From the NCBI GenBank assembly GCA_963719985.1, contig CAVRDU010000005.1:1156432-1220431 (forward strand): a DNA stretch of 64,000 nt. Direction: 5' to 3'. The stretch comes from Candidatus Aminicenantes bacterium (GTDB lineage Bacteria > Acidobacteriota > Aminicenantia > Aminicenantales > Saccharicenantaceae). Shown in pieces: positions 1-64,000 of the stretch. The translations under genes and the position numbers were made by a program. The notes under the pieces were generated by a model. It saw only the letters and a list, made by a program, of their open reading frames with translations. It was not told where the DNA came from and did no database searches. Every line of letters starts with the position of its first letter. Position 1 is the stretch's first letter.

Positions 1-1
1 G

Positions 2-1243
2 CTCGTCGCCGTCTCCTTGGTCGGCCTGGCGGCCAGCCTGTTCGCCGTCGACTACATGGAGCACTACGGGGGCAAGGCCGCCTACCACGCCCTCTACCTG
101 ATCATGATCGCCGGGATGAACGGGCTTCTCCTCTCGACCGACCTCTTCAGCGTCTACCTCTTCCTCGAGGTGGCCGCCGTCGCCTCGTACGCCCTCGTCG
201 CCTTCGGCCTCGGCCACGACGAGCTCGAGGCCGCGTTCAAGTACCTGATGCTCTCGGTCGTCGCCTCGGCGGCGATCCTGGCGGCGATCGCGGTCATCTT
301 CGGCGTGACCGGCAGCCTCGATTTCGCGGCCGTGGCGGCCGCCCTGCCGGAGCTCGACGCGGGCGCGGTCGTGGCCATCGCCTCCGGCCTTTTCCTCATG
401 GGATTCGGGCTCAAGGCGGCCCTCATCCCCTTCCACGCCTGGCTGCCGGACGCGCACCCTTCGGCCCCGGCGCCCATCTCGGCCGTCCTGTCCGGCCTGC
501 TGATCAAGGTCTCCGGCGTTTACGCGCTGGCCCGGATCTTCCTCAACGTCTTCGGCCTCACGCCGGCCCTGTCGGCCGTCCTGATGGTCGTCGGCACGGT
601 GTCGATCGTCGTCGCCGCCTTCCTGGCGCTCGGCCAGAAGGACATCAAGAGGATGCTCGCCTACTCGTCGATCAGCCAGGTCGGCTACGTCGTCCTAGGC
701 ATCGGCCTCGGGACGCCGCTCGGGATCGCCGGCGGCCTCTTCCATCTCTTCAACCACGCCCTGGCCAAGGGGCTGCTGTTCCTGACCAGCGGCTCCGTCC
801 AGCAGGCCACCGGGACGCGCGACCTGGACGAGATGGGCGGGCTGGCCAAGCGCATGCCGGTCACGGCCGCGACGAATCTCGTCGGGGCCCTGTCGATCGC
901 CGGCGTCCCGCCGCTCAACGGCTTCTGGTCCAAGCTCATCATCATCGTGGCCCTCGTCCAGGCCGGGGAGCCCGTGTTCGCCGTGATCGCCGTCCTGGCA
1001 TCGGTCCTGACCCTCTGGTATTACCTCCTCATGCAGCGGAAGGCCTTCTTCGGCAAGCTCGACGAGAAGTGGGCCGCGGTCAAGGAGGCGCCGTTCTGGA
1101 TGACGGCCGCGACCGTCCTCCTGGCCCTCCTCTGCGTGGGGATCGGCATCCTCTTTGCGTCGACCGTCTCGACCTGGATCCAGCCCGCCGCCGACATCCT
1201 CGCGGACGGGGTCCGGGCCGCGGCCGGATCGTGGGGATTTTAG
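2..1243 (+). CDS. Antiporter-like membrane subunit of an Mbh-type group 4 hydrogenase / complex I family (MbhH, NuoL/M/N, MrpD-like); 5' end truncated by the window edge
   Basis: The 408-aa polytopic membrane ORF has the characteristic WLPDAHPSAPAPISAV and SQVGYV motifs of the NuoL/M/N-MrpD family, and the reading frame is open to the window start. It is first in an operon that continues with NuoA/B/C/D/H/I-like genes. Confidence 0.8.
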   Translation, partial: LVAVSLVGLAASLFAVDYMEHYGGKAAYHALYLIMIAGMNGLLLSTDLFSVYLFLEVAAVASYALVAFGLGHDELEAAFKYLMLSVVASAAILAAIAVIFGVTGSLDFAAVAAALPELDAGAVVAIASGLFLMGFGLKAALIPFHAWLPDAHPSAPAPISAVLSGLLIKVSGVYALARIFLNVFGLTPALSAVLMVVGTVSIVVAAFLALGQKDIKRMLAYSSISQVGYVVLGIGLGTPLGIAGGLFHLFNHALAKGLLFLTSGSVQQATGTRDLDEMGGLAKRMPVTAATNLVGALSIAGVPPLNGFWSKLIIIVALVQAGEPVFAVIAVLASVLTLWYYLLMQRKAFFGKLDEKWAAVKEAPFWMTAATVLLALLCVGIGILFASTVSTWIQPAADILADGVRAAAGSWGF

Positions 1244-1246
1244 ACG

Positions 1247-1729
1247 ATGATCGTTCAAACCGCCCTTCTCATCGGTGTCGTGCTCTTCTCCGTCCTGGCC
1301 ATCCTGCTCAAGGACGTGCTCAAGTCGGCCATCTCCCTGGCCGTGTCCAGCCTCCTTCTGGGGATCATCTTCTTCCGGATGGACGCGCCCTACGCGGGTG
1401 TCTTCGAGATCTCCGTCGTCGCCGGGCTGATCACTGTCCTGTTCATCCTGACCATCGCCCTGACCAAGGCCGGCGAGGAGGTCCGCGAGTCCAAGGCCGC
1501 CAACGTGGTCTTCCCGCTCGTTTTCGTGGCCTTCGTCGTCATCGACGCGCTGGTCATGAAGGGCCTGATCGGCAAGGTCCCGGCCCTGGCCGGCGGCGCC
1601 GAGGCCGGGTCGTTCGGCGAAGTCCTCTGGAGGGGCCGGACCTTCGACCTCGTAGGCCAGATCGCGGTCATCCTGGCCGGGGTGTTCGCCGTTCTGGCGC
1701 TATTCCGCAAGAGGGACAAACATGACTAA
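1247..1729 (+). CDS. MrpB/MnhB-like small membrane subunit of the Mbh-type hydrogenase
   Basis: The 160-aa hydrophobic ORF is tightly packed in the operon and is MnhB-domain-like by composition. An RBS lies upstream. Confidence 0.55.
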   Translation: MIVQTALLIGVVLFSVLAILLKDVLKSAISLAVSSLLLGIIFFRMDAPYAGVFEISVVAGLITVLFILTIALTKAGEEVRESKAANVVFPLVFVAFVVIDALVMKGLIGKVPALAGGAEAGSFGEVLWRGRTFDLVGQIAVILAGVFAVLALFRKRDKHD

Positions 1730-2030
1730 TACCTGGTATCTCTACCTGTTCTTCGCGGCCGCCCTCATTTTCGCCGGGCTCCTCGGCCTGCTGGCCCGGC
1801 GCAACCTCATCAAGCTCCTGATCGCCGTCGAGGTCATCGGCAAGGGCATCAGCCTGCTCCTCCTGTCGACCGGCTTCGCCAAGGGCCACATCCTGACAGC
1901 CCAGGCCCTGGTCATCACGTTCATCGTCGTCGAGGTCAGTCTCGTCGCCACGGCGCTGGCCCTGGTCATCAATATCTACCGCCACACGAAGGGCCTGGAC
2001 GTCCGCAAGCTGGCCCACCTGAAAGGGTAA
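1722..2030 (+). CDS. NuoK/MrpC-like membrane subunit (MbhG-like)
   Basis: The 102-aa protein has three TM helices and resembles NADH-quinone oxidoreductase chain 4L (LLIAVEVIGKGISLLLL). Its start overlaps the upstream stop by 8 nt. Confidence 0.6.
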   Translation: MTNTWYLYLFFAAALIFAGLLGLLARRNLIKLLIAVEVIGKGISLLLLSTGFAKGHILTAQALVITFIVVEVSLVATALALVINIYRHTKGLDVRKLAHLKG

Positions 2031-2033
2031 GCC

Positions 2034-2366
2034 ATGAACGGAATCGGCATCCTGCTCTCCCCGCCCGTAGCCTTTCTCTTCTTCCTCGGCGCGGCCTTCG
2101 GCCTTTACGCCCTGGGCCGGGGCATGGCCCCCAAGCTGACCAAGGCCGGCGGGAAGCTCACGACCTACGCCTGCGGCGAGGACATCCCCGGGGTCAAGGT
2201 CCAGTTCGGCTACCGTCTCTTCTTCTTCATCGCTCTCTTCTTCACCATGATGCACGTCGCCGTCCTGGTCATCGCCACCGTGCCGTCCGGCAAGATCGTC
2301 TTCTTCGCCCTGTTCTACCTCGTCATGATCTTCCTGTCCGTCATGGCCCTGGTCACGAGGAGTTAA
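2034..2366 (+). CDS. NuoA-like small membrane subunit (MbhI-like)
   Basis: The 110-aa protein carries a TYACGEDIP motif resembling the NuoA P-Y-E-C-G motif, followed by a FFFIALFFTMMHVAVL helix. Confidence 0.55.
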   Translation: MNGIGILLSPPVAFLFFLGAAFGLYALGRGMAPKLTKAGGKLTTYACGEDIPGVKVQFGYRLFFFIALFFTMMHVAVLVIATVPSGKIVFFALFYLVMIFLSVMALVTRS

Positions 2367-2367
2367 C

Positions 2368-2787
2368 ATGCTCAAAAAGCTCACGCGCTGGTCCAGGATC
2401 AAGTCGCCCTGGATCCTCCACCTCAACTCCGGCGCCTGCAATGCCTGCGACATCGAGATCGTCGCCGCGCTGACGCCGCGTTTCGACGTCGAGCGCTTCG
2501 GCATCCTGCTCAAGGCCACGCCGCGGCACGCCGACGTCATCGTGGCCAGCGGCCCGGTGACCCGCCAGATGAGGGACAGGATCATCCGCATCTACGAGCA
2601 GACGCCCGACCCCAAGTTCGTCATCGCCGTGGGCGCCTGCGCCATGTCCGGCTGCGTCTACCGCGGCGCCTACAACATTCTGGGCGGCATCGACCAGGTC
2701 ATCCCGGTCAACATCTACGTGCCGGGCTGCCCGGCCCGGCCCGACGCCATCGTCGACGGCGTCGTCAAACTTCTGGGAAAACTCTAG
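2368..2787 (+). CDS. [NiFe]-hydrogenase small subunit, NuoB-like (MbhJ-like)
   Basis: The Cys ligands for the proximal 4Fe-4S cluster are present (CNAC, GACAMSGC, VPGCPARP). It is 139 aa with a GAGGAG RBS. Confidence 0.85.
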   Translation: MLKKLTRWSRIKSPWILHLNSGACNACDIEIVAALTPRFDVERFGILLKATPRHADVIVASGPVTRQMRDRIIRIYEQTPDPKFVIAVGACAMSGCVYRGAYNILGGIDQVIPVNIYVPGCPARPDAIVDGVVKLLGKL

Positions 2788-2803
2788 CCATTAAGGAAAT
2801 GTC

Positions 2804-3274
2804 ATGACCGACGCCGAACTCATCGACAAGATCAAGGCCGACCTGGGAGACCGGGTCGAGATCGCCAATCCCGCCCCGCGGCGGCTCTTCCTGAAGGTTT
2901 CGCCGCAGAACCTCGTGGCCGTCACGACGAGGCTCCGGGACGCGTTCGGGGTCGTCTTCCTCTCGACCATCAGCGGGGTAGACCTTGGCGCGACGTTCGA
3001 GATCGTCTACCATTTCTCCACGCCCGAGACGGACTACAACCTCCGGACGGAGATCCCGAGGGACCGTCCCCATGTCGCCAGCATCACGTCCGTCATCCCG
3101 GGCGCCATCCTGTACGAGCGCGAGCTCCAGGACATGTTCGGCATGGTCGTCGACGGCCTCCCCGATCCCCGCCCCCTCGTCCTCCCCGACGACTGGCCGG
3201 CGGGCAACTACCCCCTGCGGAAGGACTGGAAGCACGAGCGGCCCCAGGAAGTCATCCCCGGAGGTAAGTCATGA
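2804..3274 (+). CDS. NuoC-like 30-kDa subunit of the group 4 hydrogenase (MbhK-like)
   Basis: The 156-aa ORF has a NuoC-family fold signature (ERELQDMFG) and sits in operon position between the NuoB- and NuoD-like genes. Confidence 0.8.
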   Translation: MTDAELIDKIKADLGDRVEIANPAPRRLFLKVSPQNLVAVTTRLRDAFGVVFLSTISGVDLGATFEIVYHFSTPETDYNLRTEIPRDRPHVASITSVIPGAILYERELQDMFGMVVDGLPDPRPLVLPDDWPAGNYPLRKDWKHERPQEVIPGGKS

Positions 3275-4476
3275 GTTTCCAGATCCCCATCGGGCCCCAG
3301 CACCCGGCCCTCAAGGAGCCGATCAGCCTGCGCATGACGGTCGAGGGCGAGGTCATCACCGACGTCGACATCCGCCTGGGCTACAACCATCGGGGCGTCG
3401 AGAAGATCGCCGAGGACAGGAACTGGACCCAGAACATCTACCTCGTCGAGCGCATCTGCGGCATCTGCTCCCACTCCCACTCCACCTGCTACGTCCAGGG
3501 CGTCGAGAAGCTCATGGAGCTCGAGCCGCCCAAGCGCGGCATGTACATCCGCTATCTCGTCTCCGAGCTCGAGCGCATCCACAGCCACCTCCTCTGGCTC
3601 GGCGTCGCCGGCCACGAGGCCGGCTTCGACTCCTTCTTCATGTACACCTGGCGGGACCGCGAGATCGTCATGGACCTCCTGGAAATGATCACCGGCAACC
3701 GCGTCCACTACGCCATCAACACGATCGGCGGCGTCCGCCGCGACCTCGACGAAGGCCAGAAGGCCAAGATCCTGGAGGGCATGGCCACGCTGAGGAAGAG
3801 GAGCGAGTACTACTTCCACATCGGCGCGAACGAGCCCAGCTTCGTCGGCCGGATCGCCGGCGTCGGCATCCTGCCCAAGGAGAGGGCCATCGCCCTTTGC
3901 GCCGTCGGCCCGACGGCCCGGGCCTCGGGCTGGCCCCGGGACGTCCGCAAGGAGGATCCCTACGCGGTCTACGACGGAGCTCGAATTCGACGTCGCCACC
4001 GCCGATTCCTGCGACGTCCTCGGCCGCGTCGTCGTCCGGGTCAAGGAGCTCCTGGAGTCCTACAAGCTCTGCGAGCAGATGGTCCGCAACCTCCCGCGCC
4101 GGGGAGATCGCCGTCAAGGCGCCGCGCAAGGCCAAGCCCGGCGAGGTCGTCAGCCGCTACGAAGCCCCCCGCGGCGAGAACATCCACTACATCAAGGCCA
4201 ACGGGACGCGACAAACCCGAGCGGCTCAAGGTCAGGGCCCCGACGCTCGGCAACTACCCGGCTACGGTGGAGATGCTCCGGAAGGGTTTCATCGCCGACA
4301 TCCCGCTCATCTTCGCCGCCATCGACCCCTGCATCTGCTGCGCCGAACGGACCGTGACGCTCGTCGGCGCGCGGACCGGCGAAGAATCCGTCGTCCGGAT
4401 GAGCGACCTGCGCCGGCAGGCGATCGCCCGGCATCAGAACGCCCCCTTGAAAAGGAATGCCGCATGGCCGCTCTGA
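3271..4476 (+). CDS. Group 4 [NiFe]-hydrogenase large subunit (NuoD-like, MbhL-like); the reading frame is interrupted by three +1 indels, likely assembly errors
   Basis: The N-terminal RICGICSHSH motif (RxCGxCxxxH) and the C-terminal DPCICCAER motif (DPCxxCxxR) are both present. The middle of the protein (DELEFDVATADSCDVLGRVVVRVKELLESYKLCEQMVRNLP, then GEIAVKAPRKAKPGEVVSRYEAPRGENIHYIKANG) is only recovered by switching frame 1 to 2 to 3 and back to 1 around 3975, 4100 and 4210. Confidence 0.85.
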   Translation: MSFQIPIGPQHPALKEPISLRMTVEGEVITDVDIRLGYNHRGVEKIAEDRNWTQNIYLVERICGICSHSHSTCYVQGVEKLMELEPPKRGMYIRYLVSELERIHSHLLWLGVAGHEAGFDSFFMYTWRDREIVMDLLEMITGNRVHYAINTIGGVRRDLDEGQKAKILEGMATLRKRSEYYFHIGANEPSFVGRIAGVGILPKERAIALCAVGPTARASGWPRDVRKEDPYAVYDGARIRRRHRRFLRRPRPRRRPGQGAPGVLQALRADGPQPPAPGRSPSRRRARPSPARSSAATKPPAARTSTTSRPTGRDKPERLKVRAPTLGNYPATVEMLRKGFIADIPLIFAAIDPCICCAERTVTLVGARTGEESVVRMSDLRRQAIARHQNAPLKRNAAWPL

Positions 4477-5435
4477 GAACGATCCTTTACCTCGTCGTCT
4501 ATCCCGGGCTGCTGTTCCTTTTCGTCTACTCGACCTTCTGCGAGTGGTTCGACCGCAAGGTCTACGCCCGCCTGCAGAACCGGATGGGGCCGACCCATAC
4601 CGGGCGGTTCGGCCTGCTCCAGCCGATCGCCGATTTCGTCAAGCTCCTGGCCAAGGAGGACGTCGTCCCCGAGGCCGCGGACAAGCGCCTTTTCTCGGTC
4701 CTGCCCGTGGTCGGGCTGGCCGTGGTCATGACGGCCGGTCTCCTCCTCCCCGTCTGGAACTTCGACCTGACCCAGCCGGGCTGGACGTCCTTCTCCGGCG
4801 ACATCATCGTCATCCTGTACCTGCTCAGCCTGCCGACGCTCGTCCTCTTCCTGGCCGCCTGGTCCTCGACCAACCTCTTTTCCACGATCGGCGGCGCCCG
4901 CGTCCTGACCATGCTCTTCGGCTACGAGGTGCCGCTCTTCCTGGCCGTGCTCACCCCGGCCATCCTGGCCGATTCCTGGCGCCTGGCCGAGATCGCGGCC
5001 TTCTATCAGGCCAGGCCGGTCCTCCTCCTGCCGAACCTGCTGGCGTTCGTCATCGCCGTCATCGCCGTCCAGGCCAAGCTCGAGCGGACCCCGTTCGACA
5101 TCCCCCACGCCGAGACGGAGATCGTCGGAGGCACGTTCACGGAATACTCGGGCAAGAAGCTGGCCCTCTTCCGGCTGACCTTCGACATCGAGATGGTCGT
5201 CGCCAGCGGCCTTCTGGCGACCGTTTTCCTCGGCGGCTTCCCCGGCGGGGCGGTCCTGGGCCTCCTCCAGTTCGTCGCCAAGACCCTCTTCATCATCTTC
5301 CTCCTGTCCCTGCTCCGGGCCCTGACGTCGCGGATCCGCGTCGACCAGGTCGTCTCTTTCGCCTGGGGGTACCTGGCCCCGCTGGCGGTCTTCCAGCTTC
5401 TGGCCATCATCCTCCTGAAGGGATTCCTGAAATGA
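4464..5435 (+). CDS. NuoH-like membrane subunit (MbhM-like)
   Basis: The 323-aa polytopic protein matches the NuoH family (GLLQPIADFVKLLAKEDVVP, ERTPFDIPHAETEIVGG). Its ATG at 4464 follows an RBS. Confidence 0.85.
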   Translation: MAALRTILYLVVYPGLLFLFVYSTFCEWFDRKVYARLQNRMGPTHTGRFGLLQPIADFVKLLAKEDVVPEAADKRLFSVLPVVGLAVVMTAGLLLPVWNFDLTQPGWTSFSGDIIVILYLLSLPTLVLFLAAWSSTNLFSTIGGARVLTMLFGYEVPLFLAVLTPAILADSWRLAEIAAFYQARPVLLLPNLLAFVIAVIAVQAKLERTPFDIPHAETEIVGGTFTEYSGKKLALFRLTFDIEMVVASGLLATVFLGGFPGGAVLGLLQFVAKTLFIIFLLSLLRALTSRIRVDQVVSFAWGYLAPLAVFQLLAIILLKGFLK

Positions 5436-5854
5436 AGATCGCCGTCTTTCTCCCCGAGCTCCTCCGCCACCTTTTCAAGAAGCCGGCCACCGTCGACTAT
5501 CCCTTCAAGAAGCTCGAGGTGCCCCCCGACTTCCGCGGGACGCCCTACCTCGACCCCGAGATGTGCATCGTCTGCAAGGCCTGCGAGCGGGACTGCCCGG
5601 CCGAGGCCATCGAGATCACCGACGTCGATCCCGCCGAGAAGCGCTTCAAGATGGTCATCCACAACGACCGCTGCATCCACTGCGCCCAGTGCGTCGATTC
5701 CTGCCCGACGACGCCCAAGGCCATGCGCATGGACAACCTTTTCGAGATCGCGACGGACAGCCGCCACAAGCTCAAGGCCGAGTGGGTGTACGTCCGGGCC
5801 GTGATCAAGCCCAAGGCGCCCGCGCCACCGCCGCCGGTCGCCCCGGCCGCCTGA
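5432..5854 (+). CDS. NuoI-like 2x[4Fe-4S] ferredoxin subunit (MbhN-like)
   Basis: Two CxxCxxCxxxCP motifs are present (CIVCKACERDCP and CIHCAQCVDSCP). The ATG at 5432 overlaps the NuoH-like stop. Confidence 0.85.
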   Translation: MKIAVFLPELLRHLFKKPATVDYPFKKLEVPPDFRGTPYLDPEMCIVCKACERDCPAEAIEITDVDPAEKRFKMVIHNDRCIHCAQCVDSCPTTPKAMRMDNLFEIATDSRHKLKAEWVYVRAVIKPKAPAPPPPVAPAA

Positions 5855-5936
5855 TCGCCTAGCGAATTCCCCTGCCCTTATCCGCCCGCGGATCGAGGGC
5901 TTTCCCCGTTCATCTTCCGGCTCCGCGAGGCCGGCG

Positions 5937-7034
5937 TCAGATCTTCATGGGCATGAGGACGTAGATGTTCGTGATCGCTTCCTCGGCCTCAGGCTTGAGG
6001 AGGACGGCGCTGTTCTCGTCCTTGATCTCGAAAACGACCTTCTCGGAACCGACCGCGGTGAGGAAATCGAGGAGATACTGGGCGTTGAAGCCGATCTCCA
6101 GGTCCTGGCCCTTGTATTCGACCGCCAGGCGGTCGCGGGCCTCTCCGATCTCCGGGTTGGACGAGAAAAGCCTCAGCTTGTTCTTCTCGACCGTGAACTT
6201 GATCCCCTTGGACCGCTCTGCCGACAGGAGCGACACCCGGCGGATGGCCCCGGCGAGCTCCTCTCTTCCGATCGTCAACCGCCCGGGGTTGTCCTTGGGG
6301 ATGACGGCCTGATAATTGGGGAACTTGCTCTCTATGATCCGCGAGATGAGCGTCCGCGGCCCGACCCGGAAGAAGAGGTTGTTCTCGTCGAGATCGAAAG
6401 AGATCGTCTCGTCCTCGAACTTCCTGATCTCGGCCAGGGTCTTCTTGGCGACGATGACGCTCGTCTCCTTGTCGAGCTTCAGGCCGTCCTCGGCTTTGCG
6501 CGTATAGGAGAGCCGGTGCCCGTCGGTGCTGACCAGCTCGATCTGCCTGTTCTTGAGCGACAGGAGCGCCCCGTTGAGATAGTAGCGCTGTTCCTGGGTG
6601 ATCGCGAAAAATACGCGGTCGATCATGTCCTTGAAGGCGGCCAGAGGCAGCTCGATGCCTTTTTCGAACCTGGCGTCCGGCACCTGAGGGTAATCCTCTT
6701 TGGCCAGGCAAAGGACCTTGAACTCGCTTTCGCCGGCCTTGATCTCGATCGTCTCGTCCTTCAGCTCGACCTGGACGGTCTGCCCCTCGGGCAGCGACTT
6801 GACGATCTCGAATATCTTCTTGCCGTTGATCGTTATCGCGCCGGTCCGTTCGATCCCGGCTTCGAGGTGCGTCCTCAGCCCGACCTCGAGGTCCGTCCCC
6901 GTCAGTTCGATGTCCTTCTCGCCGACGTTCATGAGGATATTGGCCAGGATCGGCATCGTGTTCCTCTTCTCGACGATGCCCTGGAGGATCTGGAGCTCGC
7001 TCAGGAACGCTTCTTTCGGTATCGAGAATCTCAT
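5937..7034 (-). CDS. dnaN: DNA polymerase III beta sliding clamp
   Basis: The 365-aa protein has typical DnaN sequence throughout (MRFSIPKEAFLSELQILQGIVEKRNTMPILANILM), with a GAGGTGG RBS 6 nt upstream of the ATG. Confidence 0.95.
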   Translation of the reverse strand: MRFSIPKEAFLSELQILQGIVEKRNTMPILANILMNVGEKDIELTGTDLEVGLRTHLEAGIERTGAITINGKKIFEIVKSLPEGQTVQVELKDETIEIKAGESEFKVLCLAKEDYPQVPDARFEKGIELPLAAFKDMIDRVFFAITQEQRYYLNGALLSLKNRQIELVSTDGHRLSYTRKAEDGLKLDKETSVIVAKKTLAEIRKFEDETISFDLDENNLFFRVGPRTLISRIIESKFPNYQAVIPKDNPGRLTIGREELAGAIRRVSLLSAERSKGIKFTVEKNKLRLFSSNPEIGEARDRLAVEYKGQDLEIGFNAQYLLDFLTAVGSEKVVFEIKDENSAVLLKPEAEEAITNIYVLMPMKI

Positions 7035-7059
7035 AAGACCACCTCTCGCGCCGTTTTCC

Positions 7060-7150
7060 TTGTTCTTCGCTCTTTATTCTTTATTCTTTATTCTTAATAT
7101 TTAATTCAGAATAAGACCTAAATCAAGAAGAGAAATAAGAATGTCCTCTG
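7060..7150. repeat. AT-rich tandem repeat (TTTATTC x3 plus TTAATATTTAAT) in the dnaA-dnaN intergenic region; candidate DNA unwinding element of oriC
   Basis: A roughly 90-bp stretch of below 30% GC sits inside a roughly 70% GC genome. It contains ctttattctttattctttattcttaatatttaattcagaataag, located between the dnaA stop and the dnaN start. Confidence 0.55.
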
Positions 7151-7186
7151 GAAATGTGGGAATCCGCCCGAACTCGTTGATCCGCC

Positions 7187-8530
7187 TCATTGGATGAAGG
7201 CCAGAAGGCTGTTGATCTCTTTGTTGAATTCGGGATCGTCCGTCCTCAATTTCTCTATCTTGCGGATGCTGTGGATCACCGTCGTGTGGTGTTTTCCACC
7301 GAATTTCTTGCCGATCTCCGGGAGAGAGGACTTGGTCAGCTCCTTGGCCAGATACATGGCGATCTGGCGGGGAAAGGCGATCTTGGGGGAATTGTTCTTC
7401 GATTTGAGCTGAGAGGCCTTGATCTTGAACCTGTGACAGATGAGCTTCTGGATCTTTTCCACAGTGACGATGGTCGTCGAGGGGTCCAGAAGCCCCTTGA
7501 GGGCCTCCTTCGTCAAGTCGAGGTCGATGCGCTCCCCCTTGAGCGAGGCGAAGGCGATAACGCGGCGCAAATAGCCTTCGAGCTCGCGGATATTGGTCTG
7601 GACCTTGTCTGCGATATAAAGAGCGACGCTCTCGGGGAGAAGGACGGCCTCGGCTTCGGCCTTCTTCTGGAGGATGGCGATGCGCGTCTCGATGTCCGGG
7701 GGCTTGAGGTCGGCGATCAGGCCCCATTCGAAGCGCGAACGGAAGCGTTCCTCGAGGTGGGGGATCTCCTTTGGTGGGCAATCGCTGGAGATGACGATCT
7801 GCTTCTGGCTGTCGTAAAGATGGTTGAAGGTGTGGAAAAACTCCTCCTTCGTCCGTTCGCGGCCGGAGAGGTAGTGGATATCGTCCATGAGAAGAAGGTC
7901 GACGCTCCGGTATTTCTCCCGGAATTCCAGGATCTTGCCGTACTGGAGGTGATTGACGAGGTCGTTCATGAACTTCTCGGTCGTGACGTAGAGGATCTTG
8001 TTCCGCGGATTCTGCTGGATGGAGAAATGGCCGATGGCGTTCATGAGATGGGTCTTGCCGAGGCCCGCCCCGCCGTAGACGTACAGGGGGTTGTAGGATT
8101 TGGCCGGGTTCTTGGCCACGGCCGAGGCCGCGGCGTGGGCGAATTGATTGCAGCTGCCGACGACGAAGTTCTCGAAAGTGTAATTCGGATTGAGGTTCGG
8201 ATTGACCGCCTGTCCGGGCTTCGTCTTCCTCTCCTCGGGCGACCGCCTCATGAAAGCGGTCGGCGTGTCGTCGTGGATGTAGCGGATGTCGAACGTCTTG
8301 CCGAAGACGTCGCGGGAGCAATCGTTGATGATGTTCGAATAGTGGAACGAGAGCCAGTCGCGGAAGTAGGCGTTCGGGACCTTGACGTACAAGCAGTCCT
8401 GCTCCTGGCCGATGAAGGCCGTCGGATCGAACCAGGTCTCGAAGGAATTGGGATCGACCTTGGTTTCGACCAGCCGGAGGATATCGATCCAAGGGTTTTG
8501 TTTTTCTTTAGGTTCCATGGGAGCCGTCAT
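7187..8530 (-). CDS. dnaA: Chromosomal replication initiator protein DnaA
   Basis: DnaA domain I (NPWIDILRLVETKVDPNSFETWFDP), the AAA+ Walker A motif (GGAGLGKTHL) and a C-terminal DNA-binding domain are all present. The start codon is uncertain (the Met at 8530 or 8518; the ORF is open to 8611). Confidence 0.93.
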   Translation of the reverse strand: MTAPMEPKEKQNPWIDILRLVETKVDPNSFETWFDPTAFIGQEQDCLYVKVPNAYFRDWLSFHYSNIINDCSRDVFGKTFDIRYIHDDTPTAFMRRSPEERKTKPGQAVNPNLNPNYTFENFVVGSCNQFAHAAASAVAKNPAKSYNPLYVYGGAGLGKTHLMNAIGHFSIQQNPRNKILYVTTEKFMNDLVNHLQYGKILEFREKYRSVDLLLMDDIHYLSGRERTKEEFFHTFNHLYDSQKQIVISSDCPPKEIPHLEERFRSRFEWGLIADLKPPDIETRIAILQKKAEAEAVLLPESVALYIADKVQTNIRELEGYLRRVIAFASLKGERIDLDLTKEALKGLLDPSTTIVTVEKIQKLICHRFKIKASQLKSKNNSPKIAFPRQIAMYLAKELTKSSLPEIGKKFGGKHHTTVIHSIRKIEKLRTDDPEFNKEINSLLAFIQ

Positions 8531-8531
8531 T

Positions 8532-8605
8532 TTTTCCACAGAATTTTCCACATCTGTGGAAAATCTCTCCCGGGGGGATGGCAGCCGGAAGAGGCCTGGG
8601 GATAA
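8532..8605. promoter_or_regulatory. Cluster of DnaA-box-like 9-mers upstream of dnaA (oriC / dnaA autoregulatory region)
   Basis: TTTTCCACA occurs at 8532-8540 and 8544-8552, TGTGGAAAA at 8556-8564, and TGGGGATAA (reverse complement TTATCCCCA) at 8597-8605. Each is within one mismatch of TTATCCACA. Confidence 0.6.
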
Positions 8606-8797
8606 TAGCATTCCGGGGGGGCCAATTCAAGCTTTTTTTTAGGGGAAAAAGGCCTTCGTGGGAGGTTCGGGCCGGACGATGGCCAAGGATCGCCGAGCCC
8701 TTCGCGGGAAGGACGAAAAAGCTTGGAAATCGGCCCGCGGCGGGGTCCGGAGGCCGGCTAAAAGGGCCTGTTTTGTCGGGCTTAGAGAGGGTTCGCG

Positions 8798-9421
8798 TCA
8801 GCGTCCGAGGAGGGTCCGCTTCTCGAGCGTCGTCGTCCCAAGAAGGATGGGCAGAAGCCGGGCCCGGAGCCGGGCGGAGAGCTCGGAGAAGGCGAAGTCG
8901 GCGGGCTTTTCGACGTCGGCGTAGTCGCGCTCCTCCCGATACTCTTTGCGGAAGAGCGGCTCGCCGTCGGCCGCCGCGAGGACCGAGACCTCAACGGACA
9001 TCGTCCAACGGCGGACCTCGAGCAGTCCGCGCTCCGCGCGCTTGAACGGTCCGTCGGCGGGGATCGGCTTGTTGTCGAGGGCCTTGCGGACCTCGGTCGA
9101 CAGCCGGACCGAGCCGGTGATAACGACGGCGCGACCGCTCCCACCGGCCGGGGCGTCGGCGGCGCGCTCGAGCCGGGTGACCGGGCCCGTGAAGGCCAGA
9201 TCGATCTCGCCCGCAAGATATTCGGAGAGGGCCCGGCCGGCCGGGAAGCCTTCGACCGGGGAATCCTCTTGAAAATCGGTCACGATGATCGCGTCGAACG
9301 ATCCGGCGGAGAAGGGCGAGACGCCGGGCAGGTCGACGCGGACCTCGATGGGCCCGCCGGACCTGCAGGCCGGAGCGGCGGCCAGGGCGAGGACCAGGGC
9401 GATCGCGGCCGCGGTCCTCAC
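8798..9421 (-). CDS. Hypothetical lipoprotein
   Basis: It has a signal peptide with an LAAAPAC lipobox and is 207 aa. No recognisable catalytic motif was found. Confidence 0.6.
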   Translation of the reverse strand: MRTAAAIALVLALAAAPACRSGGPIEVRVDLPGVSPFSAGSFDAIIVTDFQEDSPVEGFPAGRALSEYLAGEIDLAFTGPVTRLERAADAPAGGSGRAVVITGSVRLSTEVRKALDNKPIPADGPFKRAERGLLEVRRWTMSVEVSVLAAADGEPLFRKEYREERDYADVEKPADFAFSELSARLRARLLPILLGTTTLEKRTLLGR

Positions 9422-9771
9422 GCGCCGCCTGCCCGGCCCGACTCCAGGCGGGCCTTGAAGGACTCGTAGTTGAGCTTGATCGTCCGGTTGGCGGGTTCGA
9501 GGCGGAGGGCCTCCTCGTACTCCCTGCGGGCCTCCTCCCAGGCGCCGCGCTTTTCGTGGGCGATGGCCAGGTTGTTGTGGGCCGCGGCCGAGCCCGGATC
9601 CTGCCGGACGGCCTCGGTCCAGTGGCGGAGCGCCGCGTCCCAGTCGTCGGCGCGGGCCGCCGAGATGCCCGCCTTGAGGGGGCCGATGGCCAACGATCGG
9701 GCGCAGGCCGAGAAGACGACGAGGCCGCCGAGGACGAGGGGGCCGACTGATGCGACGAGGAAGCGTTTCAT
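9418..9771 (-). CDS. TPR-repeat lipoprotein
   Basis: It has an LVVFSAC lipobox and a TPR-like AAHNNLAIAHEKRGAWEEARREYEEALRLEP segment. It is 117 aa and overlaps the downstream lipoprotein gene by 4 nt. Confidence 0.6.
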   Translation of the reverse strand: MKRFLVASVGPLVLGGLVVFSACARSLAIGPLKAGISAARADDWDAALRHWTEAVRQDPGSAAAHNNLAIAHEKRGAWEEARREYEEALRLEPANRTIKLNYESFKARLESGRAGGA

Positions 9772-9837
9772 GCCGGTCTCAGGGAAAGATTACGCCTTTT
9801 GGGACGCTCCGGTCAAGCGGCCGCGGGCCCGGCCCGG

Positions 9838-9866
9838 CTTGCCTGACCGGGGCTTTTGTGGTATAA
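9838..9866 (+). promoter_or_regulatory. Sigma70-like promoter for rpmB (TTGCCT, 17-nt spacer, TATAAA)
   Basis: The -35 element TTGCCT lies at 9838-9843 and the -10 element TATAAA at 9861-9866, about 35 nt upstream of the rpmB ATG. Confidence 0.5.
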
Positions 9867-9901
9867 AATCGGCTCAATCCTCGAACGAGAGAGATGCGAC
9901 C

Positions 9902-10093
9902 ATGCCGAAAGTCTGCGAGATCTGTGAAAAAGGGCCCGTCTTCGGGCATAGCGTCAGCCATTCGCACAAGTCGTCGCCAAAAAAGTGGAAGCCCAATCTC
10001 CAGCGCGTCAGAGCCCAGACCCCCAAGGGTGTCCGCCAGATCTGGGTCTGCGCGCGATGCCTGCGCTCGGGCAAGGTGGCCAAGGCCGCCTGA
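9902..10093 (+). CDS. rpmB: 50S ribosomal protein L28
   Basis: The sequence MPKVCEICEKGPVFGHSVSHSHKSSPKKWKPNLQRV is canonical L28. The upstream in-frame ORF extension is spurious. Confidence 0.9.
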   Translation: MPKVCEICEKGPVFGHSVSHSHKSSPKKWKPNLQRVRAQTPKGVRQIWVCARCLRSGKVAKAA

Positions 10094-10159
10094 CCTGGCC
10101 TATTTATTCGAACGCCCCGCTATTCTCCATCTCTGATCTATAGGCCAGGTCCTCCCCGA

Positions 10160-12301
10160 TCACACCCGTTCGACCGAAAGCACTTCCTTAAGCCCCGCGA
10201 TCCGCTTCACGATCGCCTCGAGGTGGCGGATATCCTTGATGCGCACGTCGAGGCGGATCCGCGCCTTCCCCTCCGAGATCATCGCGGCCTCGGCCTTGAA
10301 GATGTCACCGTCGAGCCCGGCGATGGCCGTGGCCACCTTGGCCAGGACACCGGGGGAGTCCTGCGACTTGACCAGGAGGCGGGCCTTGAAGGGCGCGGAG
10401 AACGACGGGTCCCAGGCGACCTCGACCTGACGCTGGGCGTCGAGCAGCTCCTTCGTCACGAGCGGGCAGCGCAGGGAGTGGACCGTCAAGCCGCGCCCGG
10501 CCGTGATGTACCCGACGACGGGCTCGCCTTTGACCGGCGAGCAGCACTGGGCCAGCTTGACCATCTGACCGTCGAGGTCCTTGATCAGGAAGCCCGGGCC
10601 CGGGGCGAGCCGGGCCTTCGCCTTGCCGAGCAGGGTCGGGCGGCGGGGCTCGACCGGGCCGAAGACGGCCTCGACGAGCTTCGGGTCGACGACGATCCGG
10701 CCGAGGCCGACCCGCCGGTAGAACTCGTCCAACGTCGCGGCCCGGAGGCCGACGACGGCGGCCACGCGCTTGGCCAGGTCCTCATCGCGGCGGAGCTCGG
10801 CCGGCAGGGCGTACTTCCGGACCTCCCGCTCCCAGAGCTTGCGCCCCAGGGAGACGCTCGTCGTCCGGCTCCGGAGGTTGAGCCAGCGCTTGAGATGCTG
10901 GCGGGCGCCGGCCGTGGCGGCCGCGGCGAGCATGGCCCGCGTCGGCGCCCTGTCGGGATCGGTCAGGATCTCGACGATGTCGCCCGTCGCGAGCGGCGTC
11001 TTGAGCGGGGCTGACGTGCCGTTGATCCGGGCGCCCGAGGCGTGCAGCCCGATCTCGGTGTGGATCTTGAAGGCGAAGTCGAGGGCGGTGGCCCCGGGCG
11101 GCAGGTTGACGACCTTGCCCTTGGGCGTGAAGACGTAGACCTCCTCGGGGATGAGGTTCGTCTTGAGGCTCTGGAGGAACTCGCGCGGGGCCTTCTGTTC
11201 CTTGAAGAGGGCGGCCATCTCCCGCAGCCAATGGAGGCGGCGGTCCTCCTTTTGGGGGCCGGGCGGGGCGTCGTCCTTGTAGCGCCAGTGGGCGGCGATG
11301 CCGTTCTCGGCGAGGTCGTGCATCTCCCGCGTCCGGATCTGGATCTCGAACATCTTCCGGTCCTCGGTGATGATCGTGGTATGCAGCGCCTGGTAGAGGT
11401 TCGGCTTGGGCATGGCGACGAAATCCCGGAAGCGCTGGGGCAGGTGAGGCCAGCGCTGGTGGATGATGCCCAAGATGGCGTAGCAGTTCTTGACCGTGTC
11501 GGTGATGACCCGGAGGGCCAGGAAGTCGAAGACCTGGTCGAAGTCGACGTCGCGCCGCTTCATCTTGCTCCAGACGCTGTACGGCCTCTTGACCCGGGAA
11601 TAGATCTCGGCCGGCAGGGCGTTGTCCGAGACGAGCCCGGCCAGGGCCTTGGTCATGGCGGAGAGGTCGGCCTCGGCGGCTTTCCGCTGCGGCTCGACGG
11701 TCGCGGCGATCTTGACGTACTCCTCGGGGGCCACGTAGCGGAACGACAGGTCCTCGAGCTCGGCCCGGATCCGGCCCATGCCGAGGCGGTTGGCGATGGG
11801 CGCGTAGATGTCGAGCGTCTCGCGGGCGATCTGGCGCCGCTTTTCCTCGTCGAGGTGCCTCAGGGTCTTGAGGTTATGGACGCGGTCGGCGAGCTTGATG
11901 AAGATGACCCGGATGTCGTCGGTCATGGCCAGGATGATCTTGCGGAGGGTCTCGGCCCGGCGGACCTCGGGCGATACTTCCTGGACCCGGCTGATCTTGG
12001 TCACGCCCTCGACCAGGTCGGCGACGTCCTTGCCGAAGCTCTCGCGGAGCTCGCCGGGCGTCGTCTCCGTGTCCTCGAGGACATCGTGGAGGAGGGCGGC
12101 GACGAGCGTCGTCCGGTCGAGCTTCATGTCGGCGAGGTAATCGGTCACCTCGAGAGGGTGGCTGAGATAGGGCTCGCCGGAGCGCCGGACCTGGCCCTTG
12201 TGGGCCTGCCCCGAGAAGACGTAGGCCTTGCGGAGGACCGCGACGTCCTTTTCGCTGATGTAGGAGGACGCCTTCTCGAGGATGTCGTCAAAGCGGACCA
12301 T
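10160..12301 (-). CDS. rel: Bifunctional (p)ppGpp synthetase/hydrolase (RelA/SpoT family)
   Basis: The 713-aa protein has an HD hydrolase domain (HPLEVTDYLADM, HDVLEDT), a synthetase domain, and TGS and ACT regions. Confidence 0.93.
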   Translation of the reverse strand: MVRFDDILEKASSYISEKDVAVLRKAYVFSGQAHKGQVRRSGEPYLSHPLEVTDYLADMKLDRTTLVAALLHDVLEDTETTPGELRESFGKDVADLVEGVTKISRVQEVSPEVRRAETLRKIILAMTDDIRVIFIKLADRVHNLKTLRHLDEEKRRQIARETLDIYAPIANRLGMGRIRAELEDLSFRYVAPEEYVKIAATVEPQRKAAEADLSAMTKALAGLVSDNALPAEIYSRVKRPYSVWSKMKRRDVDFDQVFDFLALRVITDTVKNCYAILGIIHQRWPHLPQRFRDFVAMPKPNLYQALHTTIITEDRKMFEIQIRTREMHDLAENGIAAHWRYKDDAPPGPQKEDRRLHWLREMAALFKEQKAPREFLQSLKTNLIPEEVYVFTPKGKVVNLPPGATALDFAFKIHTEIGLHASGARINGTSAPLKTPLATGDIVEILTDPDRAPTRAMLAAAATAGARQHLKRWLNLRSRTTSVSLGRKLWEREVRKYALPAELRRDEDLAKRVAAVVGLRAATLDEFYRRVGLGRIVVDPKLVEAVFGPVEPRRPTLLGKAKARLAPGPGFLIKDLDGQMVKLAQCCSPVKGEPVVGYITAGRGLTVHSLRCPLVTKELLDAQRQVEVAWDPSFSAPFKARLLVKSQDSPGVLAKVATAIAGLDGDIFKAEAAMISEGKARIRLDVRIKDIRHLEAIVKRIAGLKEVLSVERV

Positions 12302-12875
12302 GGCCGGAGAGCCCCTCCCGTTCGAGGATCCAGGCGGCGGCCTCGAGGACGCCCGGGGCCGTGTGCGCCGGGCGGACTCCGAGGGCCGCGAGCGCCGCCG
12401 GCGCCCCTTGTCCGTAGCCGGTGAGGACGAGCACAGGGACGGCCCCGACGTTGAGGCCGAAGAGGACGTCGGCCGGTTTGTCCCCGATCATGTAGGACGC
12501 GCCGAGGTCGAGCCCGAGCTCACGGGAGGCCCGCAGGCCCAGGCCGGGCCGCGGCTTGGCGCATGAACATGCGGCGCAGGCCGGGTCCTCCGGGGCGTGG
12601 GGACAGAAGTACAGGGCGTCGAGCGGCGCGCCGCGACGGGCGAACTCGTCCAGGAAGCTGGCGTGGAGCGCGTCGAGCTCGGCCGCGTCGAAGTAGCCGC
12701 GGCCGAGCCCGGACTGGTGGGTGACGACGACGGTGGCGAACCCGGCCCGGCCGAGGCGGCGGACGGCCTCGAAGGCCTCCGGATAGATGTGGACCTGGCG
12801 GAAGTCGGCCGGGTATCCGGTGTCCTCGTTGAGGGTCCCGTCGCGGTCGAGGAAAACGGCCCGGCGCGTCGTCAT
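12288..12875 (-). CDS. HAD-IIIA phosphatase, GmhB-like (D,D-heptose 1,7-bisphosphate phosphatase / histidinol-phosphatase family)
   Basis: The FLDRDGTLNEDTGYP motif and a Zn-binding CPHAPEDPACAACSCAKP motif are present. The longer ORF reaching 14429 is a spurious high-GC extension. Confidence 0.75.
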   Translation of the reverse strand: MTTRRAVFLDRDGTLNEDTGYPADFRQVHIYPEAFEAVRRLGRAGFATVVVTHQSGLGRGYFDAAELDALHASFLDEFARRGAPLDALYFCPHAPEDPACAACSCAKPRPGLGLRASRELGLDLGASYMIGDKPADVLFGLNVGAVPVLVLTGYGQGAPAALAALGVRPAHTAPGVLEAAAWILEREGLSGHGPL

Positions 12876-12918
12876 GGCATGCGCTCGCCGATGATGGCGA
12901 AGACCTCCGCTCGGTCGA

Positions 12919-13218
12919 TCACGAGGCGGGCTTGTCCGCCTTTTCGGGCTTCGCCGCCGGGGCGTCGGCGGACCCGTCCTTCGTCCCGTCCTTCGGCTCC
13001 GCTTTCTTCCCGGTCTTGGCCCCGGGGTCCGCGGCGCCCTTCTTGGCGTAGTCGGTGATGTACCAGCCGTTCCCCTTGAACTGGATGGCCGGAGTGGAGA
13101 TGAGCTTGACAACGGCGCCGCCGCACTTGGGGCACTTCTCGAGCGGCTTGTCCAAGGCCTTCTGGAGCACCTCGGTCCTCTCCCGGCATTGCTTGCACTG
13201 GTATTCGTAAAGCGGCAT
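12919..13218 (-). CDS. FmdB-family zinc-ribbon protein
   Basis: The N-terminus is MPLYEYQCKQC...CPKCGG, followed by a low-complexity K/A/P-rich tail. Confidence 0.7.
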   Translation of the reverse strand: MPLYEYQCKQCRERTEVLQKALDKPLEKCPKCGGAVVKLISTPAIQFKGNGWYITDYAKKGAADPGAKTGKKAEPKDGTKDGSADAPAAKPEKADKPAS

Positions 13219-13324
13219 CGCGTCTGTCTCCGATGGGACTCGTTCCCCGAAGCGCCCATTATATCAGAATTCCGCCCGATTGGGGGGCTCCTCCGTCTCC
13301 GCGGCCGGCTGGGAACGAGGGGCG

Positions 13325-14827
13325 CTATTCGTGGAAGACGATGGCGTCGAAGACCGAGAGCTTGGCCCCGCGCCTCCAGGCGTCGCGCGGCAGCCCGGCC
13401 TTGAGAGAGGCCTCTTCGAGGAAGGTCTCCCGGTCCCAGCCGTTCTCGACGGGGACCTGCGGCAGGAGCAGGCCCTTCCGCCCGTCCCTTTCGACGATGA
13501 GGCCGTGCGTGCCGACCTTGACGGCCCGGGGGTTGGAGATCTCGCGGGGAGGCGTCAGAACGGAGACCTCGATCCGGATGGAATCGAGCTCGGCGGCGGA
13601 GACCGGCGGGAAGCGGGGGTCCTCGGTGGCCGCCAGGATCGCGGCCTGGATCACGGTCCGGCCCAGCGGCGCGACCGGCTCGGCGTAGCCGATGCAGCCG
13701 CGAAGCCGGCCGGCCTTCCTGAGCGTGACGAACGCTCCCCGCGGCTCCTTGAACGCGCCCCGCCCGGTGCGGTCCTCGATGACGGCCCGCCGGCCGATGA
13801 ATTCCGTCATCGCGGCCCGGGCCAGGCGAAGGAGGTCCTCCCTCTCGTCCGGTCCGAGGGCGAACTCCTCCGGGGCTGACCCCTCGCCGGAGAGGACGGC
13901 GGCGGCGAGATAGCCGACGACGGGGCCGCCGAAGGAGGACGAGTCGGTCCGGTCGAGGATCTCGACCGACGGGCGCCCCGCTTTCTCGGCGAGGAGAAGC
14001 AGGGCGGCGACCGCACCGCCGCCGCACATGATGTTCTCCCCGGCCTCGACCTTGCGGAGGATCGTGTCGACGCGCCTGTCCCGGATGAGCCCGGCCGTCG
14101 CCGCGTCGGTCGCCTCGGCCCGGGCCTTCGGTAGGAAGTGCGACAGGTCGGTCGAAGCGACGACGAGGACCTTCTTCGCCAGACAAGTTTTGGCCAGCGC
14201 GGCCGCGAGGCCCTGGACGGTCGAGCGGTCCGGGAGGCCCATCACGATGGGGACGATGGCCGCCCCGGGCAATGCCCGCTGGATGAAAGGCACCTGGACC
14301 TCGACGGCGTGCTCCTCGGCGAACGCGTCGGCGCGGAACTTCGAGCGGCAGGCCCGGGCGATCTCGCGGGCCAGGTCCTCGTCGACCCGGGCGACGCCGA
14401 GCGGCGTCTCGAAGCCGCCGTCGGGCCATACGGACACTCCCTCGAACGCGACCCGGTGGGACGGGGAGAGGATGACGACCGTCTCGAAGGGCGTCCCGCG
14501 GACCCGGGCGTAGGCCGCGGCCGCCGTCCTCCCCGAATAGACATAGCCCGCGTGGGGAGCGATGAGGCCGACGACGCGGGCGGAGGAAGGGGCGGCCGGG
14601 GCGGCTTCCGCGAGGTAGGCGTCGATCGTCGAGGCCAGCCGGGACGCGTCGTCCGGATAGAACTCGCCGGCGAAGGCCGGCGGCCGGATCCCCTGCCCGC
14701 CGAGGGCTGTGGGGAGGAGCATGGCAGCCGCGGCCATGAGGCCGAGCGCTCTTGTGAACGGGTGGCCGATCATCGCGTCCCTCGCGCCTTCCGAGCCCAT
14801 GATATCGGCGGCGGGACGAAATTGCAA
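13325..14827 (-). CDS. Fusion protein: Memo-like (AmmeMemoRadiSam system protein B) N-terminal domain plus AMMECR1 C-terminal domain
   Basis: The Memo region includes LIAPHAGYVYSG and STDLSHF. The AMMECR1 region includes GAFVTLRKAGRLRGCIGY. An alternative start at 14773 would give a hydrophobic N-terminus. Confidence 0.8.
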   Translation of the reverse strand: MQFRPAADIMGSEGARDAMIGHPFTRALGLMAAAAMLLPTALGGQGIRPPAFAGEFYPDDASRLASTIDAYLAEAAPAAPSSARVVGLIAPHAGYVYSGRTAAAAYARVRGTPFETVVILSPSHRVAFEGVSVWPDGGFETPLGVARVDEDLAREIARACRSKFRADAFAEEHAVEVQVPFIQRALPGAAIVPIVMGLPDRSTVQGLAAALAKTCLAKKVLVVASTDLSHFLPKARAEATDAATAGLIRDRRVDTILRKVEAGENIMCGGGAVAALLLLAEKAGRPSVEILDRTDSSSFGGPVVGYLAAAVLSGEGSAPEEFALGPDEREDLLRLARAAMTEFIGRRAVIEDRTGRGAFKEPRGAFVTLRKAGRLRGCIGYAEPVAPLGRTVIQAAILAATEDPRFPPVSAAELDSIRIEVSVLTPPREISNPRAVKVGTHGLIVERDGRKGLLLPQVPVENGWDRETFLEEASLKAGLPRDAWRRGAKLSVFDAIVFHE

Positions 14828-14846
14828 ATCGGGCCGGGCCGGACGA

Positions 14847-14874
14847 TTGACTTTTCGCCCGATTTGGCTAAAAT
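14847..14874 (+). promoter_or_regulatory. Strong sigma70-like promoter (TTGACT, 16-nt spacer, TAAAAT) ahead of a small ORF and the lolB-like/ispE operon
   Basis: The -35 element TTGACT lies at 14847-14852 and the -10 element TAAAAT at 14869-14874, 18 nt before a GGGAAGG RBS and the ATG at 14893. Confidence 0.5.
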
Positions 14875-14892
14875 TAGAAAGGGAAGGTTGCG

Positions 14893-15027
14893 ATGAAAGG
14901 CTTCTTCAAATTCATGCTCGCGGTCCTGACGCTCGGCGCGGCGTTCTCCCTCGGTCTCCATCTCGGGAAAGAGAAAGAGAAGTCCAAGATCCCTATCTTC
15001 CAGGAAGAGCCGGAAAGCGGCGAGTGA
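14893..15027 (+). CDS. Small (44 aa) membrane protein, hypothetical
   Basis: The peptide MKGFFKFMLAVLTLGAAFSLGLHLGKEKEKSKIPIFQEEPESGE contains one TM helix. A strong promoter and an RBS lie upstream. It is below the ORF-track length cut-off. Confidence 0.4.
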   Translation: MKGFFKFMLAVLTLGAAFSLGLHLGKEKEKSKIPIFQEEPESGE

Positions 15028-15099
15028 TCCTTTGTCTGTCCGGCCGGCCCGGCGCGCGGCGCCCGGCGGAGATCCTGGGGGGAGCGTGAGGATCGAACG

Positions 15100-15297
15100 A
15101 TGAACGCGGGGACGATCGGCATCCTCGTCGTCTTCGCGGCGTTCGTCCTGCTACTCATCATCAATCCCAACATGTCGTGCTTCGGCCGGCGGATCAAATC
15201 CCCTTTCTACCCGCTCTTCCGCAAAAAGCGGCTTAAGGAAGGGGCCGGGGAGGCCCCCAAGAAGGCGCCGAAGACCGAAGATTATGGCTTCCGCTAG
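15100..15297 (+). CDS. Small (65 aa) membrane protein, hypothetical
   Basis: It has one TM helix followed by a basic tail and overlaps the next gene start. Confidence 0.3.
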   Translation: MNAGTIGILVVFAAFVLLLIINPNMSCFGRRIKSPFYPLFRKKRLKEGAGEAPKKAPKTEDYGFR

Positions 15298-15970
15298 GGC
15301 CTCCGCCCGGCACCGGCCGCGAGCGGCCGGGGCGTTCCTCCTGGCCTCTTCCCTGATCGCGTGCTCGGGCCGCACTCCCGTTCTCGTGCCTCCCCCCGGC
15401 GGCGTCGAGGCCGTCGAGGGTTTCGCCTTCGCCTCGGTCGCCGGCGCCGAGGCCTCGGTCAAGGGCCGGTTCGCCTTCCTCTTCCGGCGCCCGGGGCTCG
15501 GCCGGGTCGAAGCCGTCGATCCGCTCGGGAGGACCGTCTTCCGCGTCCATTTCCGCGACGGCCGGGCCTGGTTCGTCCTACCCTCCAGGAAGGTCTATGC
15601 CGAGGCCGAGGCCGAGGTCATGATGGACCGCATCCTCGGCCTCGTCATCCGGCCCGACGACACGCTGGCGCTCCTCTCTGGGACCTGGACGGAAGGCGGC
15701 GCGGCGGGCGGCTGGATCGTCGCCAGGGACGCGCAGGGGCGCGTCGTCCAGGGCGAGCGGGGCGGCTTCTCGTTCGAGGTCAGGGAATTCTTCCGCGGCG
15801 GCGCGGCCCCGCGCGAGATCGCCCTGGCCGGCCCGGAGACGTCGGGGCGGGTGAAGGTCCTCAAGCTCGCTTTCAACCCCGAGCCGCGGGACGAGGCCTT
15901 CGCGGTCGGCTTCCTCGGCCGGTACGCGGCGAAGACGTGGGAGGAGATGCTGGAGCTTCTCGACCGATGA
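15284..15970 (+). CDS. Lipoprotein in the LolB position of the conserved lolB-ispE-prs cluster (putative LolB-like)
   Basis: It has a signal peptide with an LIACSG lipobox and is 228 aa. The functional call is by synteny only. Confidence 0.5.
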   Translation: MASARASARHRPRAAGAFLLASSLIACSGRTPVLVPPPGGVEAVEGFAFASVAGAEASVKGRFAFLFRRPGLGRVEAVDPLGRTVFRVHFRDGRAWFVLPSRKVYAEAEAEVMMDRILGLVIRPDDTLALLSGTWTEGGAAGGWIVARDAQGRVVQGERGGFSFEVREFFRGGAAPREIALAGPETSGRVKVLKLAFNPEPRDEAFAVGFLGRYAAKTWEEMLELLDR

Positions 15971-16833
15971 CCGTCCGATCGTTCGCCAAAATCAACCTCG
16001 GCCTCGAGATCGTCCGCAAAAGGCCCGACGGCTACCACGACATCCGGACGCTCTTCCAGACGATCACCCTGGCCGACGAGCTCATTATCGAGCCGGCCCC
16101 GGCCGGGGCGCTCGAGCTCGAGGGGGACGATCCGGAGGTGGCCTGGGACAAGACGAACCTCGTCCACCGGGCCGCCGCGCTCCTGCGGCGATCGAGCGGG
16201 ACGGAGGCGGGGGTCCGGATCTCCGTCAGAAAAAGCGTCCCGGCCGGCCGCGGCCTCGGCGGGGGGAGCTCGAACGCGGCGGCGACCCTCCTCGCCCTGG
16301 ACGAGATGTGGGGCCTGGGGCTTGGCGCCGCCGGCCTGGCTCCCCTGGCCAGGAGCCTCGGGGCCGATGTCCCCTTTTTTCTCGAAGGCGGCCTCTGCCT
16401 GGGGGAGGAGATCGGCGACAAGCTGACCCCTCTCGCCGACCTCGATCCGTTGGCCTGCCTCCTCGTCGTTCCCCCCTTCCCCATCCCCACGCCGTCGATA
16501 TACGCCGGAGTGGGCCCGTCCTTGACTTCCCCGGGCAAAGACAGTAAAATTGGGCGCTTTCTGGAGTCCCGAGACTTCGGTCTTCTGGAAAACGACCTGG
16601 AGCGCGTCATTTTCCGGGCCCATCCCGAGCTCGAACGCTGGAAGAGCTTTTTGCGGGACGAGGGGGCCCTCGTCGCCCAGGTCAGCGGCTCGGGCTCGGC
16701 GGTCTACGGGCTTTTCCCCGACCCGGCGAGCGGCGAGAAGGCGCGGAGGAGGCTCCCCGGCGCGACGGACGCCCGGCTTGCGGCGACCCTGCCGCGGCGG
16801 GGCTTTAGGGCCCAGCTCGGCGCTGGGGCGTAG
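15967..16833 (+). CDS. ispE: 4-diphosphocytidyl-2-C-methyl-D-erythritol kinase
   Basis: It is a GHMP kinase with the PAGRGLGGGSSNAAATLLAL motif, 288 aa long. Confidence 0.92.
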   Translation: MTVRSFAKINLGLEIVRKRPDGYHDIRTLFQTITLADELIIEPAPAGALELEGDDPEVAWDKTNLVHRAAALLRRSSGTEAGVRISVRKSVPAGRGLGGGSSNAAATLLALDEMWGLGLGAAGLAPLARSLGADVPFFLEGGLCLGEEIGDKLTPLADLDPLACLLVVPPFPIPTPSIYAGVGPSLTSPGKDSKIGRFLESRDFGLLENDLERVIFRAHPELERWKSFLRDEGALVAQVSGSGSAVYGLFPDPASGEKARRRLPGATDARLAATLPRRGFRAQLGAGA

Positions 16834-16894
16834 CCAAGCGGAAAGGCAACGGACTTTGGCTCCGTCATCGGAGGTTCGAATCCTCCCGCCCCAG
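16824..16894 (+). tRNA. tRNA-Gln (anticodon TTG)
   Basis: A manual cloverleaf fit gives acceptor TGGGGCG/CGCCCCA, a D-arm, anticodon stem ACGGA/TCCGT with loop CTTTGGC (anticodon TTG), T-arm GGAGG-TTCGAAT-CCTCC and discriminator G. It is closely similar to E. coli tRNA-Gln including U1-A72. No CCA is encoded. Its 5' end overlaps the ispE stop codon. Confidence 0.85.
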
Positions 16895-16923
16895 TTCGGA
16901 CGATATACGACGAGGTAGGAACG

Positions 16924-17853
16924 ATGAAGATATTCACAGGTTCGTCGAACACGGCCCTGGCCCTGGAGATCGTCGATTTCCTGAAGATCGACCTGGGGCG
17001 CTGCGTCCTGGACCGCTTCAGCGACGGCGAGATCCACTTCTACATCGACGAGAACGTCCGCGGCGAGGACATCTTCATCATCCAGTCGGGATCGTCCGAC
17101 GCGAACAGCCACCTCATGGAGCTGTTCATCATGATCGACGCCTTCAAGCGGGCCTCGGCGGGCCGCATCACCGCCGTCATCCCCTATTTCCCCTACGCCC
17201 GGCAGGACTGGAAAGACCGGCCGCGCGTGCCGATCTCGGCCCGCCTCGTCGCCGATCTCATCGAGACGGCCGGCGCCAACCGCGTCCTGACCATGGACCT
17301 CCACTCGCCGCAGATCCAGGGCTTCTTCTCCATCCCCGTCGACAACCTCATGTCCGCGCCCGTCCTGGCCAACCACATCAAGTCGCTCAAGCTCCAGGAC
17401 CTGACCATCGTCTCGCCGGACGCCGGCGGCGTGGGCCGGGCCCGCTATTTCGCCCAGCGTCTCGACGCCAAGCTGGCCATCATCGACAAGAGGCGGCCGG
17501 CCCCGAACGTGGCCAAGGTCCTCCACGTCATCGGCGAGGTCGCCGGGCAGAACGTCGTCATCTACGACGACATGGTCGACACGGCCGGAACGCTGACCCT
17601 CAGCGTCGAGGCCCTGGCCAAGGAAGGCGCCGAGCGGATCTTCAGCGCCTGCACGCACCCCGTCCTGTCCGGACCGGCCCTCGAGAGGATCGCGCGCTCC
17701 AGGCTCGAGCGCGTCTTCACGACCAACACCATCCCGCTCGGGGAGAAGGCCGTCGGGACCGGGCGGTTCAGCGTCCTGTCCGTGGCCGAGCTCTTCGGGG
17801 AGGCCATCCGGAGGATCAACGAGGGGAGCTCGGTCAGCTCCCTCTTCGCTTAA
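16924..17853 (+). CDS. prs: Ribose-phosphate pyrophosphokinase
   Basis: The 309-aa protein has the PRPP synthetase motifs (DLHSPQIQGFF, VSPDAGGV). Confidence 0.95.
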   Translation: MKIFTGSSNTALALEIVDFLKIDLGRCVLDRFSDGEIHFYIDENVRGEDIFIIQSGSSDANSHLMELFIMIDAFKRASAGRITAVIPYFPYARQDWKDRPRVPISARLVADLIETAGANRVLTMDLHSPQIQGFFSIPVDNLMSAPVLANHIKSLKLQDLTIVSPDAGGVGRARYFAQRLDAKLAIIDKRRPAPNVAKVLHVIGEVAGQNVVIYDDMVDTAGTLTLSVEALAKEGAERIFSACTHPVLSGPALERIARSRLERVFTTNTIPLGEKAVGTGRFSVLSVAELFGEAIRRINEGSSVSSLFA

Positions 17854-17860
17854 GGAGAAC

Positions 17861-18532
17861 ATGATGAACATCGTCGTCAAGAGCGAGAAACGCCAAGGGC
17901 TGGGATCGAACGCCTCGCGCCGCCTGCGGGGGCAGGGCTTCGTGCCGGCCGTGCTTTACGGAGAGACCATGGAGGCGACCTCCCTCGTCCTCAGCAAGAA
18001 GGACATCGTCCAGATCCTGAGGCTCGAATCGGGCGAGAACACCATCTTCAAGGTCGCCGTCGGGGCCGACGCCTACGACGCCATGATCAAGGAGATGCAG
18101 GTCGATCCGTCCACCGACGAGCTCCTCCACGTCGACCTCATCCGCATCTCCATGGACAAGGCCATCCGGGTCACCGTGCCGGTCATCCACCGCGGCGAAC
18201 CCGTCGGGGTCAAGACGGAGGGCGGCTTCATCGACTTCGTCACCCGCGAGGTCGAGGTCGAGTGCCTGCCCCGGGACATCCCCGAAAGCCTGGCGATCGA
18301 CATCTCGGAGCTCCACATCAACCAGTCGATCAAGGTCCAGGCGATGGGAGTCCCGGCCGGGGTCAAGGTCCTCACCGAACCCAATACGGTCCTCGTCCTC
18401 ATCTCCCTGCCGCACAAGGAAGAAGAGGTGTTCCCCGGCGAGAAGCCGGAGGGCGAGGTCGCGGCCGAGGAGCCCCAGGAGCCCGAGGTCATCAAGAAGG
18501 AGCGGGCCGAGAAGGAAGAGCCGGAGAAATAG
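17861..18532 (+). CDS. rplY: 50S ribosomal protein L25 / general stress protein Ctc
   Basis: It is a typical L25 N-terminal domain with an acidic C-terminal tail. Confidence 0.88.
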   Translation: MMNIVVKSEKRQGLGSNASRRLRGQGFVPAVLYGETMEATSLVLSKKDIVQILRLESGENTIFKVAVGADAYDAMIKEMQVDPSTDELLHVDLIRISMDKAIRVTVPVIHRGEPVGVKTEGGFIDFVTREVEVECLPRDIPESLAIDISELHINQSIKVQAMGVPAGVKVLTEPNTVLVLISLPHKEEEVFPGEKPEGEVAAEEPQEPEVIKKERAEKEEPEK

Positions 18533-18535
18533 AGC

Positions 18536-19102
18536 TTGTGGCTGGTCGTGGGGCTGGGTAACCCGGGTGACGAGTACGCGGCGACGCGCCACAACGCCGG
18601 GTTCATGCTGGTCGACCGGCTGGCCGCCGCCTGGGGCGTCGAGCTCCGGGGCCGGCTGTTCAAGGCCCGGACCGCCATGGCCCGGCGCGGCGCGGAGGAT
18701 GTCCTCCTGGTCGAGCCCAAGACCTTCATGAACCGGAGCGGGACGTCCGTGCGGACGGCCCTGGCGGGAAAGGACGTCCCGCCGGAACGCCTCGTCGTCG
18801 CCTACGACGACCTCGACGTCCCCCTCGGCGAGATCCGGGTCCGGAAGCAGGGCGGGCCGGGGACCCACAAGGGCATGATCTCGATCGCCGGCGAGATCGG
18901 GACGGACGGGTTCCCCCGGGTCCGGATCGGCATCGGCCCGCTCCCGGCCGGCCGGGACGCGGCCGAGTACGTCCTCGAGGCCTTCAAGAAGGGCGAGCGC
19001 CGTCAGCTCGACGAGAGCCTCGGGGCGGCCGCCGAGGCCGTGGAGATGATCCTCGACGGGCGGATCGAGCTGGCCATGACCCGTTTCAACCGCCGAGGTT
19101 GA
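18536..19102 (+). CDS. pth: Peptidyl-tRNA hydrolase
   Basis: The N-terminus carries the LVVGLGNPGDEYAATRHNAGF motif. It probably starts at a TTG or GTG codon. Confidence 0.9.
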   Translation: MWLVVGLGNPGDEYAATRHNAGFMLVDRLAAAWGVELRGRLFKARTAMARRGAEDVLLVEPKTFMNRSGTSVRTALAGKDVPPERLVVAYDDLDVPLGEIRVRKQGGPGTHKGMISIAGEIGTDGFPRVRIGIGPLPAGRDAAEYVLEAFKKGERRQLDESLGAAAEAVEMILDGRIELAMTRFNRRG

Positions 19103-19190
19103 TTTTTTCCCAGATTCGTCTAAGATAGGCTTTTCAACTCCTTGTTCCTTCCTTAAGAGAAGGAGCTGTCGAAGCCATAAGGAGGTCCGA

Positions 19191-19568
19191 GTGAGACAGT
19201 ACGAGACGGGGTTCGTTCTCTCCCCCACGCTCTCCGAAGAAGAGACATCCCAGTTCGTCCAGCAGATGGCCGAGATCGTGGCCCAGAAGAAAGGCCAGAT
19301 GGTCAAGCAGGACGTCTGGGGCAAGCGCCGCCTGGCCTTCCCCATCAAGAGGTTCCAGGAAGGCGTCTACGTGTTCTTCACCTACGACGGTCCCGGCGAC
19401 GTCGCCACGGAGCTCGAGCGGCGGTTCAAGCAGACCGAAGCCGTGATCCGGTTCATGACCGTCCTCAAGGACCCGCGGGACCTCGTCCGGCGGAAGAAGA
19501 AGAAGAGGCGGGCCGACGAGGCCGCCCCGGCCGGCGAGCCCAAAGAGGAGAAGTCCCATGCCGCGTGA
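19191..19568 (+). CDS. rpsF: 30S ribosomal protein S6
   Basis: It has a GTG start after an AAGGAGG RBS, and the N-terminus [18 protein letters not shown] is canonical S6. Confidence 0.9.
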
Positions 19569-19824
19569 CGACAGGCCCGAACGCAGCGAGCGCGGCGGCT
19601 ACCGCAGGTATTTCGCGCCCAAGAGGAAGTTCTGCCGGTTCTGCCAGCGGGACGTCCGGGGCATCGACTACAAGGCCTTCGACATCCTGAAGAAGTACAT
19701 CCCGGACCGGGGCAAGATCACGCCGCGCCGGATCACGGGGACGTGCGCCTTCCATCAGAGAAAGCTGGCCCTGGCCATCAAGAGGGCCCGGCTCATGGCC
19801 CTGCTGCCCTACGTCGAGGACTGA
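19558..19824 (+). CDS. rpsR: 30S ribosomal protein S18
   Basis: The S18 motif [12 protein letters not shown]...[26 protein letters not shown] is present. Confidence 0.92.
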
Positions 19825-19825
19825 G

Positions 19826-20329
19826 ATGAAGGTCATCCTGAAACAGGACGTGGAGAAGCTGGGCCGACGCGGCGACGTCGTCAACGTCGCCCCCGGATAC
19901 GGGCGGAACTACCTCCTCCCCCGGAAGATGGCCCTGGCCGTCACGGCGACGAACATGAAGACGATCGAGATCGAGCGCCAGGCCCAGAAGAAGAAGCTCG
20001 AGGTCGAGCGCAAGTCCTTCAAGTCGCTCGTCGAGAAGCTCAACGAGGTCACTCTGACCTTCACCCGTCGGGCCGGCGACAAGGACGTCATCTTCGGCTC
20101 CGTGTCCTCGGGCGACATCCGGGACGGCCTGGCCGGGCTGGGATACGACATCGACAAGAAGAAGATCCTGCTCGAGGAGCCGATCAAGCGGCTCGGGAAT
20201 TTCGCGGTGCCCGTCAAGATCAGCATGGACGACCGGGCCGAGGTCAAGATCGTCGTGGCCCGGGAGGAGACCGAGGGTGTCGGCGAGGCCGGCGGGCCCG
20301 CGGAGGAACCGGAAGCGGGCGAGAGCTGA
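19826..20329 (+). CDS. rplI: 50S ribosomal protein L9
   Basis: The N-terminus is MKVILKQDVEKLGRRGDVVNVAPGYGRNYLLP. Confidence 0.92.
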   Translation: MKVILKQDVEKLGRRGDVVNVAPGYGRNYLLPRKMALAVTATNMKTIEIERQAQKKKLEVERKSFKSLVEKLNEVTLTFTRRAGDKDVIFGSVSSGDIRDGLAGLGYDIDKKKILLEEPIKRLGNFAVPVKISMDDRAEVKIVVAREETEGVGEAGGPAEEPEAGES

Positions 20330-20360
20330 GCGTTCCCGGCCGGAATAAGGCCGGACAGAG

Positions 20361-21722
20361 GTGGCTATGGAACTCGACCTGATGTTCCTGAAGAAGACGC
20401 CGCCGCACAGCCTCGAGGCCGAACGGACGGTCCTGGGGGGGATCCTCGTCCAGAACGAGAGCCTCAACGTCGTCCTCTCGACGATCTCCCCGGAGGACCT
20501 CTACAAGGACGCCCACCGCAAGATCCTCGAGCGGATCGTCGCCCTCGTCGACAAGGGCCTCGCGGTCGACCTCCTGACCCTGACCGAGGACGCCGTGCGG
20601 GCCGGCATCCTCGAGGAGATCGGCGGGGCCTCCTACCTGTCCTCCCTCCTCGACGGCGTGCCCCGCAACCTCAACGTCGAGTACTACGCCCAGATCATCA
20701 AGGAGAAGGCCCTCCTCCGCCGGCTGATCGTCTCGTCGACGCGGATCATCCAGGAGAGCTACGAGCAGAAGGAAGACGCAGACGAGCTTCTCAACGCCGC
20801 CCAGGCGGCCATCATCGAGGTGGCCGAGCAGCGCATCAAGCCCGGCTTCCGGCCCATGAACCAGCTGACCGGGCCGACCCTGGAGTCCATCCGGATCATG
20901 GCCGCGCGCAAGGAGGCCGTCACGGGCGTGCCCTCCGGCTTCCGCTATCTCGACGGCCTGACCGCGGGATTCCATCCTTCGGAGCTCGTCATCCTGGCGG
21001 CCCGCCCATCCATGGGCAAGACCGCCCTGGCCCTGAACATCTCCCACCACGTCGGCCTCAAGACGGACAAGGCCGTCGGCTTCTTCTCCATGGAGATGGC
21101 CGAGGCCCAGATCGTCATCCGGCTCCTCTGCGCCGAGGCCCAGATCGACATCAAAAAGACCCGGACCGGCTTCATCAGCGATCGCGAGTTCGAGAAGCTC
21201 AAGCTCGCCGGGGAAGCCCTTTCCCAGGCCCGCATCTTCATCGACGAGTCGCCGGCCCTGACGGTCATGGAGATGAAGGCCAAGTGCCGGCGCCTGAAGA
21301 TGGAGCAACGCCTCGACGTCGTCTTCGTCGACTACATCCAGCTCATGCGAACGGCCGGCCGGTTCGAGAACCGCAACCAGGAGATGTCGTTCATCTCCCG
21401 GTCGCTCAAGGAGCTGGCCAAGGAGCTGCGCATCCCCGTCGTCGGCATCTCCCAGCTCAGCCGGGCCCCGGAGAAGGGGCGGCGCGAGCCCAAGCCCATG
21501 CTCTCGGACCTGCGTGAGTCGGGGGCCATCGAGCAGGACGCCGACCTCGTCATCTTCATCTACCGGCCCGAGTTCTACCACCCCGACGACGAGACGCTCA
21601 AGGGCGTCGCCGAGGTCAGCATCGCCAAGCAGCGGAACGGCCCGATCGGGAACATCCGGCTGGCCTTCATCCGCGAGTACGCCCGCTTCGCCGACATGGA
21701 GCAATTCGCTCCGGAGTACTGA
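20361..21722 (+). CDS. dnaB: Replicative DNA helicase
   Basis: It has a DnaB N-terminal domain and a RecA-like core with Walker A (ARPSMGKTALALN). It is 453 aa and lies directly after rplI. Confidence 0.95.
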   Translation: MAMELDLMFLKKTPPHSLEAERTVLGGILVQNESLNVVLSTISPEDLYKDAHRKILERIVALVDKGLAVDLLTLTEDAVRAGILEEIGGASYLSSLLDGVPRNLNVEYYAQIIKEKALLRRLIVSSTRIIQESYEQKEDADELLNAAQAAIIEVAEQRIKPGFRPMNQLTGPTLESIRIMAARKEAVTGVPSGFRYLDGLTAGFHPSELVILAARPSMGKTALALNISHHVGLKTDKAVGFFSMEMAEAQIVIRLLCAEAQIDIKKTRTGFISDREFEKLKLAGEALSQARIFIDESPALTVMEMKAKCRRLKMEQRLDVVFVDYIQLMRTAGRFENRNQEMSFISRSLKELAKELRIPVVGISQLSRAPEKGRREPKPMLSDLRESGAIEQDADLVIFIYRPEFYHPDDETLKGVAEVSIAKQRNGPIGNIRLAFIREYARFADMEQFAPEY

Positions 21723-21734
21723 ACGAAGGGAGCG

Positions 21735-23093
21735 ATGAAGGACAAGACGGTCTTCATCTGCCAGGGCTGCGGCGCCCGCTCGCCGAAGTGGATGGGCCGC
21801 TGCCACGCCTGCGGCGAGTGGAACACGCTGATCGAGGAGATCGAGGAGGAGACCCCGTCCGGCGGCCTCGTCTTCGCCCCGGCCGAGCCCGTCCTCTACA
21901 AGGACGTCCAGGACATCCCGCGCCAGCGGATCGCCGTCGGCATCAAGGACTTCAACGAGGTCCTCGGCGGCGGTCTCGTCCCGGGCTCGGTCGTCCTCCT
22001 GGGAGGCGAGCCGGGCATCGGGAAGTCGACCCTCCTGCTCCAGGTGGCCCGGGACATGGCCGGCGGCGAGGCCACGGTCCTCTACGTTTCGGGCGAGGAA
22101 TCGCTGGAGCAGATCAAGCTCCGGGGCGACCGGCTCGGCGTCCGGGACGGCCGTCTCTTCCTCCTCGCCGAGACCAATCTCGAGCGCATCCTGGCCCAGG
22201 CCGACCGGCTGCAGCCGGGGATGATCATCGTCGACTCCATCCAGACCGTGTTCTCGGCCAAGATGAGCTCGGGGCCGGGGACGATCAGCCAGGTCCGGGA
22301 GGCGGCCAACCAGATCTTCCGCTTCGCCAAGACCCGGCAGGTCCCCACGTTCCTCGTCGGGCACATCACCAAGGACGGCACCCTGGCCGGGCCGAAGTCG
22401 CTCGAGCACATCGTCGACGTCGTCCTGCTCTTCGAGGGAGAGAGGGACCACAGCCAGCGCGTCCTCCGGGCCATGAAGAACCGCTTCGGCCCGGTCTCCG
22501 AGCTGGCCGTCTTCGAGATGACGGCGGCCGGCCTCCAGCCGGTCCTCAATCCCTCGGCCTTCTTCCTCCGCGAGCGGCCCCGCGAGGAGGCCGGAAGCGC
22601 CGTCGTCTGCACGCTCAAGGGCACCCGGCCGCTCCTCGCCGAGATCCAGGCCCTGGTTTCCTCGACGCTGTTCTCGGGCAATCCCCGGCGCATGACCATC
22701 GGCCTCGACCACCACCGCACGGCCATGCTCCTGGCCCTGGTCGAGAAGAAAGCGGGCTACAGCTTCGCCGGGGAGGACATCTACGTCAACGTCGCCGGGG
22801 GGATGTCGATCGACGAGCCGGCGGTCGACCTCGGCGTCGTCATGGCCGTCGTCTCCTCGCTCAAGAACGCGCCCCTACCCTCGGACATGGCTTTTTTCGG
22901 CGAGGTCGGCCTGAGCGGCGAGATCCGCTCCGTCGGCCAGCCGGTCGTCCGGATCAAGGAGGCCCAGGCCCTGGGGTTCGGGACGGTCCTCGTGCCGGCG
23001 GGCAACCTGGCCGGGCTCGACCGGAAGGACCTCCCGGCGATCGAGTGCCTGGGGGCGCGGACCGTCCGCGAGGCCCTGCAGCGCGTTTTTTGA
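21735..23093 (+). CDS. radA: DNA repair protein RadA (Sms)
   Basis: It has a Zn ribbon (CQGCGARSPKWMGRCHACGEWNT), a RecA-like ATPase with Walker A (GGEPGIGKST), a KNRFG motif and a Lon-like C-terminal domain. Confidence 0.95.
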   Translation: MKDKTVFICQGCGARSPKWMGRCHACGEWNTLIEEIEEETPSGGLVFAPAEPVLYKDVQDIPRQRIAVGIKDFNEVLGGGLVPGSVVLLGGEPGIGKSTLLLQVARDMAGGEATVLYVSGEESLEQIKLRGDRLGVRDGRLFLLAETNLERILAQADRLQPGMIIVDSIQTVFSAKMSSGPGTISQVREAANQIFRFAKTRQVPTFLVGHITKDGTLAGPKSLEHIVDVVLLFEGERDHSQRVLRAMKNRFGPVSELAVFEMTAAGLQPVLNPSAFFLRERPREEAGSAVVCTLKGTRPLLAEIQALVSSTLFSGNPRRMTIGLDHHRTAMLLALVEKKAGYSFAGEDIYVNVAGGMSIDEPAVDLGVVMAVVSSLKNAPLPSDMAFFGEVGLSGEIRSVGQPVVRIKEAQALGFGTVLVPAGNLAGLDRKDLPAIECLGARTVREALQRVF

Positions 23094-23133
23094 CCGGGCA
23101 TCCCTTGAAACGCTATATATAAGGAACGGACCC

Positions 23134-24126
23134 ATGGGCATCTGGATCTTCCGCGTCTTCGTCATCAGCCTCATCACGATCGGCGGCTATTTCTACCCGC
23201 CGTTCAAGCTCGGCCCGACCCCGGGGGCCGGGGCGGCCTTCCTGGCCGGCGCCCTGATGATGTTCCTCGAGACCCGCATCCGCCGGGTCCCGTTCCGGGT
23301 CCTTTGGAGCGCCGGGTGGGGCCTCATCGCCGGGCTCCTCCTCGGCTGGCTGCTCGGCGCGATCTACCGCTCCGTCGTCCACACCAGCGAGATGGCCTCG
23401 TTCATCCGCATCTTCTTCCTGATCATCATGCCCTACATCGGGCTCCTCTTCGGGACCAAGAAGCCCGAGTGGCTCGAACCGGCACACCTCGCCTCGCTGT
23501 TCCGGGAGAAGCGGTCCGGCCGAAGCCACAAGGTCCTCGACACGAGCGTCATCATCGACGGCCGCATCGCCGACCTCTGCGACACGGGCTTCATCGAGGG
23601 GACGCTCGTCGTCCCCCGCTTCGTCGTCAAGGAACTCCAGCTCGTCGCCGATTCGCCCGACGCGCTGAAGCGGCAGAGGGGCCGCCGCGGCCTCGACGTC
23701 GTCGACCACCTCCAGAAGTCGTCCCAGGTCGCGGTCGACCTCTCCGATATGGACTTTCCCGAGGCCCAGGACGTCGATTCCAAGATCATCGAGTGCGCCA
23801 AGGCCATGGACGCCCAGATCGTCACCACCGACTTCAACCTCAACAAGGTCGCCCGCATCCACGGCATCAAGGTCCTGAACATCAACGACCTGGTCAACGC
23901 CCTCCGGCCGGTCGCCCTGCCTGGCGAGATCATGAGCGTCTTCATCCTCAAGGAGGGCAAGGAGAAGGAGCAGGGCGTCGCCTACCTCGAGGACGGGACG
24001 ATGGTCGTCGTCGACAACTCGCGGCGGATGATCGGACAGACGGTCGACATCACGGTCACCTCGGTCCTCCAGACGACGGTCGGCAAGATGATCTTCGGCC
24101 GATTCAGCGACGGGGAGACGACATGA
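23134..24126 (+). CDS. Membrane-anchored PIN plus TRAM domain protein (YacL family)
   Basis: It has N-terminal TM helices, a PIN-like domain (KVLDTSVIIDGRIADL) and a C-terminal TRAM-like domain. It shows radA-yacL-ispD-ispF synteny. Confidence 0.75.
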   Translation: MGIWIFRVFVISLITIGGYFYPPFKLGPTPGAGAAFLAGALMMFLETRIRRVPFRVLWSAGWGLIAGLLLGWLLGAIYRSVVHTSEMASFIRIFFLIIMPYIGLLFGTKKPEWLEPAHLASLFREKRSGRSHKVLDTSVIIDGRIADLCDTGFIEGTLVVPRFVVKELQLVADSPDALKRQRGRRGLDVVDHLQKSSQVAVDLSDMDFPEAQDVDSKIIECAKAMDAQIVTTDFNLNKVARIHGIKVLNINDLVNALRPVALPGEIMSVFILKEGKEKEQGVAYLEDGTMVVVDNSRRMIGQTVDITVTSVLQTTVGKMIFGRFSDGETT

Positions 24127-24788
24127 GCCGGACCGCGGCCCTCGTCGTCGCCGCCGGGGCGGGCAAGCGCTTCGGCGAGCCGAAGCAGTTCGCCTACCTG
24201 AGGGGCAAGCCGGTCCTCGAGTGGACCCTGGAGAGGTTCGAGGCCCATGCCGAGGTGGACGCCATCGTCCTCGTCCTCCCCGACGAGCGCGACCGGAAGC
24301 ACTACCGGATGCGCTACTCCAAGATCGTCGACATCGTGCGCGGCGGCGCGAGGCGGCAGGATTCGGTCTGGCAGGGGTTCCGCCTGCTCGACACCGCGTC
24401 GCCCGAGATCGTCCTCGTCCACGACGGGGCCCGGCCCCTGGTCGGGGCGGACCTCATCAGCCGGGTCATCGCCGCGGCCCGGGCCGAGGGGGCGGTCGTG
24501 CCGGTCCTGGCGATCGACGACACCCTCAAGGAGGTCCGCGACGGCCGGGTCGCCGGGACGGTCGACCGGACCTTCCTCGCCCGGGCCCAGACGCCCCAGG
24601 GGTTCCGCTTCGAGGTGCTCAAGAAAGCCCTGGAGGCGGCCCGGCGCGACCGGATCTACGGGACCGACGAAGCGGCCCTGGCCGAACGGCTCGGCATTCC
24701 CGTGGCCACGGTCCCGGGCGACCCGCGGAACATCAAGATCACGACCCCGGTCGACATCGACCTGGCGGAGGCGCTCCTCGATGCATAA
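24123..24788 (+). CDS. ispD: 2-C-methyl-D-erythritol 4-phosphate cytidylyltransferase
   Basis: The N-terminus carries VVAAGAGKRFG. It is 221 aa and its start overlaps the yacL stop. Confidence 0.92.
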   Translation: MSRTAALVVAAGAGKRFGEPKQFAYLRGKPVLEWTLERFEAHAEVDAIVLVLPDERDRKHYRMRYSKIVDIVRGGARRQDSVWQGFRLLDTASPEIVLVHDGARPLVGADLISRVIAAARAEGAVVPVLAIDDTLKEVRDGRVAGTVDRTFLARAQTPQGFRFEVLKKALEAARRDRIYGTDEAALAERLGIPVATVPGDPRNIKITTPVDIDLAEALLDA

Positions 24789-25260
24789 GATCGGCTTCGG
24801 CTACGACATCCACAGGCTCGAGGCCGGGCGCCGGCTCGTCCTGGGCGGGACCGACATCCCTCACGGAGCCGGTCTCCTAGGGCACTCCGACGGCGACGCG
24901 CTCGTCCACGCCGTCATCGACGCCCTGCTCGGGGCCCTCGGCGAAGGCGACATCGGGACGCTTTTCCCCGACACGGACGAGCGCTACCGGGGGGCGCGCA
25001 GCGCGGACCTTCTCGAGACCGTCGTGGGGCGGGTCCGGGAGCGCGGCGGCGAGATCGTCAACGTCGACGCGGTCGTCGTCGCCGAGGAGCCGAAGATCGG
25101 CCCCCACGCCGCGGCGATCAAGGCGGCCCTGGCGCCCGTCCTCGGCGTCCCGGAAGGCGCCCTGGGCATCAAGGCCAAGACGAACGAGGGGTTGGGGCCC
25201 GTCGGCGAGAAGCGGGCCATCGCCTGTTACGCCGTCGCCCTGGTCCGCTTTCAGGACTGA
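24781..25260 (+). CDS. ispF: 2-C-methyl-D-erythritol 2,4-cyclodiphosphate synthase
   Basis: The motifs GFGYDIHRL, GHSDGDALVHAV and FPDTDERYRGA are present. Confidence 0.93.
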   Translation: MHKIGFGYDIHRLEAGRRLVLGGTDIPHGAGLLGHSDGDALVHAVIDALLGALGEGDIGTLFPDTDERYRGARSADLLETVVGRVRERGGEIVNVDAVVVAEEPKIGPHAAAIKAALAPVLGVPEGALGIKAKTNEGLGPVGEKRAIACYAVALVRFQD

Positions 25261-25287
25261 GCGTTTCTGTCGGTTCGGCCGTGGAGC

Positions 25288-25555
25288 GACTCGGAGGTCA
25301 GCCTCCCCGGCCGGGAAAGTCCTTCACGCCGGTCCGTGCGCCGGACTCGGCGGCAAAACAACTCGCTCGGCTTACGCTAAGCCTCGCTCAAACACGTTTT
25401 GCCGGTTTGCAGGCAAACTCCCCTTGTCCGGCACGCGTCCCGACTAGACTTCCCCTACACCGAGTTCGGCTGACCTCCTCGCCGGTTAGGGCGGCCTCCC
25501 TTGGGAGAACGGCAGGCTGACGAGGCCCTGCCGCGGCCTGTTCGATGGAGACGGG
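25288..25555 (+). repeat. Copy A of a roughly 210-270 nt element with terminal inverted repeats. It is a candidate structured ncRNA (sense strand +) or MITE-like repeat, and is about 90% identical to an inverted copy at 46325-46600.
   Basis: It is intergenic between ispF and the carboxypeptidase gene. It has terminal inverted repeats GGAGGTCAGCC and GGCTGACCTCC and internal hairpins (GGCAAAAC/GTTTTGCC, GGCTTA-CGC-TAAGCC, GTTTGC/GCAAAC). Compensatory changes relative to copy B preserve the pairings. Confidence 0.55.
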
Positions 25556-25614
25556 CGGTTGACTCGGCGCAGCGTTCCGGCTATCCTCGGCGTATTCACC
25601 GACGAGGAGGCCAC

Positions 25615-27531
25615 ATGGACAAGCGCGCGCGGAAAGTCATCGTTCCGGCGATCTTCGCGGCCGCGGGCGTTATCGCCCTGACGGCGCAGGATCAGGGCCT
25701 GCGGGGCCGGGAGAGCTTCGAGCCGAGGCCGACGAAAGCGTACATCGTCGGGGGCGTCCGTCACGGCGCGAGCTTCTTCCCCCGGGCCGGCTACGAGTTC
25801 ACCAAGCCCAAGGCCGCCGGGGAGATGGACTTCCTCCACTACCACACCTACGACGAGGTCAACGGCTTCCTCGAGAAGTGGGCCGCGGACCACCCCGACA
25901 TCGTCGAGCTCTATTCGGTCGGGAAATCCTACGAGGGCCGGGAGATCTGGCAGATCACCATCACCAACAAGACGACCGGCAAGGACACCGACAAGCCGGC
26001 CATGTTCATCGAGGGCAACCGGCACTCCGGCGAGGTCACGGCGGCCGAGTGCGCGCTCTGGTTCGCCGACCACATCATCCGGGGCTACGGCAAGGACCCG
26101 GGGCTGACGAAGCTCGTCGATACCAAGGCGATCTACGTCCGGGTCAAGAACAATCCCGACGGCTCGATGCTCTACCTGAACACGGCCCAGTCGAACCGGA
26201 GCACGGTCCGGCCCTACGACGACGACCGCGACGGCCTTCTCGACGAGGACCCGCCCGAGGACCTCGACGGCGACGGCTTCATCCTCCAGGTCCGCAAGAA
26301 GGTCGAGCCCGGGAAGGGCACGATGGTCGTCGATCCCGACGACCCTTCGGGCCGGCTCATGAAGCGGGCCGAGCCGGGCAAGGGCGACTATGTCGTCTCC
26401 TCCGAGGGCGTCGACAACGACGGCGACGGCCGGACGAACGAGGACGGCATCGGCGGCCTGGACCTCCACCGCAACTACCCGGAGAACTGGCGGCCCATGC
26501 CCGGCCGCGACCTGACCGGACGCGGCTGGACCCAGGGCGGGGCCGGCGAGTATCCGCTCTCCGAAACCGAGACGCGGGCCGTCTTCACTTTCCTCCTCGA
26601 GCACCCCAACGTCAGCGTCGTCCAGACGATGGACACGACCGTGCCCATGCTGCTCCACGGCCCGTCGACCAGCCGGATGAGCGAGTCGATGTTCCCCGAG
26701 GACATGAAGATCTACCAGTACTTCGACGAGCAGGGCAAGAAGATCACCGGCTACGCCAGCGCCGGGGACACCTATTGGGACTACGCCAACATGGGCCGCG
26801 GCGACCGCGAGATGAGGGCCCGGGCCGCGGAGATGGGCTTCGAGGTCCCCGACGAGCCCCAGGGCAGGCCGCTCTTCGGCCACTCCCCCGACTTCGGCTA
26901 CCTCTATTACGGCGCCGTCTGGTACGGCGACGAGCTCTGGAACGGCGGCCGGCTCAAGGACTACGACGGCGACGGCCGCGTGACCGAGCTCGAGAGCCTG
27001 CGCTTCATCGACGAGGAGCTCGGCGGCCGCTATTTCAAGCCCTGGACGAAGGCCCACCACCCGGTCCTCGGCGAGGTCGAGATCGGCGGCTTCAACCCCA
27101 AGTTCTGGCGTCAGAACCCGCCCGTCGAGCTCCTCGAGGAATGGATCAAGAAGGAGGCCCTGTTCAATCTCCTCCTGGCCCAGTCGCTGCCGCAGGTGCA
27201 GGTCCTCTCCGCGGAGATGAAGCCGGTCCGGAAGGAAGCGGACACGTACGAGATCGTGGCCGTCTTCACGAACGAAGGCTTCCTGCCGACGGCCCTCAAG
27301 ATGGCCGAGCGGGTCAAGATCGTCCGGCCGGACGCGGTCTCGGTCCGGCTCCCGGCCGGGGCCGAGCTCGTCGGCGGCCGGGCCCGCCAGGAGATCGGCC
27401 ACCTCAAATCGAACGAGCGCAAAGAGGTCCGGTGGAAGATCAAGGTCAAGCCGGGCACGGCCGGCGAGGCCGAGGTCTCGATCCAGTCGACGCGGGGCGG
27501 CGTGGCCCGCAAGACTGTCAAGATCGGCTAG
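25615..27531 (+). CDS. Secreted M14-family zinc carboxypeptidase
   Basis: It has a signal peptide and an M14 core (HYHTYDEVNGFLEKWAADHPD, GNRHSGEV). It is 638 aa. Confidence 0.8.
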   Translation: MDKRARKVIVPAIFAAAGVIALTAQDQGLRGRESFEPRPTKAYIVGGVRHGASFFPRAGYEFTKPKAAGEMDFLHYHTYDEVNGFLEKWAADHPDIVELYSVGKSYEGREIWQITITNKTTGKDTDKPAMFIEGNRHSGEVTAAECALWFADHIIRGYGKDPGLTKLVDTKAIYVRVKNNPDGSMLYLNTAQSNRSTVRPYDDDRDGLLDEDPPEDLDGDGFILQVRKKVEPGKGTMVVDPDDPSGRLMKRAEPGKGDYVVSSEGVDNDGDGRTNEDGIGGLDLHRNYPENWRPMPGRDLTGRGWTQGGAGEYPLSETETRAVFTFLLEHPNVSVVQTMDTTVPMLLHGPSTSRMSESMFPEDMKIYQYFDEQGKKITGYASAGDTYWDYANMGRGDREMRARAAEMGFEVPDEPQGRPLFGHSPDFGYLYYGAVWYGDELWNGGRLKDYDGDGRVTELESLRFIDEELGGRYFKPWTKAHHPVLGEVEIGGFNPKFWRQNPPVELLEEWIKKEALFNLLLAQSLPQVQVLSAEMKPVRKEADTYEIVAVFTNEGFLPTALKMAERVKIVRPDAVSVRLPAGAELVGGRARQEIGHLKSNERKEVRWKIKVKPGTAGEAEVSIQSTRGGVARKTVKIG

Positions 27532-28909
27532 ATCGACCGGAGCCCGGCTTTCCGGCCGAGAGGCCGTAGGTCTTGACCTTGTAGGCGAGCATCCGCTCGG
27601 TGATGCCCAGCGCGCGGGCGGCCCGGCTCTTGACCCCGCCGGCCTCCCGGAGGGCCATACGGATCTCCTGCGTCTCGAGGCGGCGGACCTTGTCGACCAG
27701 GGAATCGCCGGCCGTTCCGGGATCCTCGTAGGCGGCTTCCGTGAGGCTGAGGGGAAGGTCGGCGACGCCGAGGACGTCCCGCTCGGCGAATACGACCGCC
27801 CGCTCGACGACGTTCTCGAGCTCGCGGACGTTGCCGGGATAGGCGTGGCCCACGAGGGCGCCCAGGGCCTCCCGCGTGATCCCCTGGATCTTCTTTCCCT
27901 CCCGCTCGGCGAATTTCCTGAGGAAGAGGTCGGCCAGGAGCGGGATGTCCTCCTTCCTCTTGCGGAGCGGAGGCACGGCGATGGGGATGACGTTCAGGCG
28001 GTAGAAGAGGTCGGCCCGGAACCGGCCGCCTTTCATCTGGGTTTCGAGGTCCCGGTTGGTCGCGGCGATGATCCTGACGTCGGCCCGGAGCGCCTGGCTC
28101 GAGCCGAGCCTGTAGTACTCCCGGTCCTGGAGGAAGCGCAGCAGCTTGACCTGGGCCTCGGGGGCGAGGTCGCCGATCTCGTCGAGGAAGACGGTCCCGC
28201 CGGAGGCGGCCTCGAACTTGCCGATCTTCCGCTCGTGGGCGCCGGTGAAAGACCCTTTCTCGGCCCCGAAGAGCTCCGCCTCGATGAGGGTCTCGGGGAG
28301 GGAAGGGATGTTCAGCGCGACGTACGGGCCTTTCTTTCGCGCCGAGGACTGGTGGATCATCCGGGCCACGAGGTCCTTGCCGGTCCCCGTCTCCCCGGTG
28401 ACGAGGACCGTGGCCTCGCTCCGCGCGGCCTTGAGGACAAGGCGGGCGACGTCCTCCATGAGCGGGGAGGCGAAGACGAAGTTCCGGACGCTGAGCTTCT
28501 CCTCCAGGCGCTCCTGGAGGGACGAGATCTCTTTCTTGAGCTTCTGCCGCTCCGCGGCCCGCTCGAGGACGAGGAGGAACCTCTCGAAGTCGAGCGGCTT
28601 GACGATGTAGTCGTAGGCCCCGGCGCGGACGGCCTCGACGGCCCGCTCGATGTTCCCGTAGGCGGTGACCATGATCGGCGTCACCAGGGGATTGGCCGCG
28701 AGCACGTCCCGGATGACGTCGATGCCCGTTTCGTCGCCGAGCTTGTAGTCGACGACGGCCACGTCGACCGGGTTGCGGAGCACGGCCTCGAGGGCCTCCT
28801 TCCGGGAAGCGGCCTCGACGACCGGGAAGCCGCGCGCCTCCAGGTTCTTCCGGATGAGCTGGCGCTGGACGGGATCGTCCTCGACGATCAGGATGAGGGG
28901 CTCGTTCAT
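27518..28909 (-). CDS. Sigma54-dependent response regulator (NtrC family enhancer-binding protein)
   Basis: It has a REC domain (LIVEDD...D54), an AAA+ sigma54-interaction domain (GETGTGKDL, GAFTGA-like GSFTGA, ESELFGAEKG) and a C-terminal HTH. The probable start MNEPLIL is at 28909. Confidence 0.92.
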   Translation of the reverse strand: MNEPLILIVEDDPVQRQLIRKNLEARGFPVVEAASRKEALEAVLRNPVDVAVVDYKLGDETGIDVIRDVLAANPLVTPIMVTAYGNIERAVEAVRAGAYDYIVKPLDFERFLLVLERAAERQKLKKEISSLQERLEEKLSVRNFVFASPLMEDVARLVLKAARSEATVLVTGETGTGKDLVARMIHQSSARKKGPYVALNIPSLPETLIEAELFGAEKGSFTGAHERKIGKFEAASGGTVFLDEIGDLAPEAQVKLLRFLQDREYYRLGSSQALRADVRIIAATNRDLETQMKGGRFRADLFYRLNVIPIAVPPLRKRKEDIPLLADLFLRKFAEREGKKIQGITREALGALVGHAYPGNVRELENVVERAVVFAERDVLGVADLPLSLTEAAYEDPGTAGDSLVDKVRRLETQEIRMALREAGGVKSRAARALGITERMLAYKVKTYGLSAGKPGSGRSSRS

Positions 28910-28910
28910 G

Positions 28911-30152
28911 TCACGCTCCAGGAAGCTCGATCCGGAATTCCGTCCCGTGGCCTTCGCGGCCGCGGACATCGATCGTTCCGCCGTGCGCTTCGATGATCCT
29001 TCTGGTCAGGTACAGGCCTATCCCCATCCCTTTCTCCTTGGTCGTGTAGAACGGCTCGAAGACACGGGCCGCGGCTTCAGGCGGCAGGCCGGGCCCGCCG
29101 TCGTGGACGATGACCTCGACCTTCTTGCCGATCCGCCGGCCGCGGGCCCGTACGGGCGCGTCCGGCGAGGCCTCGATGGCGTTCTTCAGGACGTTGAGGA
29201 AGGCCTGGACCAGGAGGTCCCGATCGCCGGACAGGAGGACACCCGGAGCGGGCTCGACCTCGAGGCGCGACGGCGCGCCAGGGACCTCGGCGGCCAGGCT
29301 CTCCGCGGCCTGTCGCAGAACGTCGTCGAGCGACAGGGCCTCGAGGTCCGGCCGGACGGCCTTAACGACGCGCGAGAACCGGTCGACGATGCGGGCGATC
29401 GTCCGGACCTGGGCCTTTCCGAGATCGACGTCGCTCTTGGCCTCCGGGGGGGACTTGCGGCCCAGGAGCTCGAGGGCGAGGGCCAGGCTGTTGAGGGGGT
29501 TCTTGATCTCGTGGGCGACGCCCGATGTGAACGCCGAGATCTCCCGGAACCTCTCTTTCTCGAGCCGCTCGGTCTCGGCCTCGCGGGCCTTGGCCACGTA
29601 ATCCGACTGGAGCCGGTAGAGGCCCCGGAAGAAGATGGCGCCGGCGAGAAGGATGAGCCCGGCGATGAGGTAGGAGGTTCGCCGGGACGAGGCGATCATC
29701 TCCTCCATCCCCGCCAGGGCATAGCCCAGGTAGAGGAAGTACGCGCGGCCGCCAGCGGCCGAGAAGGCCGAAAGAGAGCTGTAGATCTTGCCGGCGGGGG
29801 ACTCGATGACGCTCGATCCCCCGGACCGGGCGTCCCTGAGGGAGATCGGGAGGTAGCCCTCGTATCGGGAGTTCCAGGCCAGGACGTTCTTCTCCGCGTC
29901 GAGGAGGGCGACGAAATAGATGTTCTCCCCGGACAGGATGGCCTCGAGGACCTCCTCGGGGGCCCTGCCCTCGTCGAGGAAGTGGGAAGCCGTCGTCCGG
30001 AGGATGCCCGACGTGGCCTCGAGCTGATCGTGGACGAGCCCTTCCGTCCGGCGCTTCAGGTCGGCCTGGGCGAGGACGGACGACAGGGCGAAGAAGACGA
30101 GCACGCCCAGGAAGGGGAGGACGAAGAAAAGGAGGACGCTGCGCCGCTTCAA
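28911..30152 (-). CDS. Sensor histidine kinase with periplasmic sensing domain
   Basis: It has two TM helices flanking a roughly 140-aa periplasmic domain, a HisKA domain (SGVAHEIKNPLNSL) and a HATPase_c domain (HDGGPGLP, GMGIGL). Confidence 0.9.
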   Translation of the reverse strand: MKRRSVLLFFVLPFLGVLVFFALSSVLAQADLKRRTEGLVHDQLEATSGILRTTASHFLDEGRAPEEVLEAILSGENIYFVALLDAEKNVLAWNSRYEGYLPISLRDARSGGSSVIESPAGKIYSSLSAFSAAGGRAYFLYLGYALAGMEEMIASSRRTSYLIAGLILLAGAIFFRGLYRLQSDYVAKAREAETERLEKERFREISAFTSGVAHEIKNPLNSLALALELLGRKSPPEAKSDVDLGKAQVRTIARIVDRFSRVVKAVRPDLEALSLDDVLRQAAESLAAEVPGAPSRLEVEPAPGVLLSGDRDLLVQAFLNVLKNAIEASPDAPVRARGRRIGKKVEVIVHDGGPGLPPEAAARVFEPFYTTKEKGMGIGLYLTRRIIEAHGGTIDVRGREGHGTEFRIELPGA

Positions 30153-30583
30153 ATGCCGCCGAACCTCTTGATGCCCCGTTTCCGCTGTCCGCCCTGCCAG
30201 CGGGGGAAGCCCCGCTTGTCCCGGAGCGTGAGCGTTTCGCCCCGGAACTGGAGCTCGCGGGCGATGATGGTCGCCTTCCCGTCGGGGGTCTCCGAGAGGG
30301 AGCCTATGCCCTTCACCCTCTCGCCGCCGTGGATGTCCTCTTGGAAGAACCAGGACGGGCTGACCTCGACGCTGACCATCTTCTCCCGTCCGGGCGCCTC
30401 GATGCGGAGGACGAGAAAGGGGGCCGTCCCCTGGTAGCGGGGTTCGAGGACGATCTCCCGGACCGTCCCTTCGAAGCGGACCTCCTTGTCGACGTCGTAG
30501 AAGTGTCCGGCGGCCGTCTGCCCCGCGGCCGGGACCGCGGCGAGCGCCGCGAGCAACGGGATGAGCCAGGCCGTGCGTTTCAT
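30149..30583 (-). CDS. Small periplasmic protein (signal peptide), hypothetical
   Basis: The 144-aa protein starts MKRTAWLIPLLAALAAVPAAGQ. The longer ORF extension to 30988 is spurious. Confidence 0.6.
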   Translation of the reverse strand: MKRTAWLIPLLAALAAVPAAGQTAAGHFYDVDKEVRFEGTVREIVLEPRYQGTAPFLVLRIEAPGREKMVSVEVSPSWFFQEDIHGGERVKGIGSLSETPDGKATIIARELQFRGETLTLRDKRGFPRWQGGQRKRGIKRFGGI

Positions 30584-31833
30584 GAGAGTCCTCCCTTCCG
30601 CCGGATCGGCAGGTTCCACTGGAACCCGCCCATGATGTAGCCGCTGCTCCATTCGAACAGCGGGTCGGTCGAGGCGTTGTCGATGTGGGAATAGGCCAGG
30701 AAGACCGTGAATCGCCGGAAGTTCTTCTCCAGGCGGGCCTCGAAGAGATGCCGGACGTCGTTCCGGACGATGCCGAGGGGCAGGCCGTCGAGGCCCATGC
30801 TTTCGACGCCGGGATAGGTCTTGTCGGAATAGGTGTATCCGGCCCTGACCTCGACGCTCCCCGGCAGGCTCAGGGTGATCCGGCCGGTGAGCTGGTCGCC
30901 CTCCCAGGAAAAGGCGTCCGCGCTCGGGTTCGGCACGAGGTAGAACTCCTCGATCGACATGAACGGGTTCTCCCCGGAGACGACCCACTGCCTCATGGCC
31001 GAAGCGCTCAAGCCGACGACGTCGGCGACGCCCTGGGCCACGAGGAAGGACGCGGAAACGTGCCCGATGCCGGCGCCTCCCTCCCCCGGCCGCGGGATGA
31101 AGCCGTAGCCGCCCTCGTAATCGCGGCCGCCCCAGCCCCCGCCGCCCCCCGAGCCCGCGCCCATGCCGCCGCCCCCGGCGGCGGCCAGGGAGGCCGTCCC
31201 GGACGGCTCCGTCATGGGAACGTAGGCCTCAGGCACGAACGGATGGAGAAAATACTTGTACCCGTATTCCGCCTCCGCCTTCAGGGTCGTCCGGGTCGGG
31301 AAGTACTTGTCGATGGAGAGGAGCGCGGCGTGGCTGAAGAAGTCGAACAGGCTGTCCGCGTACGAGGAGTAGGTCCCCTGCCATTGGACCCTGAGGATAG
31401 AGGACGGGGCCAGGTAGGTCTTGAAAGCGCCGGTCAGGCTTCCGCCGATCGCGCTGAAGGCCTCGTATCCCCGGCCATAGAAGGCCCCGGCCCCGCCGGC
31501 GGCGAAATAGAAGGCGCTCTTGCCTCCGGCCGGAACGAGGTAATCGAGACCGAGCCCGGCCGAGAGGAAGCTCAGCCCGCTCGTCTGATGAAAGGCCGAG
31601 TAATCCACATTGGCCATGAGGGTGAGGGCCGAGATGTCGTGGTCGACGGCGAGCGAGAAGGCCGTGATCTGATCCGCCACGGCGTCGCGCGTCTGGAACA
31701 GGTTCTGAGTGGCGTGCTGGTTGAAGGTCAAGTCGAGCGTGGCCCCATGGGCCGAGACGGCCGCGACGAGGAGGACCAGGGCGATTTGCCGCATCTGCCT
31801 CATTATCATGATGTAAAACCCCCGATCAATCAA
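30580..31833 (-). CDS. Putative outer-membrane beta-barrel protein, hypothetical
   Basis: It has a signal peptide (MRQMRQIALVLLVAAVSAHG) and alternating aromatic/hydrophobic beta-strand-like segments separated by Gly-rich loops. The start is probably internal, near 31803. Confidence 0.55.
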   Translation of the reverse strand: MIDRGFYIMIMRQMRQIALVLLVAAVSAHGATLDLTFNQHATQNLFQTRDAVADQITAFSLAVDHDISALTLMANVDYSAFHQTSGLSFLSAGLGLDYLVPAGGKSAFYFAAGGAGAFYGRGYEAFSAIGGSLTGAFKTYLAPSSILRVQWQGTYSSYADSLFDFFSHAALLSIDKYFPTRTTLKAEAEYGYKYFLHPFVPEAYVPMTEPSGTASLAAAGGGGMGAGSGGGGGWGGRDYEGGYGFIPRPGEGGAGIGHVSASFLVAQGVADVVGLSASAMRQWVVSGENPFMSIEEFYLVPNPSADAFSWEGDQLTGRITLSLPGSVEVRAGYTYSDKTYPGVESMGLDGLPLGIVRNDVRHLFEARLEKNFRRFTVFLAYSHIDNASTDPLFEWSSGYIMGGFQWNLPIRRKGGLS

Positions 31834-31885
31834 GAATAAAGGGCCTCCCCCCCGCGCCGGCGGAGGGGAGGCCTCGGATAACGGG

Positions 31886-32515
31886 TCAGCGGCCGCCCTT
31901 TTTCTGCGTGCCGCCCTTGGGCCCGGCGCCGTTGCCGGCCCCGGCCGCCTTTCCGGCGCCCTGGATGCCGGCGCGGAAAGAGCCCTTGCCGAAGCTGGAC
32001 TTGGTCACCTTGCCGGCCTTCTGCCCCTGGGTCATCTCGGTCTCGTCCGGCTGGCCGATCTTGTGCTGGCCTTGGTAGCCGGATCCGTCCTCGGGCTTGA
32101 CCCAGTCGGGGTCTTGGCCGTTGGGGACTCCGTCGCCGTCGTCGTCGCGCGCGAGCTGGTAGGCGTAGCCCTCAGCCGTGCCGGCCGCGGCGCCCTTCTT
32201 GTTCTGGGCCTTGTCGCCGGTCCCGTCCCCGGGCTTGGCCCAGTCGGGGTCCTGGCCGTTGGGGACGCCGTCCCCGTCGTGGTCCTTGGCGCGGTCGTTG
32301 ATCCCGTCGCCGTTCTCGTCGATGAAGGCGACGCGATTGCGATGCTGGAACTCCGGCTTCGCCTGGACCTTGTTCTGCTGGGTCTCGCCCTTGGCCTTCA
32401 GCCCGGTCTTGATCTGGGCCTTCTCCTGGGCCTTGGTCGCGGTCTGGTCCTGAGCGGCCGCGAAGAGCATGCCGACCATCAGGATCCCGACCATGATCGT
32501 GAACATCTTTTTCAT
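31886..32515 (-). CDS. Secreted protein with thrombospondin type 3-like Ca-binding repeats (DGDGVPNGQDPDW x2)
   Basis: It has a signal peptide (MKKMFTIMVGILMVGMLFAAA) and a GGAGG RBS. It is 210 aa, with Asp/Gly-rich Ca-binding repeat motifs. Confidence 0.7.
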   Translation of the reverse strand: MKKMFTIMVGILMVGMLFAAAQDQTATKAQEKAQIKTGLKAKGETQQNKVQAKPEFQHRNRVAFIDENGDGINDRAKDHDGDGVPNGQDPDWAKPGDGTGDKAQNKKGAAAGTAEGYAYQLARDDDGDGVPNGQDPDWVKPEDGSGYQGQHKIGQPDETEMTQGQKAGKVTKSSFGKGSFRAGIQGAGKAAGAGNGAGPKGGTQKKGGR

Positions 32516-32551
32516 CTTATGACCTCCTAAGTCATGGATGCCAGACATATA

Positions 32552-32569
32552 TGCGAAAGGCGTGCCAAC
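32552..32569 (-). promoter_or_regulatory. Sigma54 (-24/-12) promoter TTGGCACGCCTTTCGCAT driving the 31886-32515 gene and the downstream operon
   Basis: The minus-strand sequence TTGGCACG-N4-TCGCAT is one mismatch from the TTGGCACG-N4-TTGCA consensus. It lies about 35 nt upstream of the start codon. An AT-rich tract and palindromes further upstream could be IHF or EBP binding sites. Confidence 0.65.
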
Positions 32570-32680
32570 ATGGATATATAAGAAAACAAAAAAGATATAA
32601 AAATCTGCGGAGCCGCGGACCGACAAAAATGTCGGACCGAACGACATTTTCGGCATCCGATGCCCGCGTCGGCGGATTCC

Positions 32681-32688
32681 TGTATAAT
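32681..32688 (+). promoter_or_regulatory. Extended -10 element TGTATAAT upstream of the ECF sigma gene
   Basis: TGTATAAT lies 80 nt upstream of the ATG at 32770. Confidence 0.35.
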
Positions 32689-32769
32689 GGAGTGGATCGC
32701 CAGGCCCTTCGGAAGATTTCAACCCTCCCCCCGTCTAATAGGGTGCGGAGGACGAGTGAGAATATCCGC

Positions 32770-33348
32770 ATGGAAGAGAAACAGCTGGTCCGACTGGCCC
32801 AGGAAGGAAGCGCGGAGGCTTTCGAGGAGCTGGTCAGGAGATTCCAGCCCAAGGTGTTCAGCATGGCATTGAGCTTCACGCGCAACCGGCAGGCGTCCGA
32901 CGACCTGGCCCAGGAGGTCTTCCTGAAGGCCTATCTCGCCCTGCCCCGGTTCCACGGGAAGTCGGAGTTCGGGACCTGGCTCTACCGCATATCGGTCAAC
33001 CACATCAAGGACTTTCTGCGCAAGAAGGGCCGGGCCAAGGAAGTCTCGCTCGACGACGTCCGCGAGATCTCCTTCTCGGACCGGGAACAGACGGAGCGCG
33101 CGGAGGAAGAGAGGGAGATCGAGGACCGCCGGACGCTCGTGCGGAGGTTCGTCGAGGCCCTGCCCGAGAAGTACCGGGTCATCCTGACGCTCCGGGACAT
33201 CCAGGGCCTGGCCTACGAGGACATCTCCCGGGTCCTCAAGCTCTCGCCCGGGACGGTCGACTCGCGGCTCCACCGGGCGCGCCGGATGCTCCGCGTCAAG
33301 CTGGCTCCGCATCTCGCCGGCGAAGGAGGGACACATGAACTGTCGTAA
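32770..33348 (+). CDS. ECF-subfamily RNA polymerase sigma factor
   Basis: It has sigma70 regions 2 and 4 (LAQEVFLKAYLALPRF and YRVILTLRDIQGLAYEDISRVLKLSPGTVDSRLHRAR) and is 192 aa. Confidence 0.9.
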   Translation: MEEKQLVRLAQEGSAEAFEELVRRFQPKVFSMALSFTRNRQASDDLAQEVFLKAYLALPRFHGKSEFGTWLYRISVNHIKDFLRKKGRAKEVSLDDVREISFSDREQTERAEEEREIEDRRTLVRRFVEALPEKYRVILTLRDIQGLAYEDISRVLKLSPGTVDSRLHRARRMLRVKLAPHLAGEGGTHELS

Positions 33349-33823
33349 GGCCGAAAAACGGCTCCTGCAGTCCCTCGACGGGCGCCTCGACGGGCCCGCC
33401 GCGGGCCTCCTCGGCAAGCACCTCGAGTCCTGCCCGGCCTGCCGGAAAGCCGCGAGGGAATACCGGTCCATGCTCGGCCTCCTGCGGGACCGCGGCGAAG
33501 CCGAACCTCTCCCCCGGTTCTGGGAGCGGTTCGAGCCCCGGCTTCGGGAGGAGAAAGAGATCGCCCCGTTCCTCTTCTGGGAGCGCTGGAGCCTGAGGGC
33601 CATCCCCGTGTTCCTGGCGCTCGTCGTCATGATGGGCGGGTTCCTCTTCCTGACCCCCCAGGCCGGCGAGCTGAGCCAGTCGGCGGCCCTGCTCCTCGAG
33701 AACCGCGATCCCCTCTCGGAGACCCACGCCCTCCTCGAGGTGGACAAGCCCGAGACGAGGACCATGATGCTCCTGTTCGCGTCGCTGGACGAGAAAACGC
33801 CCCTAAGGAGGCCGACGCCATGA
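33335..33823 (+). CDS. Membrane-anchored zinc-finger anti-sigma factor
   Basis: It carries an HLESCPACR motif (the HxxxCxxC zinc-binding anti-sigma motif) and a TM helix. It is translationally coupled to the sigma factor gene. Confidence 0.75.
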   Translation: MNCRKAEKRLLQSLDGRLDGPAAGLLGKHLESCPACRKAAREYRSMLGLLRDRGEAEPLPRFWERFEPRLREEKEIAPFLFWERWSLRAIPVFLALVVMMGGFLFLTPQAGELSQSAALLLENRDPLSETHALLEVDKPETRTMMLLFASLDEKTPLRRPTP

Positions 33824-34275
33824 AGACGAAATACAGGATCCTCGTCGCCCTGACCCTGCTCGTCGTCTTCGGCCTCGGTGTCGCCGCCGGCGTCCTCGGT
33901 GAACGGTATGTCCTGCAGAAGAGGAACCGGCGCACGACCGCCGTGCGGTCGCACCCGCCGTCCCCCGAGAGCTGGGCCAAGGAGCTCGGCCTGACCGAGG
34001 AGCAGCAGGCCGCGATGCGCGGGATCTTCGAGAAGAACGAAGAGCGGATGAAGACCTACCGGGGCGAGAGCCGGGCCCGGCTCGGCGAGCTCCGCAAGAT
34101 GCTCTGGGACGAGACCAACGCGGTCCTCACGCCGGAGCAGAAGAAGAAGAACGACGAGATGATCCGCCGCTTCGAGGAGCGGCGAAAACAGGAATCCGGC
34201 CGTTCCGGATCGGATCGGAACAACACGCGCGACCGGCGCGGCGACGACCCGCCATCACCGGACCGCGAGCGATAA
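33820..34275 (+). CDS. Periplasmic CpxP/Spy-family (LTxxQ motif) protein
   Basis: It has a signal peptide and two LTxxQ motifs (LGLTEEQQAAM, LTPEQKKKNDEM). Confidence 0.7.
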   Translation: MKTKYRILVALTLLVVFGLGVAAGVLGERYVLQKRNRRTTAVRSHPPSPESWAKELGLTEEQQAAMRGIFEKNEERMKTYRGESRARLGELRKMLWDETNAVLTPEQKKKNDEMIRRFEERRKQESGRSGSDRNNTRDRRGDDPPSPDRER

Positions 34276-34287
34276 AGGAGACACGCC

Positions 34288-35708
34288 ATGAAAAAGAAGG
34301 TCATCTGGATCATCGTCGCCCTGGTCGTCGTGGCCGGGGCCATCCTCGGCCTGACCGTCTTCCGCAACGGGAAGGACGGCAAGGTCGAATATCGGACCGA
34401 GGCCGTCAGCCGGGGCGACATCGAGGCCCTGGTCGTCACGTCCGGGACGCTCAATCCTCTCGAGACGGTCGACGTCGGGGCCCAGGTCTCGGGCAAGATC
34501 GTCGAGCTCTACGCCGACTTCAACTCCCAGGTCACCAAGGGCCAGGTCGTGGCCGAGCTCGACCAGGAGCCCCTGAAGATGAAGATCGACCAGAACGAGG
34601 CCAACTACAAGAGCCGCGTCGCTTCTCTGGACCGGTCCAAGGTCAACCTGCAGACCGCCGAGAAGAACCTCGAGCGGGCCAAGTCGCCTCTTCGCCAAGG
34701 ACCTCATCTCGATCGAGGAGATGGACGCCGCCGAGGCGAACTACCTCAACGCCAAGAGCGACCTCGTCTCCGCCGAGGCCAGCCTGGCCCAGGCCAAGAG
34801 CACGCTCGACCTGAGCAAGGTCGACCTCGGATACGCCGTCATCAAGGCGCCGGTCGACGGGGTCGTCATCACCCGGAAGGTCAACATCGGCCAGACCCTC
34901 CAGTCGAGCTACCAGGCCCCGGTCCTGTTCCAGGTGGCCACCGACCTGACCAAGATGAAGGTCGAGTGCAGCGTCGACGAGTCCGACATCGGCAAGGTCA
35001 AGGAAGGGCAGAAGGTCCGGTTCACGGTCGAAGCTTACCCCACCGAGAACTTCAACGGCATCGTCCAGCAGGTCCGCTTCTCGCCCGAGACCGTCCAGAA
35101 CGTCGTCACGTACACGACGATCGTCAGCGTCGAGAACCCCGCGAAGAAGCTCCTCCCCGGCATGACGGCGACGGTGTCCATCATCGTCGGCGAGGCCAAG
35201 AACGTCCTCCGGGTCCCCAACGCCGCCCTCCGGTTCACGCCCATCCTCACTCCCGAGGAGATGGAGAAGCTGCTGACGGAGATGCGGGACAAGCTGATGG
35301 CCCAGCGACAGGCCGAAGGCGGCCAGCCGGCCGGCGCCCAGCCGGGCGCCAAGGTCAGCGGCGGGGCCGCTCCGGCCGCGGCCCGGCCGCAAGGCCAGGG
35401 CGGGCGCGATGATGTTTCCGGGCCAGGGCGGCGGCGAAGGCCAGGCCGGCCGGGCCCGCCAGCAGGCGCCCCGGATCTGGATCAAGGGAGAGAACGGGAA
35501 GCTCCTGCCGGTCATGGTCCGGACGGGCGTCGCGGACACAAGCTACACGGAGATCGCCCGGGCCATCGGCGCCGAGCTCAAGGAGGGCGATGTCCTCGTC
35601 ACCGGAACGCTGACGGCGTCGTCCAGGACAACGAACACCGGCATGAACCAGATGATGTTCATGGGCGGCCCGGCGCCGGCGGTAGGCTCGGCCCGGCTGA
35701 GGAGAACG
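34288..35708 (+). CDS. macA: MacA/HlyD-family efflux periplasmic adaptor; two +1 frameshifts (near 34683 and 35398), likely assembly indels
   Basis: The N-terminal part is in frame 1, the middle in frame 2 (from 34721) and the C-terminal part in frame 3 (from about 35400). No in-frame stop separates it from the macB ATG. Confidence 0.8.
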
Positions 35709-35711
35709 ACC

Positions 35712-36397
35712 ATGCCCGGAAACGTCATAGAGCTGCAGAACCTGATCAAGACCTATCACATCGGCGAGACCCAGGTCAGAGCCCTGCGCGGCGTATCCTA
35801 CTCGATCGCCGCGGGGGAGTTCCTGGCCATCATGGGCCCGTCGGGATCGGGCAAGTCGACCTTGATGAACATCCTCGGCTGCCTGGACCGCCCGACCTCG
35901 GGAGAGTACATCCTCGACGGCGAGGAGGTCTCCACGTTCGACAAGAACAAGCTGGCCCGCGTCCGGAACCGTAAGATCGGATTCGTGTTCCAGAGCTACA
36001 ACCTCCTGGCCCGGACGACGGCCCTCGAGAACACCGAGCTGCCGCTTCTCTATTCGACCACGAACGGCCAGGACGTGACGAAGCGGGCCCTGGCCTCTCT
36101 CGCCGCCGTCGGCCTCAGCGACCGGGCCCACCACAAGACGAACCAGCTCTCGGGGGGCGAGCAGCAGCGGGTGGCCATCGCCCGGGCCCTGCTCAACAAC
36201 CCGACCCTGATCCTGGCCGACGAGCCGACGGGGAACCTGGACAGCAAGACGTCGTCGGAGGTCATGAACATCTTCAAGACCCTCAACGAGGACAAGGGCA
36301 TGACCATCGTCATGGTCACCCACGAGCCCGACATCGCCGCCTGGGCCCGGGCCCGGATCTACCTCAAGGACGGGCTCATCGTCGGGGAGGAGCGGTC

Positions 36398-36401
<4 letters not shown>
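35712..36401 (+). CDS. macB: ABC transporter ATP-binding protein (MacB/LolD family)
   Basis: Walker A (GPSGSGKST), the ABC signature (LSGGEQQRVAIARAL) and Walker B (ILADEPTGNLD) are present. Confidence 0.93.
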
Positions 36402-37642
<1,241 letters not shown>

Positions 37643-37693
37643 GCGCCGCCGGTCCCGCCGAGGGGCCGCCGGATGACGTTAAGGAGTATGACC

Positions 37694-39268
37694 ATGATGA
37701 AAAAGCTGATCCTGCCTATCATAGCCGTTTCCCTCGCCCTGGCCCCGGCCGTTCCGGCCCAGGAGGCCCAGGGCCCGACGCTGTCGATCTCTCTCGACGA
37801 GTGCATCGCCAGGGCCCTCAAGGACAACCTGGGCGTCGCCATCCAGGTGCTCGGGCCCCAGATCTCGTCGGAAGGGCTCAACCAGGCCCAGGCCAAGTAC
37901 ATCCCGACCCTGAGCATGAGCCTCAGCACGAGGAAATCGGAGAACGCCTCCTATTCCTATCTGGACGCGACCGACAGCCTCATCGACAAGACCCAGAACT
38001 TCACCTTCATGAACGCCAGCCAGAGCCTGCCGACCGGCGGGACCATGACACTGGACTTCACCGGATACCGGACGACGACGAACCGGAGAGGGACGACGAT
38101 CGACCCCCGCTACAGCACGACCCTGAGGTTCAGCCTCAGCCAGCCGTTGCTCAGGAACTTCGGCTTCAAGACGGCCCGGCGAGAGATCCTCGTGGCCACG
38201 AACAACCTCGGCGTTTCCGAGGAGACCCTCAAGAGGACCCTGCAGGAGACCGTCTACAGCGTCGAGAGCGCCTACTGGAACCTCGTCTACAGCATCGAGA
38301 ACCTGGAGGTACGGCGCCAGTCCCTGGCGCTGGCCAAGGACCTCCTCGAGAAGAACCAGCGATCGGTCGAGGTCGGGACCCTGGCCCCGATAGAGGTTCT
38401 GAGCGCCCGGGCCGAGGTGGCCACCCGCGAGGCCGACCTCATCCAGGCGGAGACCCAGATCCAGAGCAGCGAGGACGCCCTCCGGCTGCTCCTCAACCTC
38501 ACCGAGGGCGAGGGCCAGCCCGTGACAGCGCTCGTGCCCAAGGACAAGCCGACGTACCTCGCGAGAGAGGTCGACCTCGAGGAAGCCCTGGCCGCCGCCG
38601 TCCAGAACCGGACCGACCTCGAGATCTCCCGGATCGGCCTCGAGACGGAGAAGATCAACCTCAGCTACGCCAAGAACCAGGTCCTGCCCGACCTCAACCT
38701 GTCGGCGTCCTACTCCAGCCCGGGCATCGACGGGACCCAGATCGTCTACATCGGCAACCCTCTCGACGGGATCATCGACTACACCATTCCCGGAGATATC
38801 AGCGGCGCCCTGAAGCAGACCGCCAGGTTCCAATACCCGAACTGGAACCTCGGGCTGACCCTGAACATCCCTCTGGCCAACGTCTTCTCCCGGGCCTCTC
38901 TGGCCCAGGCCCGGCTGAACATGCGCCAGGCTATGCTCGAGATCGAGAACCAGAAGGAGCAGGTCTACGTCGAGATCAAGAACGCCGTCCGCGCCGTCCA
39001 GGCCAACTATAAAAGGATCCTCGCCTTCGGCACGGCCCGGCAGCTCGCCGAGCAGAAGCTCGCGGCCGAGGAGGAGAAGCGCCGGGTCGGCATGAGCACG
39101 AACTACATGGTCCTGTCCTATCAGAGGGACCTGGCCAACGCCCGGATCTCCGAGCTCAACGCCATCATCTCCTACAACGTCTCCCTCGCCTCGCTGGAGA
39201 GGTCGATGGGGACGAACCTCAAGTCGAAGAACATCAACCTGTCCGGAATCGCCCCGGGCCTCGATTGA
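37694..39268 (+). CDS. TolC-family outer membrane efflux protein
   Basis: It has a signal peptide, two repeat halves with outer membrane efflux protein motifs, and an AGGAG RBS. Confidence 0.85.
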   Translation: MMKKLILPIIAVSLALAPAVPAQEAQGPTLSISLDECIARALKDNLGVAIQVLGPQISSEGLNQAQAKYIPTLSMSLSTRKSENASYSYLDATDSLIDKTQNFTFMNASQSLPTGGTMTLDFTGYRTTTNRRGTTIDPRYSTTLRFSLSQPLLRNFGFKTARREILVATNNLGVSEETLKRTLQETVYSVESAYWNLVYSIENLEVRRQSLALAKDLLEKNQRSVEVGTLAPIEVLSARAEVATREADLIQAETQIQSSEDALRLLLNLTEGEGQPVTALVPKDKPTYLAREVDLEEALAAAVQNRTDLEISRIGLETEKINLSYAKNQVLPDLNLSASYSSPGIDGTQIVYIGNPLDGIIDYTIPGDISGALKQTARFQYPNWNLGLTLNIPLANVFSRASLAQARLNMRQAMLEIENQKEQVYVEIKNAVRAVQANYKRILAFGTARQLAEQKLAAEEEKRRVGMSTNYMVLSYQRDLANARISELNAIISYNVSLASLERSMGTNLKSKNINLSGIAPGLD

Positions 39269-39300
39269 GCCCCGGCGTCTCCTGTCGTTGGACCCCGTCC

Positions 39301-39355
39301 GCCGGGGCGCCGCGAGGCGGCCTCCCGGACGGGGTCTTCTCTTCGCCCGCCGCCT
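39301..39355 (+). terminator. Hairpin (GACCCCGTCCG ... CGGACGGGGTC) followed by a TTCTCTTCG tract downstream of tolC
   Basis: An 11-bp inverted repeat with a structured 24-nt loop is followed by a pyrimidine-rich tract. Confidence 0.35.
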
Positions 39356-39451
39356 CGGCCGGCGGGTCTCCTTGCGTTCGCGGCGCGGCTGTGCTATGCT
39401 CGGATCAAAGGGTGATCGAGCCAGCCCAAACCAGCTTTGGGAGAATCTTCC

Positions 39452-39796
39452 ATGAACAGAAGGCTGATACGGCCTAACCTCACCGAGATCAAGGAACGGA
39501 TGAGCCAGGACAAGGACCGGGAGAAGGAGGCCTCGCGGAAGCGGATGCATCCGCCGACCGACACTTTCGCCGAGAGCTACTACTACCTCAAGCAGATGAA
39601 CAAGAAGACCCCGGTGGCCGTCGTCTACACGAGCGGCGAGGCCGTCGAGGGCTACATCGAGTGGTACGACCGCAACTGCATCAAGCTCAACCGGGACGAC
39701 GCTCCGAACCTCCTCATCTACAAGGCCAGCATCCGCTGCGTCTACAAGGTCGGCGAGGCCCCCGAGCCCGAAGGCGAGCCCTCCGGCGGGAAATGA
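39452..39796 (+). CDS. Sm-like (Hfq-like) protein with an N-terminal extension
   Basis: The segment VAVVYTSGEAVEGYIEWYDRNCIKLNRDDAPNLLIYKASI parallels the Hfq Sm1/Sm2 pattern ([39 protein letters not shown]). The stop overlaps the pdxA start. Confidence 0.55.
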   Translation: MNRRLIRPNLTEIKERMSQDKDREKEASRKRMHPPTDTFAESYYYLKQMNKKTPVAVVYTSGEAVEGYIEWYDRNCIKLNRDDAPNLLIYKASIRCVYKVGEAPEPEGEPSGGK

Positions 39797-40770
39797 CGGT
39801 CCCCAGGATCGGGCTCGCCGCCGGCGATCCCGGCGGCGTCGGGCCTGAGATCGTCGTCAAGACCCTGGCCCGTTCCGACCTCCTCCCTTCGGCCGCCTAT
39901 GTCCTGTTCGCGGACCCCCGAAGCGTCGAAGCCGAAGAGCGCCGCCTCGGCCTCCGGCTCGAGCTCCTCCCCTGGCGCCCCGCAGAGCCGGCCGAAGCGG
40001 GACTGTTCCTAGCTCCCGTACCCGGGCCGGCCGGCCCCTTCGAACGCGGCCGCGTTTCGGCGGCGAACGGCGAGGCCTCCTTCCGGTCGTTCGAGGCGGC
40101 CGTCGCCGAGGCCCGAGGCGGCCGGCTCGATGCCTTGGTCACCGCGCCGGTCTCGAAGGCGGCTTGGAACCTGGCCGGACACCCCTTCCAGGGGCACACG
40201 GACTACCTGGCCCGGCTCTACCCGGGCGCCCTCATGACCTTTTGGTCGGAACGGCTCAGGATCGCCCTGTTCAGCCACCACCGACCCCTCGGCGAGGCCG
40301 TCGCGGCCGTCCGCAAGGACGCGCTCCTCGCCTTTTTCCGGGCTCTCCACCGGGCACTCGGAAAAGTCCCCGGGGGCCCGTTCCGGCTGCTGGTAGCCGG
40401 GCTGAACCCGCACGCCGGCGAGGAGGGCGGGCTCGGCCGGGAGGAGATCGAGGAGATCGGGCCGGCCGTGGCTGCCGCGGCGGCCGAGGGGATCCCGGTA
40501 AGCGGCCCGTTCCCGCCGGACGCCGTCTTCCTGAGAGCGTTGGGGAAAGCCGGAACCGTCGTCGTCGCCCTCTACCACGACCAGGGGCTCATCGCCTTCA
40601 AGCTCGAGGCCTTCGCCACGGGGGTCAACGCGACCCTCGGGCTGCCGTTCGTCCGGACGTCCCCGGACCATGGGACGGCCTTCGACATCGCCGGGCGTGG
40701 GGTGGCCGATACCCGCAGCCTGGAGGAGGCGGTCCGCCTGGCGGCGGCCTTCAGCGCGACCGGTGCTTGA
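39793..40770 (+). CDS. pdxA: 4-hydroxythreonine-4-phosphate dehydrogenase
   Basis: PdxA family motifs are present (GDPGGVGPEI, TAPVSKAAW, GHTDYLA). Confidence 0.88.
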   Translation: MTVPRIGLAAGDPGGVGPEIVVKTLARSDLLPSAAYVLFADPRSVEAEERRLGLRLELLPWRPAEPAEAGLFLAPVPGPAGPFERGRVSAANGEASFRSFEAAVAEARGGRLDALVTAPVSKAAWNLAGHPFQGHTDYLARLYPGALMTFWSERLRIALFSHHRPLGEAVAAVRKDALLAFFRALHRALGKVPGGPFRLLVAGLNPHAGEEGGLGREEIEEIGPAVAAAAAEGIPVSGPFPPDAVFLRALGKAGTVVVALYHDQGLIAFKLEAFATGVNATLGLPFVRTSPDHGTAFDIAGRGVADTRSLEEAVRLAAAFSATGA

Positions 40771-41203
40771 GCGCGGCCCGGATCTCCCGGTCCGCGTCCC
40801 TCTTCTTGATGGCCTCGCGCTTCTCGTGCTCGCGCTTTCCCCGGGCGAGGGCGAGCTCCAGCTTGATCCGTCCCCTGTCGCCGACGAAGACGCGCGTCGG
40901 GACGATGGTCAGGCCGCGCTCCTGGGTCTTCCCGGCCAGCCGCTTGATCTCGCGGCGGTGGAGCAGGAGCTTGCGGTCGCGGAGAGGATCGTGGTTGAAG
41001 ATGTTGGCCGCCTCGTAGGGGCTGATGTGGCACTTGACCAGGAAGACCTCGGTCCCGCGGACTTCGGCGTAGCTCTCCTTGAGCGAGACCCGGCCGGCCC
41101 GGACCGATTTGACCTCGCTGCCGACGAGGGCCATCCCGGCCTCGAAGGTCTCGAGCACGAGGTAGTCGTGGGAGACGGACTTGTTGACGGCCAGCGTCTT
41201 CAT
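40751..41203 (-). CDS. smpB: SsrA-binding protein
   Basis: The 150-aa protein has the SmpB signature (NKSVSHDYLVLETFEAGMALVGSEVKS) throughout. Confidence 0.93.
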   Translation of the reverse strand: MKTLAVNKSVSHDYLVLETFEAGMALVGSEVKSVRAGRVSLKESYAEVRGTEVFLVKCHISPYEAANIFNHDPLRDRKLLLHRREIKRLAGKTQERGLTIVPTRVFVGDRGRIKLELALARGKREHEKREAIKKRDADREIRAALKHRSR

Positions 41204-42474
41204 TTCAAGACCGATCCGCCGCCTGCCACGGGAGCGATCTCGATGAGGCTGATGTGCCGCTTGGACATCTTCTCGACGGTCAGCCGGAAACCGCCGAACT
41301 CCAGGGAATCCTTCTCGCGGGGCAGGCGCCCGAACGCGTAGAGGAAGAACCCGGCGATGGTCGTGTAGTCCCGCTTCTCGGGGGCGCCCAGGGCGAAGAG
41401 GGCGTTGACGTCCTTGACCGGCGCGGCGCCGGCGACGACGACGCGGCCGCCGTCGCGGCGGGAGTACCAGTCCTCGGACTGCCCGTCGTGCTCGTCCTGG
41501 ATCTCGCCGACGATCTCCTCGATGATGTCCTCGAGGGTCACAAGCCCGTCGACGTTGCCGAACTCGTCGACGACGAGGGCCATGTGGACGGCCTTCTCCT
41601 GCATCTGGAGCAGGACCTTCTCGAGCGAAGCGAGCTCGGGGACGAAGAACGGCTTGCGCAGGATGTCCTGCACGGAAAACTCTTTGTTGTCAATTAGATG
41701 GCCGATGACGTCCTTGCTGTGGACGACCCCCTCGATGTTGTCGAGGCGGCCCCGGTAGACCGGATAGCGCGAGTAGCCGCTCGACCGGACGGCCTCGATG
41801 ACCGCCGCGCGGCCGGATTCGATCTCGATGGCTTTGACCTCGGGGCGCGGGACCATGACCTCCTTGACCGGCCGGGAGCCGATGTCGAGCGCGCCGGAAA
41901 CGATCCGGCGCCGGAGCGCGGACAGGCCGCGCGTCCCGGCGTGGATGGCGATGCGCGTCTCCTCTTCGTTGAGGGAGCGGCCGGCGGTGTCCTTGGCCGT
42001 CCTCGACGAAGGCATGAGGATCCCGGTCAGGAGCGAGAAGAGCTTGACCACGGGGGCGAGCAGGAACATCGCCGCCCGGAGCGGATAGGCGAACAGGGTG
42101 GCCGTCCTGACCGCGTTGTGGGCGGCGAAGGTCTTGGGATTGATCTCGGCGAACACGAGCAACAGGAGCGTCGTCGCGACGGTGGCGTAGATGACCGACC
42201 GGCTCCGGTGCTCCTCCGGCAGGACGCTGGCGAACAGGGTCGTGGCCAGGGAGGCCGCGGCCGCGTTGACCAGGGTGTTCCCGATGAGGATCGTGGCCAG
42301 GAGATCGTTCGTCCTGGCCCGGATCCTCCGGGCCAGGCCGGCCGGCTTCGAGCCCTTCTTGTCGCGGTATTCGAGGGAGTAGGGATTGGCCGCGATATAG
42401 GCCGTCTCGGAGGAGGAGAAGAAGGCGCTCAGGACGAGGCACAGGATGAAAAGAAGGATCCCCGGCAGGATCAT
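41200..42474 (-). CDS. HlyC/CorC-family transporter (DUF21 plus CBS pair plus CorC_HlyC domains)
   Basis: It has an N-terminal DUF21 membrane domain, two CBS domains and a C-terminal transporter-associated domain. It is 424 aa. Confidence 0.88.
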   Translation of the reverse strand: MILPGILLFILCLVLSAFFSSSETAYIAANPYSLEYRDKKGSKPAGLARRIRARTNDLLATILIGNTLVNAAAASLATTLFASVLPEEHRSRSVIYATVATTLLLLVFAEINPKTFAAHNAVRTATLFAYPLRAAMFLLAPVVKLFSLLTGILMPSSRTAKDTAGRSLNEEETRIAIHAGTRGLSALRRRIVSGALDIGSRPVKEVMVPRPEVKAIEIESGRAAVIEAVRSSGYSRYPVYRGRLDNIEGVVHSKDVIGHLIDNKEFSVQDILRKPFFVPELASLEKVLLQMQEKAVHMALVVDEFGNVDGLVTLEDIIEEIVGEIQDEHDGQSEDWYSRRDGGRVVVAGAAPVKDVNALFALGAPEKRDYTTIAGFFLYAFGRLPREKDSLEFGGFRLTVEKMSKRHISLIEIAPVAGGGSVLK

Positions 42475-42484
42475 GGGCGTCGGA

Positions 42485-43003
42485 TCAGGCGGCGGCGCGG
42501 GCCTTGGCCGTCTTGAAGCAGCGGGAGAGGGTGTCCAGGAGCTTCTCCTCGACCTTGGACGACGGCGAGGCGGCTGCGAGCGAGATCTCGGACACGATGA
42601 GCTCCTTGGCCTTCTCCATCATCTTTTTCTCGCGGAACGAGAGGGGCTTGTGGAGGCTGAGGTAGTACAGGCTCTTCAGGACGGTGGCCATGTCGTAGAG
42701 CGTGCCCGACTTCATCAGGTTGAGGTGCTCCTTGTAGCGCCCCTTCCAGTCCGTCGTGACGTCGATATCGCCGTTCCCCATGAACTCGTAGATCTTCCGG
42801 ATGGACCCCTCCGTCACCGGGCGGCGGATGCCGATCTCGAAGGCCGTCGCGCTCGGCACGGTGACCAGGGTGTTGTTGGAGATGATCCGGAGGTGGAAGA
42901 CCATGAAGCTCTGGCCGTCGAAGGCCTGCTCGCGGATGCCTTCGATGACGCCCAGGCCCTGATTGGGATAAATGATCTTATCGCCGATCTTGAGAGATTT
43001 CAT
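42485..43003 (-). CDS. CarD/CdnL-family RNA polymerase-binding transcription factor
   Basis: It has a CarD N-terminal Tudor-like domain (KIGDKIIYPNQGLGVIEGI). Confidence 0.85.
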   Translation of the reverse strand: MKSLKIGDKIIYPNQGLGVIEGIREQAFDGQSFMVFHLRIISNNTLVTVPSATAFEIGIRRPVTEGSIRKIYEFMGNGDIDVTTDWKGRYKEHLNLMKSGTLYDMATVLKSLYYLSLHKPLSFREKKMMEKAKELIVSEISLAAASPSSKVEEKLLDTLSRCFKTAKARAAA

Positions 43004-43063
43004 GCCCGCCCATTATAACCGAAGCGGGGGGCCTGAGTCAACGCGAATTCCAGGCGGGCGGCC

Positions 43064-43092
43064 TTGACAGGCCCCTGGGCTTCGGGTAACAT
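43064..43092 (+). promoter_or_regulatory. Sigma70-like promoter for rpmH-rnpA (TTGACA, 17-nt spacer, TAACAT)
   Basis: The -35 element TTGACA lies at 43064-43069 and the -10 element TAACAT at 43087-43092. Confidence 0.5.
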
Positions 43093-43118
43093 ACTCCCTC
43101 CATAGGTACCCAAAGATC

Positions 43119-43256
43119 ATGAAGAGAACGTTTCAGCCGAACAACCGCAAGCGAAAGAAAACACATGGTTTCCGAGTCCGCATGAAGACCAAGGGCGGCC
43201 AGGAAGTCATCAAGAGCAGAAGGCGCAAAGGGAGAAAGCGCGTTTCTGTCGGATGA
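43119..43256 (+). CDS. rpmH: 50S ribosomal protein L34
   Basis: The sequence [28 protein letters not shown] is canonical L34. It is 45 aa and below the ORF-track cut-off. Confidence 0.9.
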
Positions 43257-43609
43257 ATGAGCGCCTGACCCCTGTCGAGAGAATCCGTAAGAAAGGCGAT
43301 TTTGCCGGCCTTTACAGACGGGGCAGCCGCTTCAGGGGAGGGTTTTTCACCCTGGTCTTCCTGAGAAACGGGCTCGGCCACAGCCGGTTGGCGGTCGTCG
43401 CCAGCCGGAAGGTCGGGTCCGCGGTCGTCAGGAACAGGGTCAAACGGAGGTTCCGGGAGCTCTTCCGGAGGGAAAAGGGGCTCCTGGGGGAACCGCTCGA
43501 TCTTATCGTCATAGCCCGGCCGGAGTCGGGCGGGGCCGCCTGGGCCGAGCTCCGGGACGCTTACACCTCGGCGTTGACAACGATAGGTCGTAAACGGATA
43601 TCATCGTGA
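43253..43609 (+). CDS. rnpA: RNase P protein component
   Basis: The RnpA RNR motif region ([19 protein letters not shown]) is present. The start overlaps the rpmH stop. Confidence 0.9.
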
Positions 43610-43815
43610 AAGCTGTCGCGCTCCTCCTGATCAGGGCGTACCAAATGACTCTGTCCCCCCTTATCGGCAGCCATTGCCGGTACCACCCCACCTGCTCCGC
43701 CTACGCCCGGGAGGCCATCGAGAGACACGGCCTCCTCCGGGGCGTGTCCCTGGGCCTCCGCAGGCTCCTCAGATGCCATCCCTTCCACGCGGGCGGGATC
43801 GACCCCGTCCCCTGA
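43606..43815 (+). CDS. yidD: Membrane protein insertion efficiency factor YidD
   Basis: The motif [33 protein letters not shown] is present. Confidence 0.9.
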
Positions 43816-43827
43816 GAGTGAGAGATC

Positions 43828-45489
43828 ATGGAGAAACGACTCGTCCTGGCCATCGTGCTGTCGTTCCTGGTGCTGATGGGCTATCAGTACCTGTTCAACA
43901 AGCCGGATAAGGCCGCCGTCAAACCGGCCGTTACGGCCGGCGACGTGCCCGCCGCGCCCATACCGGGGACCGCGGGCGAAGCCCGCACCGAAACGAATCC
44001 GGCCGCCTCCGAGGCCAAACCGGCCCCCGTCGAGCCCTCCCCGGCGCCGGCCACGGCCGCGGTGGCCGTCGAGGCCGAGGCCGAGGTCGTCGTCGAGACC
44101 AGCCTCTATCGGGCCGTCTGGTCCAACAAGGGCGGTGTCCTCAGGAGCTGGCAGCTCAAGGAGCACGAGGACAGCCGCAAGGAGCCGCTCGAGCTCGTCC
44201 CCGACCTGGCCCGCGAGATCGGCCGCTTTCCCTTTTCGCTGGGCCTCGACGACGCCGAGCTCGCCGGGCTCCTCAACTCGGCGCTGTTCGAGGCCTCGAC
44301 GGCCTCTCTCGACCTCGCGGACGGGGCGGGCGGAGAGCTCCGCTTCGCCTTCTCCGACGGCGCCTCGGTCCAGGCCGAGAAGGTCTTCCGCTTCACCGGA
44401 GGGAGCTACGCCTTGGATACCGAGGTCAGGGTCTGGAAGGACGGCCGCCCGGTCTCCCCTTCGGTCCTTTGGGGGCCGGGGATCAGCAACCTCACCGCCG
44501 CCGACATGAAGCAGAGCTTCAGCGCGGCCAGGGGTTCCGCGGTCTACACGGGCGGGAAGGTCTTCCGGATGAACGAACGGAAATTCAAACCCGGAGAGAA
44601 CACGTACAACTTCGTCGACTGGGCCGCCTACGAGGAGAACTACTTCGTCGCTCTGTTCGTGCTGCCCTCCCAGAAGGGCCAGGCGGCCTTCCTCCGCGAA
44701 TCGGCCGAAGGCCAGGCCCCGGTCCATTTCCTCTACGTGACCGAGCCGCGGCGGGCCTTCATCGGGCCCAAATCGGCCGACGTCCTCAAGGCCTTCGGTT
44801 CCGACGCGAAGAAGGTCGTCAACTTCGGGATGTTCGGCAGCATCGCCGAGATCCTCCTCGTGGCCGTCAAGTTCTTCCACAAGCTCGTCCCGAACTGGGG
44901 CGCCGCCATCATCCTCCTGACGATCGTCATCAAGATCCTGTTCTTCCCGCTGACCTACAGCTCGACGAAGTCGATGGCCAAGATGGCCGACCTCCAGCCG
45001 AAGATCAAGGCCATCCGGGCGAGATACAAGAAGTCCAAGACCGACATCGAGCAGCGCAAGCAGATGAACGAGGAGATGATGCGGCTCTACAAGGAGCAGG
45101 GCGTCAATCCGGCCGGCGGCTGCCTGCCCCTCCTCATCCAGCTGCCTGTGTTCTGGGGCGTCTTCCGGATGCTCGTCGTCGCCGTCGAGTTCCGCCACGC
45201 CCCCTTCGCCCTCTGGATCACCGACCTCTCCGTGAAGGACCCCTACTACGTGACGCCCATCCTCATGGGCATCACCCAGTTCATATCGCAGAAGATGACG
45301 CCGACCTCGGCCGACCCGTCGCAGGCCAAGATGATGCTCGTCATGCCCTTCATAATGACCATATTTTTCATCAACTTCCAGAGCGGCCTGGTCCTCTACT
45401 GGCTGACCACCAACGTCCTCCAGATCGGGCAGCAGGCCCTCATGAACAAGATGATGCACCGTCAGCCGGCCACCGCCAAAGCGAGATGA
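43828..45489 (+). CDS. yidC: Membrane protein insertase YidC
   Basis: It has an N-terminal TM helix, a periplasmic domain and a conserved C-terminal 5-TM core (LPLLIQLPVFWGVF). It is 553 aa. Confidence 0.95.
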   Translation: MEKRLVLAIVLSFLVLMGYQYLFNKPDKAAVKPAVTAGDVPAAPIPGTAGEARTETNPAASEAKPAPVEPSPAPATAAVAVEAEAEVVVETSLYRAVWSNKGGVLRSWQLKEHEDSRKEPLELVPDLAREIGRFPFSLGLDDAELAGLLNSALFEASTASLDLADGAGGELRFAFSDGASVQAEKVFRFTGGSYALDTEVRVWKDGRPVSPSVLWGPGISNLTAADMKQSFSAARGSAVYTGGKVFRMNERKFKPGENTYNFVDWAAYEENYFVALFVLPSQKGQAAFLRESAEGQAPVHFLYVTEPRRAFIGPKSADVLKAFGSDAKKVVNFGMFGSIAEILLVAVKFFHKLVPNWGAAIILLTIVIKILFFPLTYSSTKSMAKMADLQPKIKAIRARYKKSKTDIEQRKQMNEEMMRLYKEQGVNPAGGCLPLLIQLPVFWGVFRMLVVAVEFRHAPFALWITDLSVKDPYYVTPILMGITQFISQKMTPTSADPSQAKMMLVMPFIMTIFFINFQSGLVLYWLTTNVLQIGQQALMNKMMHRQPATAKAR

Positions 45490-46178
45490 TCATGAACAAC
45501 GAGACAAAACCCGAGACCCCGCAGCCGGCGGAAATCCAACCGGACGATACGAAGGCCGCTGACTCAAAGCCGGCCGAAGAGCGTCCGGAGTACTCCGGCC
45601 GAAACCTCGAGGAGGCGATCAGCCTGGCCGAGCACCGGCTGAAGCTGCCGCGCGAAAATTTCAACTACGAGATCGTCACGGAAAAGACGAGGCTCTTCGG
45701 CCTGAAGAGCAAGGAGATCGTCATCCGCGCCTGGGCCAAGGACGAGGCCGCCGGCGACGCCGCCGAGCGCTTTCTCGCCGAGCTCATGACCGTGTTCCCG
45801 CTGGACCTGACCTACCAGGTCAAGCGGCGCCCGGACATCGTCTTCGTCGTCTTCGACGGTCCGGACAAGGCCATGCTCCTGCGAAACGACGGCTCGCTCC
45901 TCCTCTCCCTGCAGCACGTCCTGAACAAGCTCTCGCCGGTCAAGGTCCAGGTGGACTGCGAGTTCTACCGTAAGCGCAAGGAGAAGAGGCTCAAGGAGTA
46001 CGGGCAGCGCGTCGCCCGGCAGGTCGCCGAGACCGGCCGCGAGGAGGTCCTCGACCTCATGAACCCGTACGAGCGTCGGATCATCCATATCGTCGCCAAC
46101 GAAGTTCCCGGCGTCACCAGCGAGAGCATCGGCGACGGGTTCCTCAAAAAGGTCAAGATCTTCAAGGCCCCTCGCTAG
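45486..46178 (+). CDS. jag: Jag/KhpB-family RNA-binding protein (KH and R3H domains)
   Basis: It has a C-terminal R3H motif (NPYERRIIHIVANEVPGVTSESIGDG) and lies directly after yidC. Confidence 0.85.
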   Translation: MIMNNETKPETPQPAEIQPDDTKAADSKPAEERPEYSGRNLEEAISLAEHRLKLPRENFNYEIVTEKTRLFGLKSKEIVIRAWAKDEAAGDAAERFLAELMTVFPLDLTYQVKRRPDIVFVVFDGPDKAMLLRNDGSLLLSLQHVLNKLSPVKVQVDCEFYRKRKEKRLKEYGQRVARQVAETGREEVLDLMNPYERRIIHIVANEVPGVTSESIGDGFLKKVKIFKAPR

Positions 46179-46324
46179 CCCGGCCGCGGAGGGGCCTCGG
46201 GGATCCGCTCCGTTCGCTGCGGCCATTCTTCACGCCGTCCCGGTCCGGAGCCCCTTCTTAGGTCTCCGTCCCGATGACGGCTAAATGGCCGCTTTATGCT
46301 CACACCGGGATGCCCCTCAACCCC

Positions 46325-46600
46325 TCATCCGCGGCCTCGTCGATTTGTCGTTTTTCCGAGGGAGGCCGCCCCAAGTGGCGAGGAGGTCAGTCGAATCCGG
46401 TGTAGGGAGAGTTTAGGCGGGCCGCGTGGCGGACGAGGGCAGTTTGCCTGCAAACCGCCAAAACGTGTTTGAGCGAGGCTTAGCGCAAGCCGAACGAGTT
46501 GTTTTGGCGCCGAGTCCGGCGCACGGACCGGCGTCAAGAACTCTCCCGGCCGGGGAGGCTGACCTCCGAACCGCTCAGCGGCCTCCCTCGCTACTAAAAA
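46325..46600 (-). repeat. Copy B (inverted orientation) of the structured element seen at 25288-25555; candidate ncRNA transcribed on the minus strand
   Basis: The reverse complement aligns to copy A at about 90% identity over roughly 205 nt, with further similarity in the flanks. It sits between jag and mnmE, divergent from the mnmE promoter. Confidence 0.55.
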
Positions 46601-46629
46601 TAGTATGCAGTCGAACTGATCGACGGCTA

Positions 46630-46658
46630 TTGTCAACGGGGACGGCGTCCCTTAGAAT
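46630..46658 (+). promoter_or_regulatory. Sigma70-like promoter for mnmE (TTGTCA, 17-nt spacer, TAGAAT)
   Basis: The -35 element lies at 46630-46635 and the -10 element at 46653-46658. This implies that the real mnmE start is the ATG at 46683. Confidence 0.45.
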
Positions 46659-46682
46659 GGATTGCCAGACGACAGTACGCCC

Positions 46683-48053
46683 ATGCTCGAAGACACGATC
46701 ATCGCCATAGCGACGCCGCCGGGGTTCGGCGGGCTGGGCGTCGTCCGGATAAGCGGCCCGAAGGCGCTGGCCGTGGCCGGGCGCGTATTCGAGGCCAAGC
46801 GGGCGGTGAAGAGACCCTTCCCGGTAGGGCGGCCGGTCTTCGGGACCATCCGTGACCCGGAGAGGGATTCGGCCCTCGACGAAGCTTTTTTGACCTATTT
46901 CAAGGCGCCCCGGTCTTATACGCGGGAGGACGTCGTCGAGCTCAGCGCCCACGGCAGCCCGGCGGTCCTCGAGACGATCCTCCGGGGTGGCGCGAAGGCC
47001 GGCGCCCGCATCGCTCGGCCAGGGGAATTCACCCTCAGGGCCCACCTGAACGGCCGCCTGGACATCATCCAAGCCGAGGCCGTCAACGACCTCATCCGGG
47101 CCGTTTCCCTGCCTCAGGCGCGAATATCGTACGGCCAGCTCGGCGGCAGCCTATCGCGCCGGGTCGCGGGCCTGCGCGGCCGGCTGGTCGCGCTGCTCGC
47201 GGCGGTCGAGGCCGGACTGGAGTTCCCCGAGGAGGGCCTCCGGTCGGACCCCCGGACCTGGAGGCGCTCTCTCGCCTCGGTCATCTCCGACATCGAGCGT
47301 CTCGTCGTGAGCCACGAGGCGGGTCGGGCCCTCGGCCTGGGTGTCACGCTGGCCATAGCCGGCCGGACCAACGTCGGAAAATCGACCTTGTTCAACGCCC
47401 TCCTCGAGGAGGACCGGGCCATAGTCACGCCGTTCCCGGGAACGACCAGGGATTTCCTGCGGGAGCGGTTGGTCATCGACGGCTTCATCTTCAATCTGGT
47501 GGACATGGCCGGACTGGGGCGGGCCGCCCACCCTGTCGAAAAGCGCGGGGTCGCCAGGGGCCGGAGGCTCGCCGGACAGGCGGACGGCCTGATCGTCGTC
47601 TTCGACGCCTCGAGAAGATGGAGCGGCGAGGACGAAGAGCTCGTGTGGCGCTTCCGTAGGAAGAGAGCCGTTTTCGTTCTGAACAAGTCCGACCTGCCGG
47701 CAAAGACCGACAGGGAGAAGCTCCGCGAGGTCGCCGGCGAGAGCCCGGCCGTCGAGGTCTCCGCGCTCAGGGGAAAGAACATCGGCGCCCTCCGCGAGGC
47801 CATCCGGGTCCACTTCGTCCCCCGGACCCCGGCCGAGGAAGAGACGATCGTACACGCCCGCCAGAAGGACCGCCTCGAGGAGGCCCTGGAAGCCCTGCGC
47901 CGGGCGGACACCCTCCTGGCCAGGCGGCATTCCGAGGAGGTCCCGGCCGAGGAGATCCGGGCCGCCATCGGCTTCATCTGCGAGCTCACCGGGGAGGTCC
48001 GGGCCGAGGAGGTCCTGGACGAGATCTTCGGCCGCTTCTGCGTCGGTAAATAG
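46683..48053 (+). CDS. mnmE: tRNA modification GTPase MnmE (TrmE)
   Basis: The N-terminus reads [22 protein letters not shown], the G-domain has [12 protein letters not shown] and DMAGL, and the C-terminus ends in CVGK. Confidence 0.93.
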
Positions 48054-48060
48054 GGACGAT

Positions 48061-49938
48061 ATGGCCAGTAGAAATGGCTTCGATATCGTCGTCGTCGGGG
48101 CCGGCCACGCCGGCTGCGAGGCGGCCGCGGCTGCGACGGCCCTAGGGCTGCGGACCTGCCTTGTGACCATCCATCTCGAGACGATCGCCCAGATGTCCTG
48201 CAATCCGGCCATCGGCGGTCTGGCCAAGGGCCATCTCGTCCGGGAGATAGACGCTTTGGGTGGCCTGATGGGCGTCCTGGCCGACGAGACCGGCATCCAG
48301 TTCCGCCTGTTGAACAGGAGCCGGGGCGGGGCCGTCCAAGCCCCCCGGGCCCAGTGCGACAAGGCGGCCTACAGGTTGGCGATGAAGCATCGCCTCGAGA
48401 AGCTGGCTGGATTGACGGTCTTTCAAGGCATCGTCGCCGAAGTTGTCGTCAAAAAGGGCGCGGCCGCGGGTGTCCGGACGATAGATGGGATGACGATCCC
48501 GGCCAAGGCCGTGATCCTTACGCCCGGGACCTTCCTCAACGGCCTGATCCACATCGGTCTCGGCAGCTATCCGGCAGGCAGGGCGAACGAACCCCCGTCG
48601 GTCGACCTCGCGGACCAGCTCAAGAAACTCGATCTGAGGGTTTTCCGCCTGAAAACGGGCACGCCGATGCGCCTCGACAGGGAAACGATCGACTGGGCGG
48701 CGTTCACCCCACAACCGGGGGACGAAGATCCCGTGCCTTTCTCCTATCGGACGCGCGGCCCCCTTCACAACAAGGTCCTCTGCCATCTCGGCTACACCAA
48801 CGCCGCCACTCACGCCGTGATCAGGCGGAATCTCGACAAGTCCCCGCTTTACGGGGGCCGGATCAAAGGGATCGGGCCCCGGTACTGCCCTTCGATCGAG
48901 GACAAGGTGGTCAAGTTCCCGGAACGGGCCCGCCACCAGTTCTTCCTCGAGCCGGAGGGGACCGAGACTACTGAGGTTTATGCCAACGGCCTGTCCTCGA
49001 GCCTGCCCTACGAGGTCCAGCGGGAGCTCCTGGACACGATACCCGGGCTCGAGAAGGCCAAGATCCTGAGGCCGGCCTACGGCATCGAATACGACGCCGT
49101 CTCCCCCACCGAGCTTTTTCCCACGCTCGAGACACGAAAGATCAAGCGGCTCTATCTGGCCGGCCAGATCAACGGAACCTCCGGATATGAGGAGGCGGCC
49201 GCCCAGGGGCTCATGGCCGGGATCAACGCCGCCCTGGCCATCGAGAAGCGGCCGCCCTTCGTCCTGCGCCGGGACGAAGCGTATATCGGCGTCCTCATCG
49301 ACGACCTCGTTTCAACGGGCGTCGATGAGCCATATCGGCTGTTCACCTCGAGGGCGGAATACCGGCTGCTGCTGAGGATCGACAACGCCGACCGCCGCCT
49401 GATGGGCCACGGAAGGGAGCTGGGACTCATCCCCGATGCCCTATGGGCCGGATTCAGGGAGAAACAGGACCGGATCGAAAGGGCCTCGGTCTTTCTAAGG
49501 AAAACCCGCATAAAGACCGATTCGGGCGACCGCGTGACTTTGGCGGAGCACTTAAAAAAACCTGAAATAGGCCTTAGGGATGTGCTAGAATGGGGCAAGT
49601 TCCCAGGCGGGCTGAGCGAAGAAGAAGCGAGATTCCTCGAGTCGGAAACGAAATACGAAGGATATATCAGGAAACAGGAACGGGAGATCGCCAAGGCCGT
49701 GAGGACCGATTCTCTGAAGATCCCGGGCGGATTCGATTTCGGCAGGGTCCCCGGCTTGACCAGGGAAGTGACCGAGAAGCTCGAAAAGAGGAGACCGTCG
49801 AGCCTGGGCGAAGCCAGGAAGATCCCCGGGGTGACCCCGGCCGCGGTCCAGAACGTTGGGCTTTACCTCGAGATATGGCGAAGAAAGAGAGAGCCGAAGC
49901 CCCCGGTTCCACGTGAAACAGGGTCTGACGATGAATAA
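48061..49938 (+). CDS. mnmG: tRNA uridine 5-carboxymethylaminomethyl modification enzyme MnmG (GidA)
   Basis: It has an FAD-binding N-terminus ([15 protein letters not shown]) and is 625 aa. Confidence 0.95.
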
Positions 49939-50686
49939 GATCATCGCTGTCGCCAATCAGAAGGGCGGCGTCGGGAAGACGACGACGGCCATCAACCTGG
50001 CCGCATCCCTGGCCCTCAAGAACCGGCGGACGCTCCTCATCGACTTGGACCCGCAAGGCATGTCGACCCTGGGGCTGGCCAAGCCCAAGGAAGCCGGCAA
50101 GGGGATCTATCAGGCCATGATGAACGGCCGGAACCTCATGGACTGCATTGTGGGGACCGAGCTCGAAAATTTCTATCTCTCCCCCTGTTCGCCCGAGCTC
50201 TCCGGGGTCGAGGCCGAGCTCTACGCGTCCGAGCGCAGGGAGAAGCGGCTCGTCGACGCCGTCGAAAAGGCGCGCCGGTACTTCAATTTCATCCTGATCG
50301 ATTGTCCGCCTTCGCTTGGCTTCCTGACGATCAACGCGCTTTCCGCGGCGGATTCCCTGGTCATCCCCGTCCAAACGGAGTTCTTCTGCATGGAAGGCAT
50401 CCCCGACCTCTTCCAGGCTCTCGAGACGGTCCGGACCTACTTCAACCCCAGGCTGGCCATCGAAGGGATCCTGCTGACCATGTTCGACGAGCGGACGAAC
50501 CTCTCCAAACAGGTCGCCGAGGAGATCCGCAAATCCTTGAAGCACATCATGTTCGACGCCGTCATCCCGAGAAGCGTCCGCTTGGCCGAGGCGCCGAGCT
50601 TCGGCAAGCCCATCGTCCTCTACGACATCAAGTCCAAAGGGGCCGAAGCCTATCTCAATCTGGCCGAGGAGATCATCCGCCGATGA
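49931..50686 (+). CDS. parA: Chromosome partitioning ATPase ParA (Soj)
   Basis: It has the deviant Walker A motif KGGVGKTTT and is 251 aa. Confidence 0.93.
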
Positions 50687-51531
50687 GCAAGAAAGCCCTG
50701 GGAAAAGGTCTGGGGGCGTTCATCCCCGAGGAGTTCAGCATCCTGAAGGACGAGAGGTTCGCCGAACTCGACCTCGAGGACGTCAAGCCCAATCCCTTTC
50801 AACCGAGGATGAAGTTCGACGACAAAACCATCGAGGAGTTGGCCCAATCGATCCGGGAGACAGGAATAGTGCAGCCGGTCATCGTGGCCCCCGAGGAAGA
50901 CCACTACAAGATCATCGTCGGAGAAAGGCGGTGGAGGGCCGCCCAGAAGGCCGGCCTGCGCAAGATCCCCGTCCTCATCCGGAACATCCCCAAGGAGAAA
51001 CAGCTCGAGGTCTCGCTCATCGAGAACATCCATCGCGAAGAGCTCAACGCCTTGGAGATCGCCCAGGCCTATCAGCGGCTCATCGACGACCACGGCTACG
51101 CCCAGCACGAGCTGGCCGACAAGGTCGGCAAGGACAGGAGCTCGGTAGCGAACTACCTCCGGCTCCTCAAGCTGCCCCAGGAGATCCAGGACCGCCTGAC
51201 GGGCGGCGAGATCACCATGGGGCACGCCCGGGCCCTTCTCGCTTTGGAGGACACGGCGACGCAGCTCTACTGCTGCCGTCAGATCATCGACCGCAGCCTG
51301 TCCGTCCGCAACGCCGAGGCCCTGGTCAATCGGCTCAAGAAAAGGGCCCCGAGGACGCAGAGGAGCCTCTCCGATCCAGACCTCCACGCCCTGCAGGAAG
51401 AGATGCTCAAGATCCTGGGGACGAAAGTCCTGGTCGCGGGCAGCCGAAGCAAAGGCGTCGTCAAGATATTTTATTTCTCGCTGGACGACCTCAACCGGAT
51501 CTATGACCGGATCAAAGGAGAAAGCCCATGA
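50683..51531 (+). CDS. parB: Chromosome partitioning protein ParB (Spo0J)
   Basis: The ParB box (IVGERRWRAAQKAGL) and an HTH are present. Confidence 0.93.
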   Translation: MSKKALGKGLGAFIPEEFSILKDERFAELDLEDVKPNPFQPRMKFDDKTIEELAQSIRETGIVQPVIVAPEEDHYKIIVGERRWRAAQKAGLRKIPVLIRNIPKEKQLEVSLIENIHREELNALEIAQAYQRLIDDHGYAQHELADKVGKDRSSVANYLRLLKLPQEIQDRLTGGEITMGHARALLALEDTATQLYCCRQIIDRSLSVRNAEALVNRLKKRAPRTQRSLSDPDLHALQEEMLKILGTKVLVAGSRSKGVVKIFYFSLDDLNRIYDRIKGESP

Positions 51532-51923
51532 AAGACAGGCCGCGGGAGCTCAACGAGACCAAGCTGGCCGGACTGATCGACATGGAGTCGGAGTTCAACG
51601 GCGATCTCACCTTCAGGGGATCGTTCCGGATCGAGGGGAGCTTCAAGGGCACGATCAACTCGGACTCCCTGCTCGTCGTCGGCGAGCGGGGCAAGGTCGA
51701 GGCCGACGTCAAAGTCGGCCAGCTCGTCATCAACGGCGAGATCCGCGGCACCCTCCAGGCCGCCGAAAGGATCGAGGTCCACAACAAGGGCCGCGTCTTC
51801 GGGACGCTTCTCACGCCGACTCTCGTCGTCGAAGAGGGGGCCTATCTCGAAGCGAGCTGCCAGACCAAGGGCGCGGCCAAGCCGTCGGCCGCGCCGCCGG
51901 CCAAGGAGCCGGGTCAGTCCTGA
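51528..51923 (+). CDS. Bactofilin (DUF583 polymer-forming cytoskeletal protein)
   Basis: It has the repetitive beta-helical pattern of bactofilins ([46 protein letters not shown]). Confidence 0.8.
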
Positions 51924-51974
51924 GTCGTTCATCTTCTCGGCTGCGCAACGGATATCGCTCACTGCTTTTCTCCG

Positions 51975-52003
51975 CTTGAGCCCGGCGCGGCGGCGGGATA
52001 TAA
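51975..52003 (+). promoter_or_regulatory. Sigma70-like promoter for pyrG (TTGAGC, 17-nt spacer, TATAAT) with a GC-rich discriminator
   Basis: The -35 element TTGAGC lies at 51975-51980 and the -10 element TATAAT at 51998-52003, followed by CGGGGCG. Confidence 0.5.
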
Positions 52004-52035
52004 TCGGGGCGAATCGATCCAAGGACCTTACGTTC

Positions 52036-53678
<1,643 letters not shown>

Positions 53679-53699
53679 CTCCCGGCCAAGGAGGAAGAC

Positions 53700-55067
53700 G
53701 TGGACATCAACGCCAAGATCTTCCGGGAATACGACATCCGCGGCATCGTCGGCCAGGACCTGGACGAAGAGGCCGTCGAGGTCCTCGGCCGGGCCATGGG
53801 CACGTTCTTCCTCGGCCGCGGCCAGAAGACGGTCTCTCTCGGCCAGGACTGCCGCCTGAGCTCGCCCGGCTTCGCCCGGGCCCTGACGACAGGCCTTCTT
53901 TCCACGGGCTGCGACGTCGCGCCGCTCGGCGTCGTCCCCACGCCGCTCCTCTACTTCTCCGTGTTCCACAAGGGGATGCCGGCCGGGGTCATGATCACCG
54001 GATCGCACAATCCGCCCGAGCACAACGGCTTCAAGATGATGTCCGGCCACGACACGCTCTACGGCAAGACGATCCAGGCCCTCTACGAGATCGTCCGCAA
54101 GGGCGTCTTCCCGAGGGGCGAGGGCCGGGTCGTGCCGCTCGACGTCGTGCCCGAATACATGGACTACGTCGCCGCGAACGTCAGCTTCGCCCGGCCTGTC
54201 AAGGTCGTCGTCGACTCGGGCAACGGCACGGGCGGGGCCGTGGCCGTGCCGCTCTTGCGGCGGATGGGCGCCGAGGTCATCGACATCTTCACCGAGCCGG
54301 ACGGCCGGTTCCCCAACCACCATCCGGATCCGACGCTCCCCGAGGCCATGGAGAAGCTCATCGCCAAGGTCCGCGAGAGCCGGGCCGAGCTCGGCATCGC
54401 CTATGACGGCGACGCCGACCGGATCGGCGTCGTCGACGACGAGGGCCGGATCATCTGGGGCGACCAGCTCCTCATCGTCTTCGCCCGGGACATCCTGCCG
54501 TCGCGCCCCGGCGCCGCCGTCATCTCGGAGGTCAAGGCCTCCCAGGTGCTCTACGACGAGGTCGCCAGGCTCGGCGGGAAGCCGATCATGTGGCGGACGG
54601 GCCACTCGCTGATCAAGAAGAAGATCAAGGAGGAGGACGCGCCGCTCGCCGGGGAGATGAGCGGGCATATCTTCTTCAACGACCGCTGGTTCGGCTTCGA
54701 CGACGCCATCTACGCCTCGGCCCGGCTGCTCGAGATCCTGTCCCGCTCGAAGGACAGGCTGTCGACGATGATGGCCGGGCTGCCCAAGACCTATTCGACC
54801 CCGGAGATCCGCATCTACGCCTCCGACGAGGTCAAGTTCAAGATCGTCGACGAGGTCCGCCGCGAGCTCGCCGCCCGCGTCCCGGTCATCGACATCGACG
54901 GCGTCCGGGCCAACTTCCCCAAGGGCTGGGGCCTCGTCCGGGCCTCGAACACCCAGGCCGTCATCGTCATGCGCTTCGAGGCCGCGACCGAAGCCGACCT
55001 GGCCGCGATCCAGAAGGAGGTCCGGGGCGTTCTCCAGAAGGTCATCAACCGGCTCGGGGCGGCATGA
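53700..55067 (+). CDS. Phosphomannomutase/phosphoglucomutase
   Basis: It has the active-site TGSHNPPEHNGFK motif and is 455 aa. Confidence 0.9.
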   Translation: MDINAKIFREYDIRGIVGQDLDEEAVEVLGRAMGTFFLGRGQKTVSLGQDCRLSSPGFARALTTGLLSTGCDVAPLGVVPTPLLYFSVFHKGMPAGVMITGSHNPPEHNGFKMMSGHDTLYGKTIQALYEIVRKGVFPRGEGRVVPLDVVPEYMDYVAANVSFARPVKVVVDSGNGTGGAVAVPLLRRMGAEVIDIFTEPDGRFPNHHPDPTLPEAMEKLIAKVRESRAELGIAYDGDADRIGVVDDEGRIIWGDQLLIVFARDILPSRPGAAVISEVKASQVLYDEVARLGGKPIMWRTGHSLIKKKIKEEDAPLAGEMSGHIFFNDRWFGFDDAIYASARLLEILSRSKDRLSTMMAGLPKTYSTPEIRIYASDEVKFKIVDEVRRELAARVPVIDIDGVRANFPKGWGLVRASNTQAVIVMRFEAATEADLAAIQKEVRGVLQKVINRLGAA

Positions 55068-56152
55068 AGGCGCGGGACGTTCGGGCCGTCATCCTGGCCG
55101 GGGGCCGGGGCACGCGGTTCTGGCCCCTGGGCCGGGAGTCCAGGCCGAAGCAGTTCCTCCGCATCGCCGGCCGCGATCCCATGGTCGTCGAGACCGTCCG
55201 CCGCATCCGGCCGCTCGTCCCGTCCCGGCGGGTGACGCTCGTTGCCGATGCCGCCCAGACCCGCCTGGCCCGAAAGCTCCTGCCGCGCCTTCCCAAGTCG
55301 AGCTTTCTCGTCGAGCCCCTGGCCCGCAACACGGCCCCGGCGCTCATGCTGGCGACGGCCCGCGTCTGGCTCGACGATCCCGAGGCCGTCGTGGCCGTGC
55401 TGCCCGCCGATCACCTCATCCGTGACGAACCGCGGTTCCTGCGGGCGCTCCGGGCCGCCGTCGAGGCGGCCGCGCGCGAGGACGCCCTGGTCACCTTCGG
55501 CATCCCGCCGACCTATCCCGCGACGGGATACGGATACATCCGCCACGACCGGGACAAGGGCCGCCGGATCGGCGGGGCCGTCTTCTATCCCGTCAGAGCG
55601 TTCAAAGAGAAACCGAACCTGGCCCAGGCCGACGAATACCTGGCCTCAGGCGACTACGCCTGGAACTCCGGCATGTTCGTCTGGCGGGCCGAGGTCTTCG
55701 CCGAGACGCTGGCCGTCTCGGCCCCCGAGCTCAGGCCGGCCTGGAACGCGATGGTCAAGGCCCTGCGCTCGGGCGGGGCGCCGAAGCTTCGGGCGGCCTT
55801 CGCCCTGGCCCCGGCCCTGTCCATCGACTACGCCCTCATGGAAAAGGCCCGCCGGGTCCTCGTCGCCGACGGGAACTTCGGCTGGTCGGACGTCGGCGCC
55901 TGGTCGACGCTCCTCGAGGTCTGGCCCCGGGACCGCGACGGCAACGCCGTCCGAGGCGAGACGCTGGCCGTCGACGCCAAGAACTGCCTCGTCTGGAACC
56001 CGGGCCGGCTGACGGCGCTCGTCGGCGTCCGCGACCTCATCGTCGTCGACACCGGGGACGCCCTGCTCGTCTGCGACGCGGCCCTCGACCAGAGGGTCAA
56101 AGAGGTCGTCGAAGCCCTGAAGAGAAAGAAAAAGCTCGGGAGATACGTCTAA
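55064..56152 (+). CDS. Mannose-1-phosphate guanylyltransferase
   Basis: The N-terminus carries the nucleotidyltransferase motif ILAGGRGTRFWPL. It is 362 aa. Confidence 0.88.
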   Translation: MKARDVRAVILAGGRGTRFWPLGRESRPKQFLRIAGRDPMVVETVRRIRPLVPSRRVTLVADAAQTRLARKLLPRLPKSSFLVEPLARNTAPALMLATARVWLDDPEAVVAVLPADHLIRDEPRFLRALRAAVEAAAREDALVTFGIPPTYPATGYGYIRHDRDKGRRIGGAVFYPVRAFKEKPNLAQADEYLASGDYAWNSGMFVWRAEVFAETLAVSAPELRPAWNAMVKALRSGGAPKLRAAFALAPALSIDYALMEKARRVLVADGNFGWSDVGAWSTLLEVWPRDRDGNAVRGETLAVDAKNCLVWNPGRLTALVGVRDLIVVDTGDALLVCDAALDQRVKEVVEALKRKKKLGRYV

Positions 56153-56180
56153 AACCCAGAATCCCTAGGAGGTGCCGGAG

Positions 56181-57702
56181 ATGAAAAAGCGTATCCTGGT
56201 TCTCGCCCTGGCGGCGGCCGTCGTCGCGGCCTTCGCCCTGGCCGGCGACGTCACCCTGGACGTCAAGGAACATGTGCTCGGGAACGGCATGAAGATCCTG
56301 ATGATCCCCAAGCCGGGCGTCCCCCGCGTCGTCTGTCACATCTACTTCAAGGTCGGCTCGATCAACGAGCGCCCGGGCATCACCGGGAGCGCCCACGTCC
56401 ACGAACACCTGATGTTCAAGGGCACCGAGGTCATGGGAGTCACGGACTACGCCGCGGAATCCAGGATCGACGCCGAGATCGACAAGCTGATGGGCCAGAT
56501 CTACCGCGAGCGGTTCTGGAAGGGGAACGGACGACGAGGCCAAGATCGCGGCCTGGCAGAAGAAGGTCGACGAGCTGGTCCAGGCCCAGAAGGCCTACAT
56601 CATCAAGGACGACCTCTGGACCCAGTACATGAAGAACGGCGGCACCGGCCTCAACGCCTCGACCAGCCAGGAGACGACCGGCTACTACGTCACCCTGCCC
56701 TCGAACAAGGTCGAGCTCCAGATGCTGATGGAGTCCGACCGGATGATGAACGCCCGCTTCCGCGAGTTCTACTCCGAGAAGGACGTCATCATGGAGGAGA
56801 GGCGCCTCAGCGAGAACCAGCCCGGCTTCTTCTTCAGCGAACAGGTCCAGGCCGCCTTCTACACGGCCTCGCCCTACCACTGGGGCGTCATCGGCTGGAT
56901 GGACGATCTCAGAAAGATGACGAAGGAGGACCTCGTCGCGTTCCACGACACCTACTACGTCCCGAACAACGCCGTGGCCATCTACGTCGGCGACTTCGAT
57001 CCCGCGGCGATCACGGCCATGGCCGAGAAGTACTTCGGCCGCATCCCCAAGGGCCCGGACCTCGAGCCCGTCCGGACGGGCGTCCCGGCCCAGTTCAGCG
57101 AGAAGAGGTTCTACGGCGAGGGACCGGCGCCGACGAGCCTGCAGATGATGTTCCACATCCCGCCGGACGGCGACCCGGACACGGCCGCCCTCGGTGTCCT
57201 GGCCAGCACGCTGGGGTCGGGCGGAGGCGGCGGCTTCCGCGGTGGCCGGGGCGGCGGCGGCGGATCGGGCCGGCTTTACAACAGCCTCGTCCGCGACAAA
57301 CAGCTGGCCGTCAGCGCCTCGGCCTCGAGCCGGGCCCAGTGGTACGTCGGCGCGTTCCAGTTCAGCGCGACGCCGCGCTTGGACAAGGGTGTCAAGCCCG
57401 AGGACCTGGAGAAGGAGATCTGGGCCGAGATCGAGAAGGTCAAGAAAGAGGGCCTGACCGACGAAGAGATCCAGATGGCCAAGAACAGAGGCGAGGCCGC
57501 CTTCATCCGTAGTCTGGCCAGCGCTTCGGGCCTGGCCAGCCGGGTCGGCCGGGCCGACCTCATGCGCGGCTGGCGGTCCATCCTGACCGACCTCGAGGAC
57601 CTCCAGAAGGTCACGACCGACGACATCAAACGGGTCGCGGCTAAGTACTTCGTCAAGGACAACAGCCTGGCGGCCATCTATACCCGGAAATCGGGCCGGT
57701 AA
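56181..57702 (+). CDS. M16-family zinc peptidase (active HxxEH subunit); one +1 frameshift near 56527, likely an assembly indel
   Basis: It has a signal peptide and the HVHEHLMFKGT zinc motif. An extra G in WKGG shifts the frame. The downstream part is recovered in the ORF that starts at 56629. Confidence 0.85.
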
Positions 57703-57712
57703 GGAGGACGAC

Positions 57713-59179
57713 ATGAAAAAGACCGTCATCGCCATCCTGGCGCTCGCCTTCGTCTGCGCCGGCCTGGGCTTCGGCCAGGCTAAACATCCCTCCGAGCTCA
57801 AATACCCGGCCCTCAAGTACGATCCGCCCGATCCGAAGGAGTTCCGGACCGTTTACGCCGGCGGGCTCCGCGCGTATGTCCAAGAGGACCGCGACCTCCC
57901 TCTCTTCAACATCACGGCCATCGTCAATTGCGGGGACCTCAATATCCCCAAGGAAAAAGCCGGGTTGGGGACCGTCCTCGGCGACCAGCTGATCAAGGGA
58001 GGGACCGGGACGCGCGAAGGCTCGACCATTCAGGAGAGGCTCGATTTCCTCGGCGGCTCGCTCAGCTTCAATGTGGGCGAGAGGACCTCGACCCTGAGCT
58101 TATCGGTCCTGAGCAAGGACTTCGACGAGGGCCTGGCCCTCTTCTTCGACGTCCTCAGGAACCCGGCTTTCCGCGAGGAGCCGCTGCAGCTGGCCAAGGC
58201 CCGGTTCGTCGAACAGCTCCGGCAGGCCAACGACAACCCCGGCACGGTGCTCAGCCGGGAATACGAGAAGCTCCTCTACGGGGACAACGTCCTGACCTGG
58301 CAGCCGACCAAGGCCACGTACGAGGGCATAACGGCGGGCAACCTCAAGGCCTTCCATCTTCACTACTTCTTCCCCGAGAACATCATCCTGGCTGCTTCAG
58401 GCGATTTCTCCAAGGCCGACCTCAAGGCCAAGATCAATAAGATCGCCGCCAGCTGGAAGAATACGAAGGCCCTTCCCCCCGCCCTGCCGAAGAGCTTCCC
58501 CGAGTCCGAGCCGGGCGTCTACTTCATCCAGAAGGCCATCAACCAGGGCTATATCAGCCTGGGCCATCTCGGCCTCGAGGACACGAGCCCCGATTACTTC
58601 GCCGTCCAGGTCATGAACTTCATTCTCGGCGGCGGCAGCTTCACCTCGCGGATCACGACCAAGGTCCGATCGGACGAGGGGCTGTCCTACAGCCAGGGCA
58701 GCCGGTTCAGCTATCGCTGGGGCTTCCCGGGCACGTTCTCCGGCTACGTCCAGACGAAATCGTCGACCGTCGGCTACGCCATCTCGCTCATCCTGGCCGA
58801 GTTCGACCGCATCCGCAAGGAGCCGGTGTCGGACGCCGAGATGGAAACGGCCATCAACTACTATCTCGAGAGCTTCGCCGACGGCTTCCAATCGCCGCTC
58901 CAGACCATGATGAGCTTCGCCAACCTGGAGATGACCGGCAAGCCGATGGACTACTACAAGACCTACCGGTCGAAGATCCAGGCCGTCACCAAGGCCCGGA
59001 TCCAGGAGGTGGCGCGGAAATACATCCGCCCGGACAAGGCCGTCATTTCGATCGTCGGCGACTTCGAGCCTTGTAACAAGGGAGGGGACAAGTGGGCCGG
59101 TCCGCTCGAAAGACTGGGCAAGCTCCACCGGATCAGCCTGACCGACCCGATGACCGGACAGGAGATCAAGACCCCGTAG
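57713..59179 (+). CDS. M16-family peptidase-like protein (no HxxEH; probable non-catalytic partner subunit)
   Basis: It has a signal peptide and an M16 fold-like sequence. It is 488 aa. Confidence 0.8.
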   Translation: MKKTVIAILALAFVCAGLGFGQAKHPSELKYPALKYDPPDPKEFRTVYAGGLRAYVQEDRDLPLFNITAIVNCGDLNIPKEKAGLGTVLGDQLIKGGTGTREGSTIQERLDFLGGSLSFNVGERTSTLSLSVLSKDFDEGLALFFDVLRNPAFREEPLQLAKARFVEQLRQANDNPGTVLSREYEKLLYGDNVLTWQPTKATYEGITAGNLKAFHLHYFFPENIILAASGDFSKADLKAKINKIAASWKNTKALPPALPKSFPESEPGVYFIQKAINQGYISLGHLGLEDTSPDYFAVQVMNFILGGGSFTSRITTKVRSDEGLSYSQGSRFSYRWGFPGTFSGYVQTKSSTVGYAISLILAEFDRIRKEPVSDAEMETAINYYLESFADGFQSPLQTMMSFANLEMTGKPMDYYKTYRSKIQAVTKARIQEVARKYIRPDKAVISIVGDFEPCNKGGDKWAGPLERLGKLHRISLTDPMTGQEIKTP

Positions 59180-59195
59180 CTCTCATAGAGAACAA

Positions 59196-61787
59196 ATGAC
59201 CGATCCCGAATATTCCGGCGGCGTCGTCCGCGAGCTGGAGCGGCGCTTCCGCGTCGCGGCGCTCTTCCGGCGCTTCCGCGTTCGGCGGCACGAGCCGATG
59301 CAGGTCCTCGAGTACGACGCCCGGGGCGTCTGGCCGCCGCGCCCGGCCCGGCTCAATCTGTCCGTCGAACGGCACGTCGGCGGAGGATTCGCGGGCCAGG
59401 TCTACAAAGTCCGGGTCCTCGATATAGACGCGCCGGAGGGGCCCCTCGTGGGCCTCGAGCGGGGAGGGACGTATGCCCTGAAGGTCCTGGTCCCCGTTTC
59501 GGGCTTCGGGCGCTTCATCCGGAACCTCCTCTACGGCCTCGGCTTCCAGGCCGCCTTCGCCCCCCAGGTCAATCCGGACGCGGCCCGGGCGGGGGCCCTG
59601 TGGCAGAAGCTCATCCGCCGCGGGGCGCGGGAGCGGCTGGGATCGGAGCGGGCCGTGGTCGACGTCCTGGCCACCCTGGTCGACCCGATACTCGGCAGCT
59701 GCGGCGAGATCAGCGAGTGGGTGGACGGCCGGCTCTGGCGCTACGAGGTCGACGACGACCTCTTCGCCCGGCTCGGCTGGAAGCCCGGCCGGCCCGCCAA
59801 GGGCCTGGGCTCGCCGGAGTACAGGGCCAAGCGGGCCTTCATGAGGGACCTCGTCGGGCTCATGCGCGACATGGGCGCCGAGGAGCTCGCCCGCCAGTAC
59901 GAATGGTGGACGATGAAGAGCCAGCCGAACGCCCTCAAGCGACTGGAACACGACGGAGATCCGGACCTCGGACTTGTTGCCGTCGACTTCCGGGCCGGGA
60001 TGGCCCTGTTGCCCTTCCTGCCCCAATGCCCCGCCGACTTCAAGCTGATCCTCCGGGGCATCGGCCGCGGCAGCCTGGTCCAGTTCGACCGGGGCGACCT
60101 ACGCAAGCTCGAGGCGTACGCCGCCGCGCGGCCGGGGCTTTTCGGCGACATGACCGCCACTATCGAGGAGCTTAAAAAAGCCGACGGAGCCTATCGGGAC
60201 TCACTGCCCGACGTCGCCCATCACCATGTGCGGCTCCTCGCGGCGCCGCGGCTCTGGACGGCCATCCACGCCGCCTGGGTCCGGGGGTGGGAGATCCGGA
60301 ACATGGCCGACGAGCGAGCGGCGGCGGCCCTCGGCCGGAGCCGCCTCGCGGCGCTCCTCTTCGTCGGCCTCGGGCTCCTGCCTCTCCTCACGCCTGTCCT
60401 GTTCCTGCTCCGCTTCCCCGGCCGGTCGGCCGGCCTCTGGCTTCTGTGGCTCGCGCCCCTCCTGGGCCCCTTCGTCCGCCGGCTCTGGGGCCGGGGGGAC
60501 GTCAGGCGGCATGTCGCCGCCATCGTTACGAAGGGCGGCTATGTCGGCCGGGCCTTCCGCGGCCACGTGGCCGAGGCCCTGGTCGGGTGGCACAGGTCGG
60601 GCCGGGTGAACGACAAGAGGACCCTGGCCATCGCCGAAAGGCCCTGGCTCTACCTGCTCAACCGGCCGTTGGCGCTCCTCCCGCCGGGCCTGCACCGATT
60701 CCTGACGGACAAGGCCTATTTCAAAGAACGGCTCCACAGCATGTTCGTCAAGCCGTTCCTGCTCTACTTCAAGCCGTCGGTCCGCGCCGAGTGGCTCCGC
60801 GACATGGTCGAAGAGGGCCGCAAGAACCGCATGCTGAGCCCGGAGGAGGCGGAGCGGATCCTGGCCCAGATCGGCGAGCCCTACATCCAGAAGTACCTGA
60901 AGAGCCTGGCCGTCCACATGGCCACGCTGTTCGTCTCGGAGACGGTCTTCCTGACGATCGCCGCGATCTATGTCCTGGGACACCCCGAGTTCGGCTGGGC
61001 CGAGGCGACGGCCCGGGCCGCGCTCATCATCGGCGCGTTCAACCTCCTCCCGGTCTCTCCGGGCTCGCTCATCCGGGGATTCTATGTGCTGGGCCTGGGC
61101 GTCAAGGAGAGGAGCTTCAAGGACTACCGGCTGGCCCTGCCGGTCAGCTTCTTCAAGATCATCGGCTACCTGGCCTTCCCGCTCCAGATGGCCTATCGCT
61201 TTCCCGAGCTGGCCCGGTTCATGGCCGCCCATTGGGCCACGGAAGCCGTCCACATCATCCCCGTCTTCGGCGAGCGGGGCGCCTGGCTCGAACATGCCGT
61301 CTTCGACGCCTTCTACAACTATCCGCTGAGCCTCGGCATAAGGATCAGGAAGCGGGACGACCTCGCGGCGGCGAACAAACCCCGGTGGTGGGCCGTCCCG
61401 GCGACCGCGATCATCGGCGCGCTCTTCGTCACGCTGGCCGACTTTCTCTTCGTCCGGTCCGCCGGGAGGGTCCCGGCCCTCAAGGACATCTGGTGGGCCG
61501 TCTTCCTGGCCCCGATCGGGGCGGGGTTCCTGGCCTCGCTCTGGTCGCGGCGGAAAAAGATGGGGAGGAGGGTCGCGGCCGGGATCCTGGCCGGCGCGCT
61601 CGTCGGCCTAGGCTACGGTCTCGTCAACGCCTTCCTGACGCCCCTCGTCCCCGGCCTGGCCGCCGCGGCCGGAGAGACCGTAGCGAACGGCTCCCCGGCC
61701 CTGGCCATCCTCTGGAAGACCTTCATCTTCGCCCTGCTGGCCATCCCCGGCGCCTTCGTCGCCGAGACCCGCCCGCCAGGTGGATAA
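59196..61787 (+). CDS. Large membrane protein with an N-terminal UbiB/ABC1-like atypical kinase domain
   Basis: It has a GGGFAGQVYKV Gly-rich loop, YALKVL (a VAVK-like motif), an EISEWVDGRLW motif resembling the ABC1 E-W-I-D-G motif, and then more than 10 predicted TM helices. It is 863 aa. Confidence 0.7.
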   Translation: MTDPEYSGGVVRELERRFRVAALFRRFRVRRHEPMQVLEYDARGVWPPRPARLNLSVERHVGGGFAGQVYKVRVLDIDAPEGPLVGLERGGTYALKVLVPVSGFGRFIRNLLYGLGFQAAFAPQVNPDAARAGALWQKLIRRGARERLGSERAVVDVLATLVDPILGSCGEISEWVDGRLWRYEVDDDLFARLGWKPGRPAKGLGSPEYRAKRAFMRDLVGLMRDMGAEELARQYEWWTMKSQPNALKRLEHDGDPDLGLVAVDFRAGMALLPFLPQCPADFKLILRGIGRGSLVQFDRGDLRKLEAYAAARPGLFGDMTATIEELKKADGAYRDSLPDVAHHHVRLLAAPRLWTAIHAAWVRGWEIRNMADERAAAALGRSRLAALLFVGLGLLPLLTPVLFLLRFPGRSAGLWLLWLAPLLGPFVRRLWGRGDVRRHVAAIVTKGGYVGRAFRGHVAEALVGWHRSGRVNDKRTLAIAERPWLYLLNRPLALLPPGLHRFLTDKAYFKERLHSMFVKPFLLYFKPSVRAEWLRDMVEEGRKNRMLSPEEAERILAQIGEPYIQKYLKSLAVHMATLFVSETVFLTIAAIYVLGHPEFGWAEATARAALIIGAFNLLPVSPGSLIRGFYVLGLGVKERSFKDYRLALPVSFFKIIGYLAFPLQMAYRFPELARFMAAHWATEAVHIIPVFGERGAWLEHAVFDAFYNYPLSLGIRIRKRDDLAAANKPRWWAVPATAIIGALFVTLADFLFVRSAGRVPALKDIWWAVFLAPIGAGFLASLWSRRKKMGRRVAAGILAGALVGLGYGLVNAFLTPLVPGLAAAAGETVANGSPALAILWKTFIFALLAIPGAFVAETRPPGG
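61667..61777 (+). repeat. Direct repeat DR1 (111 bp): the functional 3' end of the 59196-61787 gene
   Basis: It is 108/111 identical to 62655-62765. Confidence 0.8.
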
Positions 61788-61980
61788 ACGTTCGTCGCGG
61801 AGAAGCCGCCACCGGATCTCAATTTCTTGATTCTCGTCCCCGGCCGGGGCCAGCGATCTCAAGCCGAGCGCGAAAAGGAAATTCCTTTCGTGAACGCCAA
61901 AGGGCGGATGTCCCGCGAGGGGCCCCCGTCCTTTTTTATTTTCGGGGGATTTCCATTATAATCGGGGCGGACCGACCTCC

Positions 61981-62487
61981 ATGGAAAAGGCGCTTCTGAT
62001 CATCGAGGAGATGACCCGCCTGGGGGTCATCAGGGCCTATGCCATCGGAGGGGGGGTCGCCGCCACGTACTATATCGAGCCCGTCTTGACCTACGATCTC
62101 GACATCTTCTTCATTCCGGTCAAGTCGGGGTTCGACGAGCTGAGCCCGGTTTATGACTTCGCCCGCAGCCGTGGTTATGTCGAAGAGGCCGAGGCCCTGG
62201 TCATCGAAGGGTTCCCCGTCCAGTTCATCCCGGCCTACAACGATCTCGTTCGGGAGGCCGTCACGAACGCGGCGACACTGGCCTACCGCGGCGTCCTGGC
62301 CAAGGTCGTCAGAGCCGAATACCTGGCCGCCATCGCCATGCAGACGGGGCGAGCCAAGGACCGGGAACGGGTCGTACGCCTCCTGGACGGCGACGCCGTC
62401 GACAGGGGCATGCTGGCCGACCTTCTTGAGAGACATGGCCTGGCGGAAAAGCTCAAAAAGCTCGAAGGCGGGACCGATGAAAAGTGA
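61981..62487 (+). CDS. Nucleotidyltransferase-fold protein (minimal NTase motif hG[GS]-x9-13-DhDh), hypothetical
   Basis: The segment AIGGGVAATYYIEPVLTYDLDIFF matches the minimal NTase G[GS] ... D-x-D pattern. It is 168 aa, with its own TATAAT promoter and a GGACCGACCTCC RBS region. Confidence 0.5.
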   Translation: MEKALLIIEEMTRLGVIRAYAIGGGVAATYYIEPVLTYDLDIFFIPVKSGFDELSPVYDFARSRGYVEEAEALVIEGFPVQFIPAYNDLVREAVTNAATLAYRGVLAKVVRAEYLAAIAMQTGRAKDRERVVRLLDGDAVDRGMLADLLERHGLAEKLKKLEGGTDEK

Positions 62488-62638
62488 GTCGGCAGAAGCC
62501 GCATTCGAGAAGAAGCGCCGCCGCCGCCGCCAGTTGGCCCGATTGCCGTTCGAGAAAAAGATCGAGATCGTCGTCGAACTCCAAAAGGCCGCCGCTGGCA
62601 TCCGCAAGAACTCCGCGCATCGGATCTGGCCGCTCTAG
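62477..62638 (+). CDS. Small basic protein (53 aa) with an R-x4-H (HEPN-like) motif, hypothetical
   Basis: The peptide is MKSESAEAAFEKKRRRRRQLARLPFEKKIEIVVELQKAAAGIRKNSAHRIWPL. It overlaps the NTase stop by 11 nt. Confidence 0.35.
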   Translation: MKSESAEAAFEKKRRRRRQLARLPFEKKIEIVVELQKAAAGIRKNSAHRIWPL

Positions 62639-62654
62639 CGCCTATTCCGGGGAC

Positions 62655-62765
62655 GGCCGGAGAGACCGTAGCGAACGGCTCCCCGGCCCTGGCCATCCTC
62701 TGGAAGACCTTCATCTTCGCCCTGCTGGTCATCCCCGGCGCCTTCGTCGCCGAGATCCGTCCGCC
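62655..62765 (+). repeat. Direct repeat DR2 (111 bp): a displaced duplicate of the gene 3' end
   Basis: It is the partner of DR1 and encodes an alternative C-terminus (...LLVIPGAFVAEIRPPYS). Confidence 0.8.
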
Positions 62766-62790
62766 CTATAGCTGACTCGAAGCTTCGGCT

Positions 62791-63945
62791 TTATCTCATC
62801 CGCCAGACGACCAGCTCCTTGTAGCCGTCCTGTCGTTCTGCGAGATGATAGATATGACCCCTTTTGGCCAGCGCGAAGAGGATGCCTTTGGATCTGCCGT
62901 AGGTCCCGTAATTGCCGAGGCTGACCCGCCCGGCGAAACCGCCGTCCTTCTCGAAAACATCGTACCAGTAATGGCCTTGCTCTCCTGATCCCTCGTAAGT
63001 CATTACGAACAGTCGGTCTTCATCATCGGCGAAGCCCATCTGAAACGGCGGGAACACCGTCGGGTATTCCACGTTGTCCCTGAACTCCTGCGGGAAATTT
63101 TCATACACCTTGACCAGGTCCTTCCGATCCTCCACCGACAGAGATACGGCCTGAAAGACTTTGCGGATGATCTTCTTCAGCTTGCCGCTCTTTTCGAAGC
63201 ACGCGACCTCATAGCCGGCCTCGCTGTTCCCATAAAAGACGTAATTTCTCGAGATGGCAAGGAGGATCGGCGCCTGAAGCGCTGGGAACCTCCGTCCGGG
63301 ACCTGGCCAAGTGCCCTTCCTTCGGCCGATCTCCTTCACGATCTCTAGATCAGGACCGCAGATGAGGATCCTCGAAATGGTCAGGCGTTCCACTGGATCT
63401 GGTTCCTGCTCGTGGGTGACGTAACGGCCGTCTCCCAGAGGGACGATCAAATAGGGCCGCCGAGATAGGGTTTTTTGCCGCAGAAAGACGCCGCTCCCGC
63501 CGAAGAACACCACCTTGCTCTGGGCACTATCCCAGGCCATGAGCTCGCCGCTCGTTTCGAAATAGGCACTGGTCAAGAGCCGGACCTCACCGGGCCCCTG
63601 GCCGGAGCGTCCGAAAGCGGACAGAAAGACGCCGGCCGGGCTGAACTTGAAGAAGTGGGCATCGTTGGACGATTGGCTCCAGACGAGGATGTTGCCGGCC
63701 GCGTCGACGTCGAAGGCCGCCGGATCGGAGAGACCACGCTGGACGAGGTCGGTTGAAGAAAGGTCGATCACCGCTTCCCGCCGCAATTCGAAGATGCGCG
63801 GAGGTGACGAATGATCGAGCCCCGGATCGTTCAAGACGATCTCGACGCCATCCTCCACGGAACGCACGACCGAGCTCTCTTTTTGCCGGCAACTGGTGAT
63901 CGCGAGGATCAGGACGAGGGGAATAACGCGGGCCAAACGTTTCAT
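62791..63945 (-). CDS. Lipoprotein, predicted beta-propeller (6-bladed TolB-like), hypothetical
   Basis: It has a signal peptide with an LAITSC lipobox and is 384 aa. Confidence 0.6.
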   Translation of the reverse strand: MKRLARVIPLVLILAITSCRQKESSVVRSVEDGVEIVLNDPGLDHSSPPRIFELRREAVIDLSSTDLVQRGLSDPAAFDVDAAGNILVWSQSSNDAHFFKFSPAGVFLSAFGRSGQGPGEVRLLTSAYFETSGELMAWDSAQSKVVFFGGSGVFLRQKTLSRRPYLIVPLGDGRYVTHEQEPDPVERLTISRILICGPDLEIVKEIGRRKGTWPGPGRRFPALQAPILLAISRNYVFYGNSEAGYEVACFEKSGKLKKIIRKVFQAVSLSVEDRKDLVKVYENFPQEFRDNVEYPTVFPPFQMGFADDEDRLFVMTYEGSGEQGHYWYDVFEKDGGFAGRVSLGNYGTYGRSKGILFALAKRGHIYHLAERQDGYKELVVWRMR

Positions 63946-64000
63946 GGTGACACACTTTCCGCGGGACGGGTTCCCTACTCGATGTGCGGGCCCCTTTCGG

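Follow-up and report, generated by a model that had tools for sequence, protein, structure and literature searches.

Near the right-hand end of a 64,000-nt stretch of DNA from a Candidatus Aminicenantes bacterium (the window), two small overlapping genes lie between the copies of a long direct repeat, and the arrangement raises two questions: what the gene pair is, and how it came to be there. The original prediction, made from the sequence alone, took the longer ORF (ORF-A) for a minimal nucleotidyltransferase (NTase) and the shorter one (ORF-B) for a basic R-x4-H protein, and proposed an MNT/HEPN-like toxin-antitoxin (TA) or defence module. The features on which it drew are all present, namely the ORF coordinates, the KKRRRRRQ run and IRKNSAHRI tail of ORF-B, the quoted strings and the overlap of 11 nt. 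Its interpretation survived in part: the NTase fold and the TA-like character of the cargo stood, and the HEPN/MNT pairing fell. The features of the locus are collected in Table 1.

Table 1. The gene pair, its putative expression signals and its flanks, in window positions
Feature	Position	Strand	Remarks
Upstream membrane-protein gene	59196..61787	+	863 aa; the left repeat copy is its 3' end
Left repeat copy	61666..61777	+	112 nt; functional 3' end of the upstream 863-aa gene
Terminator-like hairpin	61899..61939	+	GGGCGGA...TCCGCCC-type stem, then a T-run
TATAAT, putative -10 box	61957..61962	+	fixed about 19 nt before the ATG
ORF-A	61981..62487	+	168 aa; Pol-beta-fold nucleotidyltransferase, MenT1-like, DUF2204-related
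ORF-B	62477..62638	+	53 aa; strongly basic partner protein
Right repeat copy	62654..62765	+	112 nt; orphan relic of the 863-aa gene 3' end

The gene pair

ORF-A, which contains AIGGGVAATYYIEPVLTYDLDIFF and the segment GGGVAATYYIEPVLTYDLDIFF quoted in the original prediction, and ORF-B, whose protein sequence is MKSESAEAAFEKKRRRRRQLARLPFEKKIEIVVELQKAAAGIRKNSAHRIWPL, are genuine genes. This is shown by dN/dS, whose median in 19 copies of the cassette was 0.13 for ORF-A and 0.16 for ORF-B, as against 1.47 and 1.50 when the ORF-B region was read in its two other frames, and the two are the sole ORFs with coding conservation between the repeat copies. They overlap at 62477-62487, and the small ORF proved to be both conserved and translationally coupled to the NTase gene. 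The two proteins are opposed in charge, ORF-A being acidic (pI 4.95, -6.4) and ORF-B basic (pI 11.3, +8.6). Neither gave a direct match in Pfam, NCBIfam, PADLOC, PHROGs or the PDB sequences, and there is no second copy of the pair within the 64-kb window. Elsewhere the window holds an inverted repeat of 251 nt (87% identical; 25277-25527 and 46333-46583, with arms 21 kb apart) and a direct repeat of 89 nt (86.5% identical; 32059-32146 and 32197-32284, at 138-nt spacing).

ORF-A and the MenT1 lineage

Close homologues of ORF-A number more than 1,000, nearly all of exactly 168 aa and 67-93% identical; where a source names them, the name is 'hypothetical protein', with a single unrelated exception, and those of named origin come from Candidatus Aminicenantes or Acidobacteriota. 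An exhaustive profile search put the family at 2,067 clusters at 50% identity, and 67 distant relatives, 31-49% identical to ORF-A, made up the deep alignment. When searched against the PDB, a profile of the close homologues gave noise only. Likewise, AF2 reached a pLDDT of 52 on a shallow alignment; a usable model needed distant representatives, and with the 67 diverse relatives the pLDDT was 95.6 and the pTM 0.90. A Foldseek search with this model, a check suggested with the original prediction, returned MenT1 or MenAT1 in all of the top five matches (E 5.6e-9, TM 0.72), and ORF-A has the MenT-type bilobed NTase fold. MenT1 was also the only PDB sequence matched by the ORF-A family profile (E 1.5e-6), and hhalign of the family with MenT1 gave 94.4% probability. 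Further structural neighbours were the antibiotic nucleotidyltransferases ANT(2'')-Ia and LnuA, and a viral fold library gave generic poly(A)-polymerase-like matches only.

Among Pfam families, DUF2204 (PF09970, nucleotidyl transferase family) was matched by 37 of the 67 relatives, with a best E of 2.8e-8. ORF-A itself has no Pfam match at E<=1, DUF2204 included, and its Aminicenantes subfamily stays below every Pfam threshold; judged by these profiles, the subfamily appears to be sister or peripheral to PF09970. DUF2204, with T. maritima TM1012 (PDB 2ewr), names the superfamily branch of ORF-A and gives no function or partner. NTP_transf_2 (PF01909) and Polbeta (PF18765) were absent from the Pfam matches of ORF-A and the 67 relatives, and AbiEii (PF08843) failed to match ORF-A and matched two of the relatives at E about 0.01. 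PDC-M21B, a candidate-defence model of PADLOC, was matched by two of the 67 (E 4.5e-7); neither a paper on PDC-M21 nor a description of it was found. The profiles thus lead to MenT1 and DUF2204 and not to a housekeeping family, and the closest relatives of ORF-A are the MenT1/AbiEii-type toxin lineage and DUF2204.

Previous work described MenAT1 of M. tuberculosis (Rv0078B-Rv0078A; PDB 8AN4, 8AN5) as a tRNA nucleotidyltransferase toxin, MenT1, with a 68-aa helical antitoxin, MenA1 (PMC10435456, PMC11375011). MenT1 toxicity needs D41, K137 and D152, and a T39A protein is still toxic (PMC10435456, PMC11375011). D41 and D43 have been proposed to coordinate metal (PMC10435456, PMC11375011), and T39 is a phospho-acceptor that is autophosphorylated on MenA1 binding (PMC11375011).

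The minimal NTase motif hG[GS]-x9-13-D-h-[DE], which the original prediction had recognised, is found in ORF-A as G23-G24-G25 ... D39-L-D41. In the 67 relatives G24, T37, D39 and D41 are 94-100% conserved, with G24, D39 and D41 kept in 63-67 of the 67, and the motif is more than a chance match. T37-Y-D39-L-D41 of ORF-A, conserved in 66-67 of 67, aligns with T39-R-D41-V-D43 of MenT1, and the two proteins share the E-P..T-x-D-x-D active-site loop, including the equivalent of the phospho-acceptor Thr. The putative active-site residues of ORF-A are G23-G25, E33, T37, D39 and D41. The deep family has a set of invariant residues of its own, namely E33, Y58, Q81, E113, R124, K126, D127 and R130; Q81 and the five after it count as family-specific conserved residues.

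Other key residues of MenT1, with which ORF-A shares about 20% identity, appear to be replaced. HMMER and hhalign both align K137 with A119 of ORF-A (28 A and 26 M among the 67 relatives) and D152 with R130 (53 R and 11 K), and the strand carboxylate (VVVDLL) aligns with Q81. Since T-x-D-x-D is kept but K137, D152 and the strand Asp are replaced, ORF-A is MenT1-like and DUF2204-related, and therefore not a canonical MenT; its chemistry or substrate may differ from those of MenT1, or its activity may be reduced. We take ORF-A to be a distant homologue of the MenT1/AbiEii-type nucleotidyltransferase toxins that has kept the nucleotide- and metal-binding core (G-G, E33, T37-x-D39-x-D41). Of the related toxins, the AbiEii/DUF1814 (PF08843) type IV toxin, MenT3 and MenT4 belong with AbiEii-type proteins of about 290 aa, which are much larger than ORF-A and have a C-terminal KLxA...RDxxD motif that ORF-A has not kept. 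The AbiEii-type partner is a large upstream COG5340/AbiEi protein, whereas ORF-B is small and downstream.

The partner protein ORF-B

The close relatives of ORF-B form 117 clusters, nearly all of 53 aa, and with the window protein they give the 118 aligned sequences on which the column counts below are based. The conserved core comprises K13, R16-R18, L20, L23-P24-F25-E26, K28, E30, Q36 and W51, within which the core motif is RRxLAxLPFxEKIxhh. An overlapping or abutting ORF of 50-75 aa also follows the distant NTase relatives in nearly every intact locus examined, so that the co-occurrence asked of the original prediction is borne out; nearly all loci have the partner downstream of the NTase gene and overlapping it, and the truncated copy L035 is the only locus that lacks it. 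The distant partner ORFs share only [RK]RxxLAxL[PS][FWY]xEK[IVM]xhh, their tails being unrelated, and in distant pairs identity is 16-35% for ORF-B vs 31-49% for ORF-A.

The conserved partner ORF is present even in loci where annotators called none. It is unannotated, for example, at L156:4504-4755 (Methylovirgula sp. HY1 plasmid pHY1, NZ_CP073765.1) and at L016:3516-3701 in the RefSeq/PGAP and GenBank records for these loci, and the family is systematically under-annotated. Profile searches with ORF-B and with an 18-member alignment, relaxed to E<=10, matched no PDB chain (MenA1 in 8AN5 included) and no Pfam, NCBIfam or PADLOC entry, and among the matches listed by a second search with the ORF-B alignment all were close relatives. 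The protein is hydrophilic, and the ORF-B family alignments contain no conserved Ser, Thr or Tyr.

In-frame NTase-partner fusions with varied linkers were found in at least 10 of 150 family representatives, and two of the 150 carry the fusion in the reverse order, with the partner N-terminal. These fusions are Rosetta-stone evidence that both proteins act together physically.

The original prediction had tied the R-x4-H of ORF-B to the catalytic signature of HEPN RNases. The motif is literally there (R43...H48), but it is not significant: the two columns read R...H in 30 and R...R in 58 of the 118 close-family sequences, position 48 being His in 31 and Arg in 72. R-x4-H is thus found in about a quarter of the close relatives and is absent from distant family members, in which the C-terminal tail is unrelated; it is a chance match. 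Because the motif occurs in a minority of close relatives and no distant ones, and because no HEPN profile or PDB structure was matched, the HEPN reading of ORF-B is rejected. The proposed MNT/HEPN pairing goes with it, the NTase also being without an MntA-type Pfam match. The pair does resemble HepT/MntA (type VII TA) in combining a minimal NTase, G[GS]-x(n)-D-x-D, with a second small gene, and in having an acidic NTase and a basic partner. Unlike HepT/MntA, however, it has no HEPN domain, conserved Rx4-6H or acceptor Tyr in ORF-B, and no NTP_transf_2/Polbeta match in ORF-A. Genuine HepT-MntA pairs adjoin some cassette copies, and the HEPN-family gene near one copy encodes a 140-aa HepT-like neighbour, compared with which ORF-B, at 53 aa, is far shorter.

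Cassette layout and expression signals

The borders of the cassette were drawn from an alignment of the flanks of 22 copies. Conservation begins at a terminator-like hairpin, runs through ATTTTCGGGGGATTTCCATTATAAT, and stops at the ORF-B stop codon. The unit is an autonomous cassette of about 0.75 kb, at about 61,885-62,640, made up of terminator-like hairpin, putative promoter, NTase and the coupled 53-aa protein. At 61899-61934 the hairpin RNA folds with -24.8 kcal/mol (z -2.1), its inner stem was found by a terminator scan, and most Aminicenantes copies of the cassette have it in the same place although their neighbourhoods are unrelated. It probably insulates the cassette from transcription upstream. 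TATAAT is conserved in about 20 cassette copies (22 upstream regions aligned), with a conserved ATTTTCGGGGGATTTCC spacer ahead of it. The shared promoter of the original prediction is therefore plausible, with TATAAT as its putative -10 box, but a simple sigma-70 scan found neither a full -35/-10 match nor a canonical -35. GC content does not set the cassette apart as foreign.

Some copies differ upstream. In one lineage a tandem 23-nt repeat (two copies of TAGGGAGAAAAAGGGGGACGCCC; L002:4861-4906), about 95 nt upstream of the NTase start, takes the place of the hairpin seen in other copies. Upstream of many Aminicenantes copies (L006, L018, L019, L022, L024 and L036, and the window at about 61788-61890) lies part of a gene for an RRM-type RNA-binding protein, either its 3' end or a fragment, and some of these copies also have an inverted repeat, GGGGACATGTAC...GTACGTGTCCCC, even where the surroundings at large are not alike. 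The cassette thus seems to carry a scar of an earlier location.

Insertion with long target duplication

The 3' end of the 863-aa gene is where the cassette entered, by insertion with long target duplication (112 bp). The two repeat copies are 97% identical and spaced by 988 nt. In the left copy the reading frame ends in ...AETRPPxx*, as do the orthologues of the 863-aa protein at 44 other loci. The right copy, which starts 15 nt past the ORF-B stop, would read ...LLVIPGAFVAEIRPPYS*, and it differs from the left by three C>T changes that depart from the consensus of the orthologues, two being non-synonymous. At 44 of 44 orthologous loci of the 863-aa gene the pair is missing, and the gene 3' end is there once. 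The exception to the single copy is L109, where another insert, of 1.6 kb (L109:3741-5383), occupies the site; it is accompanied by a separate duplication, about 178 nt of the gene 3' end (5203-5374), and encodes, on the reverse strand (3777-4628), a secreted-looking 283-aa protein. Given this different cargo with its own duplication, the site is a hot spot for insertion, and the long-duplication mechanism does not depend on the cargo and is not specific to the cassette.

The 863-aa product is a multi-pass membrane protein with no Pfam/NCBIfam match (sub-threshold LPD23 only); over its C-terminal 250 residues it is conserved at 70-86% identity in dozens of metagenomic contigs, and its gene is an uncharacterised conserved Aminicenantes gene.

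Similar insertions were found elsewhere. In about 14 of 52 loci, belonging to several phyla, the pair has target-derived repeats of 38-164 nt on either side, and in a matched test flanking direct repeats were present at 6 of 28 real cassettes vs 3 of 163 shifted pseudo-cassettes (Fisher p 3.7e-4). At L065:147-1095, in a Chloroflexi MAG (JACPPT010000068.1), the pair lies between two 100% identical repeats of 84 nt, each holding a complete tRNA-Gly(CCC) gene (151-225 and 1016-1090). At L005:4134-5750 an 80-nt direct repeat (94% identical) that resembles the 5' end of an ABC-ATPase gene (MLELRAVTKKY...) encloses Phd-ParE plus the NTase pair, which suggests that TA cassettes accumulated one after another at a single site.

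Insertion with long target duplication has been described for restriction-modification (RM) gene complexes (Furuta, Abe & Kobayashi 2010, PMC2853133). As in those inserts, there is no mobility gene, and a unique target of more than 30 bp is duplicated and is single-copy where the insert is absent, which holds for the window as well. Repeat length is variable in both cases, 38-164 nt here vs 46 to about 420 bp in PMC2853133; gene 3' ends or entire tRNAs frequently take part; and the cargo is a selfish, addiction-type module. The cargo differs in being a TA-like pair in uncultured Acidobacteriota/Chloroflexi and not an RM system. Other sources of the repeats were considered and rejected. Integron attC sites, IS/transposon ends and integrase att sites do not account for repeats that are locus-specific and target-derived (gene 3' end, whole tRNA, terminators), and neither inverted repeats nor a recombinase are present. 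An assembly artefact was rejected because the repeat copies differ at three positions and the pattern recurs in independent assemblies.

Distribution and neighbourhoods

The pair was found in Aminicenantes, Blastocatellia, Thermoanaerobaculia, Myxococcota, Chloroflexi and one alphaproteobacterial plasmid, and single genomes can carry two or more cassette copies. No homologue was found in phage records. The neighbourhoods of different loci bear no relation to one another, and other TA genes (Phd-ParE, HepT-MntA, PIN, CopG-RelE) are frequent in them, CopG-RelE adjoining the pair on the Methylovirgula plasmid. In one lineage the cassette directly follows the RNA-repair genes RtcB and archease. 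The original view of the pair as mobile TA- or defence-like cargo agrees with its multicopy state, its variable neighbourhoods with TA genes and its target duplications.

Candidate explanations

The explanation that we favour, and hold at about even, is that the pair is a MenAT1-like TA or defence module with a novel partner. The data show the fold and homology of ORF-A, the conservation and coupling of the pair, and the gene fusions, mobility and insertion; that the proteins form a complex, its geometry, toxicity, the choice of toxin between the two, the substrate and the way of inhibition are what we infer. ORF-A and ORF-B would form a complex and act as a TA (addiction or defence) module, with the NTase as effector in the role of the toxin. 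ORF-A would transfer nucleotides onto an RNA 3' end, for which tRNA acceptor ends are the precedent, and so block translation. ORF-B, probably helix-turn-helix-like with a hydrophobic face (F25, I29, V32/33, L35, A39, I42), would bind ORF-A and hold the enzyme inactive, as the 68-aa helical MenA1 does to MenT1; ORF-B might also keep it inactive by inducing autophosphorylation of T37, which is conserved and corresponds to T39 of MenT1.

The likeness to MenAT1 lies in the fold and profile match of ORF-A to MenT1, in the aligned T-x-D-x-D, and in a two-gene layout with a very short, non-enzymatic, likely helical partner without a recognised DNA-binding domain. A short helical antitoxin for this fold has a precedent in MenA1 (PMC10435456). 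The partner ORF follows the NTase almost everywhere, fusions and opposed charges link the two proteins, and the behaviour is TA-like: multicopy occurrence, unrelated neighbours that include TA genes, absence from the 44 orthologous loci, and flanking repeats. The match of 2 of 67 relatives to PADLOC PDC-M21B also fits a defence role. On the other side, the residues K137 and D152, toxicity-essential in MenT1, and the strand carboxylate are replaced in ORF-A. The partner lies downstream, whereas MenA1 and AbiEi are upstream; it is strongly basic and often fused to the enzyme, and it shows no similarity to MenA1, PDB or Pfam sequences. An acidic enzyme with a basic partner is the opposite of the usual TA charge pattern, in which a nucleic-acid-binding toxin is held by an acidic antitoxin. 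Finally, the frequent fusions would be expected of an obligate subunit no less than of a labile antitoxin.

An obligate subunit is the substance of the next explanation, possible but in our view unlikely: a two-subunit or split nucleotidyltransferase that is not a toxin, in which the arginine-rich ORF-B binds nucleic acid or recruits substrate, for instance in RNA tailing or repair or in small-molecule modification, and in which the cassette is simply mobile cargo. In-frame fusions in both orders (at least 12 of 150 representatives) fit such an enzyme, as do an acidic ORF-A beside the KKRRRRRQ-type arginine-rich segment of ORF-B, the missing equivalents of the MenT catalytic residues K137 and D152, the presence of ANT(2'')-Ia and LnuA among the structural neighbours, and the cassettes directly after RtcB/archease. 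The RtcB linkage, however, is confined to one lineage. The pair is multicopy, its distribution is patchy and strain-specific, and its neighbours are not conserved; the cassette recurs amid bona fide TA pairs and brings its own, putatively insulated promoter. Nor does fusion exclude a TA system, because fused toxin-antitoxins are known, e.g., CapRel.

Quite improbable, as we judge it, is a reversed, type VII-like polarity, with ORF-B as the toxin and the upstream NTase as an antitoxin that acts by binding or by nucleotidylation, as MntA does on HepT. The gene order is the canonical antitoxin-first one, and the acidic NTase with its basic partner recalls MntA/HepT. But ORF-B has no conserved Ser/Thr/Tyr to accept a nucleotide and no enzymatic motif, Rx4H not being conserved, and its hydrophilic nature rules out a small toxin of the membrane type. 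Toxins, not MntA, are the nearest relatives of the NTase, which has no NTP_transf_2/Polbeta Pfam match, and ORF-B evolves faster than the NTase, as antitoxins usually do.

A more radical idea, for which we see very little likelihood, is that the cassette is a minimal self-mobilising element whose NTase and DNA-binding small protein drive excision, circularisation or insertion with long target duplication; a milder form would make it a split or fused NTase defence system with the small domain as phage sensor. Self-mobilisation, if true, would account for the 14 of about 52 loci that are tightly bracketed by 38-164 nt duplications without a recombinase. Finally, ORF-B as a miniature HEPN RNase (R43-x4-H48) can be set aside almost completely, RKNSAH in this copy being its sole support, since the motif is not conserved, no profile or PDB match was found, and 53 aa cannot fold into the HEPN helical bundle.

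Implications

These results define a large unannotated two-gene family, with more than 2,000 enzyme clusters at 50% identity. The window's subfamily and its partner are covered by no Pfam model, and standard annotation misses the partner gene. The MenT-type toxin lineage, so far studied in M. tuberculosis and AbiE, gains a new branch that has another catalytic constellation, a partner of a new kind, a reversed gene order and repeated fusions. The family also offers a natural test of the generality of partner-induced autophosphorylation at the active-site Thr, and its many independent long-duplication insertions form a natural collection of considerable size that bears on a kind of gene mobility known from RM systems (2000-2010).
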